A stretch of DNA of 64,000 nt from Promethearchaeota archaeon. GTDB lineage: Archaea > Asgardarchaeota > Lokiarchaeia > Sigyniarchaeales > SOKP01. Every line of letters starts with the position of its first letter. The first letter of the stretch is position 1. Below, one piece after another: positions 1 to 64,000 of this stretch. The position numbers and the translations under genes are program-made. The stretch lies in the NCBI GenBank assembly GCA_048940445.1, contig JBHLON010000013.1, positions 15,817 through 79,816 on the forward strand, given 5' to 3'. The notes beneath the pieces are model-generated. The model searched no databases. It saw only the letters and a program-made list of their open reading frames with translations, and had not been told where the DNA came from.

Positions 1-53
1 TTAACATAGAAATACTCAAAATAGTCATAAATCAATTCTCATGAATTTACTAA

Positions 54-182
54 TGGGCTACAAGAAATCACCATTTCTACGAAAATAATGGTTACAAACT
101 TGTTAGTAAAAAATTTGATAAAGAAGAAAATATCATGACATATTACTTTGAAAAAATCGTAAATTTCAATAATCCAAAATAA
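54..182 (+). pseudogene. C-terminal remnant of a GNAT-type acetyltransferase
   Basis: Frame reads WATRNHHFYENNGYKLVSKK...YYFEK*, resembling GNAT motif B (N..FY.K.G[FY]). In-frame stops lie immediately upstream (TAA 51-53). Confidence 0.5.
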
Positions 183-229
183 ATTCTTTCATATAATTTA
201 AAAGATTTTGCCTAAAATTAGATTATACT

Positions 230-667
230 ATGGAAGAATTACCTAATGAAGCTTTGCCAACCAATCAAATTGAAGCTCAAGGAATGATGATTAAAAGTTT
301 TTATAGAAAATTTGGGAAGGAAGCATTACCACTGATCAAAGAAGTATGTAGAAAACAAGGGCGAGCTTTGGGCTTAAAGATTAAAACTAAACTCTCTGAT
401 ACTAAGTTATCAACTGTTGCGATGGCTTTCTCAAAAAGTTTTGACCAGAGATACGTCACGGTAATATCAGTATCAGATAATGAATTCCACATTCAAGGTA
501 CTAAATGCCCTTTTGGATTAGAAAACACATCACGAGAACTATGTGAAACTGTAATGGAAATAGATCATGAATACTTTCGCGTAGCTGTGAATAATAATAT
601 AAAATTAGAGATTTTAAATACTGTTGCTGAAGGAGATTCTTGCTGTAATACTATATATAAAATTTGA
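230..667 (+). CDS. V4R / ATC-hydrolase-like small ligand-binding protein
   Basis: 145 aa with the CPFG...LC...D...GDSCC pattern typical of the V4R/ATC hydrolase fold. Confidence 0.65.
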   Translation: MEELPNEALPTNQIEAQGMMIKSFYRKFGKEALPLIKEVCRKQGRALGLKIKTKLSDTKLSTVAMAFSKSFDQRYVTVISVSDNEFHIQGTKCPFGLENTSRELCETVMEIDHEYFRVAVNNNIKLEILNTVAEGDSCCNTIYKI

Positions 668-715
668 ATAAAAAGAAAAAAAATATTAAAATTTGACACT
701 GATTATTCTCTCGGT

Positions 716-922
716 TTACATCATACCGATAGCAAGTTTCATATCAGCCTGAGTTACCTTCTTTCGGCCAGAGTGCTTAGCAATGTCTAACGCGCATGTT
801 GTAAGTTCTTTTGCATATTCTTCTAAATAATCCATTAATTTATCAACTGCAGCACGACTTACAATCTCAGCACCAGCTTTTTTCATTAAAGAACGCAATG
901 GTGACCAGGCAAATGCAGCCAT
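716..922 (-). CDS. Archaeal histone (tailless, HMf-like)
   Basis: 68-aa histone fold: PLRSLMKKAGAEIVSRAA...AKHSGRKKVTQADM; GGAGG SD-like sequence upstream. Confidence 0.95.
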   Translation of the reverse strand: MAAFAWSPLRSLMKKAGAEIVSRAAVDKLMDYLEEYAKELTTCALDIAKHSGRKKVTQADMKLAIGMM

Positions 923-971
923 TTTTTATTCCTCCACTTTTTAATTTTTTTGATAATTTTTTTAGAGAAGA

Positions 972-995
972 GTTAAATTTTTCATAAAATTTAAC
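972..995. promoter_or_regulatory. Perfect 10-bp inverted repeat upstream of the histone gene
   Basis: GTTAAATTTT-tcat-AAAATTTAAC, between a TTTAAATA TATA-like box (minus strand, about 1024-1031) and the histone start. Confidence 0.3.
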
Positions 996-1422
996 ATTCT
1001 TATTTTTAAATTGTTATTACTTATATTTAAACATGTTGGTTGATGGTGTGAATCTGAATGATAAGGTCATCCACTTTCGGTCGACAAAAAAGTTTGGTGA
1101 TACAAAAAATATTTTTTTTAACTTATGATATGTAATATAACAATTTGATCAATTTTTGTTTTCAAATAGTAATGTTTTATCTACAATTAGATTTAGAATG
1201 AGATAATCTGGAAGAATTCCTGAATATTATTCAAATGTATATAAATACTAATAAAACATTTTATATATTTTGATTATGGAATTTTACAATTGCCATCCTA
1301 GTAATGATTACATGAACTATAAATATAATCTGACAGAGATAAAGAAACTTTATTAACATTGAGTTATTTTATATATGTGAAAATTAAAATTATTTTTAAA
1401 AAATTTTTATAAATACATTAAT

Positions 1423-1602
1423 TTAATCATCTATCATTCTTTTATGGCTCTTAGAGCATGTTTCATAAGTACAATCATAAAAACCCTCTTCCCAATCTTC
1501 TGTGGTGTTATAATGTTCCCAACAATATATTTTATCACATTCAGGGCAACAAGCATTTAATCGTTCATATGCATGATACTTTTTTATGAACCCATGAATT
1601 CC
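1423..1602 (-). pseudogene. Start-less remnant of a Cys/His-rich zinc-finger-like protein
   Basis: Frame GIHGFIKKYHAYERLNACCPECDKIYCWEHYNTTEDWEEGFYDCTYETCSKSHKRMIDD*, preceded by in-frame TAG TAA, with no usable start at the 5' end. Confidence 0.55.
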
Positions 1603-1814
1603 TTACTAATAAAAATAAGAAAATGGTCGTTTATAAATGGAGTGTTGAATGTTGAGTGTTTTTGGGCCACAATCGGAAAATAAATCTTTCTTGCTTATAA
1701 TAAATCAAGAATTTTTTAATTTATACAAAAAGACATAAAGATTTAAAATTGAATATATTGTTTTATCTATAAAGAAAATTTTTTTAATAATAGGCGGAAA
1801 TGTGAGATAATATA

Positions 1815-2390
1815 ATGTTTCAGCAAGAAGAAAAACCTGCGTATATATTCAAAATTTGCCTACTTGGACATGCTTTTGTAGGTAAAACATGCATAGCCAA
1901 AAGGCTATGTTGTGACACTTTTGATGCAGATACAACACTTACAATAGGAATAGATTTCTATACATATGATATGCCTATTATTATAGATGACAGAGAAACT
2001 TTTTTACGTTTCAGCATTTGGGATTTTGGAGGACAGGAACAATTTAAAAAAATGTTTAGCTATTACATACATGGAGCAAACGGAATCTTTTATGTTTTTA
2101 GTCTGAGTGATCTTAACAATACATTACTTGGTTTGGATTGGTGGAATGAACATTTACAAAAGCTAATACCCGAGGACATTCCAAAAATCTTGGTTGGGTG
2201 TAAACTTGATTTAATTAAAGACAAAAAAAGAGTAAACGATTTAGTAATCGAGAGCTTTCGAAAAAAGCATAACAATCTTCCTTATTACGCTACCTCAGCA
2301 AAAGAGAATGTAAATATAAGAAAGATTTTCGAAGAGATGGCAAAAATTATATTAGATAAAAATGAATTTGACTATGATAAGATTCTTTAA
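1815..2390 (+). CDS. Rab-like small GTPase (Ras superfamily)
   Basis: G1 GHAFVGKT, G2 TIGIDF, G3 WDFGGQE, G4 variant CKLD, G5 TSAK. Confidence 0.92.
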   Translation: MFQQEEKPAYIFKICLLGHAFVGKTCIAKRLCCDTFDADTTLTIGIDFYTYDMPIIIDDRETFLRFSIWDFGGQEQFKKMFSYYIHGANGIFYVFSLSDLNNTLLGLDWWNEHLQKLIPEDIPKILVGCKLDLIKDKKRVNDLVIESFRKKHNNLPYYATSAKENVNIRKIFEEMAKIILDKNEFDYDKIL

Positions 2391-2424
2391 ATTACGTTCT
2401 ATTTTTTAAAAAAACACATCTAAA

Positions 2425-3381
2425 TCAAACTATAGCAAGTATTACTCCAATAATTGTCAGTAATACTCCTAAAAACCCAATTTTAGTGATTTTTTCTTTA
2501 TTCACCCAATAAGTTAAGGGTAGTGAAAATAGTGGGCTTGCACTAGCGATTAGTGACATTACTGCTGCTCCCGCGGTTCTAGCAGCTTCGGTATATAAAT
2601 AAGCTCCCAAGGAGGTGCCAATTATGGATGCTATAATCAAAAATGCCCATATTTTTGGAGTCTTTTTTTGTAGAGGTATAATTTTTCCTTTGATGTAATA
2701 TACTCTTTCTGTAAGAACCATTGAGAACAAAATTAGTAAAGCAAACGGAAATCTGATTACATTTCCTATTATAGAACTTAAACCCCCTATATTTAGGCTT
2801 TTATCAATTTCATTTGTAGCAAAATCTATCATTACTAATCCAATTGCCCATGTTACGGCAGCAATCAACGCAAACATAATAGCTCTAAATGAAGTTGTTG
2901 ATAATAAATTTTTAATCTCTTTTCGTGAATTGTATGATTCACTCCTTTCTGAAGAAATTTTAGTCTTACTGATAATAATTATTCCAACACTGATGAATAT
3001 CAATGATAAAACTAAATTAACTTTAAGTGGATGATTTAAGAAGATTAGCGAGAAAATAAGAGTGAAAAAAGGAAATGTCATCGAGATTGCTAAAGTTAGA
3101 GTGGTCCCTAACCTTTTTTGAGCTTGGAAATAAGACGTATCTCCAATTACTTGTCCAAATAGAAAACTTAAGCATAAAATAATCCATAATTCAATAGGTA
3201 ATAAAAAAATAGCAAAAAGACTTTGATAGATAAGTGATAAAATAAGAAATGTAATTGTTCCAATAGCTGTTCGAATAAAATTAATAAATATAGGACTAGC
3301 TTCTTTCTCTGTTCTTCGAAATATTACATTTGATATTACGAAAGAAAATACTGCTAAAATAGCAATCCATTCACCAGCCAT
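2425..3381 (-). CDS. DMT/EamA family transporter
   Basis: About 10 TM helices in two EamA-like halves; GDTSYF, ASPLFSLPL..EKIT motifs. Confidence 0.88.
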   Translation of the reverse strand: MAGEWIAILAVFSFVISNVIFRRTEKEASPIFINFIRTAIGTITFLILSLIYQSLFAIFLLPIELWIILCLSFLFGQVIGDTSYFQAQKRLGTTLTLAISMTFPFFTLIFSLIFLNHPLKVNLVLSLIFISVGIIIISKTKISSERSESYNSRKEIKNLLSTTSFRAIMFALIAAVTWAIGLVMIDFATNEIDKSLNIGGLSSIIGNVIRFPFALLILFSMVLTERVYYIKGKIIPLQKKTPKIWAFLIIASIIGTSLGAYLYTEAARTAGAAVMSLIASASPLFSLPLTYWVNKEKITKIGFLGVLLTIIGVILAIV

Positions 3382-3392
3382 CTAGTTTTTAA

Positions 3393-3983
3393 TCACTCGC
3401 TGTTGTCTATATCTAATTTTGTATTGCATTTATAACAATATTTAGGAACTGATTTGAAATGGGTTCCACAATTAGGACAGGTTATAGTCGTCTCTTTTTG
3501 AATAATTTCAAAGTCTTCCTCAGTTATGTTTGAATCTTTCTTAAATAATTTTGCAACTATTAGAGCAAGTCCGATTGAAAATAACTCTATTACAATGCAT
3601 AAAATAATCGTTTTTGTTATAAGATTGGGAAACTCTAAATTGAAATATTCACGGGAATATCTGAATAAAAATACATAAAAGAAAAAGTTTGGTAGAAAGA
3701 AAGTTAATAGATTCAATGAATAAACTTTTCTGAAATTTCTATAAATAAAAATTGGGATTAAAGATACTAAAAGCCATATAGAATAAATTAGCAGTAAACC
3801 TGACCACCCATTATACAAAACATAATTTGCTAAAAATTGAATAATTTGGCGCTGTTCATTAGAAATAGTACTATCAAACCTTATATTAAATTGATATTGA
3901 AAAAGAAATAACAACAAGCTTAAAATTGAGAATTGAATACAAAAAATCACGAATTTATTCTCAAGTATTCTGATTAATTTCAT
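3393..3983 (-). CDS. Membrane protein with C-terminal zinc ribbon
   Basis: About 4 hydrophobic segments, then CPNCG...PKYCYKC. Confidence 0.8.
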   Translation of the reverse strand: MKLIRILENKFVIFCIQFSILSLLLFLFQYQFNIRFDSTISNEQRQIIQFLANYVLYNGWSGLLLIYSIWLLVSLIPIFIYRNFRKVYSLNLLTFFLPNFFFYVFLFRYSREYFNLEFPNLITKTIILCIVIELFSIGLALIVAKLFKKDSNITEEDFEIIQKETTITCPNCGTHFKSVPKYCYKCNTKLDIDNSE

Positions 3984-4120
3984 AATTACTAAATTTAATG
4001 TAGCAAAAAATTAAATCCTTTTAAAAAAGTAAATTAAATCTTAACTTACTAATAATCCTTAAAAATTTTCTTTAAAATATAAAACATATTATAAAAAGCC
4101 AAAATGTAAATAATAATAGA

Positions 4121-5104
4121 ATGAATGAAGCCGATTTTCAAGAATATTTGAAAAAAAAAGAAGTTGATGAAACCACAATTAATAATTATCTATTGAGATT
4201 AAGAGACTATGAAAAATATCTTAATAATTTAAATCTAACACTAGAGAAAGTAGAACCAAATAATCTTGCTGAATATACAGAACATTTAGTTTCTATTGAT
4301 CAAGATTCTGTTATAGAGTTTCTTAGAGCAATTATTAATTATGCAAATTATATTAAAAAGTATGACTTTATTACAGAAGTTATAGATATTTCTGAATCCT
4401 ACAACGCAATGGATACTCTTTATTCAAGAATAGCTGAAGTTTATGGTGAGAAGACGAGAGATGATGTTTTTAAAGATTTGGTAATTCCTTCATTAGGAGT
4501 TCATCCCGAAAAAAAGCCTAGTTTCACTAAAGAAATTTTGAATAGAGTAGAAGCTAAACTTGGACATGAAAATACAATCAAACTTCTTTCACCTTGCCTT
4601 CATGGCCGCCCTCCCGATGATATTGAAGGAGATAAAAAAGCCCTAAAAGAGTTAGGAATTGATGGTTTTTTATTAAAAAAACATAGGGATTTAATTCAGA
4701 GACTAGAGAAACATAGAGATGAAGGTACATTAGAATTTGCTCAATATATCGATGAGAATGTCATAGAATATGTAAGAAACAATCAAATATTTGCTGGAGG
4801 TATAAGAGATGGAAATTATATTTACGTATCTAAACTTCCTTATCAAACAAGTAAATATTTAAATGCTAAAAATGAACAAATGAAAAAATTCTTTCTTTGT
4901 TACTGTCCTTGGATTCGGGGGGCATTCAAGGATGGAACTGAAACTGAAATCTTAAAAAATTTCTGCCATTGTAGCGCTGGCTGGTATAAACTCTACTGGG
5001 ATCAAATTTTTGAACAGCCAATAAAAGTTGAACCTATTGAAACTGCTTTAAATGGGGCCTTGGAATGCACTTTCTCTATAGAGATACCTAAAAGCTTCTT
5101 ATAA
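4121..5104 (+). CDS. DUF6144/V4R-like Cys-rich protein with integrase-SAM-like N-terminus
   Basis: C-terminal CYCP...FCHCSAGW...G...C.F pattern; N-terminal FQEYL....DETTINNYL..L.DY..YL helix pattern. Confidence 0.6.
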   Translation: MNEADFQEYLKKKEVDETTINNYLLRLRDYEKYLNNLNLTLEKVEPNNLAEYTEHLVSIDQDSVIEFLRAIINYANYIKKYDFITEVIDISESYNAMDTLYSRIAEVYGEKTRDDVFKDLVIPSLGVHPEKKPSFTKEILNRVEAKLGHENTIKLLSPCLHGRPPDDIEGDKKALKELGIDGFLLKKHRDLIQRLEKHRDEGTLEFAQYIDENVIEYVRNNQIFAGGIRDGNYIYVSKLPYQTSKYLNAKNEQMKKFFLCYCPWIRGAFKDGTETEILKNFCHCSAGWYKLYWDQIFEQPIKVEPIETALNGALECTFSIEIPKSFL

Positions 5105-5123
5105 GCACATAAGTAATAGAATA

Positions 5124-5170
5124 ATTCAAAATTTAAGCTTACACTTTTAGATTAACTTATTATAATATAA
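5124..5170 (+). repeat. 47-bp direct repeat, copy 1
   Basis: attcaaaatttaagcttacacttttagattaacttattataatataa; 42/47 identical to 7816-7862. Confidence 0.9.
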
Positions 5171-5384
5171 GATAAGAGAGACTCTTCACTTTTATAACTA
5201 AGCTTCCAATTTTCATACGGAAGCTTCAATAAATTGTGAATAAAGATGCTGGGATTGATGGTTAAATTCTTAAAAGAAATATGAATTTGACAAAAATATC
5301 AAAAAAGGTTACATTTATAAGTTCAAATTACTTAAAATTTTTGGATTAAATTTCCTAAAAAATTTAATCGGGGCGTTAAATAAA

Positions 5385-7763
5385 ATGTGTTATAAAAAGA
5401 GAACTCAAATTCTATTGGCTTTTATGATCATTTTTATGATCATGGGATCTGCCTTGAATTATTCAATGATTAGCAATTTAAATTCTACAGAAGGAAATAC
5501 AACGCTTAATAAAAGTAGAATCGATCAAAATGTCAGTAATGAAAATGGTTTTATTGAAGCTCTCGGAGATAAAAATACCGATGATGCTTCAAAAATTGCA
5601 GAGACTTATGAATTTTTAAGATCAAAGCTTTATTCTTTTATGCAAAAGGGGCAAGATATAACTGTAAGTAACTCACAATTCGAGACGGATGATAGCATAA
5701 TCAATACAGTAATAATTCAAACTGAAAATGAGACACATATAGAAACAATGACGTTTACCGCAACATTTGATAAAGACCAATATTCTGGGCCTTTATATGA
5801 TGATCTTGACTTCCTATTAACTCCTGATGATGTTGAACATCATTCAGCAATAACTTTCCCTCCAATACTATTGGGGTGGGAGTGGGGATGGTTGTATCAT
5901 TATGAGTGGAAATATGAAATTAAGATAAAAGTTTTGTGGTGGTGGGTCTCAATTTTTCGTGCCTACTTCGAAATTAAATTTGGTGCAAAGTTTCGATTTC
6001 AAATGCCAGTATCACTCACAGCAGACGTTCCCGAAACCATAATACCTGGTGAGACAGAAGAAATTGATTTGACTTTAACTGCTCTTGATATAGCAAATTA
6101 TAATGAATTAGACATATTTGCTGGACTTGTTCTTAAAGCAGGAGCGTTTGTACTAGGGGTAATAGGATTCGGCTATAATCTTGATTTTAGTTGGGAACAT
6201 GTTCAAAGTTTCCAAACTCCATTAAATCCACACATATGGTATCCTACGGACCCTATACGAATTGGTCTTATATCACTTGCCGCAAATTTTGCACCTATTT
6301 GGTTAAAGCCCATATTGAACTTTATCGCAGATAATCTTTTGGATGCTTCAATTTTTGTTTACCCAGGAATCGCTTCAAATTTGGTAACAGCGCAGGCTAC
6401 TGTTTATGGAACAGGAGTTACAATTAATGGTCAGAGGTCGCTACAAATCCAATGGACTCATAGTCCTTCCACATATATAATTCATCTAGCAACTACAGGA
6501 TATACAACAGATATAGTTTTAGCTTTATCAAGATTTACTATTCATCTTAATGAATTCTGGCTTAAATTTAAATTTGCTCTTGATTACAAATGGATATTTG
6601 AATGGATCCCTGGTTGGCCAGACTACTCCGAGATATATATAGGAGAATGGAAGTTTTCACTTCCAAATAATTTCTTTACCATGCAATCACCTCAGGCTGT
6701 TTATATTTCATTCGGCGTAACTCCACTAGAATACGGTGTCGAGTTAAGAGATATCAGTCCAAGCCCACAAGACGTAGAGGCTGGAGATATTGCAAATTAT
6801 ACGGTAGAAATTCAAAATACAGGAAATACTATCGATACATATGAGCTTTCAGTTGTAAGTGGAATAGATCCTGACTGGGTCATATTTTACCCTAAATATA
6901 TAACTCTTGGTCCTGATGAAATTAAAACCGTTGAAATGCTAGTTTACACTCCACGACATTATACTACACCAGCTGGCGAATATACATTTATAATCAATGC
7001 TACAAGTCTAGGAAGTCTAGAAGCCGATGATCCGAAATTCGATGATATTTCAGGAGTTGTCAATATTTTACCTTTCTATGATGTGGCTGTTAGAAGAACT
7101 TCTCAGTTTGAAACTGGATTAATCACGATTACAACCCAAGAGACTGATACTGTGGAATTTCAATTGCAGAACTTAGGTAACGTGGAAGATACTTTTTGGT
7201 TAAATATATCTTCTGACTTTGGTGAAGAATGCTTTAATTTTCCTGAAAGAGTAATACTCACACCTGGTGAAACAGAAACAGTACAAGTTGAAATTACTCC
7301 TCCGTTTGCTTATTCAACCTATTATGAAGCAATTTTAATAGCCACCAGCGAAAATGATGAGTCGATTCAAGATGATGGGAGTATAATCATACGAGTATTA
7401 CCTACATGCGATAGTATAATATACTTCTTAAACAATCTGCGAGATGAACTCGATAATATTTCTGACGCTGATTGGAGGCATCCTTCATCCCCTCTTAAAA
7501 AGGCTATGGATAATAAGATTAATGCACTAATTAATATTATGTCAGGATATAGTCCAGTTTATTACGAAGAAGCGTATGATAAGTTATTGTATGATATTAA
7601 ACCTAAATTGACAGGGTTGAAAACCAATGAGGAAGAAATTCCATGGGATGGCGGAATATTCAAAAATCCTTGGATAATTGATGATGTATATCAAGAGATC
7701 CTTAAGAACACATGTAACCTCTTACTAAACGATATCAAAATCTTAATTGAATTATCAACATAA
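5385..7763 (+). CDS. Secreted/surface protein with COG1470/CARDB-like Ig domains
   Basis: N-terminal signal/TM helix; two Ig-like repeats (IQNTGNTIDTYEL, LQNLGNVEDTFWL); helical C-terminal domain. Confidence 0.8.
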   Translation: MCYKKRTQILLAFMIIFMIMGSALNYSMISNLNSTEGNTTLNKSRIDQNVSNENGFIEALGDKNTDDASKIAETYEFLRSKLYSFMQKGQDITVSNSQFETDDSIINTVIIQTENETHIETMTFTATFDKDQYSGPLYDDLDFLLTPDDVEHHSAITFPPILLGWEWGWLYHYEWKYEIKIKVLWWWVSIFRAYFEIKFGAKFRFQMPVSLTADVPETIIPGETEEIDLTLTALDIANYNELDIFAGLVLKAGAFVLGVIGFGYNLDFSWEHVQSFQTPLNPHIWYPTDPIRIGLISLAANFAPIWLKPILNFIADNLLDASIFVYPGIASNLVTAQATVYGTGVTINGQRSLQIQWTHSPSTYIIHLATTGYTTDIVLALSRFTIHLNEFWLKFKFALDYKWIFEWIPGWPDYSEIYIGEWKFSLPNNFFTMQSPQAVYISFGVTPLEYGVELRDISPSPQDVEAGDIANYTVEIQNTGNTIDTYELSVVSGIDPDWVIFYPKYITLGPDEIKTVEMLVYTPRHYTTPAGEYTFIINATSLGSLEADDPKFDDISGVVNILPFYDVAVRRTSQFETGLITITTQETDTVEFQLQNLGNVEDTFWLNISSDFGEECFNFPERVILTPGETETVQVEITPPFAYSTYYEAILIATSENDESIQDDGSIIIRVLPTCDSIIYFLNNLRDELDNISDADWRHPSSPLKKAMDNKINALINIMSGYSPVYYEEAYDKLLYDIKPKLTGLKTNEEEIPWDGGIFKNPWIIDDVYQEILKNTCNLLLNDIKILIELST

Positions 7764-7775
7764 TTTTTTTTTTTT
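7764..7775 (+). terminator. Oligo-T archaeal terminator candidate
   Basis: Run of T immediately after the stop codon of 5385..7763. Confidence 0.45.
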
Positions 7776-7815
7776 AATTTTACTTCCTAAGAAGTAATAT
7801 ATCAGTTATAGGGTT

Positions 7816-7862
7816 ATTCAAAACTTAAGCTTACACTATTAGATTAATACATTATAATATAA
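7816..7862 (+). repeat. 47-bp direct repeat, copy 2
   Basis: attcaaaacttaagcttacactattagattaatacattataatataa; 42/47 identical to 5124-5170. Confidence 0.9.
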
Positions 7863-7986
7863 AATGATTTTTTAATTTGTTATCTCAATCTATCACAAGA
7901 AATATTTAATATTTTAGAAGGAATTGATTAAAATATTCGAATAGATATTTTTAGTGATTATAAAAGTTAGTGAGGTAAAAGATAAC

Positions 7987-8469
7987 ATGTCAAAATTTGT
8001 TAATGTCGAAATCCACGAGAAAATAGCAAAAGGTGCATTCAATAAGACATGGGATTATCTAGATAAAAAAGATAGAACAGATGAAGATAATCTAAATATG
8101 ATTCATACGGCTCACACTTCAAGGTATCATTGGGGTGTTTTAGTCTCTAACGGAAACGGTGGGCCAATTAATCTTCAGAGAGGAGAGTGGATCATCTCTC
8201 GTGTCTATTCAGTTTTAGGAAGAGGCGAACCGGCCTTATATCATGCAAAAAAATGTTTAAAACTGACAGAAGAAAATAACATCAATGATTTTGATCTCGC
8301 TTTTGCGTATGAGGCTATGGCTAGAGCTTCAGCGTTAATGCAAAACAAAAAAGAATTCGAAAAATTTAATAAACTCGCACTGAAGGCGGGAGAAGAAATC
8401 AAGAAAAAAGAAGATAAGAAATATTTCTTCGAGGATTTCAACGGAGGTTCATGGTTTGGTATGAAATAA
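7987..8469 (+). CDS. Conserved helical hypothetical protein
   Basis: MIHTAHTSRYHW, RGEWIISRVY, FDLAFAYEAMARA motifs. ATG 7987 has a GAGGT SD upstream, so it is preferred over GTG 7954. Confidence 0.75.
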   Translation: MSKFVNVEIHEKIAKGAFNKTWDYLDKKDRTDEDNLNMIHTAHTSRYHWGVLVSNGNGGPINLQRGEWIISRVYSVLGRGEPALYHAKKCLKLTEENNINDFDLAFAYEAMARASALMQNKKEFEKFNKLALKAGEEIKKKEDKKYFFEDFNGGSWFGMK

Positions 8470-8701
8470 ATTATCTTTTTTCTTTTTTTTTAAAAAATGC
8501 ATTAAAATTGTGCCTAAAACGTAAAATTTTTAATATTTGCTTGCTTTTTATTCTTACAGTGCTGGGTTCATTAAACTATTTCTTTAGAACCAAATTTATT
8601 ACCACTTTAAGAGGATGTTATCTTCTATATTATTTTCTTGTTTTTCACAAAGAATGATTCAACTTGATAGTTATAATTAAATTTTAAGAGGATTAAATGA
8701 A

Positions 8702-11635
8702 ATGAGCTATAGTTTTTCAAGAACAAAAATGATTGAAAAAATAAAGTTTGGTCTCCTTTCTCCAGACGAAATCCGTAAAATGTCTGCAGCGAGAATAATT
8801 ACAGCAGATACTTATGATGAGGATGGTCTCCCGATTCCGAGCGGATTAATGGATCAGAGACTGGGAACAATAGAGCCGGGACAGAGATGTCAAACATGCG
8901 GAAATCTGGTTAGTAACTGTATGGGACATTTTGGTCATATTGAACTTGCTAGACCTGTCATTCATGTAGGTTATTCAAAGAAAGTTTTAAAAGTATTGAG
9001 ATCCATCTGTCCTGAATGTTCTAGGTTGATGTTAACTGAAGAAGAAAAAGAAAGGTTTAGAAAAGATCAGGTTAAACATCGTAAAATGTTTTTTGAAGGA
9101 GACGAGGAAGTATCAAGGTTAGTTTTCAAACGAGCAAGGAAATCTAAAGTTTGTCCTTATTGTGGAGCAAAGAAAAAGAAAATAATTATTGAAAAACCTA
9201 CTACTTTTTATGAAGAAGAAGAGGCAAAAGGATCTCGGAGATTGACTCCAATTGAAATATTAGAGCGTCTTAAAAAGATGAATGACAACGATCTCCGAAT
9301 TTTGGGTATTTCTCCTGAAAATGCTCGTCTTGAATGGGTAATTTTTACAGTTTTACCTATACCTCCTGTATGTGCAAGACCTTCAATTACTTTAGATAGT
9401 GGTATCCGTTCTGAAGATGATCTAACTCACAAATTAGTTGATGTCATCAGAATTAACCAGAGATTAAGAGAAAATATCGATGCTGGTGCACCACACCTAA
9501 TTGTTGAAGATTTATGGGAACTACTGCAATATCATATAACTACTTATTTTGATAATCAAGTTTCAGGTATTCCTCCTGCAAGACATCGATCTGGAAGAGC
9601 CTTAAGAACTCTAACGCAAAGACTTAAAGGAAAAGAAGGGCGATTTAGAAGTAATTTAAGCGGAAAAAGGGTAGACTTTTCTGCTCGAAGTGTTATTTCC
9701 CCAAATCCTTATATTAGTATAAATGATGTAGGAGTTCCTAAGGATGTGGCGAAGATTCTAACAATTCCTACAAATGTAAATGACTGGAATATCGAACATA
9801 TGAAACAATTGGTTTTAAATGGACCACATATACATCCTGGAGCAAATTACATTATTAGAAACGATCGAAGGAGAATTGATTTACGCTATGTTAAAAATAG
9901 GCAGCTGATTGCAGATATGTTAGCCCCTGGTTATACTGTGGAGCGCCATTTAAATAAAGGTGACTTAGTATTATTTAATCGACAACCATCTCTTCATAGA
10001 ATGTCAATTATGGCACATGAAGTTAAAATAATGGATGGTAAGACCTTTAGACTTAACTTAACTGTTTGTCCTCCTTATAATGCTGATTTTGATGGGGATG
10101 AGATGAATTTGCATGTTCCTCAGAGTGAGGAAGCTCGTACTGAAGCTGAATTATTATTAAAAGTGCAGGAACATATTCTTTCTCCTCGATTTGGAGGTCC
10201 CATATTAGGGGGGATTCAAGATTTTATATCTTCAGTGTTCCAATTCACAAGCAAAGATTCTCTTTATACTAAAAAAGAAACCTTAAAATTACTATTTTTA
10301 GGAGGAGTTTTTGATTTTAATCCTGAATTTTCATTAGATCATCTCAAACCTATTAAAACAGATCCCGAACCAATGTATTCTGGTAAACAAATATTTAGTA
10401 CATTACTTCCTGATGATTTAAATATTAGAATAAAATCTAAGTTTTGCAAAAAGTGTGATGTATGTGAGGAGGAAAATTGTTCATACGATGCCTATGTGGT
10501 TATTAGGAATGGCGAATTAGTAACCGGTACAATCGATGAAAATTCATTTGGAGCAATGCAATCAAATAGTATTTTACAAAGAATAATTAAGGATCATGGT
10601 AATGCTAGAGGGCGTATATTTTTAGATAATGCTACAAAAATGCTTCTGTATGTGATACGGAAGAATGGAATGACAATGGGTTTAGACGAAGTCTATGTAA
10701 AAGGAAGTGATTACAAATCAATCCAGAAAATTTTAGAAGATGCTGATAAAGAAGCTGATAAATTAATTAAAGCTTTTTATGAAAACGATACTAAAATTCT
10801 AAAGAGAGCTCCAGGGAGATCTATGAGAGAAACATTGGAGTTAAGAATTCGGCAAGTATTAGCAGAAGCTCGTAAAAAGGCAGAAGAAACAGCAGCTCAT
10901 TATATCGGAGATGAGGCTCATTCTGTTATCATGACGAAATCTGGAGCAAGAGGAAATATCCTAAATCTAGGGCAAATGTCTGCTGTGGTAGGACAGCAAG
11001 CAATTAGAGGTGAAAGAATAAATCGAGGATATAGTAGTAGAACTCTCCCTCATTTTAAAATAAATGATTTAAGCCCAAGATCTCGTGGTTTTGTTGAGTC
11101 TTCATATCGAAATGGATTAAATCCTGAAGAATTTTTCTTTCATGCAATGGGTGGAAGAGAAGGATTGGTTGACACTGCCGTTCGGACAAGTACTTCAGGA
11201 TATATGCAACGTAGATTAGTTAATGCTTTACAAGATATGATTATCGAAAATGATGGCACAGTTCGTAATTCAGATAAGAATATTATACAATTTAGCTTTG
11301 GTGATGATTCTGTTAATCCCCAAATGACTGATCATGGGGCAGCAGTTAATCTTGATGTTCTTTTACTTAAAGCCAAATCGCTTGATATGACTGAAATCCG
11401 AGAAGAATTGAATAAATTACCAAAAAAGCCGAAGAAAGAGACGAAGAAACCAAAAAGAGGAAAAATTACCCCTATTAAAAAAAAAGAAGAACCTGAAGTT
11501 AAAAAAGAAAAATTAGATGAGAATAAAAAAATGCAGTTATATGAGGAAGAAACTGGAAAAAATGCTATTTGGAGAGGAAAGATCACCAAGGGATATCTTG
11601 AATGGAAGAAAGAAAAATTTGGAGAGAATAAATGA
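8702..11635 (+). CDS. rpoA1: DNA-directed RNA polymerase subunit A' (Rpo1N)
   Basis: Catalytic NADFDGD, Zn-site CQTC/GHFGHIEL, GKRVDFSARSVI, GGREGLVDTAVRT. Confidence 0.99.
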   Translation: MSYSFSRTKMIEKIKFGLLSPDEIRKMSAARIITADTYDEDGLPIPSGLMDQRLGTIEPGQRCQTCGNLVSNCMGHFGHIELARPVIHVGYSKKVLKVLRSICPECSRLMLTEEEKERFRKDQVKHRKMFFEGDEEVSRLVFKRARKSKVCPYCGAKKKKIIIEKPTTFYEEEEAKGSRRLTPIEILERLKKMNDNDLRILGISPENARLEWVIFTVLPIPPVCARPSITLDSGIRSEDDLTHKLVDVIRINQRLRENIDAGAPHLIVEDLWELLQYHITTYFDNQVSGIPPARHRSGRALRTLTQRLKGKEGRFRSNLSGKRVDFSARSVISPNPYISINDVGVPKDVAKILTIPTNVNDWNIEHMKQLVLNGPHIHPGANYIIRNDRRRIDLRYVKNRQLIADMLAPGYTVERHLNKGDLVLFNRQPSLHRMSIMAHEVKIMDGKTFRLNLTVCPPYNADFDGDEMNLHVPQSEEARTEAELLLKVQEHILSPRFGGPILGGIQDFISSVFQFTSKDSLYTKKETLKLLFLGGVFDFNPEFSLDHLKPIKTDPEPMYSGKQIFSTLLPDDLNIRIKSKFCKKCDVCEEENCSYDAYVVIRNGELVTGTIDENSFGAMQSNSILQRIIKDHGNARGRIFLDNATKMLLYVIRKNGMTMGLDEVYVKGSDYKSIQKILEDADKEADKLIKAFYENDTKILKRAPGRSMRETLELRIRQVLAEARKKAEETAAHYIGDEAHSVIMTKSGARGNILNLGQMSAVVGQQAIRGERINRGYSSRTLPHFKINDLSPRSRGFVESSYRNGLNPEEFFFHAMGGREGLVDTAVRTSTSGYMQRRLVNALQDMIIENDGTVRNSDKNIIQFSFGDDSVNPQMTDHGAAVNLDVLLLKAKSLDMTEIREELNKLPKKPKKETKKPKRGKITPIKKKEEPEVKKEKLDENKKMQLYEEETGKNAIWRGKITKGYLEWKKEKFGENK

Positions 11636-11646
11636 GGTTATAAAAA

Positions 11647-12852
11647 ATGCCTAAAGTCACTAAAGAATTTTTAGAGAAAAATTTAAATGAACTCCAAGAA
11701 GATGGAATTCCCCTAGATTTAATAGAAAAAATAAGAAACCGGATAAAAGATGAAGATTTAGAGGAAGTACAATTAGAATATTTATTAAATAAAATATATA
11801 TTAATTTTAATAACGCAATTGTGGAATCGAGCGAACCCGTTGGAACTGTTGCTGCTCAATCAATTGGAGAACCAGGGACTCAGATGACTTTAAGGACTTT
11901 TCACTATGCGGGAGTAGAAGAATTCTCGGTAACCCAAGGACTTCCAAGATTAATTGAGATTGTAGATGCTAGAAGGTTTCCAGCAACTCCCGCTATGGAT
12001 ATTTATCTAGAAAAAGGATATCGTGAATCAGAAGAAAAAGCAATCCAAGTTCATAATCGTATTGAGCAAATTCGTATCGAGCAAATTGCCTCAGATGTTG
12101 ATCTTGATTTTATCGATTGGAAAATTATAATTCATCTTATTCCAGAACTCTGTGAAAGTAAAGGGATCGAAATTGACAAAATTCCAGAAGTGTTAAAGAG
12201 GTATAAGAAAAAGGGGACTATTAAACGAGAAGGAAATTCAATAATAATCGATCCCGGAATTGAAGATTTACAAAATCTTCAAAAATTAAGAGAAAAAATC
12301 CTGAAGAAAGTCGTTAAAGGGATAAGAGGGATAAAAAGGGGCTTACTTACTCCAACAGATCAATCACATGAATGGGTTATAAAAACCGAAGGTACTAATT
12401 TACAGAGTGTAGTTCAAATTGAAGGAGTAGATACAACTAGAACAGTATCAAATCATATTCATGAAATTGAAAAATTATATGGTATAGAAGCTGCTCGAAA
12501 CATGATTATAAAAGAGTCTCAGAAAGTCTTAGAACAACAGGGTCTGGATGTAGATTTGAGGCATTTATTGATTTTATCGGATTTAATGTGTGTGACTGGC
12601 TCAATTCAATCAATTGGTAGACATGGTATTTCTGGATCAAAATCGAGTGTATTTGCTCGAGCTGCTTTTGAAGTTACGGTTAATCAATTATTAGACGCAG
12701 GTCTTTATGGAGAAGAAGAGCGTCTTCTTGGAATTCCTGAAAATGTAATAATTGGACAAGTTATACCTATGGGCAGTGGACGGGTCAATGTGCGGTTCGA
12801 TCTTGATGAGAATTTAAAAATTTTGAAAGAGCTAAATCAATCACAAAAATAA
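11647..12852 (+). CDS. rpoA2: DNA-directed RNA polymerase subunit A'' (Rpo1C)
   Basis: [31 protein letters not shown]; follows rpoA1. Confidence 0.99.
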
Positions 12853-13068
12853 ATAAAATTTCCAATAATTTAGTTATCTATTCTAATTAAATTAAAAATC
12901 AAACTGAAGAAAATATTTTAATGGTTATGATGTTTTTTTATCTAATAATACATTCTGATTTTAAAGAAGAAATAGATTCAAGAAAATAGCGTTAAAAATT
13001 TAAATTATAATGCATTTATTTTATTACTTTATTATTGATTTATTAAAAGGATAAGTTATTGTAAGATA

Positions 13069-13443
13069 ATGGTAAAAAAAAACAAAAAGATTAGCGAAAC
13101 TATTGATTTATCGCGTAAAAAAGAAAAAGAATTTGATATAGACACAAATATTAAAGTTGTCTATAAAACGGGGAAAATTATTTACGGCAAAGAGCAAGTT
13201 TTAAGGCAATTACGACAAAATCCTTTTAAGATGTTAATTATTGCAAATAATTGCCCAAAAGAATTTGAGGATCAAATAAATTATTATAATTCTTTATTGA
13301 AAGATGGAACCTTTGTTCATAAATATAAAGGTTCTTCTTGGGATTTAGGTCTTGCTATGGGTAAGCCATATATGATATCAGTAATTGGAATAAATGATTT
13401 TGGAGACTCAGATTTAACTTCTTTAAAAATAAAGGCAAATTAA
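13069..13443 (+). CDS. rpl30e: 50S ribosomal protein L30e
   Basis: KTGKIIYG, IIANNCP, YKGSSWDLG..GKPY; canonical position after rpoA2. Confidence 0.95.
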   Translation: MVKKNKKISETIDLSRKKEKEFDIDTNIKVVYKTGKIIYGKEQVLRQLRQNPFKMLIIANNCPKEFEDQINYYNSLLKDGTFVHKYKGSSWDLGLAMGKPYMISVIGINDFGDSDLTSLKIKAN

Positions 13444-13466
13444 TTAAGTAAGTTGATTCTTTAAAA

Positions 13467-13940
13467 ATGTTAAAAAAAAATATTAAATTTGATAGACAGT
13501 CAATGGAACTTATTTCTTTATTTAATAGTATTACAGGGGCAATAATCAAAGACTGCTTAATATTTCAATCTCCAGAAAATGATAATGAGATTGTAATTTT
13601 TTTGGTGAAAAAAGAGGATGTGGGGAAAGCAATTGGAAAAGCTGGAGAACACGTAAAAGATCTTATGGCTAAATTACAAAAAAAAATTGATGTCATTCCT
13701 TGGTCTGATAAACTTGAAGAATTCATACAATTTATTTTGAATACTTCAAAGAATTCAATCAAAATGCAAAATATAGAAATTAGAGAAAATAAAAATCAAA
13801 AGAAGACAGTTATTATCTCAGTACGTCCCCAAGATAGAGGAAAAGCAATTGGCAAAGAAGGTTCAATGATAAGAAAAATAAAAGAATTAGTGTTACGTCA
13901 TTTTGAAGTAGATAATGTCATAATTAATACTAAAAACTGA
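13467..13940 (+). CDS. nusA: Archaeal NusA (two KH domains)
   Basis: Two GKAIGK.G KH motifs; synteny with rpl30e and rps12. Confidence 0.95.
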   Translation: MLKKNIKFDRQSMELISLFNSITGAIIKDCLIFQSPENDNEIVIFLVKKEDVGKAIGKAGEHVKDLMAKLQKKIDVIPWSDKLEEFIQFILNTSKNSIKMQNIEIRENKNQKKTVIISVRPQDRGKAIGKEGSMIRKIKELVLRHFEVDNVIINTKN

Positions 13941-14049
13941 AACTATAATATTCCTTATCCAAAAATTTTAAGTTTAAAGCTATACTCATTTTTGTATTGC
14001 ATGAATATTAAAATTAGTTATATTACAACAATAATTTAAAACGATTTAT

Positions 14050-14484
14050 ATGAGCAAACCTAAAGGTTTATTTGCAGCGAGGAAACTTCGTACCAATCGT
14101 AAGAAACTACGTTGGTCAAAAACCAAATATAAACGCAAGAAACTTAAGTTAAAAAAGAAAGTCGATCCTCTTGAAGGGTCTCCCCAAGCTTTAGGCATTG
14201 TTCTTCAAAAAGTTGGACGAGAAAGCAAACAACCTAACTCTGCCATTCGAAAATGTGTGCGTGTACAACTTAAAAAGAATGGAAAAGGTGTCACAGCTTT
14301 TCTTCCAGGCGATGGAGCTCTTAACTTCATTGAGGAGCATGATAGGGTTACTATTGAAGGAATTGGTGGAGCAAAAGGACGATCTATAGGCGATCTCCCT
14401 GGAGTAAGATATAAAGTAGTTAAAGTGAATGGAGTCTCTTTGGATGCACTTATCAAAGGTATTAAAGAAAAACCGATGCGTTAG
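14050..14484 (+). CDS. rps12: 30S ribosomal protein S12 (uS12)
   Basis: [25 protein letters not shown]. Confidence 0.99.
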
Positions 14485-14495
14485 AGGTAAATTCA

Positions 14496-15113
14496 ATGAG
14501 TAAGCAAAAGAGAGAAATCAAATTGTTTGATAAGTGGCCTTATACTGATATGGAAATCAGTGATTGGACTCTAGAAAAGTATATTAATTTAAAACCAGTC
14601 ATTATACCTCACTCAGCAGGCAGACATGAACATAAAAGGTTTTGGAAAACTTCACGAGTCTCTATTATTGAAAGGTTTGTTAATAGATTATTAGCACCAG
14701 GTTTTATCGGAAGTAAAATAAAGGGCCATAAAAGCTCATACAACTCAGGTAAAAAAAGTAAATTATTAACTAGCATTAAAGATGCATTTACATTAATAGA
14801 ACTAACTTCTGGCAAAAATCCAATTCAAGTGCTCGTAGATGCTATTTGCAATACAGCGCCCAGAGAAGAAACTACTAGAATAGCGATGGGAGGCATTTCT
14901 TATGCATCAGCGGTTGATATATCTCCTCAACGTCGAGTAGATTTAGCAATTAAATATTTGGTTCAAGCTATTGGCTCTAGAGCCCATTCTAATGTGAAAC
15001 AATTTGAAGAAAACCTTGCTCAAGAGCTAATTTTAGCAGCAAACAATAGTCAAGATTCAAGAGCCATAAAACGCAAAGATGAAATTGAGAGAATAGCAGT
15101 TTCTGCTCGTTAA
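14496..15113 (+). CDS. rps7: 30S ribosomal protein S7 (uS7)
   Basis: NPIQVLVDAI..APREE, AVDISPQRRVD, ERIAVSAR. Confidence 0.99.
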   Translation: MSKQKREIKLFDKWPYTDMEISDWTLEKYINLKPVIIPHSAGRHEHKRFWKTSRVSIIERFVNRLLAPGFIGSKIKGHKSSYNSGKKSKLLTSIKDAFTLIELTSGKNPIQVLVDAICNTAPREETTRIAMGGISYASAVDISPQRRVDLAIKYLVQAIGSRAHSNVKQFEENLAQELILAANNSQDSRAIKRKDEIERIAVSAR

Positions 15114-15346
15114 TTAGAAATTATTCTAAATTAAACTCAATTCTTAATTATTATAAAGCTCTCTTCAAATTTCACTTTTTATAATATTTTAAAAATATAA
15201 ATATATTATCTGGATATTATCAGAATTAGTATAAGGCTGTATTTCTCCTAAATTTTTATATATTGCAAAATTCATAATTTAGTTAATCAAATTGAAAGAA
15301 ATCTTACGATTTTGATAATAACTTAGGATTCGACAAAAAAACCTCT

Positions 15347-17260
15347 ATGATCGAAAGGCATTTACGGATATTAGGACAGAAAGTTAGGATTGATATCTTA
15401 AAGAAGTTGGATAATAGTTTAGTACCATTATCTTTTTCAACTCTTCAAAAAGAAATCTGTGATCTTAATCAAAGTAATATTAATTTATCGTTTCATTTAA
15501 GGACTCTAAAGGAAGCAAATTTGATAGAATCCATAGAAGAAGGCTATCAAATCACAATTTTAGGAAAAAAAATTCTGAATAATATCATCTTAATGGAACA
15601 AATCCTGAATGCCCAAAATAAAACGATTATGATAAGAACCTCTAAATATTCTAAAGAACCGTTTAATATTAAAAAAATTGAAGAATATTTGATAAGAGAG
15701 GGAGAAATGGAAGAATATCAGGCAAAACAAATTGCAAGTGAAGTTCAAGAGCGTCTGAGTAAAACTAAAATAGATTATCTTACTGCTCCTTTAATGAGAG
15801 AGTATATTAATGCAATATTATTAGAAAATGGATTGGAGAAGGTGAGACATAAACTTACTAGATTGGGGACACCCCCATATGAAGCTATTGCTCTATTTGA
15901 AGATGCTGCAGTGAATCCAGAACAGTTTCTGGAGAGATTGGGCTCTGATGTTTCTGAACAATTGCTTCTATTAAACTTTTTGCCAAATCCTTTAGCGGAC
16001 TTATATTTATCTGGAGAAATAGTATTTTTAAATTTAAATCAGTGGGCCTTAAGACCTTTAAGTTTCTATATTAATACCGAATCAATATTAAACTATATCA
16101 AAAAGTCTGGCTCTTTAAAGATTGGAGAGCTTTCGACTTTATTTGAATATGTAAGGGTAATTCTAGAATTCCATAATACAATTTCGCTATTTAAACCATT
16201 CTTTTCGGGAGATATGGTCCTTGGTAATTTTGACAGACATTTTCTCTCCCATATTCCTTTTAAAAATCAAGAATTAATTAACTTGTTGGTAAATCAACTT
16301 TGTAACTTAAGTAAATCGATTACACTAGATTTTTCTTGCGAATATAATCATCATCTAAATGAATTATTCTTTTTATCTTTAAATTCGCTTATAGATTCCA
16401 AAGAAAATAATAATATCCCTTTAGTTTTATTAGATAATTCTAATTTAAACATGTTTGAATCTAATCTATTTTCCTGTAAACTAATCCCCAAGTTAAAAAA
16501 TAGCTTTATTTTTTGTAATAAAAACTCATGTTTATTGAATTCCTCAATTATTAATTTAAAATTAAACCATACTTGCAACCTTTCTAATAATAAAATAGTG
16601 TTAGATAAAATTTTAATTAATTTACATTCAATAGCTCTACAGAGTAATCAAAATGATGATATATTTTATGAATTAATTACTGATCGGTTGAGCAAATTAT
16701 TTGAACTTTATAAGATTAAGGTACAATTAGTATCCAAGAAATTAAGTCCATTAAGAGAATGGGAGAAGGTAACACAATCATTCTTTAATGACAAAGGGCT
16801 AAGTTTATTAAAGAATTCTATAAAATCTGTATCATTCTTTGGATTAAATAAAGCCGTAAAAACACATTGCGGAATTGAACTTGATCGAATTGATACGAGC
16901 CATAAATTTGCTTTAAAAGTTATTACATTAATGAATAAAATTGTTAATGAAACAGCACAAGATGAGAATGAAAATTATATCCTAAGTCAACCACATAATG
17001 ATGAGTACTTATATACACCTACTAATATTATTAATACTGGGTTAGAAGAAGAAGAATTTAAAGGCTACTCAATGAATATTATAAGAACAGAATCAAATTT
17101 ACCTCTGGAAAACCAAATCTCGCTCTTTAAAAAATTTGAATTAAAACTCAACGGTGGGGCTATTTTTAATTATTATTTGGCTGAAAATGACCAACAAGCA
17201 ATAAAAAACTTCATTGACGTAGTAGGTAGATCGAAGTTATCTGCATTTCGCTTTTATTAA
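15347..17260 (+). CDS. ArsR-type wHTH + ATP-cone + degenerate class III ribonucleotide reductase (NrdD)-like protein
   Basis: N-terminal RIDILKKL..LSFSTL..LSFHLRTL..LI...Y.IT.LG; ATP cone IRTS...EPFN..KI...LTAPLMREYINAILLE.G...TRLG.P; NrdD-like SFFGLN.AV and NGG; no C-terminal Zn-Cys or glycyl-radical motif. Confidence 0.8.
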   Translation: MIERHLRILGQKVRIDILKKLDNSLVPLSFSTLQKEICDLNQSNINLSFHLRTLKEANLIESIEEGYQITILGKKILNNIILMEQILNAQNKTIMIRTSKYSKEPFNIKKIEEYLIREGEMEEYQAKQIASEVQERLSKTKIDYLTAPLMREYINAILLENGLEKVRHKLTRLGTPPYEAIALFEDAAVNPEQFLERLGSDVSEQLLLLNFLPNPLADLYLSGEIVFLNLNQWALRPLSFYINTESILNYIKKSGSLKIGELSTLFEYVRVILEFHNTISLFKPFFSGDMVLGNFDRHFLSHIPFKNQELINLLVNQLCNLSKSITLDFSCEYNHHLNELFFLSLNSLIDSKENNNIPLVLLDNSNLNMFESNLFSCKLIPKLKNSFIFCNKNSCLLNSSIINLKLNHTCNLSNNKIVLDKILINLHSIALQSNQNDDIFYELITDRLSKLFELYKIKVQLVSKKLSPLREWEKVTQSFFNDKGLSLLKNSIKSVSFFGLNKAVKTHCGIELDRIDTSHKFALKVITLMNKIVNETAQDENENYILSQPHNDEYLYTPTNIINTGLEEEEFKGYSMNIIRTESNLPLENQISLFKKFELKLNGGAIFNYYLAENDQQAIKNFIDVVGRSKLSAFRFY

Positions 17261-18181
17261 TTAATCTGATAGAAGTTCAGCTAGAATTGCTTTTCTCATA
17301 GGTATTCCATAATAGGCTTGTCTAAAATAAATAGCTTTATCTGAACTATCTATTTCAGGAGAAATTTCTGTCACTCTTGGTAAAGGATGCATAATTTTAA
17401 AATTATTTTTAGTAATTTTCAGATCTTCATTGGTAAATATATAGAAGCTCTTTACCCGATCGTATTCTTCCACATCAGCAAATCTTTCCTTTTGAATTCT
17501 AGTTACATATAAAATATCTAAAACTTTTAAAATATCTCGATATTTCTCAACTTCCTTATATTTTACTTTCCTTTGTTGTAACAATTCCTTATCTCTATTT
17601 CTTAGCATTAAATCCTTGGGACTTATAAAGTAAATATTAACATCAAACTTTGACAATAAAATTGCAAGTGAGTGAACAGTTCTGCCATATTTCAGATCTC
17701 CCATAATACCTATATTTAAACCATCTATTTGGCCTTCTTCTTCATTAATTGTGAGCAAATCTAATAAAGCTTGAGTAGGATGTTCACCACTTCCAGATCC
17801 TGCATTTATTATCGGAACTCTTGCAAATTTTGCAGCTAAAGTAGCTGCTCCTTCCAAAGGATGCCTAATAACGATACAATCACTATAGTTTTCTACTGTT
17901 CTAATAGTATCAGCAATACTTTCTCCTTTCTTTATCGAAGACGCATCTGCTGATGAAAATCCAATAACTTCTCCTCCTAATCTGTGCATAGCAGATTCAA
18001 AGCTTAAGCGCGTACGTGTAGATGGTTCAAAAAATAAAGTTGCGAGTATCTTTCCTTTAAGAAGATCCAGATTTTTGTCATTTTGAAGCATTTCCTTAGC
18101 CTTTTTTAATAAATATTCAATATCTTCTCGATCGAATGTTCTAGCAGTGATTATACCTTCTTGAAATTTCTCTTTGAACAT
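17261..18181 (-). CDS. pyrB: Aspartate carbamoyltransferase catalytic subunit
   Basis: FFEPSTRTRLSF, HPTQALLD, GDLKYGRTVHS, MHPLPR. Confidence 0.99.
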   Translation of the reverse strand: MFKEKFQEGIITARTFDREDIEYLLKKAKEMLQNDKNLDLLKGKILATLFFEPSTRTRLSFESAMHRLGGEVIGFSSADASSIKKGESIADTIRTVENYSDCIVIRHPLEGAATLAAKFARVPIINAGSGSGEHPTQALLDLLTINEEEGQIDGLNIGIMGDLKYGRTVHSLAILLSKFDVNIYFISPKDLMLRNRDKELLQQRKVKYKEVEKYRDILKVLDILYVTRIQKERFADVEEYDRVKSFYIFTNEDLKITKNNFKIMHPLPRVTEISPEIDSSDKAIYFRQAYYGIPMRKAILAELLSD

Positions 18182-18341
18182 AATTATACCTAATAAGAGT
18201 TTTATTAAAATTATGAATGAAAAATATAAATTCTTTTTTATTGGATAAGACTAAACTTATTAAGAAATTAATCAGAACTAATAAAATTTAAAATTTATAA
18301 AGAATTATCTATGTTATTCTAAAGAAAGAAGGTTATGACTA

Positions 18342-18623
18342 ATGAAATATCCTCGAACTGTTCAGAGATATTGTAAAAATTGCAGAAAACATACTAAACA
18401 CAATATATCCATATATAAAAAAGGAAAAGAAAGGATGCTAAATCACGGGAGACGTAGGTTAGAAAGAAAGAAAAAAGGATATGGGTCATTTCCTAAAGAA
18501 ATATTTCATAAAAATGCAAAAATAAATAAACGAACAACGCCTTTATTAGAATGTAGCGAATGTGGTAAAAAACAATACGCTAAATCCTATCGTGTAAAAA
18601 GATTAGAATTACAAGCAGCATAG
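18342..18623 (+). CDS. rpl44e: 50S ribosomal protein L44e (eL42)
   Basis: [11 protein letters not shown]...GYG...LECSECGK. Confidence 0.97.
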
Positions 18624-18636
18624 TGAGTTAATTACA

Positions 18637-18843
18637 ATGCCAAAGAAAAAAGCTCAAAGAGATTTGATTCCAAATCCAAACAGCAGATTTTTAAGAGTAA
18701 AGTGTTTAAATTGCGGAAATCAACAAATAATTTTTGGATGTTCCGCTACAGATGTGTCTTGTTTAGTTTGTGGTAAACTTCTACTTCAATCTACTGGAGG
18801 TAAAGCACGTATATTAACAAAGATTTTAGAAGTACTTTCTTAA
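18637..18843 (+). CDS. rps27e: 30S ribosomal protein S27e
   Basis: [18 protein letters not shown]...CLVCG...TGGKA. Confidence 0.98.
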
Positions 18844-18994
18844 ACACTACTACATTAACCTTATTCGTATTTTTCTCAATTAAACTATTTTTACTATAAA
18901 CTTTAAATAATTTTTTAGTTTAATATTTAAATAATTTCGAATCTAGTATTTATCTTATATAGATAATCCAATTAGCAAATTAGTTGAATAAGTA

Positions 18995-20617
18995 ATGGAT
19001 GAGAATGAAAAATTCGAAATGATAGTTCACAGAGGGTTGGAGGAGTACTTTAAGCGAAATCCTAGAATTGCTGTCAAATTTGGAAAAGAAGAATATGAAA
19101 AAGTTGTGGAATCAGGAACTAAAGAACACATCGAAGAGAATCTTAGGTGGTTTAGTCACTGGATTGATGAACTTAAAGAATTAGACGGTGAAAAATTAGA
19201 CTTTGAAAACCAAATCTCACTAAGAGCAATGGAATATTATCATAATATCAATTTATTCATGCATGAAGAGTTTCCCTTATGGAAGAAAGTCCCTAATGGA
19301 TTAGAATATATTCAAGAGATCATTTATCTTTTATTTCAACGAAAAGGAGTTACTATCGATGTAGCAGAAGCTATTATTGTCCATTTAAATCAATTATCTA
19401 AATATTTAGAGGAATTTCAGTCGCGTTTTGATGGAACTCCCATTCCGAAAATATGGCGAGATCTAGCTTTAGAACAGGTACAATTAGCCCCTAAGTCTCT
19501 AAAAACTATTGTCGATAGTTTCAATGAAACAGCTGATATAAATAAATCTCTTAAAGACAATCTTTTGAAGGTTTTGAAGAATATTGAACCAATAATTCAA
19601 ACCCATGTTGAATGGATAAAGAATCTACCCGTGGATAATGATGAATTTGCCTGGGCTTTAGGACCTGAAAAATTTGATAAACTATTGAGTTTACGGAAAC
19701 TTCCTTGTGATAAGAATACACTCTTGAAAAAAGGGAGCGAGATCTTTAATTCTTCATTTAAAAATATAAAGAAAGTTCTCAAACAGATCTATCCTACTAA
19801 TACTTTTAATGAGGCAGTTGAACTTTTTTTTAAGGAAGATTTAGTCCCTACCTTTCAACAAGTGCTTGAGTATACTCGAAATGAAGCAGAACGAGCGAAG
19901 ACATTTATAAAGTCCCATAACCTTGTTACTGTCCCTGAAGAAAAGTTGATTATAGTTGAAACGCCTTCTCATCTTATTCCAATAATCCTTCTTGCCGCTT
20001 ACGAGCCAATACCTTACTTTGGTAAAGATCAACCAGGTATATTTATGATCTCTCCTACACAAGAAGAAAAACACTCTTATACATTTATATCATATTGGAT
20101 GGTTCATGAAGCATATCCTGGACATCATCTGGATTTTGCTTGTAATAATGCTTTTGCTCCTCTTATCAGATTGTTAGGGTTTGCTTATGAAACAGTAGAA
20201 GGATGGGCTCATTATTGTGAGGAAATGATGTTAAAGCAAGGATTTTATAAAGATCCTATTAAAACTCAGCAACTAGTTTTAGGAATCCAGTTGCAAGAAT
20301 CAATGAAAATCATGTTAGACATCCAATTGCACTGTAAGCAACAATCAATAACAGAAGCCATCAAGGTGATGATAAATATATTAGCAATGGAAGAAAAAGT
20401 AGCTAAGGCAGCGATATTAGACTTTACACTAACCCCTGCTTATCGATTGTCATATCTCTTTGGAAAGCTCCTTATCGAAGACTTACAGCAAGATCTTAAG
20501 AAAAAGATGGGAAGCAAATTTAGCTTAAAATTTTTTCATGACACTATTCTTAGAAGTGGGGACTTACCTTATTGTTTATTAAAAGAATATTTTGAAGAAA
20601 AAATAAAAAATGTATAA
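18995..20617 (+). CDS. DUF885 family protein (metallopeptidase-like)
   Basis: HEAYPGHH, EGWAHYCE, SY..GK, LKFFHDTIL..G.LP motifs. Confidence 0.88.
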   Translation: MDENEKFEMIVHRGLEEYFKRNPRIAVKFGKEEYEKVVESGTKEHIEENLRWFSHWIDELKELDGEKLDFENQISLRAMEYYHNINLFMHEEFPLWKKVPNGLEYIQEIIYLLFQRKGVTIDVAEAIIVHLNQLSKYLEEFQSRFDGTPIPKIWRDLALEQVQLAPKSLKTIVDSFNETADINKSLKDNLLKVLKNIEPIIQTHVEWIKNLPVDNDEFAWALGPEKFDKLLSLRKLPCDKNTLLKKGSEIFNSSFKNIKKVLKQIYPTNTFNEAVELFFKEDLVPTFQQVLEYTRNEAERAKTFIKSHNLVTVPEEKLIIVETPSHLIPIILLAAYEPIPYFGKDQPGIFMISPTQEEKHSYTFISYWMVHEAYPGHHLDFACNNAFAPLIRLLGFAYETVEGWAHYCEEMMLKQGFYKDPIKTQQLVLGIQLQESMKIMLDIQLHCKQQSITEAIKVMINILAMEEKVAKAAILDFTLTPAYRLSYLFGKLLIEDLQQDLKKKMGSKFSLKFFHDTILRSGDLPYCLLKEYFEEKIKNV

Positions 20618-20652
20618 TTTTCTCATATTGCTTTTTACTTTAAGAAAAACTA

Positions 20653-20674
20653 TCGTGAAACCAAACTTTCACGA
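20653..20674. terminator. Perfect 8-6-8 inverted repeat between convergent genes
   Basis: TCGTGAAA-ccaaac-TTTCACGA between the DUF885 and TFS stop codons. Confidence 0.35.
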
Positions 20675-20702
20675 ATCTAGGTATATATAATTTATCACTA
20701 AA

Positions 20703-21041
20703 TCAATTCTTTCTCCAAGTATGATTACATTTAAGACATTTGAAGAAAGATGTACTTGGTTCATCTGCACTTCTCATTTGCCTTTGCCAAGCCTCTGCCT
20801 GTGTATGGCCGCATTTAGGACAGATTTCATTTACTTTGATGTGAATAGAAATTTTATCTTTATCTGATAATATTACTAATTTTTTTTCTAGAGCTTTTTT
20901 CTTTTTCTGTACAATTCTTTCGGTATCATCAACATTTTTCTTTGCTTCTCTTTGATAACCACATCTGCAAAAAAGGTAATTTATTCCATTTTCAGTTTTC
21001 TTCCTTAAAAGACTTGAACAATTTGGGCAAAAATCGACCAT
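20703..21041 (-). CDS. tfs: Transcription factor S (TFS/RpoM family)
   Basis: FCPNCSSLL N-terminal ribbon; C-terminal CPKC...QMRSADEP...C..C with intact DE dyad. Confidence 0.95.
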   Translation of the reverse strand: MVDFCPNCSSLLRKKTENGINYLFCRCGYQREAKKNVDDTERIVQKKKKALEKKLVILSDKDKISIHIKVNEICPKCGHTQAEAWQRQMRSADEPSTSFFKCLKCNHTWRKN

Positions 21042-21140
21042 AATAATAGGAACTTAATTTAGTTAATTTAAATCACTAAATTATTATCTTTAAAAAATTT
21101 ATGGATTAATTATTTTAAAGATTCAGAAGTAAAGAAACTC

Positions 21141-21482
21141 CTAGATTAACTCTTTTTTAATCTCATAAATTTTCTTATAATATTCAAAATTAAGTCCATT
21201 CCTATCTTGTATAATCTCGGCTTCAATTTCTTTCTCTCCGCTTACTTTTATACTTAATTCACCAATAACATTTATTAGATCTTCTTGTTTAAACTTAAAG
21301 TCAATATCATTTATATTTACTTTAATCTCTCCTGTATCATCATCTAAAATGATTAAATTCTCATCAATTTTTTCTTTAAAATAACCTGTAACTTGAATAC
21401 GTAAATCTTCATCAGCAATATCTTTTATCATCCTTTGTTTTGCATATTGGGTATCTTTTTTTTTATATGACATATAAATCAT
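21141..21482 (-). CDS. Single OB-fold protein, RPA small-subunit-like
   Basis: IQVTG...IILDDDTGEIKV...INVIG...AEIIQD...LNFEYY pattern. Confidence 0.7.
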   Translation of the reverse strand: MIYMSYKKKDTQYAKQRMIKDIADEDLRIQVTGYFKEKIDENLIILDDDTGEIKVNINDIDFKFKQEDLINVIGELSIKVSGEKEIEAEIIQDRNGLNFEYYKKIYEIKKELI

Positions 21483-21653
21483 TAAATTTTCTAATTATAC
21501 AGATTTAAAAATTGAAGTTTACAAATAATAAGTAATTAAAAGATTAAAATTTTCTATTATTAAACCTCTAATACTGAATTTTATAAGCATTGTGGTAAAA
21601 AAGATATTAATATCAAATCATTTTAACTATTAAAATAAAAGAACGGATTAAAA

Positions 21654-22481
21654 ATGTCATTTTCTTTAAAATTAGATGATAGTCGGATTTTAAAAGGAAT
21701 TATTGAAACATTTGCTAGTTTTAGCGATGAGAGTGAATTTAAAGTTAATTCAAAGGAATTTGTCATTACTTCATATGACGAGAGCATGGTTAGTTTAATA
21801 AAATTTACAATGGATAAAGATAAGTTTGATGATTATAAATGTGCTAAAGAACAAAAAATAAGTTTAAATATAGACGATCTTGATAAGATTTTAAAAAGGA
21901 GCACTGTAGATGATTCTATTGAGATTGAGTTCCAAGAAACCGATCAAAAAATAAAACTTAAAATGAAAAATAAGAACTCGAATCGAGTTCGTACATTTAG
22001 TTTATCAGTATTAGGAACAACAAGAGAAGAAGTCTCAATCGATAAGCTACAACAAATTGAATATCTTGCAACATGGGCAATGACACCTCCAGATTTTTCT
22101 CCAGATCTGCTAGTTGAAGCTATTAAAGATGCAGAAATCTATTCAGATATTCTAAACATAAAATTAGATGATAGTAATGGATTAACATTTAATTCATCGG
22201 GTCAGATTGGTGAAATGGAATACAATATTGAAGTAAGCGATCTTCCCGAAAAAAAAATTGAAGAAACAGAAGTAGGAGCATATTCTATTTCTTTCTTAAA
22301 AAAAATTCTTAAACTTGCATCAATTACAGAAAAATTAGATATCTTCCTTAAAACTGATTATCCATTAAAAATGATATTTAATCTTTTAAATGGAGGAATA
22401 CTATACTATTTTCTTGCTCCTCGAGTCGATAAGGATGAATTTCAAGACGATGAGGATATGGATGAATTTGATGAATTCTAA
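21654..22481 (+). CDS. pcn: DNA polymerase sliding clamp PCNA
   Basis: MVSLI...F..Y.C, YSISFL, DYPL, YFLAPR; acidic tail. Confidence 0.96.
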   Translation: MSFSLKLDDSRILKGIIETFASFSDESEFKVNSKEFVITSYDESMVSLIKFTMDKDKFDDYKCAKEQKISLNIDDLDKILKRSTVDDSIEIEFQETDQKIKLKMKNKNSNRVRTFSLSVLGTTREEVSIDKLQQIEYLATWAMTPPDFSPDLLVEAIKDAEIYSDILNIKLDDSNGLTFNSSGQIGEMEYNIEVSDLPEKKIEETEVGAYSISFLKKILKLASITEKLDIFLKTDYPLKMIFNLLNGGILYYFLAPRVDKDEFQDDEDMDEFDEF

Positions 22482-22575
22482 AGTTTCTAATAATCCTCCT
22501 TACTCCTAACTTATTTAATTACAATTTTACTCAATTATTCAAATCAAAACAAATTGTACGTGAGGATTTTGAAAA

Positions 22576-23769
22576 ATGGAAGTTCTTTTGAAGTTAACAA
22601 TGGATTATCCTTGGCTTAATTCATTTGAGAACTATCATGAAGAAATGGCACAACAGGATCCAGATATTTTTATTTCCAAGGTTTTTTCAAAATCTCCTGA
22701 AATAAATTTATATGAAATGATATCGAAATTTTTTAATGCTGCCTTTGATAATCTTGAAGAGATTACAGATTTTAATCTAAGTAAAATAAGTGTAGAATTG
22801 TACTTAATCCTTAGAATCCTTTTATATATCTTTTCAGATAACAGAATTACAAATAGGGTAGCAAATCTTTATTCTAAATTAATCTATTCTGAATTAAAAA
22901 ATGAAAGCGATTATAACCTCTTTTATATCTGTCAAGACTTAAATATAAATTTGAAATATCTTGAACATGAAAGGACTTATAGAATTATTTATGACAAAAA
23001 TCAGCATGAAGAGTTAAAATCTAGATTCTTAATCCATTTCATCGATTACTTGAATCTTTCGACTAATTTGAAAGATGATTATAGAAGATTAATAAATAAC
23101 CCTTTAGAAAATGGTTATATTTACATACAAAAAGAAAAATTAGCTAGACTTTTACAAGAATATGTGAGGAACAAACTCTTAGATGTAGAAAAAGATAATA
23201 AAAAATCAATAGAAAAATTTAAAGAAAAGATGCTAACCGTTAAGGATTTTAAAGAATTATATGATAACATCTTACATTTATGGGATATGAAAAAAGAGAG
23301 TTTTGAGTATTCAATTGATTTAAAATATCAAACAGGAAAAGATTTTTTAACAAACTTCCCTCCATGCATAAAGGAAATCCTAAGTAAAGCACAAGACCAT
23401 CAAAATTTAATCCATATTGAAAGATTATTCCTTGTATTTTTTTTACATGCATTAGAATATCCTACTGAAGAGATAATCGACATCTTCTCCACTTTACCAG
23501 ACTTTAATTATGAAAAGACAAAATATCAGGTGGAATTTGCTAAGAAGAAAGGTTATGTGCCACATTCATGCTCTACATTGAAGTCTTTAAATTTATGCAT
23601 GGCTATTAAATATAAAGACGAACTATGCATAGATGGCTTTACTTCCAAAAAAGATAATATAAATAAGAAAATAACTCATCCGTTATTTTATCTTCAATAC
23701 AAACAATTTATTAGCAGTATAAAAAGTAATAAATCACAGCTTAAACGGAAAGATGAATTCAAAGACTAA
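22576..23769 (+). CDS. priL: DNA primase large subunit PriL
   Basis: RLIN..L.NGY; C-terminal Fe-S domain FPPCI...PDF...T.YQV...PHSC..L...LC...C. Confidence 0.92.
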   Translation: MEVLLKLTMDYPWLNSFENYHEEMAQQDPDIFISKVFSKSPEINLYEMISKFFNAAFDNLEEITDFNLSKISVELYLILRILLYIFSDNRITNRVANLYSKLIYSELKNESDYNLFYICQDLNINLKYLEHERTYRIIYDKNQHEELKSRFLIHFIDYLNLSTNLKDDYRRLINNPLENGYIYIQKEKLARLLQEYVRNKLLDVEKDNKKSIEKFKEKMLTVKDFKELYDNILHLWDMKKESFEYSIDLKYQTGKDFLTNFPPCIKEILSKAQDHQNLIHIERLFLVFFLHALEYPTEEIIDIFSTLPDFNYEKTKYQVEFAKKKGYVPHSCSTLKSLNLCMAIKYKDELCIDGFTSKKDNINKKITHPLFYLQYKQFISSIKSNKSQLKRKDEFKD

Positions 23770-25039
23770 AATTTTCTTAAAAAGGTTATTTCAAGCTTAT
23801 TATAAAAAATATAATACTCAAATTCCAGTTATTAGTTCTTTTAATCAACGTGAGTTTGGATTCATTCCTTGGGATAAAGAAATAATGATCCGCCATGTTG
23901 GATTTGAATCTGAAGAATTTTTACGAAATTATTTAGAGAAAGAATCTCCTAGACATGTATTTTCAAGTGGTACTCTTTATTACAAACCTGATTTCCCTGA
24001 AATGGAGTTTAAGGGGTATAAAGGTTGTGATTTAATAATTGACATTGATGCTGACCATTTTTATACACCTTGTAAAAAAGATCATGATATTTGGATTTGC
24101 AAAGAATGTGGTAAAATGGACAAAGGTACGAATGAAGATCACAAGTGTCCGGAATGTGGTTCAATAAAAATAAAGTCCTTAACATGGATATGTGATTCTT
24201 GTCTAAATATAGCAAAAAATGAAATTACAAAATTAATCTATAACTTTTTAATTCCAGATTTTGGGGTTGATATTAAACAATTAAAAATTACATTCTCAGG
24301 TCATAGGGGATATCATTTAAAAATTGAAAGTGAGAGAATTAGAAGTCTTACAAGTGAAGAAAGGAGAGAAATTTCCGACTATCTTACAGGAAATAATATC
24401 TCATTTGAAATCTTAGGTTTAAACATTAGGAGTGGTAATATTTTTGGTTTTTCAAAAGAAAGTATTGGGTGGTCTCATAAAATTTTACTTGAATTTGAAA
24501 ATCTATTATCAAAATCAGATATAGAGATTGAGCAATTTTTATCTAAAAATGAGTTTAATTCAAACCAAATTAAAAGTTTTTTAGAGTCAAAAGAATTGAT
24601 CAGAAATAATATTCTATCTCGAGAAGGAAGAGTTTGGTCTATTGAAGGCTTTCATACTTTAGAACAGTGGACCAAATTTTTAAAAGGTATCATTAAAAAT
24701 GTTGGAGTCCAAATTGATGAGCCAGTCACAATCGATACCCACCGGTTGATCAGATATCCGGGAACACTTCATGGGAAAACAGGATTTCGAGTTCAAGAAA
24801 TAGATTTAAACTATCTTAAGGATTTCAATCCCTTGAATGAACATAACGAGAATCTAGACCCAATTGTGTTTAAGGTAGATGAAAAAGTTACTCAGAAATT
24901 AGAGATCGTTGAAGAACTAGTACCTTTGACAGAAATAAAAGGAGAAAAATATGGACCCTATCAAAAAGGTGAAATTATAGATGTTCCACATCATATTGCT
25001 GTTTTTCTCTTATGTAAGGAAGTTGCGATAAAAATATAA
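23753..25039 (+). CDS. priS: DNA primase small subunit PriS
   Basis: QREFGF, DLIIDIDAD, FSGHRGYH, IDEPVTIDTHRLIRYPGTLHGKTG. Confidence 0.97.
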   Translation: MNSKTKIFLKRLFQAYYKKYNTQIPVISSFNQREFGFIPWDKEIMIRHVGFESEEFLRNYLEKESPRHVFSSGTLYYKPDFPEMEFKGYKGCDLIIDIDADHFYTPCKKDHDIWICKECGKMDKGTNEDHKCPECGSIKIKSLTWICDSCLNIAKNEITKLIYNFLIPDFGVDIKQLKITFSGHRGYHLKIESERIRSLTSEERREISDYLTGNNISFEILGLNIRSGNIFGFSKESIGWSHKILLEFENLLSKSDIEIEQFLSKNEFNSNQIKSFLESKELIRNNILSREGRVWSIEGFHTLEQWTKFLKGIIKNVGVQIDEPVTIDTHRLIRYPGTLHGKTGFRVQEIDLNYLKDFNPLNEHNENLDPIVFKVDEKVTQKLEIVEELVPLTEIKGEKYGPYQKGEIIDVPHHIAVFLLCKEVAIKI

Positions 25040-25121
25040 AGTGAATATTTTTTATTAACCTGAGGCAAAATATTCTAATGTTTTAGATATTTATTATCTA
25101 TATAATCAATATTCAAGAAAC

Positions 25122-25796
25122 ATGAATTTAAAACGGAACTATAGACAGCTTTATCAACATTGGCTTAAAGAATTTGAGGAGCCTGAGTTAACTATTTTAA
25201 ACCAAGAAATTTTTAACAATTATAAAAAATTAATAACTAATATTTCTTCCTTTCAACTCAATAAGGCTGATAACATAAAATCACAGCTTTTTAAAGATTA
25301 TAAAGTAAATTTAGATTTTCTATTTAAAGATCTATTAAAAATTAGAGAAAAGAAAATTATAAATGCGGCTTTAGCAAATAAAGATATCAATTTAGAACAT
25401 GTACTAGAATCTGAGAAACTGCTATATCAAAACTTAATAAGCACGTTCAAGGGTTATAAAAAAGTAAAAAATCTTTACTTAAGTAAAGATTATATTAAAT
25501 TACAACAAGAATCATTGGAAGAAGTGCTTGAAAGTAACTTGGTTGATGAAATTGACATAAAAGAAACAGAAAAAGTTGAACCTAATGAAGTTTCTCCAAG
25601 TAGAATAGAAAAAATTGAAGAAGAAATTAATTATAATTATACTCTAATTAGGTTCCTTAAAAAAGCAGAAGCCTTAGTGGGGATTGATCTTATAAATTAT
25701 GGACCTTTTGAGAAGAATGACATTGCTAATTTACCCTATAAAAATGCTGTGATTCTTATTAATGAAAAACTAGCAGAAAAAATAGATGTTACCTAA
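25122..25796 (+). CDS. GINS subunit (Gins15/Gins51 type)
   Basis: IREKKII..A helical A-domain; B-domain VGIDLINYGPFEKNDIANLP..NA..L; follows priS. Confidence 0.88.
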   Translation: MNLKRNYRQLYQHWLKEFEEPELTILNQEIFNNYKKLITNISSFQLNKADNIKSQLFKDYKVNLDFLFKDLLKIREKKIINAALANKDINLEHVLESEKLLYQNLISTFKGYKKVKNLYLSKDYIKLQQESLEEVLESNLVDEIDIKETEKVEPNEVSPSRIEKIEEEINYNYTLIRFLKKAEALVGIDLINYGPFEKNDIANLPYKNAVILINEKLAEKIDVT

Positions 25797-25990
25797 TCAT
25801 TTTCGTACTTTTTCTTAAATTCCTCTTTAAAATATTCGATTCGATAAGTACCATACTTATCTGTTAATGAAAATTTAGCAGGATGAGGATTTATCAGTTC
25901 TCCTCCACAATACTTACATTTAGATTCTGGATTGTGAAGGTTGTATCTATTACATTCTTTGCATTTTTTAAGATATTTCGTCATTTTCAA
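25793..25990 (-). CDS. nop10: H/ACA RNP protein Nop10
   Basis: CKEC..Y.L...CKYCG....HPAKFSLTDKYG.YR. Confidence 0.96.
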   Translation of the reverse strand: MKMTKYLKKCKECNRYNLHNPESKCKYCGGELINPHPAKFSLTDKYGTYRIEYFKEEFKKKYEND

Positions 25991-26001
25991 TTCGGGAATA
26001 C

Positions 26002-26826
26002 TTAATCTCTAATGAATTCAAAAGAGGTATTTGTATTTTTTGATCTTGCTTCTAAAATTTCAATAGCATCGGAAAGAATATTTTCAGCATCAAGATAATC
26101 TTTAGAGACTATTTCTAGTCTATAGAAAGGGGCTCCTACATAGGATAAACCTAACTTTCTCGTATCTTTAGGATTTTCTACAATCTTTTTTATTTCTAAT
26201 AATGCTTCTTTGACTTTCTCAATTCCATCTCCATCGGTGTTCATTAACTTTATTTTACCGATTATATTGACTGTAGAAATTTCAACATTTTCATCAACAA
26301 TTTTTTGAAACGCATTTTTTATATTATCAGGAACATTTTCCAAACTACTCATCACTTCCTCTCCATTTTCTTTTAATGCTTCAACTGTTTCTTGAAAATC
26401 ATTATATTGATCTATAAGTGGCCATCCAACCTTCTCATAGGCTTCATCCAAGTTAAGGTCCACATCATCATTTTCAGTTAAAATCTGTAAGAGATTGTCA
26501 AATTTTATTTTATACTTAAATTCCTTTTTCTTTTTTGAACGTTGTGCAGAATTTACTCTCCTTAATGAGCAATCAATATGACCTTTAGTTGGATCTACCC
26601 TTAAAACTCTTGCAACAACAATCTGATTAATTCTAACAAACTTTCTTATGTTTTTTATCCACCTACTTGATACTTCACTTATATGTACTAAACCTCTTGC
26701 ATTGTCTTCTGAAGGAAGCCCCTCATATTCTAATAAATCTATGTATACATATTGATCTTCAATATGATTAACTCTCCCAATTATAAATTCTCCTTCATTT
26801 GGAAATAATGACCTACTTCTAACCAT
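26002..26826 (-). CDS. eif2a: Translation initiation factor 2 alpha subunit
   Basis: S1 domain GLVHISEVSSRWIKNIR, VLRVD..KGHIDCSLRRV; YVGAPFYR. Confidence 0.97.
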   Translation of the reverse strand: MVRSRSLFPNEGEFIIGRVNHIEDQYVYIDLLEYEGLPSEDNARGLVHISEVSSRWIKNIRKFVRINQIVVARVLRVDPTKGHIDCSLRRVNSAQRSKKKKEFKYKIKFDNLLQILTENDDVDLNLDEAYEKVGWPLIDQYNDFQETVEALKENGEEVMSSLENVPDNIKNAFQKIVDENVEISTVNIIGKIKLMNTDGDGIEKVKEALLEIKKIVENPKDTRKLGLSYVGAPFYRLEIVSKDYLDAENILSDAIEILEARSKNTNTSFEFIRD

Positions 26827-27362
26827 AATTCTTATTAAAAACTTCTTTTTTTAATATAGTTACTGCAATGAACAATCCATATTTCTTTATTTTTATTATC
26901 TTTGAATCTTAAGATTTATTTTTAGTGTTAATTTCTGGACAAATATATTAGAATCTTCTTCAAAAGTGTCACCATTATACTAAACTCAGTCCTTCATAAT
27001 AAATGAACTGATAAGGCAAGAGTTATAACTCTTTGAATAGAAATTTTGATAATGATAGTGAACAAATCTTTAGATGGAAACTTATAGACTTATTTAATGA
27101 AGAAAGTAATATCTTAATATAATTAAAGCCCTATTCCATTGCGAGTTCAATTGATTGAAAGAGGTATTCTTAATATCCCCTCGTAGAATCTAAAACTCTA
27201 ACCAAAATTTATATAGAACTGGTAGTTTTGATTCCTAGAAAATTTCAAAACTAATATATTAAATTCCAATTAAAGTAAAAAAAGTAAAAGAAATTAGAAA
27301 AATTCCTTATCTACTTTTTCATAGTTTTAAGTTCGTAAATTTTTTCGTTGGTAAATATTTAT

Positions 27363-27479
27363 TTATGACGATGCCGCCAAAAAGATTAAAACTATAAATA
27401 TCGCAATCGTTATGATAACTATACTACATAACTCAAGCAAGCATGCTGTATCAAAGAATTTTTGGTCCTTTAATCGCAT
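27363..27479 (-). CDS. Putative 38-aa single-pass membrane microprotein
   Basis: MRLKDQKFFDTACLLELCSIVIITIAIFIVLIFLAASS*; AGGTGG SD 5 nt before ATG; below the ORF-track cutoff. Confidence 0.6.
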   Translation of the reverse strand: MRLKDQKFFDTACLLELCSIVIITIAIFIVLIFLAASS

Positions 27480-28314
27480 TTTTTCCACCTATTTAATTGT
27501 TAATTTTAAATTATGTTTGAACGTTTTTTAAAATTTCAATAAAAATAACAATCAAAAAATTAAGAAATAATCCTTGAAATTTTTAGAGAATCGAAAGAAT
27601 CAATTATAAAAAAAAGAAAAAACTTCGAAACAACCAAAAATCAGATAATTTCGCCCCAATTAAAGGAAAATTCGGACTTGGATATGGAGATCAAGTGATA
27701 ATTCTACAAAATTATTTGATTATTTTTAATTTTTTACTTTTCTCAATTTTAATTTCATTTCTAATCTTTTTAACATATACTGATCTTTCAATACAAGATT
27801 GTAGAAAATCATCACAACAACTCCAACTAGAGCACTTTTCCTCATTATAATTTAATGTCAAAATTAGTTTTTTATTTTATTTGTGAATTATGTTTTAAAT
27901 CTATTTTCATTCATAAATGGATTAAATAGGTATAATAAAGTAGTGTTTATGAAAGTTAAAATCTTCAGCCAGAACTTCAAAATTAATATAAAAAAAGTAT
28001 TTGATAGATTTATAAAAAATATGATTTTAATAAAATAAGCATATTCTTAGAGACTTATCTATAGCATTTCTTCCATTATCTTTTTTCAATACACTTCTTT
28101 TCTTGATTATTAGGGTATATATGACGCCAACGGTGTTGAAGGTGATATTAAATTTCAATCTTCAATAAAATTGCTTTTAGAAAAAATATAGGATAGTATA
28201 ATTCTTAAAAATGAAATTTTTGTTAACAATAAGCTATCAACGGATAGTTATGATAAGATTTATTTTCCGCGCTAATTTTTAAACAAATATATTTTCACCA
28301 ATGAGGTAATCATT

Positions 28315-28767
28315 ATGCCCAATTGGGTCATTCATAATAAATGGACCGATAAGGTAGGGATAGACCGCTTAATCGCTAATTTCGTAGATAGAAATATTGA
28401 TTATGGTACAGAATGGGCTTTTGATTGCAAAATTAAAAAACTCTTTAACGATGATGATACTATTATCTTAAGACAATTAAAATTTTTCCATTATAAAGAT
28501 TTAGAAAAGAAGTATAGCAAAGAAAATCTGTACATAAAAGCATTTTATCTACACCACCTATTAGATTTTTTCATGGAAACCCGTATAAATATTTATGACA
28601 TCCAACGAGTATTTCAAGAATTTCTAGAGAGAAAAGTTGTCATTGAATTCACAGATATAAATGAAAAAACAATTAATTTTCAAAAAGAACTTAATGAGAT
28701 TTTCGATTTATTGATGAAAAACAAGGAAGAACTGTTCATAGACCTTAGAGGAAATTCCAAAAAGTAA
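28315..28767 (+). CDS. Hypothetical protein, possibly metal-binding
   Basis: 150 aa; MPNWVIH N-terminus and HHLLD motif; GAGGT SD upstream. Confidence 0.7.
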   Translation: MPNWVIHNKWTDKVGIDRLIANFVDRNIDYGTEWAFDCKIKKLFNDDDTIILRQLKFFHYKDLEKKYSKENLYIKAFYLHHLLDFFMETRINIYDIQRVFQEFLERKVVIEFTDINEKTINFQKELNEIFDLLMKNKEELFIDLRGNSKK

Positions 28768-28964
28768 TTGAATAAAAAATACCTAATTACATACCAACTA
28801 AAAAGTTAAACCATAGTAATTCTCCTAAAATCTTCACTTAAAGTTATAGTAAAAAATATATATTGGATATCATTAAAGTAGTTATCATTTAATCTAAAAT
28901 GGTTAATATTTGAATCTATTCAAAATTAATTTAATTAATAAAAATATTAGGTAATTGATGAAAA

Positions 28965-30269
28965 ATGTCTTCAAAACAAAAACAACACTTAAATTTGGTT
29001 ATTATTGGGCACATAGATCACGGCAAATCGACAATGATGGGCGCCCTTTTAATAGAAACAGGAGCAGTAACTGATAGGGAAGCTCGTGAATTAGAAAAAT
29101 TAGCTAAAGAATATGATCGAGATTCCTGGTCCTATGCATTTGTCTTTGACAAATTAAAAGAAGAACGCCAAAGAGGTATTACAATCGATTTAGCTTTCAG
29201 AAAATTTGAGACTCCTAACAAATATTTCACCATTATTGATGCACCTGGTCATGCTGACTTCGTAAAGAATATGATCACAGGCGCCTCACAAGCTGATGCT
29301 GCCATTTTGGTTGTATCTGGTAAAAAAGGTGAAATGGAAGTTGGAATTGCTGCTAATGGTCAAACAAGAGAGCATGCCTACTTAGCTCAAACCCTCGGAG
29401 TAAAACAAATAGTAGTTGCAATCAACAAAGCAGATAACTATAATTATAGTGAAGAACGCTTTAATGAATGTAAGGAAGCCGTTTCTGATCTCTTAAAAAA
29501 CATAGGGTTCCCTGTTAAAAAGATTCCATTTGTCCCTGTTTCAGGATTAATGATGGAAAATCTTTCAAAGAAAAGCGATAAAATGCCTTGGTATGACGGA
29601 CCTACTTTGATTGACGCAATTGATAAATTTGAAATACCACCGAAACCAACTGACAAGCCATTACGACTCCCAATTCAAGATGCATATCGAATTAAAGGAA
29701 CTGGTGTTGTTCCAGTTGGTAGAGTCGAAACTGGAGTACTTAAGAAAGGTGACAAAATCATAATTATGCCAACAGAGTTTAAAGGAGAAATACGAAGCAT
29801 TGAAATGCACCATGAAGAAATTCCACAAGCTGAACCAGGTGATAATGTAGGATTCAGTATTCGAGGCCTAGAAATGAAAGATGTGGGAAGAGGAGATTGT
29901 CTTGGGCATCCTAATAATCCACCTAATGTTATATTCCCAAATGGTAACTGGACAGGGCAAATCATAGTTATTTGGCATCCAACCGCTATTGCTCAAGGTT
30001 ATACTCCAGTAGTTCATGCTCACACAGCTCAAGTAGCAGCAAAGTTCATAGAAATCAGTAAAAAACTCGATCAAAAAACTGGCGCCGTCATCGAAGATTC
30101 ACCTAAATTTATTAAAAGAAACGAGGCAGCGATCATTAAATTACAGCCCATAAAAAAGATGTGTTTAGAGAAATATGACCAATTTGCAGAACTTGGGCGA
30201 TTTGCTGTAAGGGATATGGGTAGAACGATCGCAGTCGGTATTGTAAAAGATATTGAGACAGGATCTTAA
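28965..30269 (+). CDS. tuf: Elongation factor 1-alpha
   Basis: GHIDHGKST, RGITID, DAPGH, NKAD, LGRFAVRDMG. Confidence 0.99.
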   Translation: MSSKQKQHLNLVIIGHIDHGKSTMMGALLIETGAVTDREARELEKLAKEYDRDSWSYAFVFDKLKEERQRGITIDLAFRKFETPNKYFTIIDAPGHADFVKNMITGASQADAAILVVSGKKGEMEVGIAANGQTREHAYLAQTLGVKQIVVAINKADNYNYSEERFNECKEAVSDLLKNIGFPVKKIPFVPVSGLMMENLSKKSDKMPWYDGPTLIDAIDKFEIPPKPTDKPLRLPIQDAYRIKGTGVVPVGRVETGVLKKGDKIIIMPTEFKGEIRSIEMHHEEIPQAEPGDNVGFSIRGLEMKDVGRGDCLGHPNNPPNVIFPNGNWTGQIIVIWHPTAIAQGYTPVVHAHTAQVAAKFIEISKKLDQKTGAVIEDSPKFIKRNEAAIIKLQPIKKMCLEKYDQFAELGRFAVRDMGRTIAVGIVKDIETGS

Positions 30270-30540
30270 AGCTATAATTCATTCTGTTTTTTTCTTAAAT
30301 TTTTAATATTAAATATTTTTTAATTCACTATTTCTATGAGTATTTTATTGATTTATTATTCAATTTTCCGTTTTTTAAGATAGATAGATAATTAATCAGA
30401 TTCAACAAAACACTAATTATAGCTTAAGAACAATTTATTTATGAAATAAAATAAAAAGAATTAAATAATTAATGATTAGAGTATCAATCAATACAATAAA
30501 AATTTAATATATAGAACTTTAAGTTAATAAAGTGGTATAA

Positions 30541-30699
30541 ATGGTTAATTGCTCAACTTTAGAAGAAGGAGATACCCTTGTTTGTGAGAATTGTGGACTT
30601 GAAATGAAGGTTACAAAAACATGTAGTTGTGGAGAAGAAGAGGGCGCTTGTACTGATATGGGATTTACATGCTGTGGAATTCCATTAAGTAAAAAATAA
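30541..30699 (+). CDS. 52-aa desulforedoxin-like Cys-rich metal-binding protein
   Basis: MVNCSTLEEGDTLVCENCGLEMKVTKTCSCGEEEGACTDMGFTCCGIPLSKK*: CxxCG...CCG.P signature; T-rich tract downstream; not in the ORF track. Confidence 0.85.
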   Translation: MVNCSTLEEGDTLVCENCGLEMKVTKTCSCGEEEGACTDMGFTCCGIPLSKK

Positions 30700-30757
30700 T
30701 GAATTGATTTTTTTTATTCTTTTTATTGCATAATCTTGAAAAATTTAAATCTCAACT

Positions 30758-31018
30758 TTATTTGAAATATTTTTTAAGAAATCTTGTAACATCTTGTAAA
30801 ACTGATTTTTCAAGCACCCTAAGTAAATCTAAGGAACCTAATCCTCCGTCCGCGAGAACTAAATGCAATTCAGCTGAATTCTTAGCATACTTGTTAAAAA
30901 TTAAAAAAAATTTAAAGTCTGGGATAAAATAGTCTTCGAAGGCCTTAACTAATTGCTTATAAACATTATTTTGAAAAGAAAGCTTTTCTATTCTACGTTC
31001 TATTCCTTTATTAAGGCA
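30758..31018 (-). pseudogene. Start-less protein-like reading frame (possible gene remnant)
   Basis: 87-codon open frame ...KQLVKAFEDYFIPDF...AELHLVLADGGLGSLDLLRVLEKSVLQDVTRFLKKYFK*, bounded by an upstream stop. Confidence 0.35.
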
Positions 31019-31136
31019 TTAGAAAACTAAGAAATGTAATATTTTAACTGAAATTCACATGTTATGCGAATATCATTTTAATTTTTGAATTGAGGTTTAT
31101 CCTTTCTATTTAAAGCAAATTAAGTAGAAAGGGTCG

Positions 31137-31619
31137 GTTAAGTTTTTTACAACTAAATCAAAAATTTGTATTGTTGGTGAAGGGGGTGTGGGAAAAACCT
31201 CTTTACTATCCTTATTACATGGAAAGGAAGTTCCAAAGAAACGTGTTCCAACCGTTGGATTAGAAGTAGAGGAATCTATATTAAACGGAAAAAAGGTAAG
31301 CATTTGGGATTTAGGGGGTCAAGAACGGTTTAAATTCATGTGGAAAGATTTCCTACGGGGTGCAGGCTTAGCTGTGCTGGTGTGTGATTCTACAGAGAGC
31401 GGGGTAAGGAAAACTAAGGAAATTTATGATAGATTCGAGCGGAATTTGGGTACAAAAATCATTGCTATAGCGAACAAGCAGGACTTACAAGGGGCGCTGA
31501 GTGCACAGGAAGTTCAAAAGAGGTTAGGCGGGTTAAAAACGTATGGAATGACTGCTATTCGTCCTGAGTTACGGCAAAGAATGAAGGACATATTAGAATA
31601 TGAAGTCGCTACGTTTTAA
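31137..31619 (+). CDS. Arf-like small GTPase (start uncertain; non-canonical)
   Basis: Frame extends upstream of GTG 31188 to give KICIVGEGGVGKT (G1); PTVG, WDLGGQ, ANKQD, GALS. Confidence 0.9.
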   Translation, partial: VKFFTTKSKICIVGEGGVGKTSLLSLLHGKEVPKKRVPTVGLEVEESILNGKKVSIWDLGGQERFKFMWKDFLRGAGLAVLVCDSTESGVRKTKEIYDRFERNLGTKIIAIANKQDLQGALSAQEVQKRLGGLKTYGMTAIRPELRQRMKDILEYEVATF

Positions 31620-32176
31620 AACGCCTTCCCAATTAGATGAGCAATTCTTACGGGTTCAGGCATTTTTGAATCAATCCATAATTTCTTTAATAAATCATTC
31701 GCCTCATCAAAAGTTACTCCTTTTAAATGTAGATATATTTTTGAACTACCACCAGCTGTTTCTACTGAAGTCTCATATAGATCTCCTGCATTTATAATGT
31801 ATTGGAGTTTCTTTTTATACCCTTTTGGAAATTTATTGATTAAGGCTACTTTAACCGAATCAAGATCAACTCCTCGTTCTGTTACTGCTATGATAGGCTT
31901 TTTTAATCTAGCATAAATTTCTTCTAAATCGATAATATTAAATCCACCAAATGTTATCGTGTCTGTAAGAATATACTGAATATGTTTTTCGTTTTGCTTA
32001 GCAAGTGTAATTAACGCATTAGTAGCATCTTCTCCATCGATAGAAATCGGACTCATTATCACTCTAACTAGCCTAATACCTTGACAAACTGCTCCAATCA
32101 ATTGAGTTGTATTTAAATTTGATTTCAATTCGAATTTAGCATCATCAAATCCAATTGTAATGGGAAATTCTTTCAT
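31616..32176 (-). CDS. DUF99 family (endonuclease V-like) protein
   Basis: IGFDD, IDGEDAT, ITFGGFNIID, PEPVRIAHLI. Confidence 0.9.
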   Translation of the reverse strand: MKEFPITIGFDDAKFELKSNLNTTQLIGAVCQGIRLVRVIMSPISIDGEDATNALITLAKQNEKHIQYILTDTITFGGFNIIDLEEIYARLKKPIIAVTERGVDLDSVKVALINKFPKGYKKKLQYIINAGDLYETSVETAGGSSKIYLHLKGVTFDEANDLLKKLWIDSKMPEPVRIAHLIGKAF

Positions 32177-32631
32177 AATTTAGGTTTGGGGAGATATATT
32201 TTTATTGATTCTAGCAATTGTGTAAATGCAATAGTTGCATTTTGGATTTCTTCTGCTCTAACATTAAGATTACCAGAAAAATTTTCTACCATGATCCTAA
32301 TCATGGCATCCATATTCATATTCCCTGAAAGCCAAATATAAGCAATTAATGCTTCAGCTGTATCAGCTAAGTCATGAGCATCAGCTCTAGTTTTTGCATA
32401 TGGCTTCAGTTTAGCGTCCTTTAAGGCAACAGATAAAATCATTTTACTTACTTTTTTACCAGTTCTAATTATTTTATTGTTAGAACTATTTTTCGTTAAA
32501 TAGATAGACTTAGCTACCGAATATACAAAATTTACAATGCTATCTCCAATTTTTGCTAATCCTTTATCTGTACCTATTACTTTTTGAGATAGTTTAGAAG
32601 TTAAATCTTTTATTAAAATATTGTAGGACAT
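32173..32631 (-). CDS. Archaeal RNase III-like (mini-III) domain protein
   Basis: DKGLAKIGDSIVNF, ADTAEALIAY.W. Confidence 0.8.
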   Translation of the reverse strand: MSYNILIKDLTSKLSQKVIGTDKGLAKIGDSIVNFVYSVAKSIYLTKNSSNNKIIRTGKKVSKMILSVALKDAKLKPYAKTRADAHDLADTAEALIAYIWLSGNMNMDAMIRIMVENFSGNLNVRAEEIQNATIAFTQLLESIKIYLPKPKL

Positions 32632-32681
32632 TAATAGTAGTTGAGATTCAAACTCTTATAAATTTTATAGAAAATCAGAAC

Positions 32682-33167
32682 TTATTTTATAAGTGTTTTA
32701 AAAGCTTTTTCAACTTCATCCAATTCATTCTTTAGGGATTGTATAGCCTTCTGTAATATATTTTTTATTTTATAACCTTTTTCCAATCGGACAAACACCT
32801 CAGGGGGATCAATCCGAGTAACTTTATAAGCTGCTGAATTTACTCCTTCTGTACTGAGAAGATGTTTAACTAAAATATTTAAAAATCCATGTGATTGGCC
32901 TTCTACGCTCAATCGATAATCATTTTCTTGTTCTGTCTTATGAATAGCTAGATTTAAATATTTATATTCCGGTGGTTTAGGAATTTCTTCCATTTCATAC
33001 TCAAGTTCTTCTTCTAATACTTCTTCATCTTCAGTATCTCTTTGTAATTCGTCTAGTTGTGTATCTTTTGATTTCTTTAAGGTTGGATATACAGTCTCAA
33101 TATCATCAAGAAAATCATCATCTAATCCTTCAAGATCATCTTCCTTCTTAGGTTTTTTTTTTGCCAT
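32682..33167 (-). CDS. rpoL: RNA polymerase subunit L (Rpo11) with acidic N-terminal extension
   Basis: VEGQSHGFLNIL...L....V..AAYK; downstream of csl4 as in other archaea. Confidence 0.88.
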   Translation of the reverse strand: MAKKKPKKEDDLEGLDDDFLDDIETVYPTLKKSKDTQLDELQRDTEDEEVLEEELEYEMEEIPKPPEYKYLNLAIHKTEQENDYRLSVEGQSHGFLNILVKHLLSTEGVNSAAYKVTRIDPPEVFVRLEKGYKIKNILQKAIQSLKNELDEVEKAFKTLIK

Positions 33168-33265
33168 CCTAATTACACCATAACCATCAAATCTATTATT
33201 TCAAATGTAGAATAAAATAAATTTTTTTTGTTTTGCCTAAAACCAGAAATTTTGTAGATTCACTT

Positions 33266-33490
33266 CTATGATAAAAATTGATTAGCTAATTCCCTTAATC
33301 TTTCAATTGCTAGATATTGAAGATCTTTTGGACCATACAAAGTGACTTTTATTTCTTTTCCTTCCACTTCACAATTTAAATTAAGATAATTAACTTTTTT
33401 TTGAATATTTTCAAGAAATTTTATAGCATTATCTATCTTTCCACTTTGGTTATAAAAATGAATTACTCTTCTTCCTCCATGTTTTACCAA
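33266..33490 (-). CDS. Small conserved protein between csl4 and rpoL (possibly DUF2067-like)
   Basis: 74 aa, TTG start with GGAG SD; family suggested only by gene position and an alpha/beta pattern. Confidence 0.6.
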   Translation of the reverse strand: MVKHGGRRVIHFYNQSGKIDNAIKFLENIQKKVNYLNLNCEVEGKEIKVTLYGPKDLQYLAIERLRELANQFLS

Positions 33491-33535
33491 AGTTCATCTC
33501 CTTTACCTTTTTTCAATATAATTAAGAAACAATAA

Positions 33536-34141
33536 TTAATACCTTAGGCTTTCATTAACATTTCCATAGTCATTTGCTAATTTTCTAGTTTCCACATTAC
33601 CACATCTACTGCATCGTAATTTATTATGACCAATCTTTTCAAGATTTGTACCACAAATTACACAATCAGCATGGATAACACCCAAATTATTTCCAACGGT
33701 GCTTAATTTAAACTCATTTGTAGTTTGTTCGATTACTTTAGCACGAAGAACATCAGTTATTTGAAAGGCATCTGAAATTTTTTCTACATATTTATGTGAG
33801 ATCTGTGAAACATGAATATTACCAAAATAAGAACTATTAAAGTGAAGTTTGTTATTTATTGTATGGAAATTTAATCCAATAGAATATTGTCTTAAAAAAA
33901 GTACAGTTCCTATAACAATGTCACCAATTTTTACTGTTTTTCGATTTTCTTCTTGATGGCTTTTAATTTCAATTTCTTTTTTATTTTTGTCAATTAAAAT
34001 AATACCCGTTTTTGTAGCATAGATTTTGCCATCCTTTATATAAGAAGATTGCTTATCGGGAAGGAATTCTTCAACGACGCCTAAATATTGACCAGTAATA
34101 ACGATATCCTTATTTTCAATTTCTTTTTTCATATATTTCAA
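33536..34141 (-). CDS. csl4: Exosome component Csl4
   Basis: GQYLGVVEEFLP, S1 domain IHVSQIS...F.ITDVLRAKV, LGVIHADC..C...C..CG..ETRKLA. Confidence 0.95.
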   Translation of the reverse strand: MKYMKKEIENKDIVITGQYLGVVEEFLPDKQSSYIKDGKIYATKTGIILIDKNKKEIEIKSHQEENRKTVKIGDIVIGTVLFLRQYSIGLNFHTINNKLHFNSSYFGNIHVSQISHKYVEKISDAFQITDVLRAKVIEQTTNEFKLSTVGNNLGVIHADCVICGTNLEKIGHNKLRCSRCGNVETRKLANDYGNVNESLRY

Positions 34142-34244
34142 AACATTCTTTTAATTTCTCTATTTAATTATTATTAAATAAATTAATTAAATTTATCCTT
34201 ACTAATTTATAAAAAGTCTAACTAAATCTGAGTTTCAGGCGTTA

Positions 34245-34892
34245 ATAATTAAGAAAAAAGAAATAAGTTCTATTATTCAAAAGACAACTACATTTTCTGA
34301 TCCCAAAATCGAATTAGAGCAGTATTGTATTGATGCAGTTAGTGCTGTAGATATTGCTTTTTTTGCTGGGTTTGAATTTAATGATATTACAGATAACTTG
34401 ATTTTTGATTTTGGTGCTGGAACAGGAAGATTATCTATTGCTTCTGCCTACTTTCTACCAAAATATGTTATAAGTATTGACATTGATTTTTTAGCATTAA
34501 AAATCCTTAAAGAAAATATTGATAGACTTCAATTGGATCACATTATATTTCCTTTATGTGGTGATATCAAAAATTTAGAACTTTCTAAACAATTTTTGTC
34601 AAAAATTAAAAGAATTACTACAATTATGAATCCTCCTTTTGGAGTGCAAACGAGTAGAGCTGATAGGAGTTTTTTAAAGAAAGCATTTGAATTTTCTGAT
34701 GTGGTATACTCAATTCATTTAGCCAATGAAAAAGTGCATAATTTTATTGTAAACTTTATAAAAGTTTCAAATTGGCAAATTGATTATTATTTTCCTTTTA
34801 AATTAAAGCTTGATAAAACTTATGAATTTCACAGTCAAAAAACAAAAAAAATTGATGTAACGATTTATAGATTTATAAAAACACGTTATTAA
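34245..34892 (+). CDS. METTL5-family SAM-dependent methyltransferase (start probably ATA/ATT)
   Basis: Frame upstream of TTG 34398 contains F.DPKIELEQY; DFGAGTG, MNPPFG, VYSIH motifs. Confidence 0.9.
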   Translation: MIKKKEISSIIQKTTTFSDPKIELEQYCIDAVSAVDIAFFAGFEFNDITDNLIFDFGAGTGRLSIASAYFLPKYVISIDIDFLALKILKENIDRLQLDHIIFPLCGDIKNLELSKQFLSKIKRITTIMNPPFGVQTSRADRSFLKKAFEFSDVVYSIHLANEKVHNFIVNFIKVSNWQIDYYFPFKLKLDKTYEFHSQKTKKIDVTIYRFIKTRY

Positions 34893-34914
34893 GCATTCAA
34901 TCAATCTCTTTTAT

Positions 34915-36219
34915 CTACTGATATTCTTTCCAAGAAGAAAAATTTTCGGGATAAAAGGCATTATTACCTAAAAATTCTTCGATCCTTAACAACTGATTAT
35001 ATTTGCTTGTCCTGTCACTACGACATGGCGCTCCACTTTTGATTTGTCCAGAACATAATCCAACTGCCAAATCTGCTATAAAAGGATCTTCAGTTTCACC
35101 AGATCGATGTGAAACCATTACATTAAATCCATTTCTAAATGCTAGTTGACATGCTTTTATAGCTTCAGATAAAGTTCCAATTTGGTTTACTTTAAGCAAT
35201 AAAGCATTTCCTGCTTTCTCATCAATTGCTTTTTGCAATAATCTAATATTAGTAACAGTTATATCATCACATACTATTTGAATTGTTTTATCCAATTTTG
35301 CTGTAAGATTTGTAAATCCTCTAAATGATTTTTCATCAAAAGGGTCTTCAATCGATTTTAAAGGATAATCGTGGAGTAAATCAAGATAAAACTGTAATAA
35401 TTCTTCTTCACGTAGTTTTTTCCCATCGATTGAGTATATATCTTCTTTAAAAAATTCACTTGCTGCAGCATCCATTCCTAATACGAAATCAGTTCCCATT
35501 AGAAATCCAGCCTCCTCAATAGCATCAATAATAACATCAAATGCATCTCTTGTTTCAGAAAGATTAGGTGCAAACCCGCCTTCATCACCAACATTAATAG
35601 CAGACTTACCAAATTTTTCATTTAATAACTCTTTTAAGGTTTGATAAACCTCAACTACATTTTGAATTGCTTTTGAAAAATTATGCGCACCAATAGGTAA
35701 TATCATAAACTCTTGTACTGCTAAATTGTTTCCTGCATGCTTTCCTCCATTAATAATATTACAGCAAGGAATTGGCATTAAAAATCTGGTATTTGATTTA
35801 TTATGACTTAATTCATATATATATGAAAATAAAGGTTTATTTAACATTTCAGCTGCCAACTTAGCTGCGCTAAGAGAAACAGATAAAATAGCATTTGCAC
35901 CAATTTTACTTTTATTTTCTGTTCCGTCTATAGAAATCATTTTGTTATCTAATTTTTGTTGCTCCCTTACATCAAAACCAAGTAACTTTTTTCCTAGAAT
36001 CTCGTTGACATTTCTCACAGCTTTGGTTACATGACGCCCCAAAAAAGCTTTTCCTCCGTCTCGAAGTTCTAATGCCTCTAAAACTCCTGTTGAGGCCCCT
36101 GAAGGAACTGCTGAACGCGCAAACCCATTCTTTGTATAAACCTCAGTTTCAACTGTAGGATTACCGCGAGAGTCAAGAATCCACCTTGATTTTATTTTAT
36201 TTATTAAAAAATCTGACAT
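34915..36219 (-). CDS. eno: Enolase
   Basis: DSRGNPTVE, PSGASTG, GDEGGF, LLKVNQIGTL, SHRSGETED. Confidence 0.99.
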   Translation of the reverse strand: MSDFLINKIKSRWILDSRGNPTVETEVYTKNGFARSAVPSGASTGVLEALELRDGGKAFLGRHVTKAVRNVNEILGKKLLGFDVREQQKLDNKMISIDGTENKSKIGANAILSVSLSAAKLAAEMLNKPLFSYIYELSHNKSNTRFLMPIPCCNIINGGKHAGNNLAVQEFMILPIGAHNFSKAIQNVVEVYQTLKELLNEKFGKSAINVGDEGGFAPNLSETRDAFDVIIDAIEEAGFLMGTDFVLGMDAAASEFFKEDIYSIDGKKLREEELLQFYLDLLHDYPLKSIEDPFDEKSFRGFTNLTAKLDKTIQIVCDDITVTNIRLLQKAIDEKAGNALLLKVNQIGTLSEAIKACQLAFRNGFNVMVSHRSGETEDPFIADLAVGLCSGQIKSGAPCRSDRTSKYNQLLRIEEFLGNNAFYPENFSSWKEYQ

Positions 36220-36330
36220 TTTTTCTCTAAATTTTTCATAATTTATTATTACTAATATAAAAAGAAAATTTAATTCTTAAATAGTATTTTTAAATATTAT
36301 AATATTTTTAACCAAAGTTTTCCTTTTAGT

Positions 36331-37302
36331 ATGTCTGTTGAAAACCGTCCATGGGTTGAAAAATATCGTCCAAGAAGACTAAATGAAATTGTAAATCAAA
36401 AAGGAATTATTAATCGACTTCAACAATTTATAAAAGATAGATCTATGCCTCATCTGATTTTTGCTGGTCCTGCAGGTATAGGCAAAACAACCTCAGCATT
36501 AACAATAGTTAGAGAACTATTTGGAAGAAAAATGGCGATAAATAGGACATATTTAGAATTAAATGCAAGTGATGCTCGAGGAATTGAAGTTATTAGAACT
36601 TATATTAAAGATTTTGCTAAAACAAGACCACCTGCTGATATTCCTTTTAAAATACTAATATTAGATGAAGCTGATAATATGACTGCACCGGCTCAACAAG
36701 CTCTTAGAAGAACTATGGAAAAATATACGGAGAACTGTAGAATGATTTTGATTTGTAATTATTCCAATAAAATTATCCCTCCTATTCAATCGAGATGTGT
36801 AGTTTTTAGATTCTCATCTTTAAGTAGTGATGATATTAAACAGAGACTAAAATTTATAGCAAAAGAAGAAAATATTACTATAACCAACGATGGATTGAAT
36901 GCATTAGTAGATGTTTCAAAAGGAGATTGTAGAAGAGGAATTAATTACTTGCAATCTTGTTCTACAATTTCCCAGAAAGTAGATCAAGATGTCGTTTATC
37001 GAGTCGCTGGAGAAGTACCTCATGAACGAATAAGAAAAGTTCTTCAAACAGCTATTCAAGGTCAGCTAGAATCTTCCATAAAACTAATAAATGATTTAAC
37101 TGAAGAATATGGCCTTTCAGGGATAAATATAATTAAGAATATTCATAGAGAAATATATGATTTAAACATATCTGAAGAACTAAAAATAGAACTCTCAAAA
37201 TTATTAGCTGAATTTGAATATCGAATAAGTCAAGGAGCCACGGAAGAAATTCAAATTAAAGCACTCCTAGCCAACATTGTCATGTTGCAAGATATGAAAT
37301 AA
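36331..37302 (+). CDS. rfcS: Replication factor C small subunit
   Basis: PWVEKYRP, GPAGIGKT, LNASDARG, DEAD, SRC. Confidence 0.98.
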   Translation: MSVENRPWVEKYRPRRLNEIVNQKGIINRLQQFIKDRSMPHLIFAGPAGIGKTTSALTIVRELFGRKMAINRTYLELNASDARGIEVIRTYIKDFAKTRPPADIPFKILILDEADNMTAPAQQALRRTMEKYTENCRMILICNYSNKIIPPIQSRCVVFRFSSLSSDDIKQRLKFIAKEENITITNDGLNALVDVSKGDCRRGINYLQSCSTISQKVDQDVVYRVAGEVPHERIRKVLQTAIQGQLESSIKLINDLTEEYGLSGINIIKNIHREIYDLNISEELKIELSKLLAEFEYRISQGATEEIQIKALLANIVMLQDMK

Positions 37303-38112
37303 TGTTTTTTTTAGATTACTCTCTTGTTCTCTTTGATAAAAATATTGATTCATTCTCTTAATTGACATTTTATCGATTGTAAATTGAATACTATTATCAT
37401 AAATTACATCCCATAATATTAATCCCATAGGATCCGCAGGTTGGTATGAAATATAACTAGAAGTATTAAATAATTCTAAAAATTCATCAAAATTGAATTG
37501 ATTCATCCCAATTTCAACCAATTTTTTAACCATTCTTCTAACTTGCTGTCTTAGGAAAGATTTACTTTTGAAATGAAAAATTAGACTATTTTCCTTTAAG
37601 TTAGCAGAAGCTGTATTTAATGTTCTTATTGTATCAATATTCTTCTTATCTCTCTTTGAGAAATTCTGAAAATTGTGGTTCCCTTCAAGTTGTTTGCATG
37701 CTTGACTTATGAGATCGAGATTGAGAGAAGCTTTATTCTCTAAAGGTAAGATATATTTATAATAACGATATACAGCATCAAATCGTGAAGAAAATTCTAA
37801 TGGAACCTTAGTATATCCCCATAATCCAATGTCATATGGTAATACAGAATTCAATTCCATTAATACAGGTTGCCTATTTGTTATAGCCGAAAAAGCAGCG
37901 CCTCTGGCAGATACCCATTTATCGGTTCTACTCGCTACATCAAAATTAGCTTCGTTAACATCATTTATGTAATTTCTATTTAAAAGAGCCTTAATTAAAA
38001 AACTTTCAATAGTGGGAAAATCTAATTGCCGTTGGGATCCATAAAATTTTTTTGAACCAATATAATAAAATTTAAAAAGAAATTTTCTCTTTTTTAATGA
38101 CATAAAATTCAT
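37267..38112 (-). CDS. truA: tRNA pseudouridine(38-40) synthase TruA
   Basis: GSQRQ, ASRTDKWVSA, G.HNFQNF, SFLRQQVRRMV. Confidence 0.93.
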   Translation of the reverse strand: MNFMSLKKRKFLFKFYYIGSKKFYGSQRQLDFPTIESFLIKALLNRNYINDVNEANFDVASRTDKWVSARGAAFSAITNRQPVLMELNSVLPYDIGLWGYTKVPLEFSSRFDAVYRYYKYILPLENKASLNLDLISQACKQLEGNHNFQNFSKRDKKNIDTIRTLNTASANLKENSLIFHFKSKSFLRQQVRRMVKKLVEIGMNQFNFDEFLELFNTSSYISYQPADPMGLILWDVIYDNSIQFTIDKMSIKRMNQYFYQREQESNLKKTLFHILQHDNVG

Positions 38113-38248
38113 GAAAATGATAAATTGTTATAATATCAAGACCGTTGAATATATTAAAAAATAATCTTTTAATGATAAGGATTTTTTTTATATCTAAGTT
38201 TACTTTGATATTGATTTATTGTTAAATAAAAGAATTTAAAGTAAAAAA

Positions 38249-41200
38249 ATGGTTAAAGTTATATCTTCTATCAAAAACTTAAAGGATCGCCTCAGAGCAG
38301 GTATCACAATTACATCTCAGAACGTCTTATTCTTCACGGCTCTCTTATTAGTTATAATATTAGCAATTGTAATTAGATTATCACCAATTTTTCAGGGGAA
38401 CAATTTAATTAAAGCATTTGATCCTTGGATGCAATATTATAATGCTAATTATCTCTCTCAACATTCATTATATGACTATTTCCACTGGCATGATTATAAA
38501 AGTTGGTTTCCTCAAGGATTTGATCGATTTAATCTACGACCTGGTTTAACTTTTACTGTAGTCTTAATTTATAATTTCTTTAACTCTTTAGGAGTATCCA
38601 TTTCCTTGTATGACATTTGCTTTTACTTCCCTGCATTTATGGGTGGGTTAACTGTATTTGCGATATATTTGTTAGGAAAAGAAACATTAAATCGACAACT
38701 GGGTCTAGTTGCAGCATTTTTTCTTGCATTTAATCCAGGCTATATGCAGCGTACAGTTGCTGGATTTTTTGATAATGAAACCATTGGGGTTTTTGCATGT
38801 ATAATGACGCTTTATTTCTTTATAAAAGCTATTCGAACCGGTAAACTCACCCATGCCATTTTAGGAGGTCTCTTTTTAGGCTATTTGTCTCTTAGTTGGG
38901 GAGGCTATTATTTTGTTTATTATCTATTACCAATAACTTGCTTTATATTAATTCTTACGAAAAAGTATAATTCTCATGTTTTAATAGCCTATGCAGGAGT
39001 AGAAGGAGTAGGATTACTTACTTTTATGTTATATACCAATTTTAAATTTAATTCTTTCTTTTCAGACATCGTATTAGGTGGGACATTCCTTTTCACAATA
39101 ATACTAGTAGTTTATCATTATATTTATACAAAAAAAAATGAATATCCTGGATTTTATAATAAGTTAATAAATGTAATTAAGTGGGGAATAATTCCAGTTG
39201 TACTGATTGTGGCAATAATTGTTTGGATAGCCCCAGATTTGCTTCCTTTTGGATTTGGTGGAAGACTACGAAGTGTTCTCAGCCCATTATTACGTAATAG
39301 TCTACATTTAACAGCTTCTGTAGCCGAACATGCACCAAGTGCATGGAGCGTATTTTATTATAATACATTAATTCCATTAATGTTATTACCGCTCGGTTTA
39401 TTTTTTCTATTTAGAAGATCTAATGCTGCTGATATATTGTTGATTGTATTACTATTATTTTTGTTCTATTTTACGGGGAGTATGATTCGTATAATATTAT
39501 TATTTGCACCTGCTGCTTGTATAGTTGGCGCGTATGGCTTAGTCAATATTTTAAAAATATTTGGGAGTTTCTATGGAGAAAAACGGGCTAGTATAAGTAA
39601 AAAAAGAAAACGACAAGTAAAACAGATGGTAGGCAAGTCTGAAGTTGCTGCTGTATATTTTATTGTGGGAATCATGTGTATGGCTCAAGTTTGGCACGCC
39701 TCAAATTATTCAGCTACGCAATTAGGACAAGCCCAGCTAGCTCCTGGAGGATATTATCATGATTGGGAAGAGTCACTTACTTGGATGAAGACAAATTTAG
39801 CAGGAACAACGGTTGTAGTAAGTTGGTGGGATTACGGATATTGGATTACTGTTCTCGGAAATTGTACTTCAGTAAACGATAATGGAACAATTAATTCTAC
39901 CAGAATCGGTCTAACAGGTATGGCATTGATGCAAACGAATGAAATCTATAGTGCTAAAATACTTAAACTTTTAAAAGCAGATTATGTTCTCGTCTATTTC
40001 GGGTTTCTATTTAGTCAATTGGGTGGGGACGAAGGGAAGTGGCCTTGGATGATGCGCATAGCCAATGATCATTACCAAAGATATAAAAACTGGGGATTAG
40101 AAGAAGATAACTGGGGTCCAAATTCAGTGTTTGTTGAATCTGATCTTTATAATGATACCTCAGGGCGTCCTACGAAACTATGGTTTCAGTCTCAGATTGT
40201 ACGATTGATGTTTTGGAATGTTACATCAACACCAATTTCTAATCCTGGAAGTCCTCAGACTTTTGAAGAGTATTATCGAGATCAGATTAATAGAGTAAGA
40301 AAGGATAATGATGGAGATTTTTGGGCAAGTGATCTACCAGAAGATCAAAATGGAGATGGTAAACCAGATTACTATTCTCAAGTATTTATACCTTGGTATA
40401 CTTCTCGAAATGGATTTGTCAAATTATATAAAATAGATTATACTGCGTTAGAATCATCCTTCCAAATTAAAAATCCAGAAGTATTTGACTCAGGATTTGC
40501 AACTTTCAAACTGAAAAATACAGGTTCGAAAGATTTATCCATCAGAGACGTTGTAATTAATGGTGTATCTTACCCTTATTACCTTGGAAAGGGTTTGGAA
40601 ACGAAAATTTTACCTGCAGGCGAAGAAGATTCGGTCTGGGTTGATTTTAAGTCAACTGGTCATTCTTTTAAAAAGAATGATGTAGTAAATATATCTGTAA
40701 CCGCTTCTGCTGAATCTTTGCAAAGCGGGAAACAATATCTTTTTTCAAATGCTACGGATAACTTCTTTGTAAAAGAAGCTGTGCCAAGTAGAATTAAAAT
40801 AAATGAACAAAATAGTAAAGCCATACAAGTTGATGAAAACGAAGCAGATATTTACCTTGAAGTACAAAATACTGGAGATTCTATCGTAATTTTGAATGAT
40901 TTTTATGCTGATTCTGAAGATAACATTCTGACACAGAAAACTTATTTAAAGGGTTCTCCGATATTAAGTCCTGGAGAAAAGGCATATGTTAAAATAACTA
41001 CGGACCTCTCGTTTTTCCCTTTTGATCAAGAAGGTATAGTTCATAAAATTGGAGTCATCTCCCCCGGTGGGGTAAAAGATGAGATTTTTATAGTACCTAA
41101 TATAGAGAATTACGATATAAGTATGTTACCGCATGATAGAATTATTTCACCAGAGGCTTCAGTTGTAACATCTAGTTCTCTTAGAAAATATTTGCCAATT

Positions 41201-42187
41201 GAATTAGATAAGACAGTTGCTTATACATATGATAACGGGACCACTTTGTTGAATATTTTGGTGAAAAACACAGGAAATATCATTTTAACACTTGATTCAG
41301 TGTATCTTACCCAAACAGGCTCGTGGACAGATGTTGATTTCAAACCTATAGGAGTAGAAGGAAATATTTTACCAAATCAAGAGAAAACAATAAAAGTCGT
41401 AGTTTCAGATTATTTTAATATCGATGTAAATGATGAAATTGGAATAGTTGTTTCAGCCTTATTTAATGGATCAACAAAAGCAGCGGATGTAGGTTTCATT
41501 CAAAGTTTAAATAGCTCAGCAGATATTAAAATTATTAAGAGTGTTCTCGGTACACAAGCTTCCTATATTGCTGCGAATGAAACCGGGAGACTCTTGATAA
41601 AAAATACAGGGACAGAACCTATTAGCCTAAGTAACATCTATCTCAATAAAACGAGTGTACTATCTTTTGCCACTGATGTAACTTTCTTATATGGAGATGC
41701 TGATTTAGGAGTTCAAGAATGTGCCTTGGTATCATTTGATATTCATGATTTCAATATAAACGCTTCAAATACCATTGATATAAAAATAACTACTAATACC
41801 ACAGCAACTGATTTTACAACATTTAATGCATATGTAGATTCTTCTCGTTATAATCTTAATATCGAAGACAGTACTAATACAGTTGCTGATAGGAGTGCTG
41901 ACCAATTAACAATTAAAATAGTAAACAATGGCTTATTGAATGTTACATTAGATTCTATATACCTAAATAATACATATATCCCCTTGACCAACTTCAGCTT
42001 TATAACTGGAAGTTCATTTGAACTGCAACACTCTGGAGGGTTTATTACTATTTCAATTTCACTTACCGATGTTGAGACATTTCTGGGATTAGCAACAGGA
42101 AGCATTATAAAGGGAGATAAATTAGTAATTTTAGCTCGTACTATTCAAGGTGCTGAGGATACTCATCAAGTAATTGTTCAAGCTTAA
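38249..42187 (+). CDS. aglB: Oligosaccharyltransferase AglB/STT3 with long C-terminal extension
   Basis: FDPW, GFFDNE, SVAEH, WWDYG motifs; multi-TM N-terminal half. Confidence 0.95.
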   Translation: MVKVISSIKNLKDRLRAGITITSQNVLFFTALLLVIILAIVIRLSPIFQGNNLIKAFDPWMQYYNANYLSQHSLYDYFHWHDYKSWFPQGFDRFNLRPGLTFTVVLIYNFFNSLGVSISLYDICFYFPAFMGGLTVFAIYLLGKETLNRQLGLVAAFFLAFNPGYMQRTVAGFFDNETIGVFACIMTLYFFIKAIRTGKLTHAILGGLFLGYLSLSWGGYYFVYYLLPITCFILILTKKYNSHVLIAYAGVEGVGLLTFMLYTNFKFNSFFSDIVLGGTFLFTIILVVYHYIYTKKNEYPGFYNKLINVIKWGIIPVVLIVAIIVWIAPDLLPFGFGGRLRSVLSPLLRNSLHLTASVAEHAPSAWSVFYYNTLIPLMLLPLGLFFLFRRSNAADILLIVLLLFLFYFTGSMIRIILLFAPAACIVGAYGLVNILKIFGSFYGEKRASISKKRKRQVKQMVGKSEVAAVYFIVGIMCMAQVWHASNYSATQLGQAQLAPGGYYHDWEESLTWMKTNLAGTTVVVSWWDYGYWITVLGNCTSVNDNGTINSTRIGLTGMALMQTNEIYSAKILKLLKADYVLVYFGFLFSQLGGDEGKWPWMMRIANDHYQRYKNWGLEEDNWGPNSVFVESDLYNDTSGRPTKLWFQSQIVRLMFWNVTSTPISNPGSPQTFEEYYRDQINRVRKDNDGDFWASDLPEDQNGDGKPDYYSQVFIPWYTSRNGFVKLYKIDYTALESSFQIKNPEVFDSGFATFKLKNTGSKDLSIRDVVINGVSYPYYLGKGLETKILPAGEEDSVWVDFKSTGHSFKKNDVVNISVTASAESLQSGKQYLFSNATDNFFVKEAVPSRIKINEQNSKAIQVDENEADIYLEVQNTGDSIVILNDFYADSEDNILTQKTYLKGSPILSPGEKAYVKITTDLSFFPFDQEGIVHKIGVISPGGVKDEIFIVPNIENYDISMLPHDRIISPEASVVTSSSLRKYLPIELDKTVAYTYDNGTTLLNILVKNTGNIILTLDSVYLTQTGSWTDVDFKPIGVEGNILPNQEKTIKVVVSDYFNIDVNDEIGIVVSALFNGSTKAADVGFIQSLNSSADIKIIKSVLGTQASYIAANETGRLLIKNTGTEPISLSNIYLNKTSVLSFATDVTFLYGDADLGVQECALVSFDIHDFNINASNTIDIKITTNTTATDFTTFNAYVDSSRYNLNIEDSTNTVADRSADQLTIKIVNNGLLNVTLDSIYLNNTYIPLTNFSFITGSSFELQHSGGFITISISLTDVETFLGLATGSIIKGDKLVILARTIQGAEDTHQVIVQA

Positions 42188-42313
42188 TTTATTCCTTTTT
42201 CATTTTTTCATAAAAATCATAAATTATGCTACATTAGAATATTTATAGTCTTATTGATTATATATTCATTTTATACTTACTTTATACTACCTTTTTAATT
42301 TGTGATTCATCCT

Positions 42314-44314
42314 ATGAGTATTAGTTTTAACATAAAGTCTGAATTTGTCCCGCAAGGGGATCAACCGTCAGCTATTCAAGCTCTTAAAGAAGGTATTAAA
42401 AATCGAAAACGGTTCCAAACTTTATTAGGAGCGACTGGAACAGGAAAAACTTTTACTATCGCTAATATTATTCAGGAAATACAGAAACCTACATTAATTA
42501 TGGCTCCCAATAAAACACTCGCAGCACAACTTTATAATGAATTAAAAGAATTATTTCCTGAAAATGCAGTCCATTATTTTGTTAGCTATTATGATTACTA
42601 TCAACCTGAAGCATATTTGCCAGTTACAGGTCAATATATCGAAAAAGATTTTAGTGTAAATGAGGAGATTGAGCGCCTTCGACTTGCGGCCACTCATGCT
42701 ATTAGAACTAGAAACGATGTTATTATTGTAGCTACAGTTTCATGTATTTATGGAATAGGCTCTCCTGAAGAATGGGAAAAAGTTTCAATCTCTTTAAATG
42801 TTTCTCAAAGGATTAAACGAAGAGAGATTATTAGAGGTCTTATTAAAATGAATTATGAGAGGAAAGACATCGAGTTTCGACCCGGGGTTGTAAGAGTTAG
42901 AGGCGATATAATCGACATTTTCCCTGCATATCTTGAAACTGCCATTCGAATATCACTTTTTGGAGATGAAATAGAGAGCATTCAAGAAATTCATCCTATA
43001 TCAAATGAAGCTATAAAGGAGCTTACCAATTGTAGAATCTTTCCAGCAACTCACTTTATTATCCCAGAAGAAAATAAAGTGAAAGCTCTAAAATCGATTG
43101 AAGAAGAGTTAGAACAACAGATAAAATATTTCATGAATAAAAAAAGATATCCCGAAGCTCAATGGATAGAAAAAAGAGTAAAATTTGATCTGGAAATGAT
43201 GAGAGAAATGGGCTGGTGCAAAGGTATCGAAAATTATTCTAGGCATTTAGATGGCAGACCCCCTGGTTCTCCTCCTATGTGTTTGATTGATTACTTTCCT
43301 GATGACTTCTTAATTGTAGTTGATGAGAGTCATATTACAATACCCCAAATTCATGGGATGGTTGCTGGTGATCGCTCTCGAAAGCAGAATCTAGTCAAAT
43401 ATGGATGGAGACTTCCTAGCGCTTTTGATAACAGACCTCTTACGTTTGAAGAATGGGAAAGCAAAATAAAATACATTATATTAATGAGTGCGACTCCAGG
43501 GGATTGGGAACTTAAAAAATCTGAAGGAATTTCAGCAGAACAAATTATTAGACCAACAGGTTTGGTAGATCCTGAAGTTGAGGTCCGTCCAGCAAAGAAT
43601 CAAATTGATGATTTGTTAGGGGAAATTCGAAAAGTCATTGATAATAACGGAAGAGTTTTAATTACTACGTTAACTAAAAGGATGGCGGAAGATATCGCAG
43701 AGTATTATTCAGAATTAGGTATTAAGATTTCATATCTTCATTCAGAAGTGGATACTGTTGAAAGATTTGATATTCTAAGACAACTAAGAGATGGAACTTT
43801 TGATGTAGTAGTAGGTATAAACCTTTTAAGAGAGGGATTAGATTTACCTGAAGTTAAATTAGTTGCTATTTTAGATGCTGATAAACTTGGTTTTTTAAGA
43901 GATACAAGATCCTTAATTCAAACTATCGGCAGAGCTTCTCGAAATGTAGAAGGGAGAGCAATATTATTTGCGGAAAAAATTACCCCTGCGATGAAAGCTG
44001 CAATTAATGAAACTAATAGAAGGAGAAGGAAACAAGAGAAATTTAATAGAGAAAATAAAATTACACCACAGACGATAAAAAAGAATATTCTTAATTCTTT
44101 ATCTGAAGAACAAGAATTTAAAGAAAAAGAAGTAAAAAGACTAAAAAAAGTAGTGAAGGATAAAGTTAAGGAATTAGAAACAGAAGGAGATATCGAATTA
44201 GTTGTCCAATATCTTGAAAATAAAATGTTTTTAGCTGCTAAAGAACTTAGATTCGAAGATGCAGCATATTTAAGAGATAAAATTAGAGAATATAAAAAAG
44301 ATTATGCGGTATAA
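42314..44314 (+). CDS. uvrB: Excinuclease ABC subunit B
   Basis: GATGTGKT, YYDYYQPEAY, DESH, GINLLREGLDLPEV, C-terminal UVR domain; ATG 42314 or GTG 42302. Confidence 0.99.
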   Translation: MSISFNIKSEFVPQGDQPSAIQALKEGIKNRKRFQTLLGATGTGKTFTIANIIQEIQKPTLIMAPNKTLAAQLYNELKELFPENAVHYFVSYYDYYQPEAYLPVTGQYIEKDFSVNEEIERLRLAATHAIRTRNDVIIVATVSCIYGIGSPEEWEKVSISLNVSQRIKRREIIRGLIKMNYERKDIEFRPGVVRVRGDIIDIFPAYLETAIRISLFGDEIESIQEIHPISNEAIKELTNCRIFPATHFIIPEENKVKALKSIEEELEQQIKYFMNKKRYPEAQWIEKRVKFDLEMMREMGWCKGIENYSRHLDGRPPGSPPMCLIDYFPDDFLIVVDESHITIPQIHGMVAGDRSRKQNLVKYGWRLPSAFDNRPLTFEEWESKIKYIILMSATPGDWELKKSEGISAEQIIRPTGLVDPEVEVRPAKNQIDDLLGEIRKVIDNNGRVLITTLTKRMAEDIAEYYSELGIKISYLHSEVDTVERFDILRQLRDGTFDVVVGINLLREGLDLPEVKLVAILDADKLGFLRDTRSLIQTIGRASRNVEGRAILFAEKITPAMKAAINETNRRRRKQEKFNRENKITPQTIKKNILNSLSEEQEFKEKEVKRLKKVVKDKVKELETEGDIELVVQYLENKMFLAAKELRFEDAAYLRDKIREYKKDYAV

Positions 44315-44362
44315 GCATAAAAGTTATCATTTATCATAAATATAATAATAAATACTTTTGAT

Positions 44363-47227
44363 ATGAATAACAATTCTATTATTATAAAAGGAGCAAGACA
44401 GAATAACCTTAAAAATATTGACGTCACTATACCTCGTAATAAACTAGTTATAATTACGGGTATTAGCGGTAGTGGTAAATCCAGCTTAGCTATGGATACT
44501 TTATATGCGGAGGGCCAAAGAAGATTTCTAGAATCATTATCAAGTTATGCTCGCCAGTTCTTAGGTGAAATGGATAAACCGGATGTTGATTCTATAGAGG
44601 GATTATCACCAGCTATAGCTATTGAGCAAAAAGCTTTATCTAAAAATCCAAGGAGTACTGTAGGGACGGTAACTGAAATTTATGATTATTATCGGCTATT
44701 ATTTGCAAATGTTGGAATTCCGCATTGTCCTAATTGTGGGAAAGAAATCAAACCTCAAACACCTCAACAAATTATTGAGCAAGTTCTGGAAACAATTCCT
44801 GTAAATGAAAAGTTTATAATAAAGGCTCCAGTTATTCGAGATAGGAAAGGAGAGTATAAAGATTTACTGCAAAATCTTAAAAAACAAGGTTATCTTAGAG
44901 TAGAAGTTGATAATATCCAATATACTCTAGATGAAGATATATCAATGGATAAAAATGTTAAACATAACATCAAGGTCATCGTCGATAGATTAGTAATGAG
45001 AAAAGATATTAGGGCGAGACTTGCAGATTCGATTGAGACAGCTTTAAGTTTAACTGAAGGAATTGTAGCAATAGAAGTAGTTGGAAAAGAAGAGCATGTA
45101 TATTCAGAACATCTCGCATGTACTGATTGTGGTATTTCTATTCCCCAATTAGATCACAAAATGTTTTCGTTTAATATCCCTCATGGTAGCTGTAAATATT
45201 GTAGCGGATTAGGAACCGTAATGGAATTAGATTATGGATTAATATTAGGAAATGATTTAAATATTCCACTTCAAGAAACTCCTATAAGAGATATTCCTGG
45301 ATTTGGATCATTAACCAGTTATTCTTGGCAATTACTAAAACAAGTTGCAAAGTATTATGGATTTGATACCAACAAAACTAAGATTAAAAATATAGATCCT
45401 GAAAAATTAAGTAAAATTTTGTACGGTACTGGTGATGAGACTATTGAATTTCATTTTAAAAGTGAAAATAATGGGTATAATAATAATGATATAAAAACCT
45501 CTTCTTGGCACGTGGTTAGATCCTTTGAAGGAATTATTCCTTGGCTTCAGAGAAGGTATATGGAAACTAATTCAGAATGGGCAAGAGAAATATATGAAAG
45601 TTTTATGAATAAAGTGAATTGCCCCCAGTGTAAAGGACAAAGACTAAAACCAGAGAGCTTAGCAGTAACTATTAATGATCTAAATATAGCAGAACTATCA
45701 AGTCTCTCAGTTATTGATTCAATTACCTTTTTTAATGATCTAGAACTTACTGAAGTTCAAAAAGCAATAGTAAAGGAAGTCTTGAAAGAAATTTCAGCTA
45801 GGCTTTCATTTTTAGATAATGTTGGATTGGATTACATTACCTTAAGTAGAAGATCAGATACGCTTTCGGTAGGAGAAGCCGAAAGAATTCGATTAGCTAC
45901 GCAACTTGGTTCGAGTTTAGTTGGAGTATTATATGTTTTAGATGAACCAAGCGTAGGACTTCATCAGAGAGATATCAATCGGTTAGTTAAAATGTTAGAA
46001 AAATTAAGAGACTTAGGAAATACGGTGATTGTAGTAGAACATGATGAGGCAATTATGCAAAGTTCAGATCACATAATAGATTTAGGCCCATTAGCGGGTG
46101 AAAAAGGAGGAGAAGTAGTAGCTGAAGGACCCATTGAAACAATCATAAAGTCAGATACTCTGACAGGAGAATACCTTTCAGGGAAAAAGAAAATTTTATT
46201 ACCGAAAAAAAGAAGACTCTTAACTAATGAATATATTGAGATTGTAGGTGCTAGAGAAAACAATCTTAAGAATATAAATATTAAAATCCCTTTAGGTGTG
46301 TTTACATGCATTACTGGTGTGTCTGGGGCAGGTAAAACTAGTTTAGTTATTGATTGTTTGTATAAAGGACTCCACAATCTAATTAATACACGTAGTTCAA
46401 AAATAAGCACTGGAGATTTTGATGAAATAAAAGGGTTCGAAAAAATTGATAAAATAATAAATATTGATCAATCTCCAATTGGTAGAACACCTCGTTCCGT
46501 ACCTGCAACATACACTAAAGCATTAGATTATATAAGGGACATTTTCGCAGGACTTCCAGAATCGAGAGAAAGAGGATATAAAAAAGGAAGATTTAGTTTT
46601 AATACCACAAAAGGTCATTGTAAAAAATGTAAGGGCACTGGTTATATTTTGAAGGAGATGTACTTTTTACCCGATGTATTTATAAGATGCGATTTATGTA
46701 AAGGGAAACGATATAATGCTGAGACTTTAGAAATTAAATATCGTGAAAAAACAATCTCTGATGTCTTAGAAATGACATTTACTCAAGCTTTAGAGTTTTT
46801 TGATAGTTTTCCTAAACTAAAGAGAACTTTAAAAACAGTAGTAGATGTGGGATTGGGATATTTAGAACTAGGACAATCATCTACTACCTTAAGTGGTGGA
46901 GAATCTCAGCGAATTAAAATTGCTCGAGAGTTAAGAAAAACAAGTACAGGAAATACTCTTTACATTTTAGATGAGCCTACTGTAGGCTTGCACATGTATG
47001 ATATTCAATTTCTGTTAAATGTGCTCCAAAAATTAGTGGATAAAGGCAATACAGTTATAGTGATTGAACATAATATGGATATCATAAAATCGGCAGACTA
47101 TATCATTGATCTTGGGCCCGAAGGAGGAGAGAAAGGGGGAAATATCGTTATTCAGGCCATACCAGAAGATATGGTTTCTGATACGAAATCTTATACCGCA
47201 AAATATCTTAAAAAATATTTAAAATAA
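44363..47227 (+). CDS. uvrA: Excinuclease ABC subunit A
   Basis: Two ABC cassettes (GISGSGKS, GVSGAGKT), zinc fingers, LSGGESQR. Confidence 0.99.
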   Translation: MNNNSIIIKGARQNNLKNIDVTIPRNKLVIITGISGSGKSSLAMDTLYAEGQRRFLESLSSYARQFLGEMDKPDVDSIEGLSPAIAIEQKALSKNPRSTVGTVTEIYDYYRLLFANVGIPHCPNCGKEIKPQTPQQIIEQVLETIPVNEKFIIKAPVIRDRKGEYKDLLQNLKKQGYLRVEVDNIQYTLDEDISMDKNVKHNIKVIVDRLVMRKDIRARLADSIETALSLTEGIVAIEVVGKEEHVYSEHLACTDCGISIPQLDHKMFSFNIPHGSCKYCSGLGTVMELDYGLILGNDLNIPLQETPIRDIPGFGSLTSYSWQLLKQVAKYYGFDTNKTKIKNIDPEKLSKILYGTGDETIEFHFKSENNGYNNNDIKTSSWHVVRSFEGIIPWLQRRYMETNSEWAREIYESFMNKVNCPQCKGQRLKPESLAVTINDLNIAELSSLSVIDSITFFNDLELTEVQKAIVKEVLKEISARLSFLDNVGLDYITLSRRSDTLSVGEAERIRLATQLGSSLVGVLYVLDEPSVGLHQRDINRLVKMLEKLRDLGNTVIVVEHDEAIMQSSDHIIDLGPLAGEKGGEVVAEGPIETIIKSDTLTGEYLSGKKKILLPKKRRLLTNEYIEIVGARENNLKNINIKIPLGVFTCITGVSGAGKTSLVIDCLYKGLHNLINTRSSKISTGDFDEIKGFEKIDKIINIDQSPIGRTPRSVPATYTKALDYIRDIFAGLPESRERGYKKGRFSFNTTKGHCKKCKGTGYILKEMYFLPDVFIRCDLCKGKRYNAETLEIKYREKTISDVLEMTFTQALEFFDSFPKLKRTLKTVVDVGLGYLELGQSSTTLSGGESQRIKIARELRKTSTGNTLYILDEPTVGLHMYDIQFLLNVLQKLVDKGNTVIVIEHNMDIIKSADYIIDLGPEGGEKGGNIVIQAIPEDMVSDTKSYTAKYLKKYLK

Positions 47228-47464
47228 AGATTGTTCTAATATTTTCTTTTGATGGCAAGATTTGGAGCCATGACACTTGAAGAGGAAGAATTACAATGTT
47301 ATTTTGAATATAAAAGAAAATGTCATTTCTATTATAGATTATCAAAATCGATTTCATTACTAACGGCTCCCATACGTGGGATAGAATGAGGCGAATAATT
47401 CAAAAGCCATCATGAATTTAGTTATTCAAATTAAAATAATTACTGATAATTAGTAGAAGTACAC

Positions 47465-48724
47465 ATGGAATTGAAAGAAGATCTCCACGAAGCGAAAGAG
47501 AGAATGAAAGCATGGTGGGATCATGAAATGGTGGATCGTCCCGTCATTTCGTATTATTATCCAAAACGAAGGGGTTCTCTTGGAGGGTATTTGGATGCTA
47601 TTGGTCAAGATTGGACCTTAGCTGAGAATTATGATGATATTGATAAGGCTTTAGATGACTTCGAAAAGAGAGCTGAAAAGACTTTTTATGGTGCAGAATC
47701 CATTCCTTCTTACTTCCCAAATTATGGGCCTGGTATTTTAGCAGCCGTTTTTGGCGTCGTACCACTATTTAAATCCCAAACCGTGTGGTTTGACAAGCCG
47801 ACTAAACCTGATGAGATCGTTCAAGTACTTGAGAATGTAAAATTGACTCAAAATAACGAATGGTACCTTCGCCTCAAGAAAGTAACAGAACAAGCGGCCA
47901 AGCGGGCTTCAGGAAAATATCAAGTTTCGATCACGGATATTGGAGGTGTTTTAGACGTACTTTCCTCCTTTTTACGTCCCGAAAATATCATCTTGACAAT
48001 GAAGCGGAATCCGAGGATCATAGACATGTGTCGTGAGATCATTTTAGAAAAATTGCTCATCATGCATGACGAGCTTTATTCCATTATTAAGTCACATTGC
48101 GACGGTTTCAATGCGTGGCTTAATGTGTGGTGTGAGAAGAGTTGGTATCCAGTTCAATGTGATTTTACTGCAATGTTGAATCCAAAATTTTTTAGGAGAT
48201 TTGTTTTACCGGATCTAATCGAACAGATGGAGCACATGGATCATGCTATATATCACATGGATGGTCCAAATCAGATCCCTTTTCTTGACGATTTCCTTGC
48301 AATAGAAAGCTTAACGGGAATTCAATGGGTTCCTGGTGCAGGCCGACCGCCTCAAGGTTCAGAGGAATGGATGCCAATTTACAAGAAAATTCAAAGCGCC
48401 GGTAAAAATGTCGTGATCGATGCACTGCCCGAGTTAGTACCAAAAGTATATAAAATGCTTAATGTAAAGGGGCTTTATGTCAGAGTAGGCTATTCCTCGG
48501 AACTAACTGCACATTTCTACTTACCAGAATTCGTGGGAGGAGAAAATGGCGTTATGATAGAAAAAATAGCCGATTGGGCTAAATCAAAGGAAAAGCTCTC
48601 GATAAATCGAGAAGATTTAGGGACCTTTAATCGCGAAACATCCATTGCAATTCCTCCTGGGGTTGAAAAGGAACTGGTTAAGCAAGTAAATAACTCGTTG
48701 CGAGAAAAATTATTTTTCACGTGA
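47465..48724 (+). CDS. Uroporphyrinogen decarboxylase / MtaA-like (URO-D superfamily) protein
   Basis: AWW.....DRP, NYGPG, QCDF.AML.P, YHMDGP, IQWVPGAG motifs. Confidence 0.75.
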   Translation: MELKEDLHEAKERMKAWWDHEMVDRPVISYYYPKRRGSLGGYLDAIGQDWTLAENYDDIDKALDDFEKRAEKTFYGAESIPSYFPNYGPGILAAVFGVVPLFKSQTVWFDKPTKPDEIVQVLENVKLTQNNEWYLRLKKVTEQAAKRASGKYQVSITDIGGVLDVLSSFLRPENIILTMKRNPRIIDMCREIILEKLLIMHDELYSIIKSHCDGFNAWLNVWCEKSWYPVQCDFTAMLNPKFFRRFVLPDLIEQMEHMDHAIYHMDGPNQIPFLDDFLAIESLTGIQWVPGAGRPPQGSEEWMPIYKKIQSAGKNVVIDALPELVPKVYKMLNVKGLYVRVGYSSELTAHFYLPEFVGGENGVMIEKIADWAKSKEKLSINREDLGTFNRETSIAIPPGVEKELVKQVNNSLREKLFFT

Positions 48725-48995
48725 GGAAGTTGCTTTTTCTCATGCCGTTCATGCTTAGAATACCCTCCTTTCCTACTTAAACTGCAGTTTGAGTGAATTT
48801 AATTACGTTATAGGCATTAAAGAGGGTTTTTTGTGCTACTGAATCTGTAACGGATCTTTTCTATTAAAAGAATTTATTCACTATAATAACTTAAAACTTA
48901 TCCAATATAGTTTAATGAAATCATCTTATATCTGATTTTATATTATAAAAAACATTTAGATTATTAATCGTTAAAATTTTAAACTAGTGTTAAAT

Positions 48996-50804
48996 ATGGC
49001 AGAAATCGAAGAATCTAAAGTAATACGAGCACCTATAGCTTGCATTTTAGGGCATATAGATCATGGAAAAACCTCACTTTTAGATTATATACGTGGCACG
49101 ATTGTTCAACAAAGAGAAGCCGCTGGAATAACTCAACATATAGGAGCATCATATTTCCCAACAGCAGATATTAAAGAATTTTTAAAAAAATCTAAACAAG
49201 AGTTTGCTGATAAAGAAATAAACCTGCCGGGCATACTTGTAGTAGATACACCTGGTCATGCTGCGTTTTTAAATCTTAGAAAAAGAGGTGGTGCTGTTGC
49301 TGACATTGCAATTTTAGTTATTGATGTTACCGCTGGAACGCAACCCATAACCTGGGAATCTGTAAGAATATTGAGGGAAAGGAAAACTCCCTTTGTAATT
49401 GCTGCTAATAAAATTGATAGAATTTCAGGATGGAAATCTAAAAAAGATGCTGATTTCCTTGATACTTATACCTCTCAAAAACCACACGTAAAGGACTTTC
49501 TTGATGAAAAAATATTACAGATAATGGGGAACTTTCTAGAAGAAGGTTTTAAAGGCATTGATAGGTATGATAAAATTAAAGATTTTACTAAGAAAATTGC
49601 TATAGTTCCTACAAGTGCTAAAACTGGTGAAGGAATATCTACCTTATTGATGATTTTAATGGGTTTAGTGCAACAATATTTAACCCAAAATCTTAAATTC
49701 TCTGAAGGTCCTGCTAAAGGTGTTGTACTAGAAGTCAAAAAAGAGAAAGGACAAGGAGTAACGTTGGATGTCTTAATATATGATGGGATACTTAAGAAAG
49801 GAGATGAGTTTATAGTCGGTGGCTTAGAGAAACCAGTAAAATCTAAAATTAGAGCCTTATTACTGCCAAAACCTTTAGATGAAATTAGAGATCCTCGGCA
49901 GAGGTTTGATTCAGAAGAAATGGTCAGCGCTGCTGCTGGAGTAAAGATACTAGCCCCTAATGTTGATGATGTAGTAGCAGGATCGCCATTAAGAGGTATT
50001 GGAAGCCCGCCTGAGGAAGAGCAAATTTATAAGCAAATTGAAGATGAAGTACAAAGCATTAGAATAAAAACGGAAAAAGCAGGTGTTGTGTTAAAAGCAG
50101 ATACTCTTGGTTCTCTTGAAGCGCTAAATAATCACTTTACTCAAAATGGCGTTAAAATTAGTGTGGCTGATGTTGGACCTATTAAGAAAGAAGATATCAT
50201 AAATGCTAATATCGTTAAACATCTTGATCCTTATTCTGCTGCTGTATTAGGTTTTAACGTAGTAATCTTACCTGAGGCTAAAGAAGAAGCTTATATTGAT
50301 AATATTAGAATCTTTACTAATGATGTAATATATCGTCTTTTAGAAGAGTACATAGCATATGCTGAGACAAGGAAGGCTGAAGATACTGCAAAAGGGCTCA
50401 GTGAATTAATATTACCAGCCAAGCTGAAAATGATGCCGCAATTTATATTTAGGAATTCTGATCCTGCTGTTTTCGGAGTGCATGTTGAGGCTGGTACTTT
50501 ATACCCAAAGGTTCTTCTGGTAACTTCTACTGGTAAAAAAGTTAGACGTGTTCATCAAATTCAAGATAAAGGTCAAACTATAGACAAAGCTACTAAAGAC
50601 TCAGAAGTAGCTATATCTATTCGTGGGATTGAGATAGGAAGAGATATTGGAAAAGATGAAACTTTGTATGTGAATGTTCCAGAATCTCATGTGAGACAAT
50701 TGATGGGTAAATTTACTAACGAGTTGACTTCAGATCAGAAGGAAGCATTACGAGAATTTGTAATTTTGATGAGAAAGATCAATCATCCCTGGTGGGGGAT
50801 GTAA
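48996..50804 (+). CDS. infB: Translation initiation factor aIF5B (IF-2)
   Basis: GHIDHGKT, AGITQHIGA, DTPGH, NKID, KADTLGSLEAL. Confidence 0.99.
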   Translation: MAEIEESKVIRAPIACILGHIDHGKTSLLDYIRGTIVQQREAAGITQHIGASYFPTADIKEFLKKSKQEFADKEINLPGILVVDTPGHAAFLNLRKRGGAVADIAILVIDVTAGTQPITWESVRILRERKTPFVIAANKIDRISGWKSKKDADFLDTYTSQKPHVKDFLDEKILQIMGNFLEEGFKGIDRYDKIKDFTKKIAIVPTSAKTGEGISTLLMILMGLVQQYLTQNLKFSEGPAKGVVLEVKKEKGQGVTLDVLIYDGILKKGDEFIVGGLEKPVKSKIRALLLPKPLDEIRDPRQRFDSEEMVSAAAGVKILAPNVDDVVAGSPLRGIGSPPEEEQIYKQIEDEVQSIRIKTEKAGVVLKADTLGSLEALNNHFTQNGVKISVADVGPIKKEDIINANIVKHLDPYSAAVLGFNVVILPEAKEEAYIDNIRIFTNDVIYRLLEEYIAYAETRKAEDTAKGLSELILPAKLKMMPQFIFRNSDPAVFGVHVEAGTLYPKVLLVTSTGKKVRRVHQIQDKGQTIDKATKDSEVAISIRGIEIGRDIGKDETLYVNVPESHVRQLMGKFTNELTSDQKEALREFVILMRKINHPWWGM

Positions 50805-50920
50805 ATTTTCCTGAAAACTATCTAAATAATTCTTTAATAGCAATACTAAGATTTTTTTAATTCTCTAAAATAATTGTTCATAATATCAAATATTTTTAAG
50901 GCTAACATAATACTTACTTT

Positions 50921-52372
50921 ATGAACGCGATTCAAGATATCCTTAGCAATGTACTTCATGAAATCACACCAACTGAAGAAGAGCTTAGTTTAATTAAGAA
51001 CCTCATTGATCGATTGAAAAAGTTATTAACAGAAACCGCAAAAGACAAAAAAATTCCCTATACGACAATAGAAGCTCAAGGTTCAACAGGAATTAAACAG
51101 ACTCAATTACGGGGAGATTACGATATAGATCTTTTTATAGGTTTGGACTATAATTATTATAAATCAAAATATATAGGCTTAACCAAAAATAGGTTAAAAA
51201 GTGAATCGAAAAAAGATTTCCTTAAACTATGTCAAGAATGGATTCTTAAATCACTAACTCATGAAGAATTTCAGAATGCTCGATTACTTTATGCTGAGCA
51301 TCCTTATGTAACTGTTGATTATCTCACTGATAATCTGAAAATTAAAATTGATCTTGTGCTCTATTTCAATTTAGATTTAGATTATATACAAAAGAATGGA
51401 CCGATAACTGCTGTTGATCGATCTCCATGGCATGGTAAATTTATTAGGGAAAATCTATCAAGCAAACAAAAAGATGAAGTAAGATTATTGAAACAACTTT
51501 TTAAAGCATGCTATAGCTATGGAGATAAAAGTGTAATTGGTAAGATGGGCTTTTTTGGATATAGTGCCGAGCTTTTAATTTATTACTTTAATTCTTTAAT
51601 AAACGTATTTAATAATTTTAATGCTCTAAAGAATAAACCTTTAGATTATTTTAACCGGTCACAAGAGGAATTACAAAAAATTACTCACTTTCAGAATGAT
51701 TATTTCATCATTATTGATCCGATTGATAAAAATAGAAATGTAGCATCAGCTATTTCAATCCAAGCTTATAAATATTGTAGTTATAGAATTCAACAATTTC
51801 TAAAACACCCTAATAAAGAGTCATTTAAGATTTTTCCTATACATGAAGAAGACCTTTCAAATAAAAATGATTTACTTCTTTCAAATATTTATATCATCGA
51901 ATTGAAAAATCAAAACCAAAACATACATTACACCATAAATCGCGATAAATTATATTCTTTAGGAAAAGGTATTAAAGCTAATGGAGAAAAAGAGTATACT
52001 CATGAAGATAGGTTTGGACAGATTGAATTTGAGGTCTACTTTGAAGAAGGAATAAATGAATATAATGTAGCTCTTCATTGTGAAAAATCGACAATTTCTG
52101 AAACCTTCTTGAGAAGAGGTCCTCCCTTATGTTCCAAGTTCCATGCAAAACGCTTCAAACAAAAAAATCCAAATTTCATTGAGAAAGATAATTTTCTATG
52201 GACAAAAACAAAAAGAGAATATACCGATTTTTTATCCTTTATTCAAGATTTTGTAAGAGAAAAGATGCCTGAGAACTTAGAAGTGGTAAACCTCTCAATC
52301 TCATTTAAAGCGAAATCGAGAAGCTCCAAACGAGCAATATATGTCTTGAAAAATTATGTTTTGCCTCTATAA
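50921..52372 (+). CDS. cca: CCA-adding tRNA nucleotidyltransferase (class I)
   Basis: GS....T.L.GDYDIDLF, YAEHPY, TAVDRSPWH, GYSAELL, DPIDKNRNVA. Confidence 0.95.
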   Translation: MNAIQDILSNVLHEITPTEEELSLIKNLIDRLKKLLTETAKDKKIPYTTIEAQGSTGIKQTQLRGDYDIDLFIGLDYNYYKSKYIGLTKNRLKSESKKDFLKLCQEWILKSLTHEEFQNARLLYAEHPYVTVDYLTDNLKIKIDLVLYFNLDLDYIQKNGPITAVDRSPWHGKFIRENLSSKQKDEVRLLKQLFKACYSYGDKSVIGKMGFFGYSAELLIYYFNSLINVFNNFNALKNKPLDYFNRSQEELQKITHFQNDYFIIIDPIDKNRNVASAISIQAYKYCSYRIQQFLKHPNKESFKIFPIHEEDLSNKNDLLLSNIYIIELKNQNQNIHYTINRDKLYSLGKGIKANGEKEYTHEDRFGQIEFEVYFEEGINEYNVALHCEKSTISETFLRRGPPLCSKFHAKRFKQKNPNFIEKDNFLWTKTKREYTDFLSFIQDFVREKMPENLEVVNLSISFKAKSRSSKRAIYVLKNYVLPL

Positions 52373-52486
52373 TGCCATCAAAATCTCTTTTTTAATTATT
52401 TAAAACAATTAACTTAAAAATCTAATACACTTTTTTGAAATTAACTAAAAATGAAGTTGTGATATAAAATAGTACGCTGCTTATCG

Positions 52487-53347
52487 TTGCATCCAACGAA
52501 CCTAAAAATAATTGTAAGACAAGTAAAGAATGATTATTCTTCTTCCTTAAAAAAGAACCGATACTGGTATAAGAATGATCCAATCGTCACGCATTTTTTC
52601 AATGCACTTCAAGCTACCTTTCCTGAAGGAGAGAAATTTTTTATCCAAGCAGCAATCGATGCCGCAGATCAACTTACCAAGAAAGGAATACTGGGAAATG
52701 AATTAAAGGAAGATATAGATAAGTTTATTCATCAGGAAGCACTTCACAGCCAACAACATGCATTATGGACTAATGCGCTTATTCATTATGGTTATAAAAA
52801 AATGGGTGAATACAATACCCATATGAAAAAGATTGTGAAGTGGTTTCGCAAACATATCCCTGTAGTTATGCGTCTGGCTATTACTGCAGCTGCAGAGCAT
52901 TATACCGCATCTATCGCATTCCTATTTACACACATAAAATCAAAGTTTCTTACAGAGTCCTTACTACCTTTTCGGAATCTTCTCCTTTATCATGCTATGG
53001 AAGAAATAGAACATAAAAGTGTTTGTTATGATTTATATCAATGTCTCTCAGGAAATTATTTTGGGCGAATGTTTGGTTTTGCATTTATCACACTTGAACT
53101 AACCTTAAGTATATATATGCGATATCGCTATCTCCTTAAAAAAGATGGTATTTGGAACAAAAATCACCGCCGCAAAATTCGAATTTACTTATTTGGACGA
53201 GATGGAATTATAAAGGGACTTTTATTTAGGATCAAATCTTTTTGGAATCCCTCATTTCATCCATGGCAAACCGATGAAAGAGTTATGATTAATAAAGTAT
53301 TTGGAAAATATCAAGCAGAATTGAATATTATACCATTTGCTGAATAA
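52487..53347 (+). CDS. Predicted metal-dependent hydrolase (ferritin-like, bacterial type)
   Basis: FFNAL..TFPEGEKFF, FIHQEALHS..H, EHYTA, HAMEEIEHKSV.YD, FHPW. Confidence 0.88.
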   Translation: MHPTNLKIIVRQVKNDYSSSLKKNRYWYKNDPIVTHFFNALQATFPEGEKFFIQAAIDAADQLTKKGILGNELKEDIDKFIHQEALHSQQHALWTNALIHYGYKKMGEYNTHMKKIVKWFRKHIPVVMRLAITAAAEHYTASIAFLFTHIKSKFLTESLLPFRNLLLYHAMEEIEHKSVCYDLYQCLSGNYFGRMFGFAFITLELTLSIYMRYRYLLKKDGIWNKNHRRKIRIYLFGRDGIIKGLLFRIKSFWNPSFHPWQTDERVMINKVFGKYQAELNIIPFAE

Positions 53348-53576
53348 TTTTAGGATTATTGTTCTCAATTTCAAGGAGATTATGAGGGAAATCCCTTATT
53401 GAAAAGAATAAGAAGAACTATCTATATTGGCGAATCATATAATCCTTCTATAATGTTACCATGAAACACCCTTTCTTCATCTGCAGTTCTAAACTTGATT
53501 GAAGTTCAAGAATATAAACTATATATTAACAAAAATCATTAATTTAAATATTTCAAATTAAAGGTGAACTATTGGT

Positions 53577-53888
53577 TTGTCTAAAATTAAGATTACCGTA
53601 GTTAGGAAATTCAGTCCAACTGATGTGTTTGGACATGAAATATACTCCACATCAGGTACAAAGATCACCTCTTGTAATGCTTTTGATGAAGGCCAAGAAT
53701 TTATAGTGGAGCATATCGAGAAAATGCCAGAAGGCTTCTGTGGATGGGCGTGGCGAGATCTTTACAAAGATTTATCTGTACTCTATTTTAATGGTAACTT
53801 TTATGGACACGAGGAAGGAATCCAACATACTTCATGTTCTGATGGAAGAAAACCAGTTTGCTTTAAGTTAGAAAGAATTAAAGAGTAA
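53577..53888 (+). CDS. TIGR04076 family protein, copy 1
   Basis: KITV, C..F.EGQEF, PEGFCGWAW, CSDGRKPVCFKLER. Confidence 0.85.
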   Translation: MSKIKITVVRKFSPTDVFGHEIYSTSGTKITSCNAFDEGQEFIVEHIEKMPEGFCGWAWRDLYKDLSVLYFNGNFYGHEEGIQHTSCSDGRKPVCFKLERIKE

Positions 53889-53910
53889 ATTATGGAGGAT
53901 TGAGAAAATC

Positions 53911-54222
53911 ATGAGTAAAGTAAAAATCACAGTTGTGAAGCAATTTGGTCCTGAAGATATACTCGGTCATGAATTTATACGACCCGATGGAACCCCTATA
54001 AAGAAGTGCGGGATGACAGAAGGAAGAGAATTCATTGTTGATGAAACAGGAAATATGCCAGAAGGCTTTTGTCATCATGCGTGGTTTGGATTATATAAAA
54101 ACGTTTCTATTTTGAAATGTGGTGGTGGATTTCCTAATTGGACTGGAGAGAATATGATTTATACTGCTTGTCCAGACGGTATACGACCAGTTTGTTTCAA
54201 ACTAGAACGCATTTCTGACTAA
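53911..54222 (+). CDS. TIGR04076 family protein, copy 2
   Basis: KITV, PEGFCHHAW, CPDGIRPVCFKLER; tandem paralog of the upstream gene. Confidence 0.85.
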   Translation: MSKVKITVVKQFGPEDILGHEFIRPDGTPIKKCGMTEGREFIVDETGNMPEGFCHHAWFGLYKNVSILKCGGGFPNWTGENMIYTACPDGIRPVCFKLERISD

Positions 54223-54389
54223 AATCATATTTTTATCATTTTGTTAAATTTTAAGGATTCAAATAAGTTTCTTTTTCTAAAGATCTCAAATTTATACATT
54301 CAAAACATAAAATTTTTATGATTTGACATATTTTGTTCCACAATTACAACATTTTAAATCAATTAGAATTAGTTTAATGTGAACTTTTA

Positions 54390-56642
54390 ATGGTTAAAGT
54401 TAAGAATCCGGAAGAAATCGCGAAGCTGGTGACCTCTGGTTCATATGAGAAGAAAAGGATATTTAGTATAACTGCTCATATCGATCATGGAAAAACCACT
54501 GCTACTGATTACTTACTACGACGAGCTGGTCTTATGCGTCCAGAAGATGCTGGACAACTCCAAATGACAGACTCGGACGATGAAGAACAAGAAAGAGGTA
54601 TCACAATTTTTACTAGTGTCGTGTTGTTAGCATTTAAAGATGAAAGAAATCCAGATGATAATGAACCATATATTTTACAACTAAATGACACTCCAGGACA
54701 TATTTCATTCACTGGAGAAGTTTCTCGAGCTTTGAGAGGTAGCGATGGTGCAATGATATTAGTTGACGCTCTGGAAGGAGTCATGACTCAGACAGAAACT
54801 AATATTCGTCTTGCGGTTGGAGAAGAATACTGCAGACCTGTACTTTTTATCAATAAAGTAGATAGATTAATTAGTGAATTAAAATTAAGCCCAAAAGATA
54901 CCTATGCGAAGATAGATGAAATAACTAATCAAGTAAATGAATTGATTAAGAAAGTTAGACCCGAGGGATCAGACTGGGGAGTTGATTTTGCTAAGAATAG
55001 CGTTGCTGTAGGCTCAGCTAAACACGGTTGGGGTTTTACATATGAGATTTTAAAAGAGAAAGGATTAACTCCAGTGACAGTTTTTGAAAAATATAATGAC
55101 GGGGACATTCAATGGTTAAGAGATAATCTTCCTCTTGATGAACCGATGTTAAGGATGGTTGTTGATCATTTACCAGACCCAATCTCAGCAGCGAAGTATA
55201 GAATTCCTCACCTGTGGAGCGGAGATCTAAATTCAGAACTTGGGCAAGCATTAACTAAAAGTGATCCCAAAGGACCATTATACGGGATGATTACAAAGAT
55301 TTTCTTAGATCCTAAACGAAATTATCAAGCGACATTGATAGGTCGTGTATTTTCGGGGACGTTTGATCAAACAGACAGTATTTATCTCCTTGGAAGCCGT
55401 ACTTCAAACAGAGTTAAAAGATTGGGAGTAATGGAAATCACAGATATCTTAGATATTCCAAAAATCCCAGCGGGTAACCTATTTGCTTTATATGGTTTTA
55501 TCTGTCCCTCAGGTGAAACATTCATTCATTCTGATAAGGTTCCGAAAGATAAGGAAGAGATCTCAAAAATACCAACATTTGAAAAGATACATTATGCTTG
55601 TAAAGCTGTTGTATCTAGGAGTGTGAAGGCTAAAGATCCACAAGAACTTGCGAAATTAGGTGAAGTTGTCAATAAATGGCTTCAAGCAGATCCAACAGCT
55701 GAATTTCGGCTAAATAAAGAATCAATGGAGTACATTCTTAGCGGAATCGACCCATTGCAAATTGAAATTCTTACTAAAAGAATTAATAATCAAGTTCAGA
55801 TTGATATAGGAGAACCTATCATAGTATATAGAGAGAAAATTACTCATAAAAGTAAAGAGTTTAACACTAAGTCATCCAATGCACATAATCGAATTATTTT
55901 ATATGTTGAGCCTCTAGATGATAAGACAGAAGAATTAATTGATGAGGGATACATTACTGATTTACAAGATGAAAAAGAACGTGCTCAAATATTAAGAGAA
56001 AAAGCAGGTTGGGATGCAAAAGAGGCCCGACGTATTATTGACGTCTATAAAGGAAATCTACTTGTAAATGGAGCCACAGGTCTACAACGATTTGATAGAA
56101 TTAAAAACGATCTAATTAGTTCCTTTAGAAATTGGATTGATGAATGTATTATAGCAAAAGAACCAGCTATGGGCATTAGAGCTGTGTTCACAGATTTAGT
56201 GATTCACGAAGACCCACGTCATACTCAATTTGCCCAAACAGCAGCCATGACCTATTCAGCTCTTTCTCTTGCGATGTTAAATGCAGATCCCCATCTTTTT
56301 GAACCAGTGCAAAAAATTGACGTAAAAACACCGCAAGGAACTGAAGGATCTATAAGCTCAATAATTAGTAAACATAGAGGAAGAATTAATAATGTCATCC
56401 CAGAAGGAGAATATGTGAGAGTTCAAGGACAAATTCCCGCTGCTGAAATAGTTGGTATTGCTGATGAAATAAGAAGCTCAACTCAAGGTAGAGCGTTCTT
56501 TGGTTATGAATTCAAAAATTTTGAAAAAGTTCCACCATCATTAGAAGAAGATCTAATATTAGATATAAGAAAACGTAAGGGTATGCCTGAAGAAATGCCT
56601 TCCACGAAATCTTGGGAAAGATTTATCTATAAACGTACCTAA
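54390..56642 (+). CDS. fusA: Elongation factor 2 family protein (aEF-2 or its paralog) with non-canonical diphthamide loop
   Basis: AHIDHGKT, ERGITI, DTPGH, NKVD; domain IV reads HEDPRHTQFAQ instead of HRG. Confidence 0.92.
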   Translation: MVKVKNPEEIAKLVTSGSYEKKRIFSITAHIDHGKTTATDYLLRRAGLMRPEDAGQLQMTDSDDEEQERGITIFTSVVLLAFKDERNPDDNEPYILQLNDTPGHISFTGEVSRALRGSDGAMILVDALEGVMTQTETNIRLAVGEEYCRPVLFINKVDRLISELKLSPKDTYAKIDEITNQVNELIKKVRPEGSDWGVDFAKNSVAVGSAKHGWGFTYEILKEKGLTPVTVFEKYNDGDIQWLRDNLPLDEPMLRMVVDHLPDPISAAKYRIPHLWSGDLNSELGQALTKSDPKGPLYGMITKIFLDPKRNYQATLIGRVFSGTFDQTDSIYLLGSRTSNRVKRLGVMEITDILDIPKIPAGNLFALYGFICPSGETFIHSDKVPKDKEEISKIPTFEKIHYACKAVVSRSVKAKDPQELAKLGEVVNKWLQADPTAEFRLNKESMEYILSGIDPLQIEILTKRINNQVQIDIGEPIIVYREKITHKSKEFNTKSSNAHNRIILYVEPLDDKTEELIDEGYITDLQDEKERAQILREKAGWDAKEARRIIDVYKGNLLVNGATGLQRFDRIKNDLISSFRNWIDECIIAKEPAMGIRAVFTDLVIHEDPRHTQFAQTAAMTYSALSLAMLNADPHLFEPVQKIDVKTPQGTEGSISSIISKHRGRINNVIPEGEYVRVQGQIPAAEIVGIADEIRSSTQGRAFFGYEFKNFEKVPPSLEEDLILDIRKRKGMPEEMPSTKSWERFIYKRT

Positions 56643-56775
56643 ATTTTCTCGTAATTTTTGTTTCTTTTATCAACTTTTACTTTTTTAAAAATTCTTTAAA
56701 GTACATATTATCTTTATGTTATATAACAAATTTAATATATTTTTAATCCTGTTAAATGATTTAAATTATTGATAA

Positions 56776-57615
56776 TTATTTAAATTCCAAAATTACTAGC
56801 TTATAAAATTTTAAAGTTCTGAAAAGTTTCATAAGAAAGCGAGTTCTTTCTTTCCACTTTGGATTCAGCTTTACTCCTTTAAAAAAAATAATATAAGACA
56901 TTGTTTTGATTTTATTTGACCATTTAAGTACTGCTTTAGGATTTCTTAATCCAAATTTGTGATCAGCGCCTTGAAATCCTAACTTTTTATATTTTCTATT
57001 GATTATCTTTTTTAATAGGTTGGAAGGAACATCGAATAAAAAAGTTCCCCCTGTAAAATGGTTTGCTAAATTATTACAGAGATCCTTTAATTGATACTCA
57101 TGAAAGTAATTTAATAATCCCGCAGCAAATATTAAAACTCCTTTATGTGCATCAAATTCAACATCATTGAACCAGCTATAATCAAAAATTGATTTTGCAA
57201 TATTCTTTGAGTTCGAGACTTGACTTATCAATTTTTCTCGTAAAGCTATACTATCTGGTAAATCTATTTGATACCAATTTAATTTTTTATCTCCTATACG
57301 TAAATTTGAAGTATCTAAACCACAACCGAGACTAATAATTGTGGCGGAAGGGTGATTGAGCTTATAGTCTCGAATCTTATCATCGAATTCTCTTGCACGA
57401 AAAAGAAAATTTAAACTTGCAAATTCATCCATAAATTTCTCCAGCAATATAAATTCTTCTTGTTGATCGGAGTATATCTCATAGATGCGCTTAAGAATAA
57501 TTTCCGCGTGAGGATCATTTAAAATATTAGGATATAATGCTCCATATTTAGCCCTAGCCCATAACGGACCTACCATCGTAGATTCAATAGTACCTTTGTA
57601 TACTCTTTTACCCAT
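56776..57615 (-). CDS. Class I SAM-dependent methyltransferase (LCM/TcmP-like)
   Basis: PLWARA, RAREFD, LGCGLDT, WYQIDLP, GLLNYF. Confidence 0.88.
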   Translation of the reverse strand: MGKRVYKGTIESTMVGPLWARAKYGALYPNILNDPHAEIILKRIYEIYSDQQEEFILLEKFMDEFASLNFLFRAREFDDKIRDYKLNHPSATIISLGCGLDTSNLRIGDKKLNWYQIDLPDSIALREKLISQVSNSKNIAKSIFDYSWFNDVEFDAHKGVLIFAAGLLNYFHEYQLKDLCNNLANHFTGGTFLFDVPSNLLKKIINRKYKKLGFQGADHKFGLRNPKAVLKWSNKIKTMSYIIFFKGVKLNPKWKERTRFLMKLFRTLKFYKLVILEFK

Positions 57616-57772
57616 ATCTCATCACACGAAATCTCTCTAATCTAATTTCAAAAATAATTCAACTTTTATATTTGAATATAAGATCATGCAAAAGTTAACC
57701 AAGTCTATAAGCATAATGATATTTGTATAAGAATTTAGCATAATTAAATATTCTTCTTATGTTTAAATACAG

Positions 57773-58217
57773 TTAAAGTATTCCTAAAGAATAAAGTCGT
57801 TTTGCCAGAGCATAAAACGCTTCATAAACACCTTTACCAGTTAATGCACTTGTTTTATAATAACCCAAAAAATTATGCTTTTTCGCATATTGTTCAATAT
57901 TAGAATCACATAATTCAGAAGATTGTAATTGTTCATCATTTATTAAATCAATTTTGTTTCCAAATATTGCTACCCGTATATTTCCACAATGTTCTCTAAG
58001 TTCAGATAACCATTTATCGATATTATTGAAACTCTTAGTTTCATCTGGAGAATGGAAAAATACTATAATTGCCCCACTACTACCAGTATAAAAATTCTGG
58101 TGCATAACCTCAAAAGCTTGTTGTCCCGCGATATCCCATAGAATCTATTCAATATTGACACCTTCAATGACTTCTTCATGTTGAGTGAATTAAGTGACAA
58201 GGATAGAAATATAATTT
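57773..58217 (-). pseudogene. Pseudogenised tandem copy of the Rab-like GTPase
   Basis: Upstream of the annotated ATG the frame reads NYISILVT*FTQHEEVIEGVNIE*ILWDIAGQQAF, collinear with 58259..58813 but with two stops and no G1. Confidence 0.88.
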
Positions 58218-58258
58218 TTTAAATGTCTAGAAATAGAAAATAGATAGAACAAATTGAC

Positions 58259-58813
58259 TTAAAATTTCCCTAAAGGATAGAGCCTTTTTGCTAAAGCATG
58301 AAAAGCATCATAAACACCTTGACCTGTTAACGCACTTGTTTTATAATAACCTAATAAATTATTATCTCTAACATATTTCTCCACATTCGAATCAGAAGTA
58401 TCTAAGTTTTCATTTGTGCGTAAATCTTCTTCATTCACTAAATCAATTTTATTTCCAAACAATGCTATTTGAATATTTCCACATTGTTTTCTGATTTCTG
58501 AAAGCCACTTATCTAATCTTCTAAAGCTTTTCTGCTGCTCGGGAGAATGCGAAAAGACGATGATACCACCTTTACTTCCAGAGTAGAATTTTTTACGCAT
58601 TTGTTCAAATACTTCTTGACCAGCAATGTCCCAAAATATGAACTTAAACTTAATATCCTCGACAATCTCTTCATATTGAGTGAACTGGGCACCAAGAGTT
58701 GCGATATAGTCTTCTTGAAACTCCCCTTTTGTGTATTTTCTTATTAGTGAAGTTTTGCCTACTGCGGCATCCCCAATAATTACAATTTTAAATTTGAGTT
58801 CGTCCATTTTCAA
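58259..58813 (-). CDS. Rab-like small GTPase
   Basis: GDAAVGKT, TLGAQF, WDIAGQE, GNKID, TSA. Confidence 0.95.
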   Translation of the reverse strand: MKMDELKFKIVIIGDAAVGKTSLIRKYTKGEFQEDYIATLGAQFTQYEEIVEDIKFKFIFWDIAGQEVFEQMRKKFYSGSKGGIIVFSHSPEQQKSFRRLDKWLSEIRKQCGNIQIALFGNKIDLVNEEDLRTNENLDTSDSNVEKYVRDNNLLGYYKTSALTGQGVYDAFHALAKRLYPLGKF

Positions 58814-58981
58814 TTCACTTAATTATTGTATATCTAATAAGTCATTTTTATGGTATTAAATTTATTAAATTTAGTGTTTATATCCCTCATTGTGAATCTT
58901 AAAATTTATAGAATTAAAGAGATATTATTAATATTAAGGATCCTTAAGAATTCATACCATTATCTTCTTTATTATTAAATT

Positions 58982-59884
58982 ATGTCTGAAAATAGAAACA
59001 ATGATAAAAAAGAGTCAGAAGGAGAGGAAGAAAAGCATAAAAAAGATGATTTAGAAACATATTTTTCAGAAATGGAAAACCTCGAAACCGATTTTTCTGA
59101 TTTAGATGATATTGACCTTGAAGAGTTAAAAGATATACAACAAGCTATTTCTAAAGTTAAAGAACTTACATCATTTTCGGATAAGAAAGCTACTGGCGTA
59201 AATACCGTTGAGGATTTAAAACCTATTTCATCAAAAGCAAAATCAGAACAGCTAGATGAATATTTATCTCAAAGAGAAGCAATGGTTTCAGATTTTTCCG
59301 ATCTAGAAGAAATACCTTTTGAAGAATTACAAGATATGCAAGAAGCAATTGAATCTGTGAAGAAGGAGGGAATTGGAGGCTTAAATGAAATAGAGGATCA
59401 AAAAATGCCTCCAGTTTCATCAGAACTAGAAGAAAGAATCAAACAGGAGCTTTTAGAACGCAGAGTTGAAGAAGAAAAGGAAATAGTCACTGAAGAAAAA
59501 TTCCTAGAGTACATAAAGGAAAAAAGAGACAAAATCTGGTACCATGCGCTATATTATTTAGTCTTTCAAGCTGAGGATCATATAGCCAGTAAAGAATTAT
59601 TATATGACATATTAAAAGAAAATACTAGTAAAAGCCCAATTGATCCTATTCCAGAACATCAGTTTTATTTTGGTTTAGGTTACATATTAAGGCTAACCTT
59701 GAATGAAAAGCAGGTAGTCCGATTTCTAAGTGGAGGAAAATTTAAAGTAAATATTGGAGTAAAAATATTAAAAGCCTTATTAGAACAAGCTGGAGAACCA
59801 ATAATAACTAAACCTATTATAGAAGAAGAAGAAAAAAAGAAAATGTTTTCAGATTTTCTTAAAGAAGATTTTCAAGATATTTAA
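58982..59884 (+). CDS. Acidic hypothetical protein with internal repeat
   Basis: Two copies of DFSDL..I..EEL.D.Q.AI..VK; globular C-terminal region. Confidence 0.8.
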   Translation: MSENRNNDKKESEGEEEKHKKDDLETYFSEMENLETDFSDLDDIDLEELKDIQQAISKVKELTSFSDKKATGVNTVEDLKPISSKAKSEQLDEYLSQREAMVSDFSDLEEIPFEELQDMQEAIESVKKEGIGGLNEIEDQKMPPVSSELEERIKQELLERRVEEEKEIVTEEKFLEYIKEKRDKIWYHALYYLVFQAEDHIASKELLYDILKENTSKSPIDPIPEHQFYFGLGYILRLTLNEKQVVRFLSGGKFKVNIGVKILKALLEQAGEPIITKPIIEEEEKKKMFSDFLKEDFQDI

Positions 59885-59901
59885 TTAACATTACTTATCT
59901 T

Positions 59902-60543
59902 ATGACAGACAAACCTATACTTTTAATTATTGGGAATTCAAATGTAGGGAAAAGTGCAATAACAAAGCTTTTATTACCACAACCAAGTAAATATAAAGGT
60001 AAATCTGGTAAAAAACCCGGTAGCACATTATTAATAAAGCAAGTAAGTCAATCTAATCTTCCTTTTAAGATCGTAGATTTACCTGGATTTGGTTATATGA
60101 AACGGTCAAGTCAAAGGAGAGAAGAACATATTAAAAGACAAATAGTTAAACATATTGAGAATCATTTTCTTAATTATTTTCTTTGCTTAGTTGTGATTAA
60201 TATATTAAGAATTGAAGATGAACTTAACACATACTTATTTAAAAATTTAGAAACGATTCCTTTAAGTTTTGAATTATTAAGATTTCTAAGTGAATTTAAA
60301 ATTCCAATTCTAATGGTTATAAATAAAATAGATAAAATTTCGAATAAAGATAAAAACCAAATTATATCAACATTTATTGAGAGCGCTAAACAATTTGGAA
60401 TTGAATTAACTGATCTTGATGATTATCATCCAGATGAAATTATATATAAAGTACCTTATTTAGAATTTTCTGCTCTAAAAAAAACGAATTTAGGAAAATT
60501 AAATCAATTTATTTACGCAATCCTTTCTCAGAAAACAAGTTAG
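59902..60543 (+). CDS. engB: EngB/YihA-family GTPase
   Basis: GNSNVGKS, KPGST, DLPGFGY, NKID, FSA. Confidence 0.85.
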   Translation: MTDKPILLIIGNSNVGKSAITKLLLPQPSKYKGKSGKKPGSTLLIKQVSQSNLPFKIVDLPGFGYMKRSSQRREEHIKRQIVKHIENHFLNYFLCLVVINILRIEDELNTYLFKNLETIPLSFELLRFLSEFKIPILMVINKIDKISNKDKNQIISTFIESAKQFGIELTDLDDYHPDEIIYKVPYLEFSALKKTNLGKLNQFIYAILSQKTS

Positions 60544-60558
60544 TCTGTTTGGTTAGAT

Positions 60559-61848
60559 TTATGGTATTTTAATTACTGGATCTACATCTTTATTCCAATT
60601 AACAACAAATAGAAAATCTCTGCTTGCTTCATTTGAGTAGATTAAGGGGAAATTTCCAATCGATTCAAACCTAAAGGCGATTTCTTGTAGATATTCATAG
60701 TCTGGAAAAAAATTTTGAATAGGTACATCGGTTTTCAATCTATCTTTAATCATAAGTGCTTTTGCTTGTAAAGTAAAACCCTTTAACTCAAAAAAGTTTG
60801 GATTAGCTTTTTCAATTAGAGTGCAATAATCTTTTATAAAACTCTCATTAAGATTCAAATCCTTTACAGCTGTTAATCTCACAACACTTCGACAAGATAA
60901 TGAGTCCAATAATTCCAAACTTTTATTAATATTTTCCCAACCATTTTTGATCATAGGACGGCACACTTTTTTGTACATTTTTTCATTAGTTGCGGGTAAA
61001 GTTATATAGAGTTGACTTGGTAACGAATTCAAATGTTCTAATTTCTCAGGTAATGTACCATTAGTAACAATAAATGATGTCATTCTTCTACTTCTGAATT
61101 CCTTGACAAGATCACTCATTAAAGGATATAATAATGGCTCCCCATCTAAAGAAATAGCCGCATGATTAGGATACAATGCCTCACTATGAGCTTGCATAAT
61201 ATCATCCGGAGAAGTTAACGCTCTATTAATTAAAGTTTCAATTTCTTCTCTAGAATCAATACAACACCTAATTTCTTGATCCAGAATGAAGTTTCTTAAA
61301 GTAGAATCAACCGGTTTTATAAACTCTTGATTCTTTAAAAGATTCAAAGCTCTTTCAACTCTATTCTTACTTATCTGAAGAAATTTGGATATAGAAATTA
61401 AATTTTGAGGTATGTTTTCTATAAGCATAAGATATAGTAGATCCTTCATGATTTCATAATTTTCCAAATATCTTCTTAATGGTAAATGATTCGTAATAAT
61501 ATCTTGATGGTGGCGGATCATTTCTTCGACTAATTCTTTTGGATCATCTGGTGTAACAACAAATTCGCTCCCAAGACTCCCTATTTCTATGTCTCTCCAA
61601 CAGAAAACACATTGATGATTGCAGAAAGGTAAAGATGGAGTATTCTGTAAGCATCTATGACTCTTAACTCCAAATACTCCTTTATAACAATTTCTATTAT
61701 CTCTCCCGGTCATTAATCTCTGTTCTAACCAATGGCATGGTTTGAGTGCTGTATGTTTATGCTTCCCAATTATTCGATAAGTCGTTTTAGTATAAGTTTC
61801 GACGAATTCATTTGTGATTTCATTATCAATGATAAATTGCTTTTTCAT
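60559..61848 (-). CDS. taw1: 4-demethylwyosine synthase Taw1/TYW1 (radical SAM) with internal insertion
   Basis: K.CHW, CYK..FGVKSHRCLQ.TP, CNHQCVFCWR, HAAISLDGEP, VTNGT. Confidence 0.95.
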   Translation of the reverse strand: MKKQFIIDNEITNEFVETYTKTTYRIIGKHKHTALKPCHWLEQRLMTGRDNRNCYKGVFGVKSHRCLQNTPSLPFCNHQCVFCWRDIEIGSLGSEFVVTPDDPKELVEEMIRHHQDIITNHLPLRRYLENYEIMKDLLYLMLIENIPQNLISISKFLQISKNRVERALNLLKNQEFIKPVDSTLRNFILDQEIRCCIDSREEIETLINRALTSPDDIMQAHSEALYPNHAAISLDGEPLLYPLMSDLVKEFRSRRMTSFIVTNGTLPEKLEHLNSLPSQLYITLPATNEKMYKKVCRPMIKNGWENINKSLELLDSLSCRSVVRLTAVKDLNLNESFIKDYCTLIEKANPNFFELKGFTLQAKALMIKDRLKTDVPIQNFFPDYEYLQEIAFRFESIGNFPLIYSNEASRDFLFVVNWNKDVDPVIKIP

Positions 61849-62017
61849 TTCAAAGAGACACCTAAAATTCCACGTATCCTACTAGTTTATAATTATAGAT
61901 TAATGTATTTAATTAAGATATTAAAAATTATTCTTAAGAAATATAAGTTCTAGTCTAATTAGCAAGCCGCTTATAAAATATAATTAAAATCTAATTAATG
62001 GATAAATCGAATAAATC

Positions 62018-62890
62018 ATGCTAAATAAAATTAAAAGTGAAATTCTAAACTTTGGATTAAAATTTGTTAGTGTTGATGAGAAAATCGTTAGGATGATTTT
62101 AGAAACTGCATCCTCTAACGTAAATGAAATAGTAATTTTACCATCCACAAAAATAGTAATGAAGAAATTAATACAAAAATTACAGAATAAAGTAAGACAT
62201 GGCAGAGTTTACAATGGACTCATAAATGGAGTAAGAATCAGTATTGTAAGATCTCAAATTGGATGCCCTTATACCGCACTCGCTATTGAAAGTTTGAAAA
62301 GAACTAAAGCAAAAATAGTAATTAGAATTGATATTTGTGGTGGAGTAATAAACGAAACGGATAGTCTCGAAATTGGGAATATCATAATACCGAGATTAGC
62401 TTATTGTGATGATGGCACAAGTCCACAATATATAAGAACAAATCCAAGCATAGTAAATCAATTAGAATCAATTACCAATCCTTTATCTACTATTCAAAAT
62501 TTGATAAGCGGAAATCACACGATCTTCATTTCCAAGCCAAATGAAATCCTAAATGAAGTCCTATTAAAGGAAGCTAACTCTCTGACTGAAGCAATGGAAG
62601 CAGATCTCTGGACAACAGATGCACTATTCTGTGAGACATTTGAATTTGTAAGAGTTTTAAACTCCATTAATGTTAAGGTAATAGATATGGAATCATCTAT
62701 ATTATTTTTACTTGGGATGCTATATAATCTTAAAACAGCATCCATACTTTCAATTTCTGATTTACCGGGACATCCTCAATATGATCTACTTCATTCAAAC
62801 GAATTACATCCTAATATGGAGAAGGGTATTGAAACTGCAATAAAAATATTGATAAATTCTTTACCTAGGATAAAATCAGTGCTGACTTAA
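62018..62890 (+). CDS. Nucleoside phosphorylase (PNP/UDP family)
   Basis: IGCP, IRIDICGG, DDGTS..Y, WTTDALFCET, IDMESS, ISD. Confidence 0.85.
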   Translation: MLNKIKSEILNFGLKFVSVDEKIVRMILETASSNVNEIVILPSTKIVMKKLIQKLQNKVRHGRVYNGLINGVRISIVRSQIGCPYTALAIESLKRTKAKIVIRIDICGGVINETDSLEIGNIIIPRLAYCDDGTSPQYIRTNPSIVNQLESITNPLSTIQNLISGNHTIFISKPNEILNEVLLKEANSLTEAMEADLWTTDALFCETFEFVRVLNSINVKVIDMESSILFLLGMLYNLKTASILSISDLPGHPQYDLLHSNELHPNMEKGIETAIKILINSLPRIKSVLT

Positions 62891-62913
62891 ATAAAACTTT
62901 CATTAATGGATAA

Positions 62914-63807
62914 TTATAAACCATTCAATAGTTTTGAAAAGTCTGGTTCTTTAAAGATGTTATTATAGTTCTTTAGTAGCTCAATATTCACTATATGGAT
63001 AACTTGACCTTTTTGATCTTTACTAGATTTCACTAAATCTAATTCCTTCATCTTTTTGAGGTGATATTGAACAGTTCCAGAATATACATCAAGAATTTCT
63101 CCAATTCTAGATATTGATATACTCTCATCTTTGACGATTTCTTCTAAAATATTTATAATTAAAGGGTTTATAAATATAACCTTCAATTCATCAAAGTCCT
63201 CTGGAACATCGACTCTAAAATAATGTAATGATTTTCCAATCTTTTTTGAACGTATAAGATTAAAACGTTCTAACGTCATGATATGCTTTAAAAATGGTGT
63301 TCTGGTGATATCTAATTCTTCTTCAACTTTTTCATCTCTTGCATGAATACCAGGATTTGATTCAATAAACTTTAGTATTGATACCAACTTTTCATTATTC
63401 AAGATTTCTAATTTTGTTCTTCTTTCATTTGTGACAATCCAAGTTTTATCTTCTAAACTTCTTATGGCTAAAAAGATATCTTCTTTACTATATCCTTTTT
63501 TATATGCTAATTTTGCTATACATTTGGCATATAACTTCTCAATTATTGGAAATCTTTGTAATTCTGCTTCAGTTTCTATTTCTAAATTAAAGTCAGCATC
63601 ATATCTTTTTAATTTTAAAATATTTTTAGCAATTTTTAGAACATCTCTTTCAATTTCAGTTAATTCATCAATTTGGGGGGGAATTTCTCTTTTTTCTTCT
63701 TCAACGTCTTCTTTTAGAGGAGTGAAATCTAAGCGCCTAAACTTACTCTCCTGTAAGGTTTCTTCTTTTGCTGTTCCCTTTGTTTCCTTTTTTCTTTCAA
63801 GAGACAT
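62914..63807 (-). CDS. Multi-wHTH transcriptional regulator
   Basis: ILKFIESNPGIH...HIMTLERFNLI and ISISRIGEILDVYSGTVQYHLKKM HTH patterns. Confidence 0.8.
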   Translation of the reverse strand: MSLERKKETKGTAKEETLQESKFRRLDFTPLKEDVEEEKREIPPQIDELTEIERDVLKIAKNILKLKRYDADFNLEIETEAELQRFPIIEKLYAKCIAKLAYKKGYSKEDIFLAIRSLEDKTWIVTNERRTKLEILNNEKLVSILKFIESNPGIHARDEKVEEELDITRTPFLKHIMTLERFNLIRSKKIGKSLHYFRVDVPEDFDELKVIFINPLIINILEEIVKDESISISRIGEILDVYSGTVQYHLKKMKELDLVKSSKDQKGQVIHIVNIELLKNYNNIFKEPDFSKLLNGL

Positions 63808-63823
63808 TATAATTCAGTATTTT

Positions 63824-64000
63824 TTACGCATTTTCCTCTAAAAATTGTATAAAATTAACTTGCTCCTCGGCATTCATATATCTCAATTGTTCAATAATCT
63901 TCTCATAATACTGAGGTTTTACATTAGGGAGTTTCTTTATCCTTTCGATTAATTTTTGTGGTAGTTCTTTGTATATCTCTACTAAACCCGTAAGATATTT
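63824..64000 (-). CDS. 3' end of a hypothetical protein (runs off the window)
   Basis: Open frame KYLTGLVEIYKELPQKLIERIKKLPNVKPQYYEKIIEQLRYMNAEEQVNFIQFLEENA*. Confidence 0.7.
   Translation of the reverse strand, partial: KYLTGLVEIYKELPQKLIERIKKLPNVKPQYYEKIIEQLRYMNAEEQVNFIQFLEENA

Follow-up and report, generated by a model that had tools for sequence, protein, structure and literature searches.

A catalytically dead NrdD with a winged-helix head, probably an undescribed regulator of nucleotide supply in Asgard archaea

What is the function of an archaeal gene that is labelled as an anaerobic ribonucleotide reductase (RNR) but whose product appears to lack the parts that perform the reaction? 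The question is raised by an open reading frame at 15347-17260 (+) of the window, by which we mean the whole 64,000-nt stretch of DNA analysed here, from a Promethearchaeota archaeon. Databases label the gene and its relatives 'anaerobic ribonucleoside-triphosphate reductase'. The frame is intact (637 codons, 637 aa), as an earlier note made from the sequence alone had reported, and the motifs quoted there (TRLG.P, SFFGLNKAV, NGG and the terminal SAFRFY) can all be located in the protein. Most relatives start about 8 codons further upstream, often at TTG; because that codon is TTA here, translation can begin no earlier than the ATG at 15347. From its N terminus the protein comprises a winged helix (aa 1-90), an ATP-cone (aa 94-166) and an NrdD-type barrel. 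Asgard archaea are the closest prokaryotic relatives of eukaryotes, and we know of nothing on how they regulate their dNTP and pyrimidine supply. Full-text literature searches turned up no account of the family; nrdD is mentioned in one Asgard paper, which deals with Tn7 attachment sites. Taken at face value, the database label assigns class III RNR activity to organisms that possibly lack it, for example one with a closed genome (G026) in which canonical NrdD was not found.

We compared the third part of the protein, an α/β barrel at 15887-17257 (+; aa 181-637), with canonical NrdD using profiles, alignments and a structure model. Pfam NRDD matches aa 422-632 with 54.7 bits, covering model positions 282-500 of 562, and profile-profile alignment (hhalign) with the canonical NrdD of a congeneric genome gave a probability of 99%, the two being collinear from the ATP-cone up to a point shortly ahead of the Zn ribbon. 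The model of the full protein (pLDDT 84.5) has its best structural matches (Foldseek, E 1e-15) in the NrdD structures 4con, 8p28 and 9dca. These comparisons identify the diverged body described in the earlier note as homologous to the ten-stranded NrdD barrel; by sequence, no PDB chain matched the whole 637-aa protein. With solved NrdDs (T. maritima 4COI-4CON, P. copri 8P23-8P39) and the congeneric canonical protein P0270 it shares the ATP-cone, the TR(L/I)G.P linker, the barrel fold and strand order, the NLxxxA and GLNEA strands, the GG motif and a predicted dimer interface.

It differs from them in its added N-terminal winged helix and in everything that catalysis requires. The barrel terminates at its last strand (SAFRFY), immediately ahead of the expected start of the Zn ribbon, and the last ~60 positions of the NRDD model, comprising the Zn ribbon and the glycyl-radical loop, have no counterpart in the protein, just as the earlier note had claimed. 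The finger-loop remnant (16517-16591, +; aa 391-415, delimited by alignment with canonical NrdD) has shrunk to about half the canonical size and reads LLNS in place of the CC-R thiyl-radical motif. RPFC reads RPLS and PAE reads QPH, so that the second Cys and the PAE Glu are both lost. The sole Cys of the remnant, C397, is not conserved even in an 85%-identical relative, and the radical-Cys column, which reads N in 139 of 197 tail-less family sequences, is never a conserved Cys. The two catalytic Cys occur together in none of 242 full-length proteins bearing the winged helix-turn-helix (wHTH), against seven of seven canonical NrdDs. The NrdD equivalog models are not met either (TIGR02487, 29 bits against a cut-off of 326; NF006732, 23.8 against 657). 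We conclude that the gene product is a catalytically dead NrdD from which all catalytic parts have been lost.

Could the protein still be an enzyme, either an RNR whose radical is delivered in trans by a separate glycyl-radical protein or some other cofactor, or the site of a new, non-radical nucleotide chemistry? The source annotations point that way, the barrel fold is retained under purifying selection (dN/dS 0.15-0.5), an HCGIE.DR motif (aa 507-514) is invariant and subfamily-specific, and a free-standing NrdD tail ORF of 91 aa exists in a congeneric genome. However, with both Cys and the PAE Glu missing, a radical delivered in trans has nothing to act through, and the halved finger loop and far sub-cut-off equivalog scores weigh in the same direction. 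The residues of the barrel that are conserved clade-wide are those that canonical NrdD also keeps, none being clade-specific, and HCG is limited to the Loki-type subfamily, the other forms compared having mostly HTG or a variant. The free tail ORF occurs in only 1 of 18 genomes of the genus, so that a tail encoded as a separate subunit, the earlier note's own alternative, is not a consistent feature. The absence of the thiyl Cys and the rarity of this ORF rule out a radical in trans, and we consider an enzymatic role of any kind very improbable.

Judged from its relatives, their like lengths and dN/dS, the gene is not decaying. There are 476 database relatives, and among the 120 matches listed the full-length ones have 635-671 aa and the same architecture. 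Every one of these lacks the tail, as the earlier note had predicted for close homologs; the loss does not, however, extend to distant wHTH relatives (30-35% identity), which retain the Zn ribbon and a degraded loop. A tail HMM found no match in 197 of 242 wHTH proteins, the protein studied here among them. All 68 genomes sampled from the window's family, and all 7 from the sister family, have full-length matches. This makes the core gene a concrete candidate regulator of dNTP and pyrimidine supply in a genome where no NrdR was found. A recent truncation or assembly artefact is ruled out by the 476 relatives, the full-length ones being of similar length, together with conserved synteny. Across four segments dN/dS stays below 1 (0.04-0.5), and purifying selection is strongest on the wHTH (0.04-0.34) and the ATP-cone (0.04-0.18). 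The residues invariant across the clade belong to the recognition helix, the wing, the ATP-cone and the linker; the barrel keeps only those that canonical NrdD retains too.

The ATP-cone and the linker that joins it to the barrel span 15626-15877 (+). Pfam ATP-cone (PF03477) matches aa 94-166 at 27.7 bits, narrowly above the cut-off of 25.8, and reaches 31.9 bits in a six-frame search of the genome; the linker, LTRLGTPP (aa 170-177), is invariant. The conserved ATP cone and TRLG.P segment that the earlier note had recognised by eye are thus both supported. This region is the best-conserved stretch of the protein. R97, F106, E118, R151, R167, R172, G174 and P176 are invariant clade-wide, most of them in common with the cone of canonical NrdD, and the β-hairpin R97-T98-S99 is, along with E104 and F106, at least 93% conserved across the clade, the congeneric canonical NrdD having a corresponding FRTEG. 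When a profile of this cone type was compared with solved structures, no PDB chain matched by sequence.

Ahead of the cone stands the wHTH domain (15347-15616, +; aa 1-90), supported by Pfam, a fold model, Foldseek, conservation and dN/dS. Its topology runs from α1-α2-α3 through the recognition helix (aa 47-56, NLSFHL..LK) and a β-hairpin wing to a long α5. At aa 6-79 the Pfam models DUF7347 (38.8 bits) and HTH_20 (28.4 bits) both score above their cut-offs; HTH_5 does not (18.6 bits against 22), nor does the NCBIfam ArsR/SmtB model NF033788 (29.7 against 55). Structural neighbours of the predicted domain (pLDDT 94.5) in Foldseek are mostly DNA-binding regulators of the ArsR/SmtB, HxlR, PadR and MarR types, including ArsR 6j05, YodB 5hs9 (TM 0.74), HxlR 3df8, SmtB, CzrA, BigR, HlyU and DNA-bound NolR 4omy. 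With ArsR/SmtB proteins (ArsR 6J05, SmtB 8QKF, CzrA 1R1U, NolR-DNA 4OMY) the domain has in common the α1-α5 winged-helix topology, an S.HL..L-type recognition helix and the long C-terminal helix, with TM-scores to structures of this type of 0.6-0.74. It differs from them in its NCBIfam score, in belonging to DUF7347 and in being attached to an ATP-cone and barrel as sensing module, where they have a metal site. The description 'ArsR-like' that the head had been given is therefore apt for the fold and the recognition-helix pattern but is not borne out by the NCBIfam score. In 45 diverse clade members R14, H50, Y67 and G73 are at least 96% conserved.

A DNA-binding-type head followed directly by an ATP-cone is the order found in NrdR, the bacterial RNR-specific repressor, which combines a Zn ribbon with an ATP-cone (PMC9110341) and often regulates its own gene. 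The Asgard protein meets this order, the wHTH of aa 1-90 being followed by the cone at aa 94-166, but its N terminus has no Cys cluster, and so no NrdR-type Zn ribbon, a winged helix (DUF7347/HTH_20) being found there. It is also four times the length of NrdR because the whole dead NrdD barrel has been kept. In a quick, midpoint-rooted IQ-TREE analysis, the only tree we have, the family branches from archaeal NrdD and not from NrdR. This and the winged helix in place of the Zn ribbon agree with the separate origin proposed in the earlier note, all of whose computationally checkable predictions came out as expected.

Our preferred reading, to which we give a probability of roughly 0.6, is that the protein is a transcription factor which acts as a dimer and responds to nucleotides, an analogue of NrdR with a separate origin; its DNA binding, ligand and targets are inferred, as is the sign of regulation, positive or negative. 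On the same inferred footing of binding and targets, it is probably an undescribed regulator of nucleotide supply. A class III RNR catalytic subunit would have lost its radical chemistry, and its ATP-cone and dimeric barrel would survive as the part that senses nucleotides on behalf of the wHTH. An NrdD-like homodimer of barrels would carry two wHTH-cone modules; the cones would bind ATP or dATP, possibly other nucleotides, and by analogy with NrdR and with ATP-cone NrdDs this may shift the orientation of the heads or the oligomeric state; DNA binding at the promoters of nucleotide-supply genes would then be altered. PDB titles describe ATP- and dATP-dependent dimer and tetramer states for an ATP-cone NrdD. 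Control of DNA binding at nucleotide-supply genes by a nucleotide-dependent oligomeric state is the logic that the likeness to NrdR leads us to expect, and it is untested. The likeliest targets would be pyrB and the gene's own promoter (through a tandem repeat at 15203-15223), with nrdD as a further target at least in ancestral forms.

The dimer on which this mechanism depends is a prediction. Homodimer prediction for aa 181-637 gave a score of 0.72, with 0.00 for the best of three controls; the mark applied is passed by 20 of 30 proteins solved as same-chain pairs, against 1 of 23 single-chain structures. Contact agreement between runs was at least 94%, with a partner pLDDT of at least 81, and the predicted interface is made of the conserved blocks aa 181-206 and 231-236. 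Since NrdD dimers have already been solved, the pass may reflect mere likeness. A retained NrdD-like interface would also suit a regulatory or scaffold subunit that does not bind DNA, in which the dead barrel has ATCase or an active RNR (canonical NrdD or class II-like) as its partner and relays the nucleotide state of the cone through protein-protein contact, the winged helix serving as a protein-interaction module. Active relatives are frequently regulated by dead paralogs, and this genome contains canonical NrdD and, besides the protein studied, a second dead paralog. It makes its dNTPs with other genes, namely canonical NrdD, found as a tail fragment, NrdG and two class II-like RNRs. NrdG and the canonical tail (CxxC..CxxC..SRITGYY) lie away from the locus, at C10 and C24, so that the absence of NrdG, Cys cluster and radical loop reported in the earlier note holds for the locus and does not extend to the genome as a whole. 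A six-frame ATP-cone search found no NrdR-like free ATP-cone protein in this genome. Against a subunit of this kind, the family is also found in genomes without detectable canonical NrdD (G026, which is closed, and G019 and G030), so NrdD cannot be an obligate partner; moreover, the most conserved residues of the wHTH are those of the recognition helix and wing, and its structural neighbours mostly bind DNA.

If the protein does act as a transcription factor, its own promoter is the one place where a candidate site can be pointed to. The promoter lies in the 233-nt spacer between rps7 (14496-15113, +) and the gene, which follows it directly as the earlier note had stated. A predicted archaeal BRE/TATA is found at 15245-15262 (+; CTCCTAAA + TTTTTATATA), from whose spacing alone transcription is predicted to start ~25 nt downstream, near 15285, and a block TTCCT-AAtTtTTAtATA is kept in all aligned promoters. 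The element around the predicted start is too AT-rich for scanning. About 22 nt upstream of the BRE/TATA lies a conserved element at 15203-15223 (+), two 8-nt direct repeats with an 11-bp period (ATATTATC-TGG-ATATTATC), which reads ATATCACCyAnATAwTATC in relatives. It is present in 19 of 19 orthologous promoters, mostly at -121 to -125 from the start codon (full range -101 to -147) between flanks that do not align, and it is the best PWM match in the 3.6-Mb genome (18.4 bits). In the absence of binding data we regard it as a candidate site of control at this promoter, either an operator or an upstream activating site; a conserved private element of this kind would parallel the frequent self-regulation of NrdR. 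The repeat could also be the site of a different factor, direct repeats being unusual for ArsR-type dimers.

We also looked for the repeat elsewhere. A PWM scan of the whole genome returned only the self site above noise. Across five congeneric genomes the exact pattern was at control level except at the gene's own promoter, which was its sole match in four of the five (the promoter copy in G011 falls outside the pattern), with one additional exact site in G008. No copy turned up ahead of nrdD, nrdG, the class II-like (nrdJ-like) RNR genes or the second dead paralog, and the repeat is absent upstream of the Jord, Atabey and Odin homologs. Because it is confined to the gene's own promoter, no regulon is defined. 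Where NrdR has paired boxes, there is thus a single conserved candidate, private to this promoter, and none was found upstream of the RNR genes here; other motifs were not systematically searched, and function is untested. A separate sequence, TTCATAATTT, ~20 nt downstream of the TATA, is common to the gene and pyrB; having been noticed post hoc in a genome of 70% A+T, it was not counted.

Gene order links the family to nucleotide supply. The aspartate carbamoyltransferase catalytic-chain gene pyrB (17261-18181, -), the family's conserved neighbour, converges on the gene, and the two stop codons abut (17258-17260 against 17261-17263 on the minus strand), as first reported in the earlier note. 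Convergent neighbours have no common promoter, so the link in this window is positional only. The orthologous neighbours carry OTCace_N and OTCace domains, and each of the 19 relatives with sufficient sequence has pyrB downstream. Among 10 lineage contexts, 7 have the gene facing or following pyrB; they come from several Asgard classes and include both orientations. The two genes converge in the Loki, Hermod and Atabey lineages, pyrB likewise adjoins in L073, and in L071 they are co-directional with a 1-nt gap. In L072 a wHTH form precedes, by 277 nt, an intact nrdD that retains RPFC, QCCR, SPAES, the Zn ribbon and SRITGYY; a thioredoxin gene and then pyrB come next. The remaining three contexts have neither pyrB nor an RNR gene nearby.

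A close link that is independent of orientation would also fit physical partnership with ATCase, and pyrI was not found in this genome. Relatives in Atabey and L073, however, have pyrI adjoining pyrB in addition to this gene, which is therefore not a simple PyrI substitute, and we think a scaffold role without DNA binding unlikely. The surroundings suggest one further possibility, that the protein is a nucleotide-gated DNA-binding protein whose main role lies outside RNR and pyr control, as a chromatin or replication factor or as a regulator of the information-processing genes around it (ribosomal proteins, TFS, PCNA, primase). Here rps7 is the last gene of an upstream rpoA1-rpoA2-L30e-NusA-S12-S7 block, the upstream order is the same in three MAGs labelled Lokiarchaeota, Hermodarchaeota and Odinarchaeota, and a conserved block surrounds the gene in Loki-type genomes, rpoA-L30e-NusA-S12-S7 ... 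L44e-S27e-TFS-PCNA-PriL-PriS; that no RNR-promoter motif was found fits as well. Yet conservation of this block does not extend to the surroundings of the Atabey, Jord, Odin, L072 and L073 relatives, whereas adjacency to pyrB or nrdD recurs, and the protein is of RNR descent and has kept the RNR activity sensor. We therefore give this possibility little weight.

The preferred reading, a transcription factor of the NrdR kind, can be taken a step further, though only tentatively. The protein may be the Asgard counterpart of NrdR with a whole RNR homodimer as its sensor (the activity cone and perhaps a specificity site at the dimer interface), coupling NTP/dNTP pools to pyrimidine synthesis by pyrB and to ribonucleotide reduction. 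The stages of the transition would then be preserved as Zn-ribbon forms beside intact nrdD, forms with a degraded Gly loop and fully tail-less forms. If true, the family would offer a clear example in which a ligand-sensing transcription factor arose from an essential radical enzyme, with intermediates surviving in sister lineages. A partial parallel exists in the betaherpesvirus proteins M45/UL45, catalytically inactive homologs of the RNR large subunit. There, too, an RNR catalytic subunit that no longer catalyses persists in a regulatory role, but M45/UL45 derive from class I R1, have no DNA-binding domain and act through protein-protein interaction in host signalling.

The gene runs for 637 codons without an internal stop (window 15347-17260, + strand) and is the sole long open reading frame of its stretch. 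Pfam places a winged helix at aa 6-79 (DUF7347, 38.8 bits; HTH_20, 28.4 bits), an ATP-cone at aa 94-166 (27.7 bits; cut-off 25.8) and an NRDD match at aa 422-632, which covers positions 282-500 of the 562-position model. A profile built from 37 family members matched the congeneric canonical NrdD P0270 (locus L004) with 99% probability, and the alignment has no break between the ATP-cone and the final strand of the barrel. The top structural matches of the AlphaFold2 model of the protein (mean pLDDT 84.5) were solved NrdDs from T. maritima, P. copri, S. thermophilus and phage T4, with E-values down to 1e-15. rps7 lies 233 nt 5' of the gene, and the stop codon abuts that of pyrB on the opposite strand. 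The earlier note's description of the locus (intact frame, winged helix, ATP-cone, NrdD-like body and these two neighbours) was accurate. Most relatives start about 8 codons further 5', many with TTG (M-x-SDK..., window 15320-15349); this upstream codon reads TTA in the window, and therefore translation must start at the ATG at 15347, which is likewise used in a 74%-identical relative (L049).

Canonical Asgard NrdDs carry the motifs RPFC, a QCCR finger loop, PAE, CxxC..CxxC and SRITGYY. In the protein under study RPFC is replaced by RPLS and PAE by QPH, the finger loop is about half the canonical length and reads LLNS instead of QCCR, and the chain stops before the Zn ribbon. When every wHTH-bearing full-length protein collected was added to the alignment, none of 242 had cysteine at both catalytic positions, compared with 7/7 canonical NrdDs. 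The NCBIfam NrdD equivalog models scored 29 and 24, against cut-offs of 326 and 657. Consistent with the earlier note's claim of a catalytically 'dead' NrdD, we conclude that the protein is a conserved pseudoenzyme, not the reductase named in databases, and regard this as settled. Supply of the radical in trans is rejected, as the protein has no thiyl cysteine for it to work on. A residual enzyme would have to work without both catalytic cysteines, and we give that reading hardly any weight.

A search of 5.8 billion proteins returned 476 relatives, and an all-against-all representative search 619. Full-length relatives among the matches listed for the former have 635-671 aa and an identical architecture, and come from MAGs labelled Promethearchaeota/Loki-, Hod-, Hermod- and Odin-. 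Full-length matches to a wHTH + cone profile were present in 68/68 sampled genomes of the window's family, 7/7 of the sister family and six further Asgard families; in the remaining families the match begins at the cone only, so those hold only ordinary NrdD. Across 11 close pairs, pairwise dN/dS ranged from 0.04 to 0.34 in the wHTH and from 0.04 to 0.18 in the cone with its linker, and the two barrel halves gave 0.15-0.50. Among 45 diverse clade members, the residues conserved at 80% or more fall in two regions, the recognition helix and wing (R14, H50, Y67 and G73) and the cone with its linker (R97, T98, S99, E104, F106, E118, R136, R151, E152, R167, T171-G174 and P176). The barrel residues kept clade-wide are only those that canonical NrdD has too. 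From these ratios and conserved residues we infer that selection is strongest on the head and sensor. The number of relatives, their like lengths among the matches listed, their presence in all 68 family genomes and a dN/dS of at most 0.50 in every segment rule out a decaying gene, as the earlier note had argued from the intact frame alone.

Modelled in isolation, the wHTH (pLDDT 94.5) folds as a1-a2-a3-aR-wing-a5. Most of its structural neighbours are regulators that bind DNA (ArsR, SmtB, CzrA, BigR, HlyU, DNA-bound NolR, YodB/HxlR, PadR and MarR); TM-scores reach 0.74, and E-values are weak (3e-3) owing to the small size of the domain. A symmetric dimer was predicted for two copies of aa 181-637 with a score of 0.72 (best of 3 controls, 0.00). 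Of 30 proteins solved as one-chain pairs, 20 reached the mark set for a pass, as did 1 of 23 proteins solved as single chains. Agreement between runs was at least 94% of contacts, and partner pLDDT was at least 81. The predicted interface (aa 181-206, 231-236, 265-285, 309-320 and 464-472) includes the family's conserved LGSDVSEQ block. Since NrdD dimers have already been solved, this pass may reflect likeness to NrdD only.

The reading that fits best, to which we assign a probability of roughly 0.6 in the absence of binding data, is a transcription factor that responds to nucleotides and is built around a dead NrdD dimer. On this reading it would work much as NrdR does (PMC9110341), the origin of the two being separate; full-text literature searches found no description of a wHTH-NrdD family. 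We think a regulatory subunit that does not bind DNA unlikely. The wHTH protein is independent of a canonical NrdD partner, because the wHTH form is present in the sister-family genomes G026 (closed), G019 and G030, where canonical NrdD was not found. G026 has a class II-like RNR of 890 aa (L062:597-3269, - strand, G026:C1) with RNR_Alpha, an RNR-II insertion domain and a weak match to the barrel. In a genome search the N-terminal part of this RNR hit the canonical NrdD ATP-cone region, and its C terminus has leucine-rich-repeat matches.

The window's own genome, G000, encodes NrdG (above the curated cut-off) and two proteins with a class II-type RNR_Alpha domain, one bearing an ATP-cone. A genome search for the ATP-cone found no NrdR-like protein, as the sole other match is that class II-like protein. 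Canonical nrdD is represented by a gene broken across contig ends (L002:1-255, G000:C24), whose C-terminal 84 aa at the contig start retain the Zn ribbon and SRITGYY; the gene downstream is the one that follows nrdD in relatives. A collapse of the assembly at the nrdD paralogous repeat is probable. Contig C135 begins within an ATP-cone segment nearly identical to that of canonical NrdD (L001:1-60).

Gene order runs rpoA1-rpoA2-L30e-NusA-S12-S7, the gene, pyrB (opposite strand), L44e-S27e, TFS, PCNA and PriL-PriS in MAGs labelled Lokiarchaeota, Hermodarchaeota and Odinarchaeota, with other genes inserted in the Hermod block. pyrB is downstream in 19/19 relatives with enough sequence. The wHTH gene also converges on pyrB in Atabeyarchaeia (L069), where pyrI adjoins pyrB, and at L073 (P0187), where pyrI lies two genes past it; at L071 (P0152) pyrB is immediately 5' on the same strand, with a 1-nt gap. 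At L072 (P0176) the wHTH form is followed after 277 nt by an intact nrdD with all catalytic motifs, a thioredoxin gene and convergent pyrB. L068 (Jord), L070 (Odin) and L075 (P0183) lack both pyrB and an RNR gene in their vicinity. The pyrB link thus persists through changed surroundings and orientation. An origin through tandem duplication of nrdD next to pyrB would fit this pattern, as would a lasting functional connection to nucleotide supply. pyrI (PF01948) was not found in the whole of G000 (93% complete), though pyrB is present (17261-18181).

The 233-nt spacer contains a conserved BRE/TATA (15245-15262, +). About 22 nt 5' of it is an element of 18-20 nt (15203-15223, +), consisting of two direct repeats of 8 nt set one helical turn apart. 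The element occurs in 19/19 orthologous promoters, where its spacing to the start codon hardly varies, and in each of the genomes examined it is in effect confined to the gene's own promoter. We regard it as a good candidate for an autoregulation operator, as predicted without binding data. It was not found at RNR genes or in distant lineages, and therefore no regulon follows. A DNA-binding protein whose targets are not nucleotide genes is likewise an unlikely reading. In the window's lineage a 10-mer, TTCATAATTT, lies about 20 nt 3' of the TATA of both the gene (15271-15280) and pyrB (in 18182-18341); it was spotted post hoc in an AT-rich genome. A conserved promoter lies about 220 nt upstream of canonical nrdD in the genus (L004-L015), and the leader, about 150 nt long, contains the invariant blocks GGTAAAATATTAACGATAA, GCCGACAAAA and TATAAGAATATTA; it may be a structured leader or regulator site (no Rfam comparison).

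Distant wHTH relatives (700-800 aa, about 30-35% identity; Jord/Freyarchaeia, Atabeyarchaeia, Odinarchaeia and others) also lack the catalytic cysteines. They keep the Zn ribbon and a degraded loop, whose glycine is intact in roughly half and replaced by A, S, N, T, P or L in the others. In a quick ML tree (midpoint root, SH-aLRT support; a careful search is unfinished, and rooting and deep order are unresolved), all non-wHTH NrdDs form one clade (support 100), as do the Loki-type tail-less forms (99). A second dead paralog of G000, tail-less, Cys-less and without wHTH (L001:1-1695, G000:C135, contig start; Pfam NRDD 194 bits), is sister to the genus's canonical NrdD (99), a position that indicates, on the tree alone, a separate and later loss of catalysis. 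In this paralog RPFC reads RLYS, CC-R is absent and the C-terminus is ...IKIIE; it has about 600-630 aa in several congeneric genomes, and the following gene encodes 469 aa with a P-loop GTPase-like motif. Full-length NrdD-like proteins of 692-742 aa at L023 (G024:C28) and L024 (G028:C66) keep the tail and have lost both catalytic cysteines, the radical glycine being D or N (SKITDYY, SKITNYY); canonical NrdD was not found in either genome. One of 18 genomes of the genus, G016, has a free-standing 91-aa tail frame (L061:2371-2646, - strand, G016:C66; Zn ribbon and SRVTGYY loop only) as well as a complete canonical NrdD; the tail frame may be a surplus radical domain or the remnant of a gene. 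Finally, two canonical NrdD frames of 1186-1189 aa (L019, G014:C211; L020, G013:C36) have a split NRDD match (positions 1-98 and about 45-562), which suggests a large insertion near the barrel start, possibly an intein.
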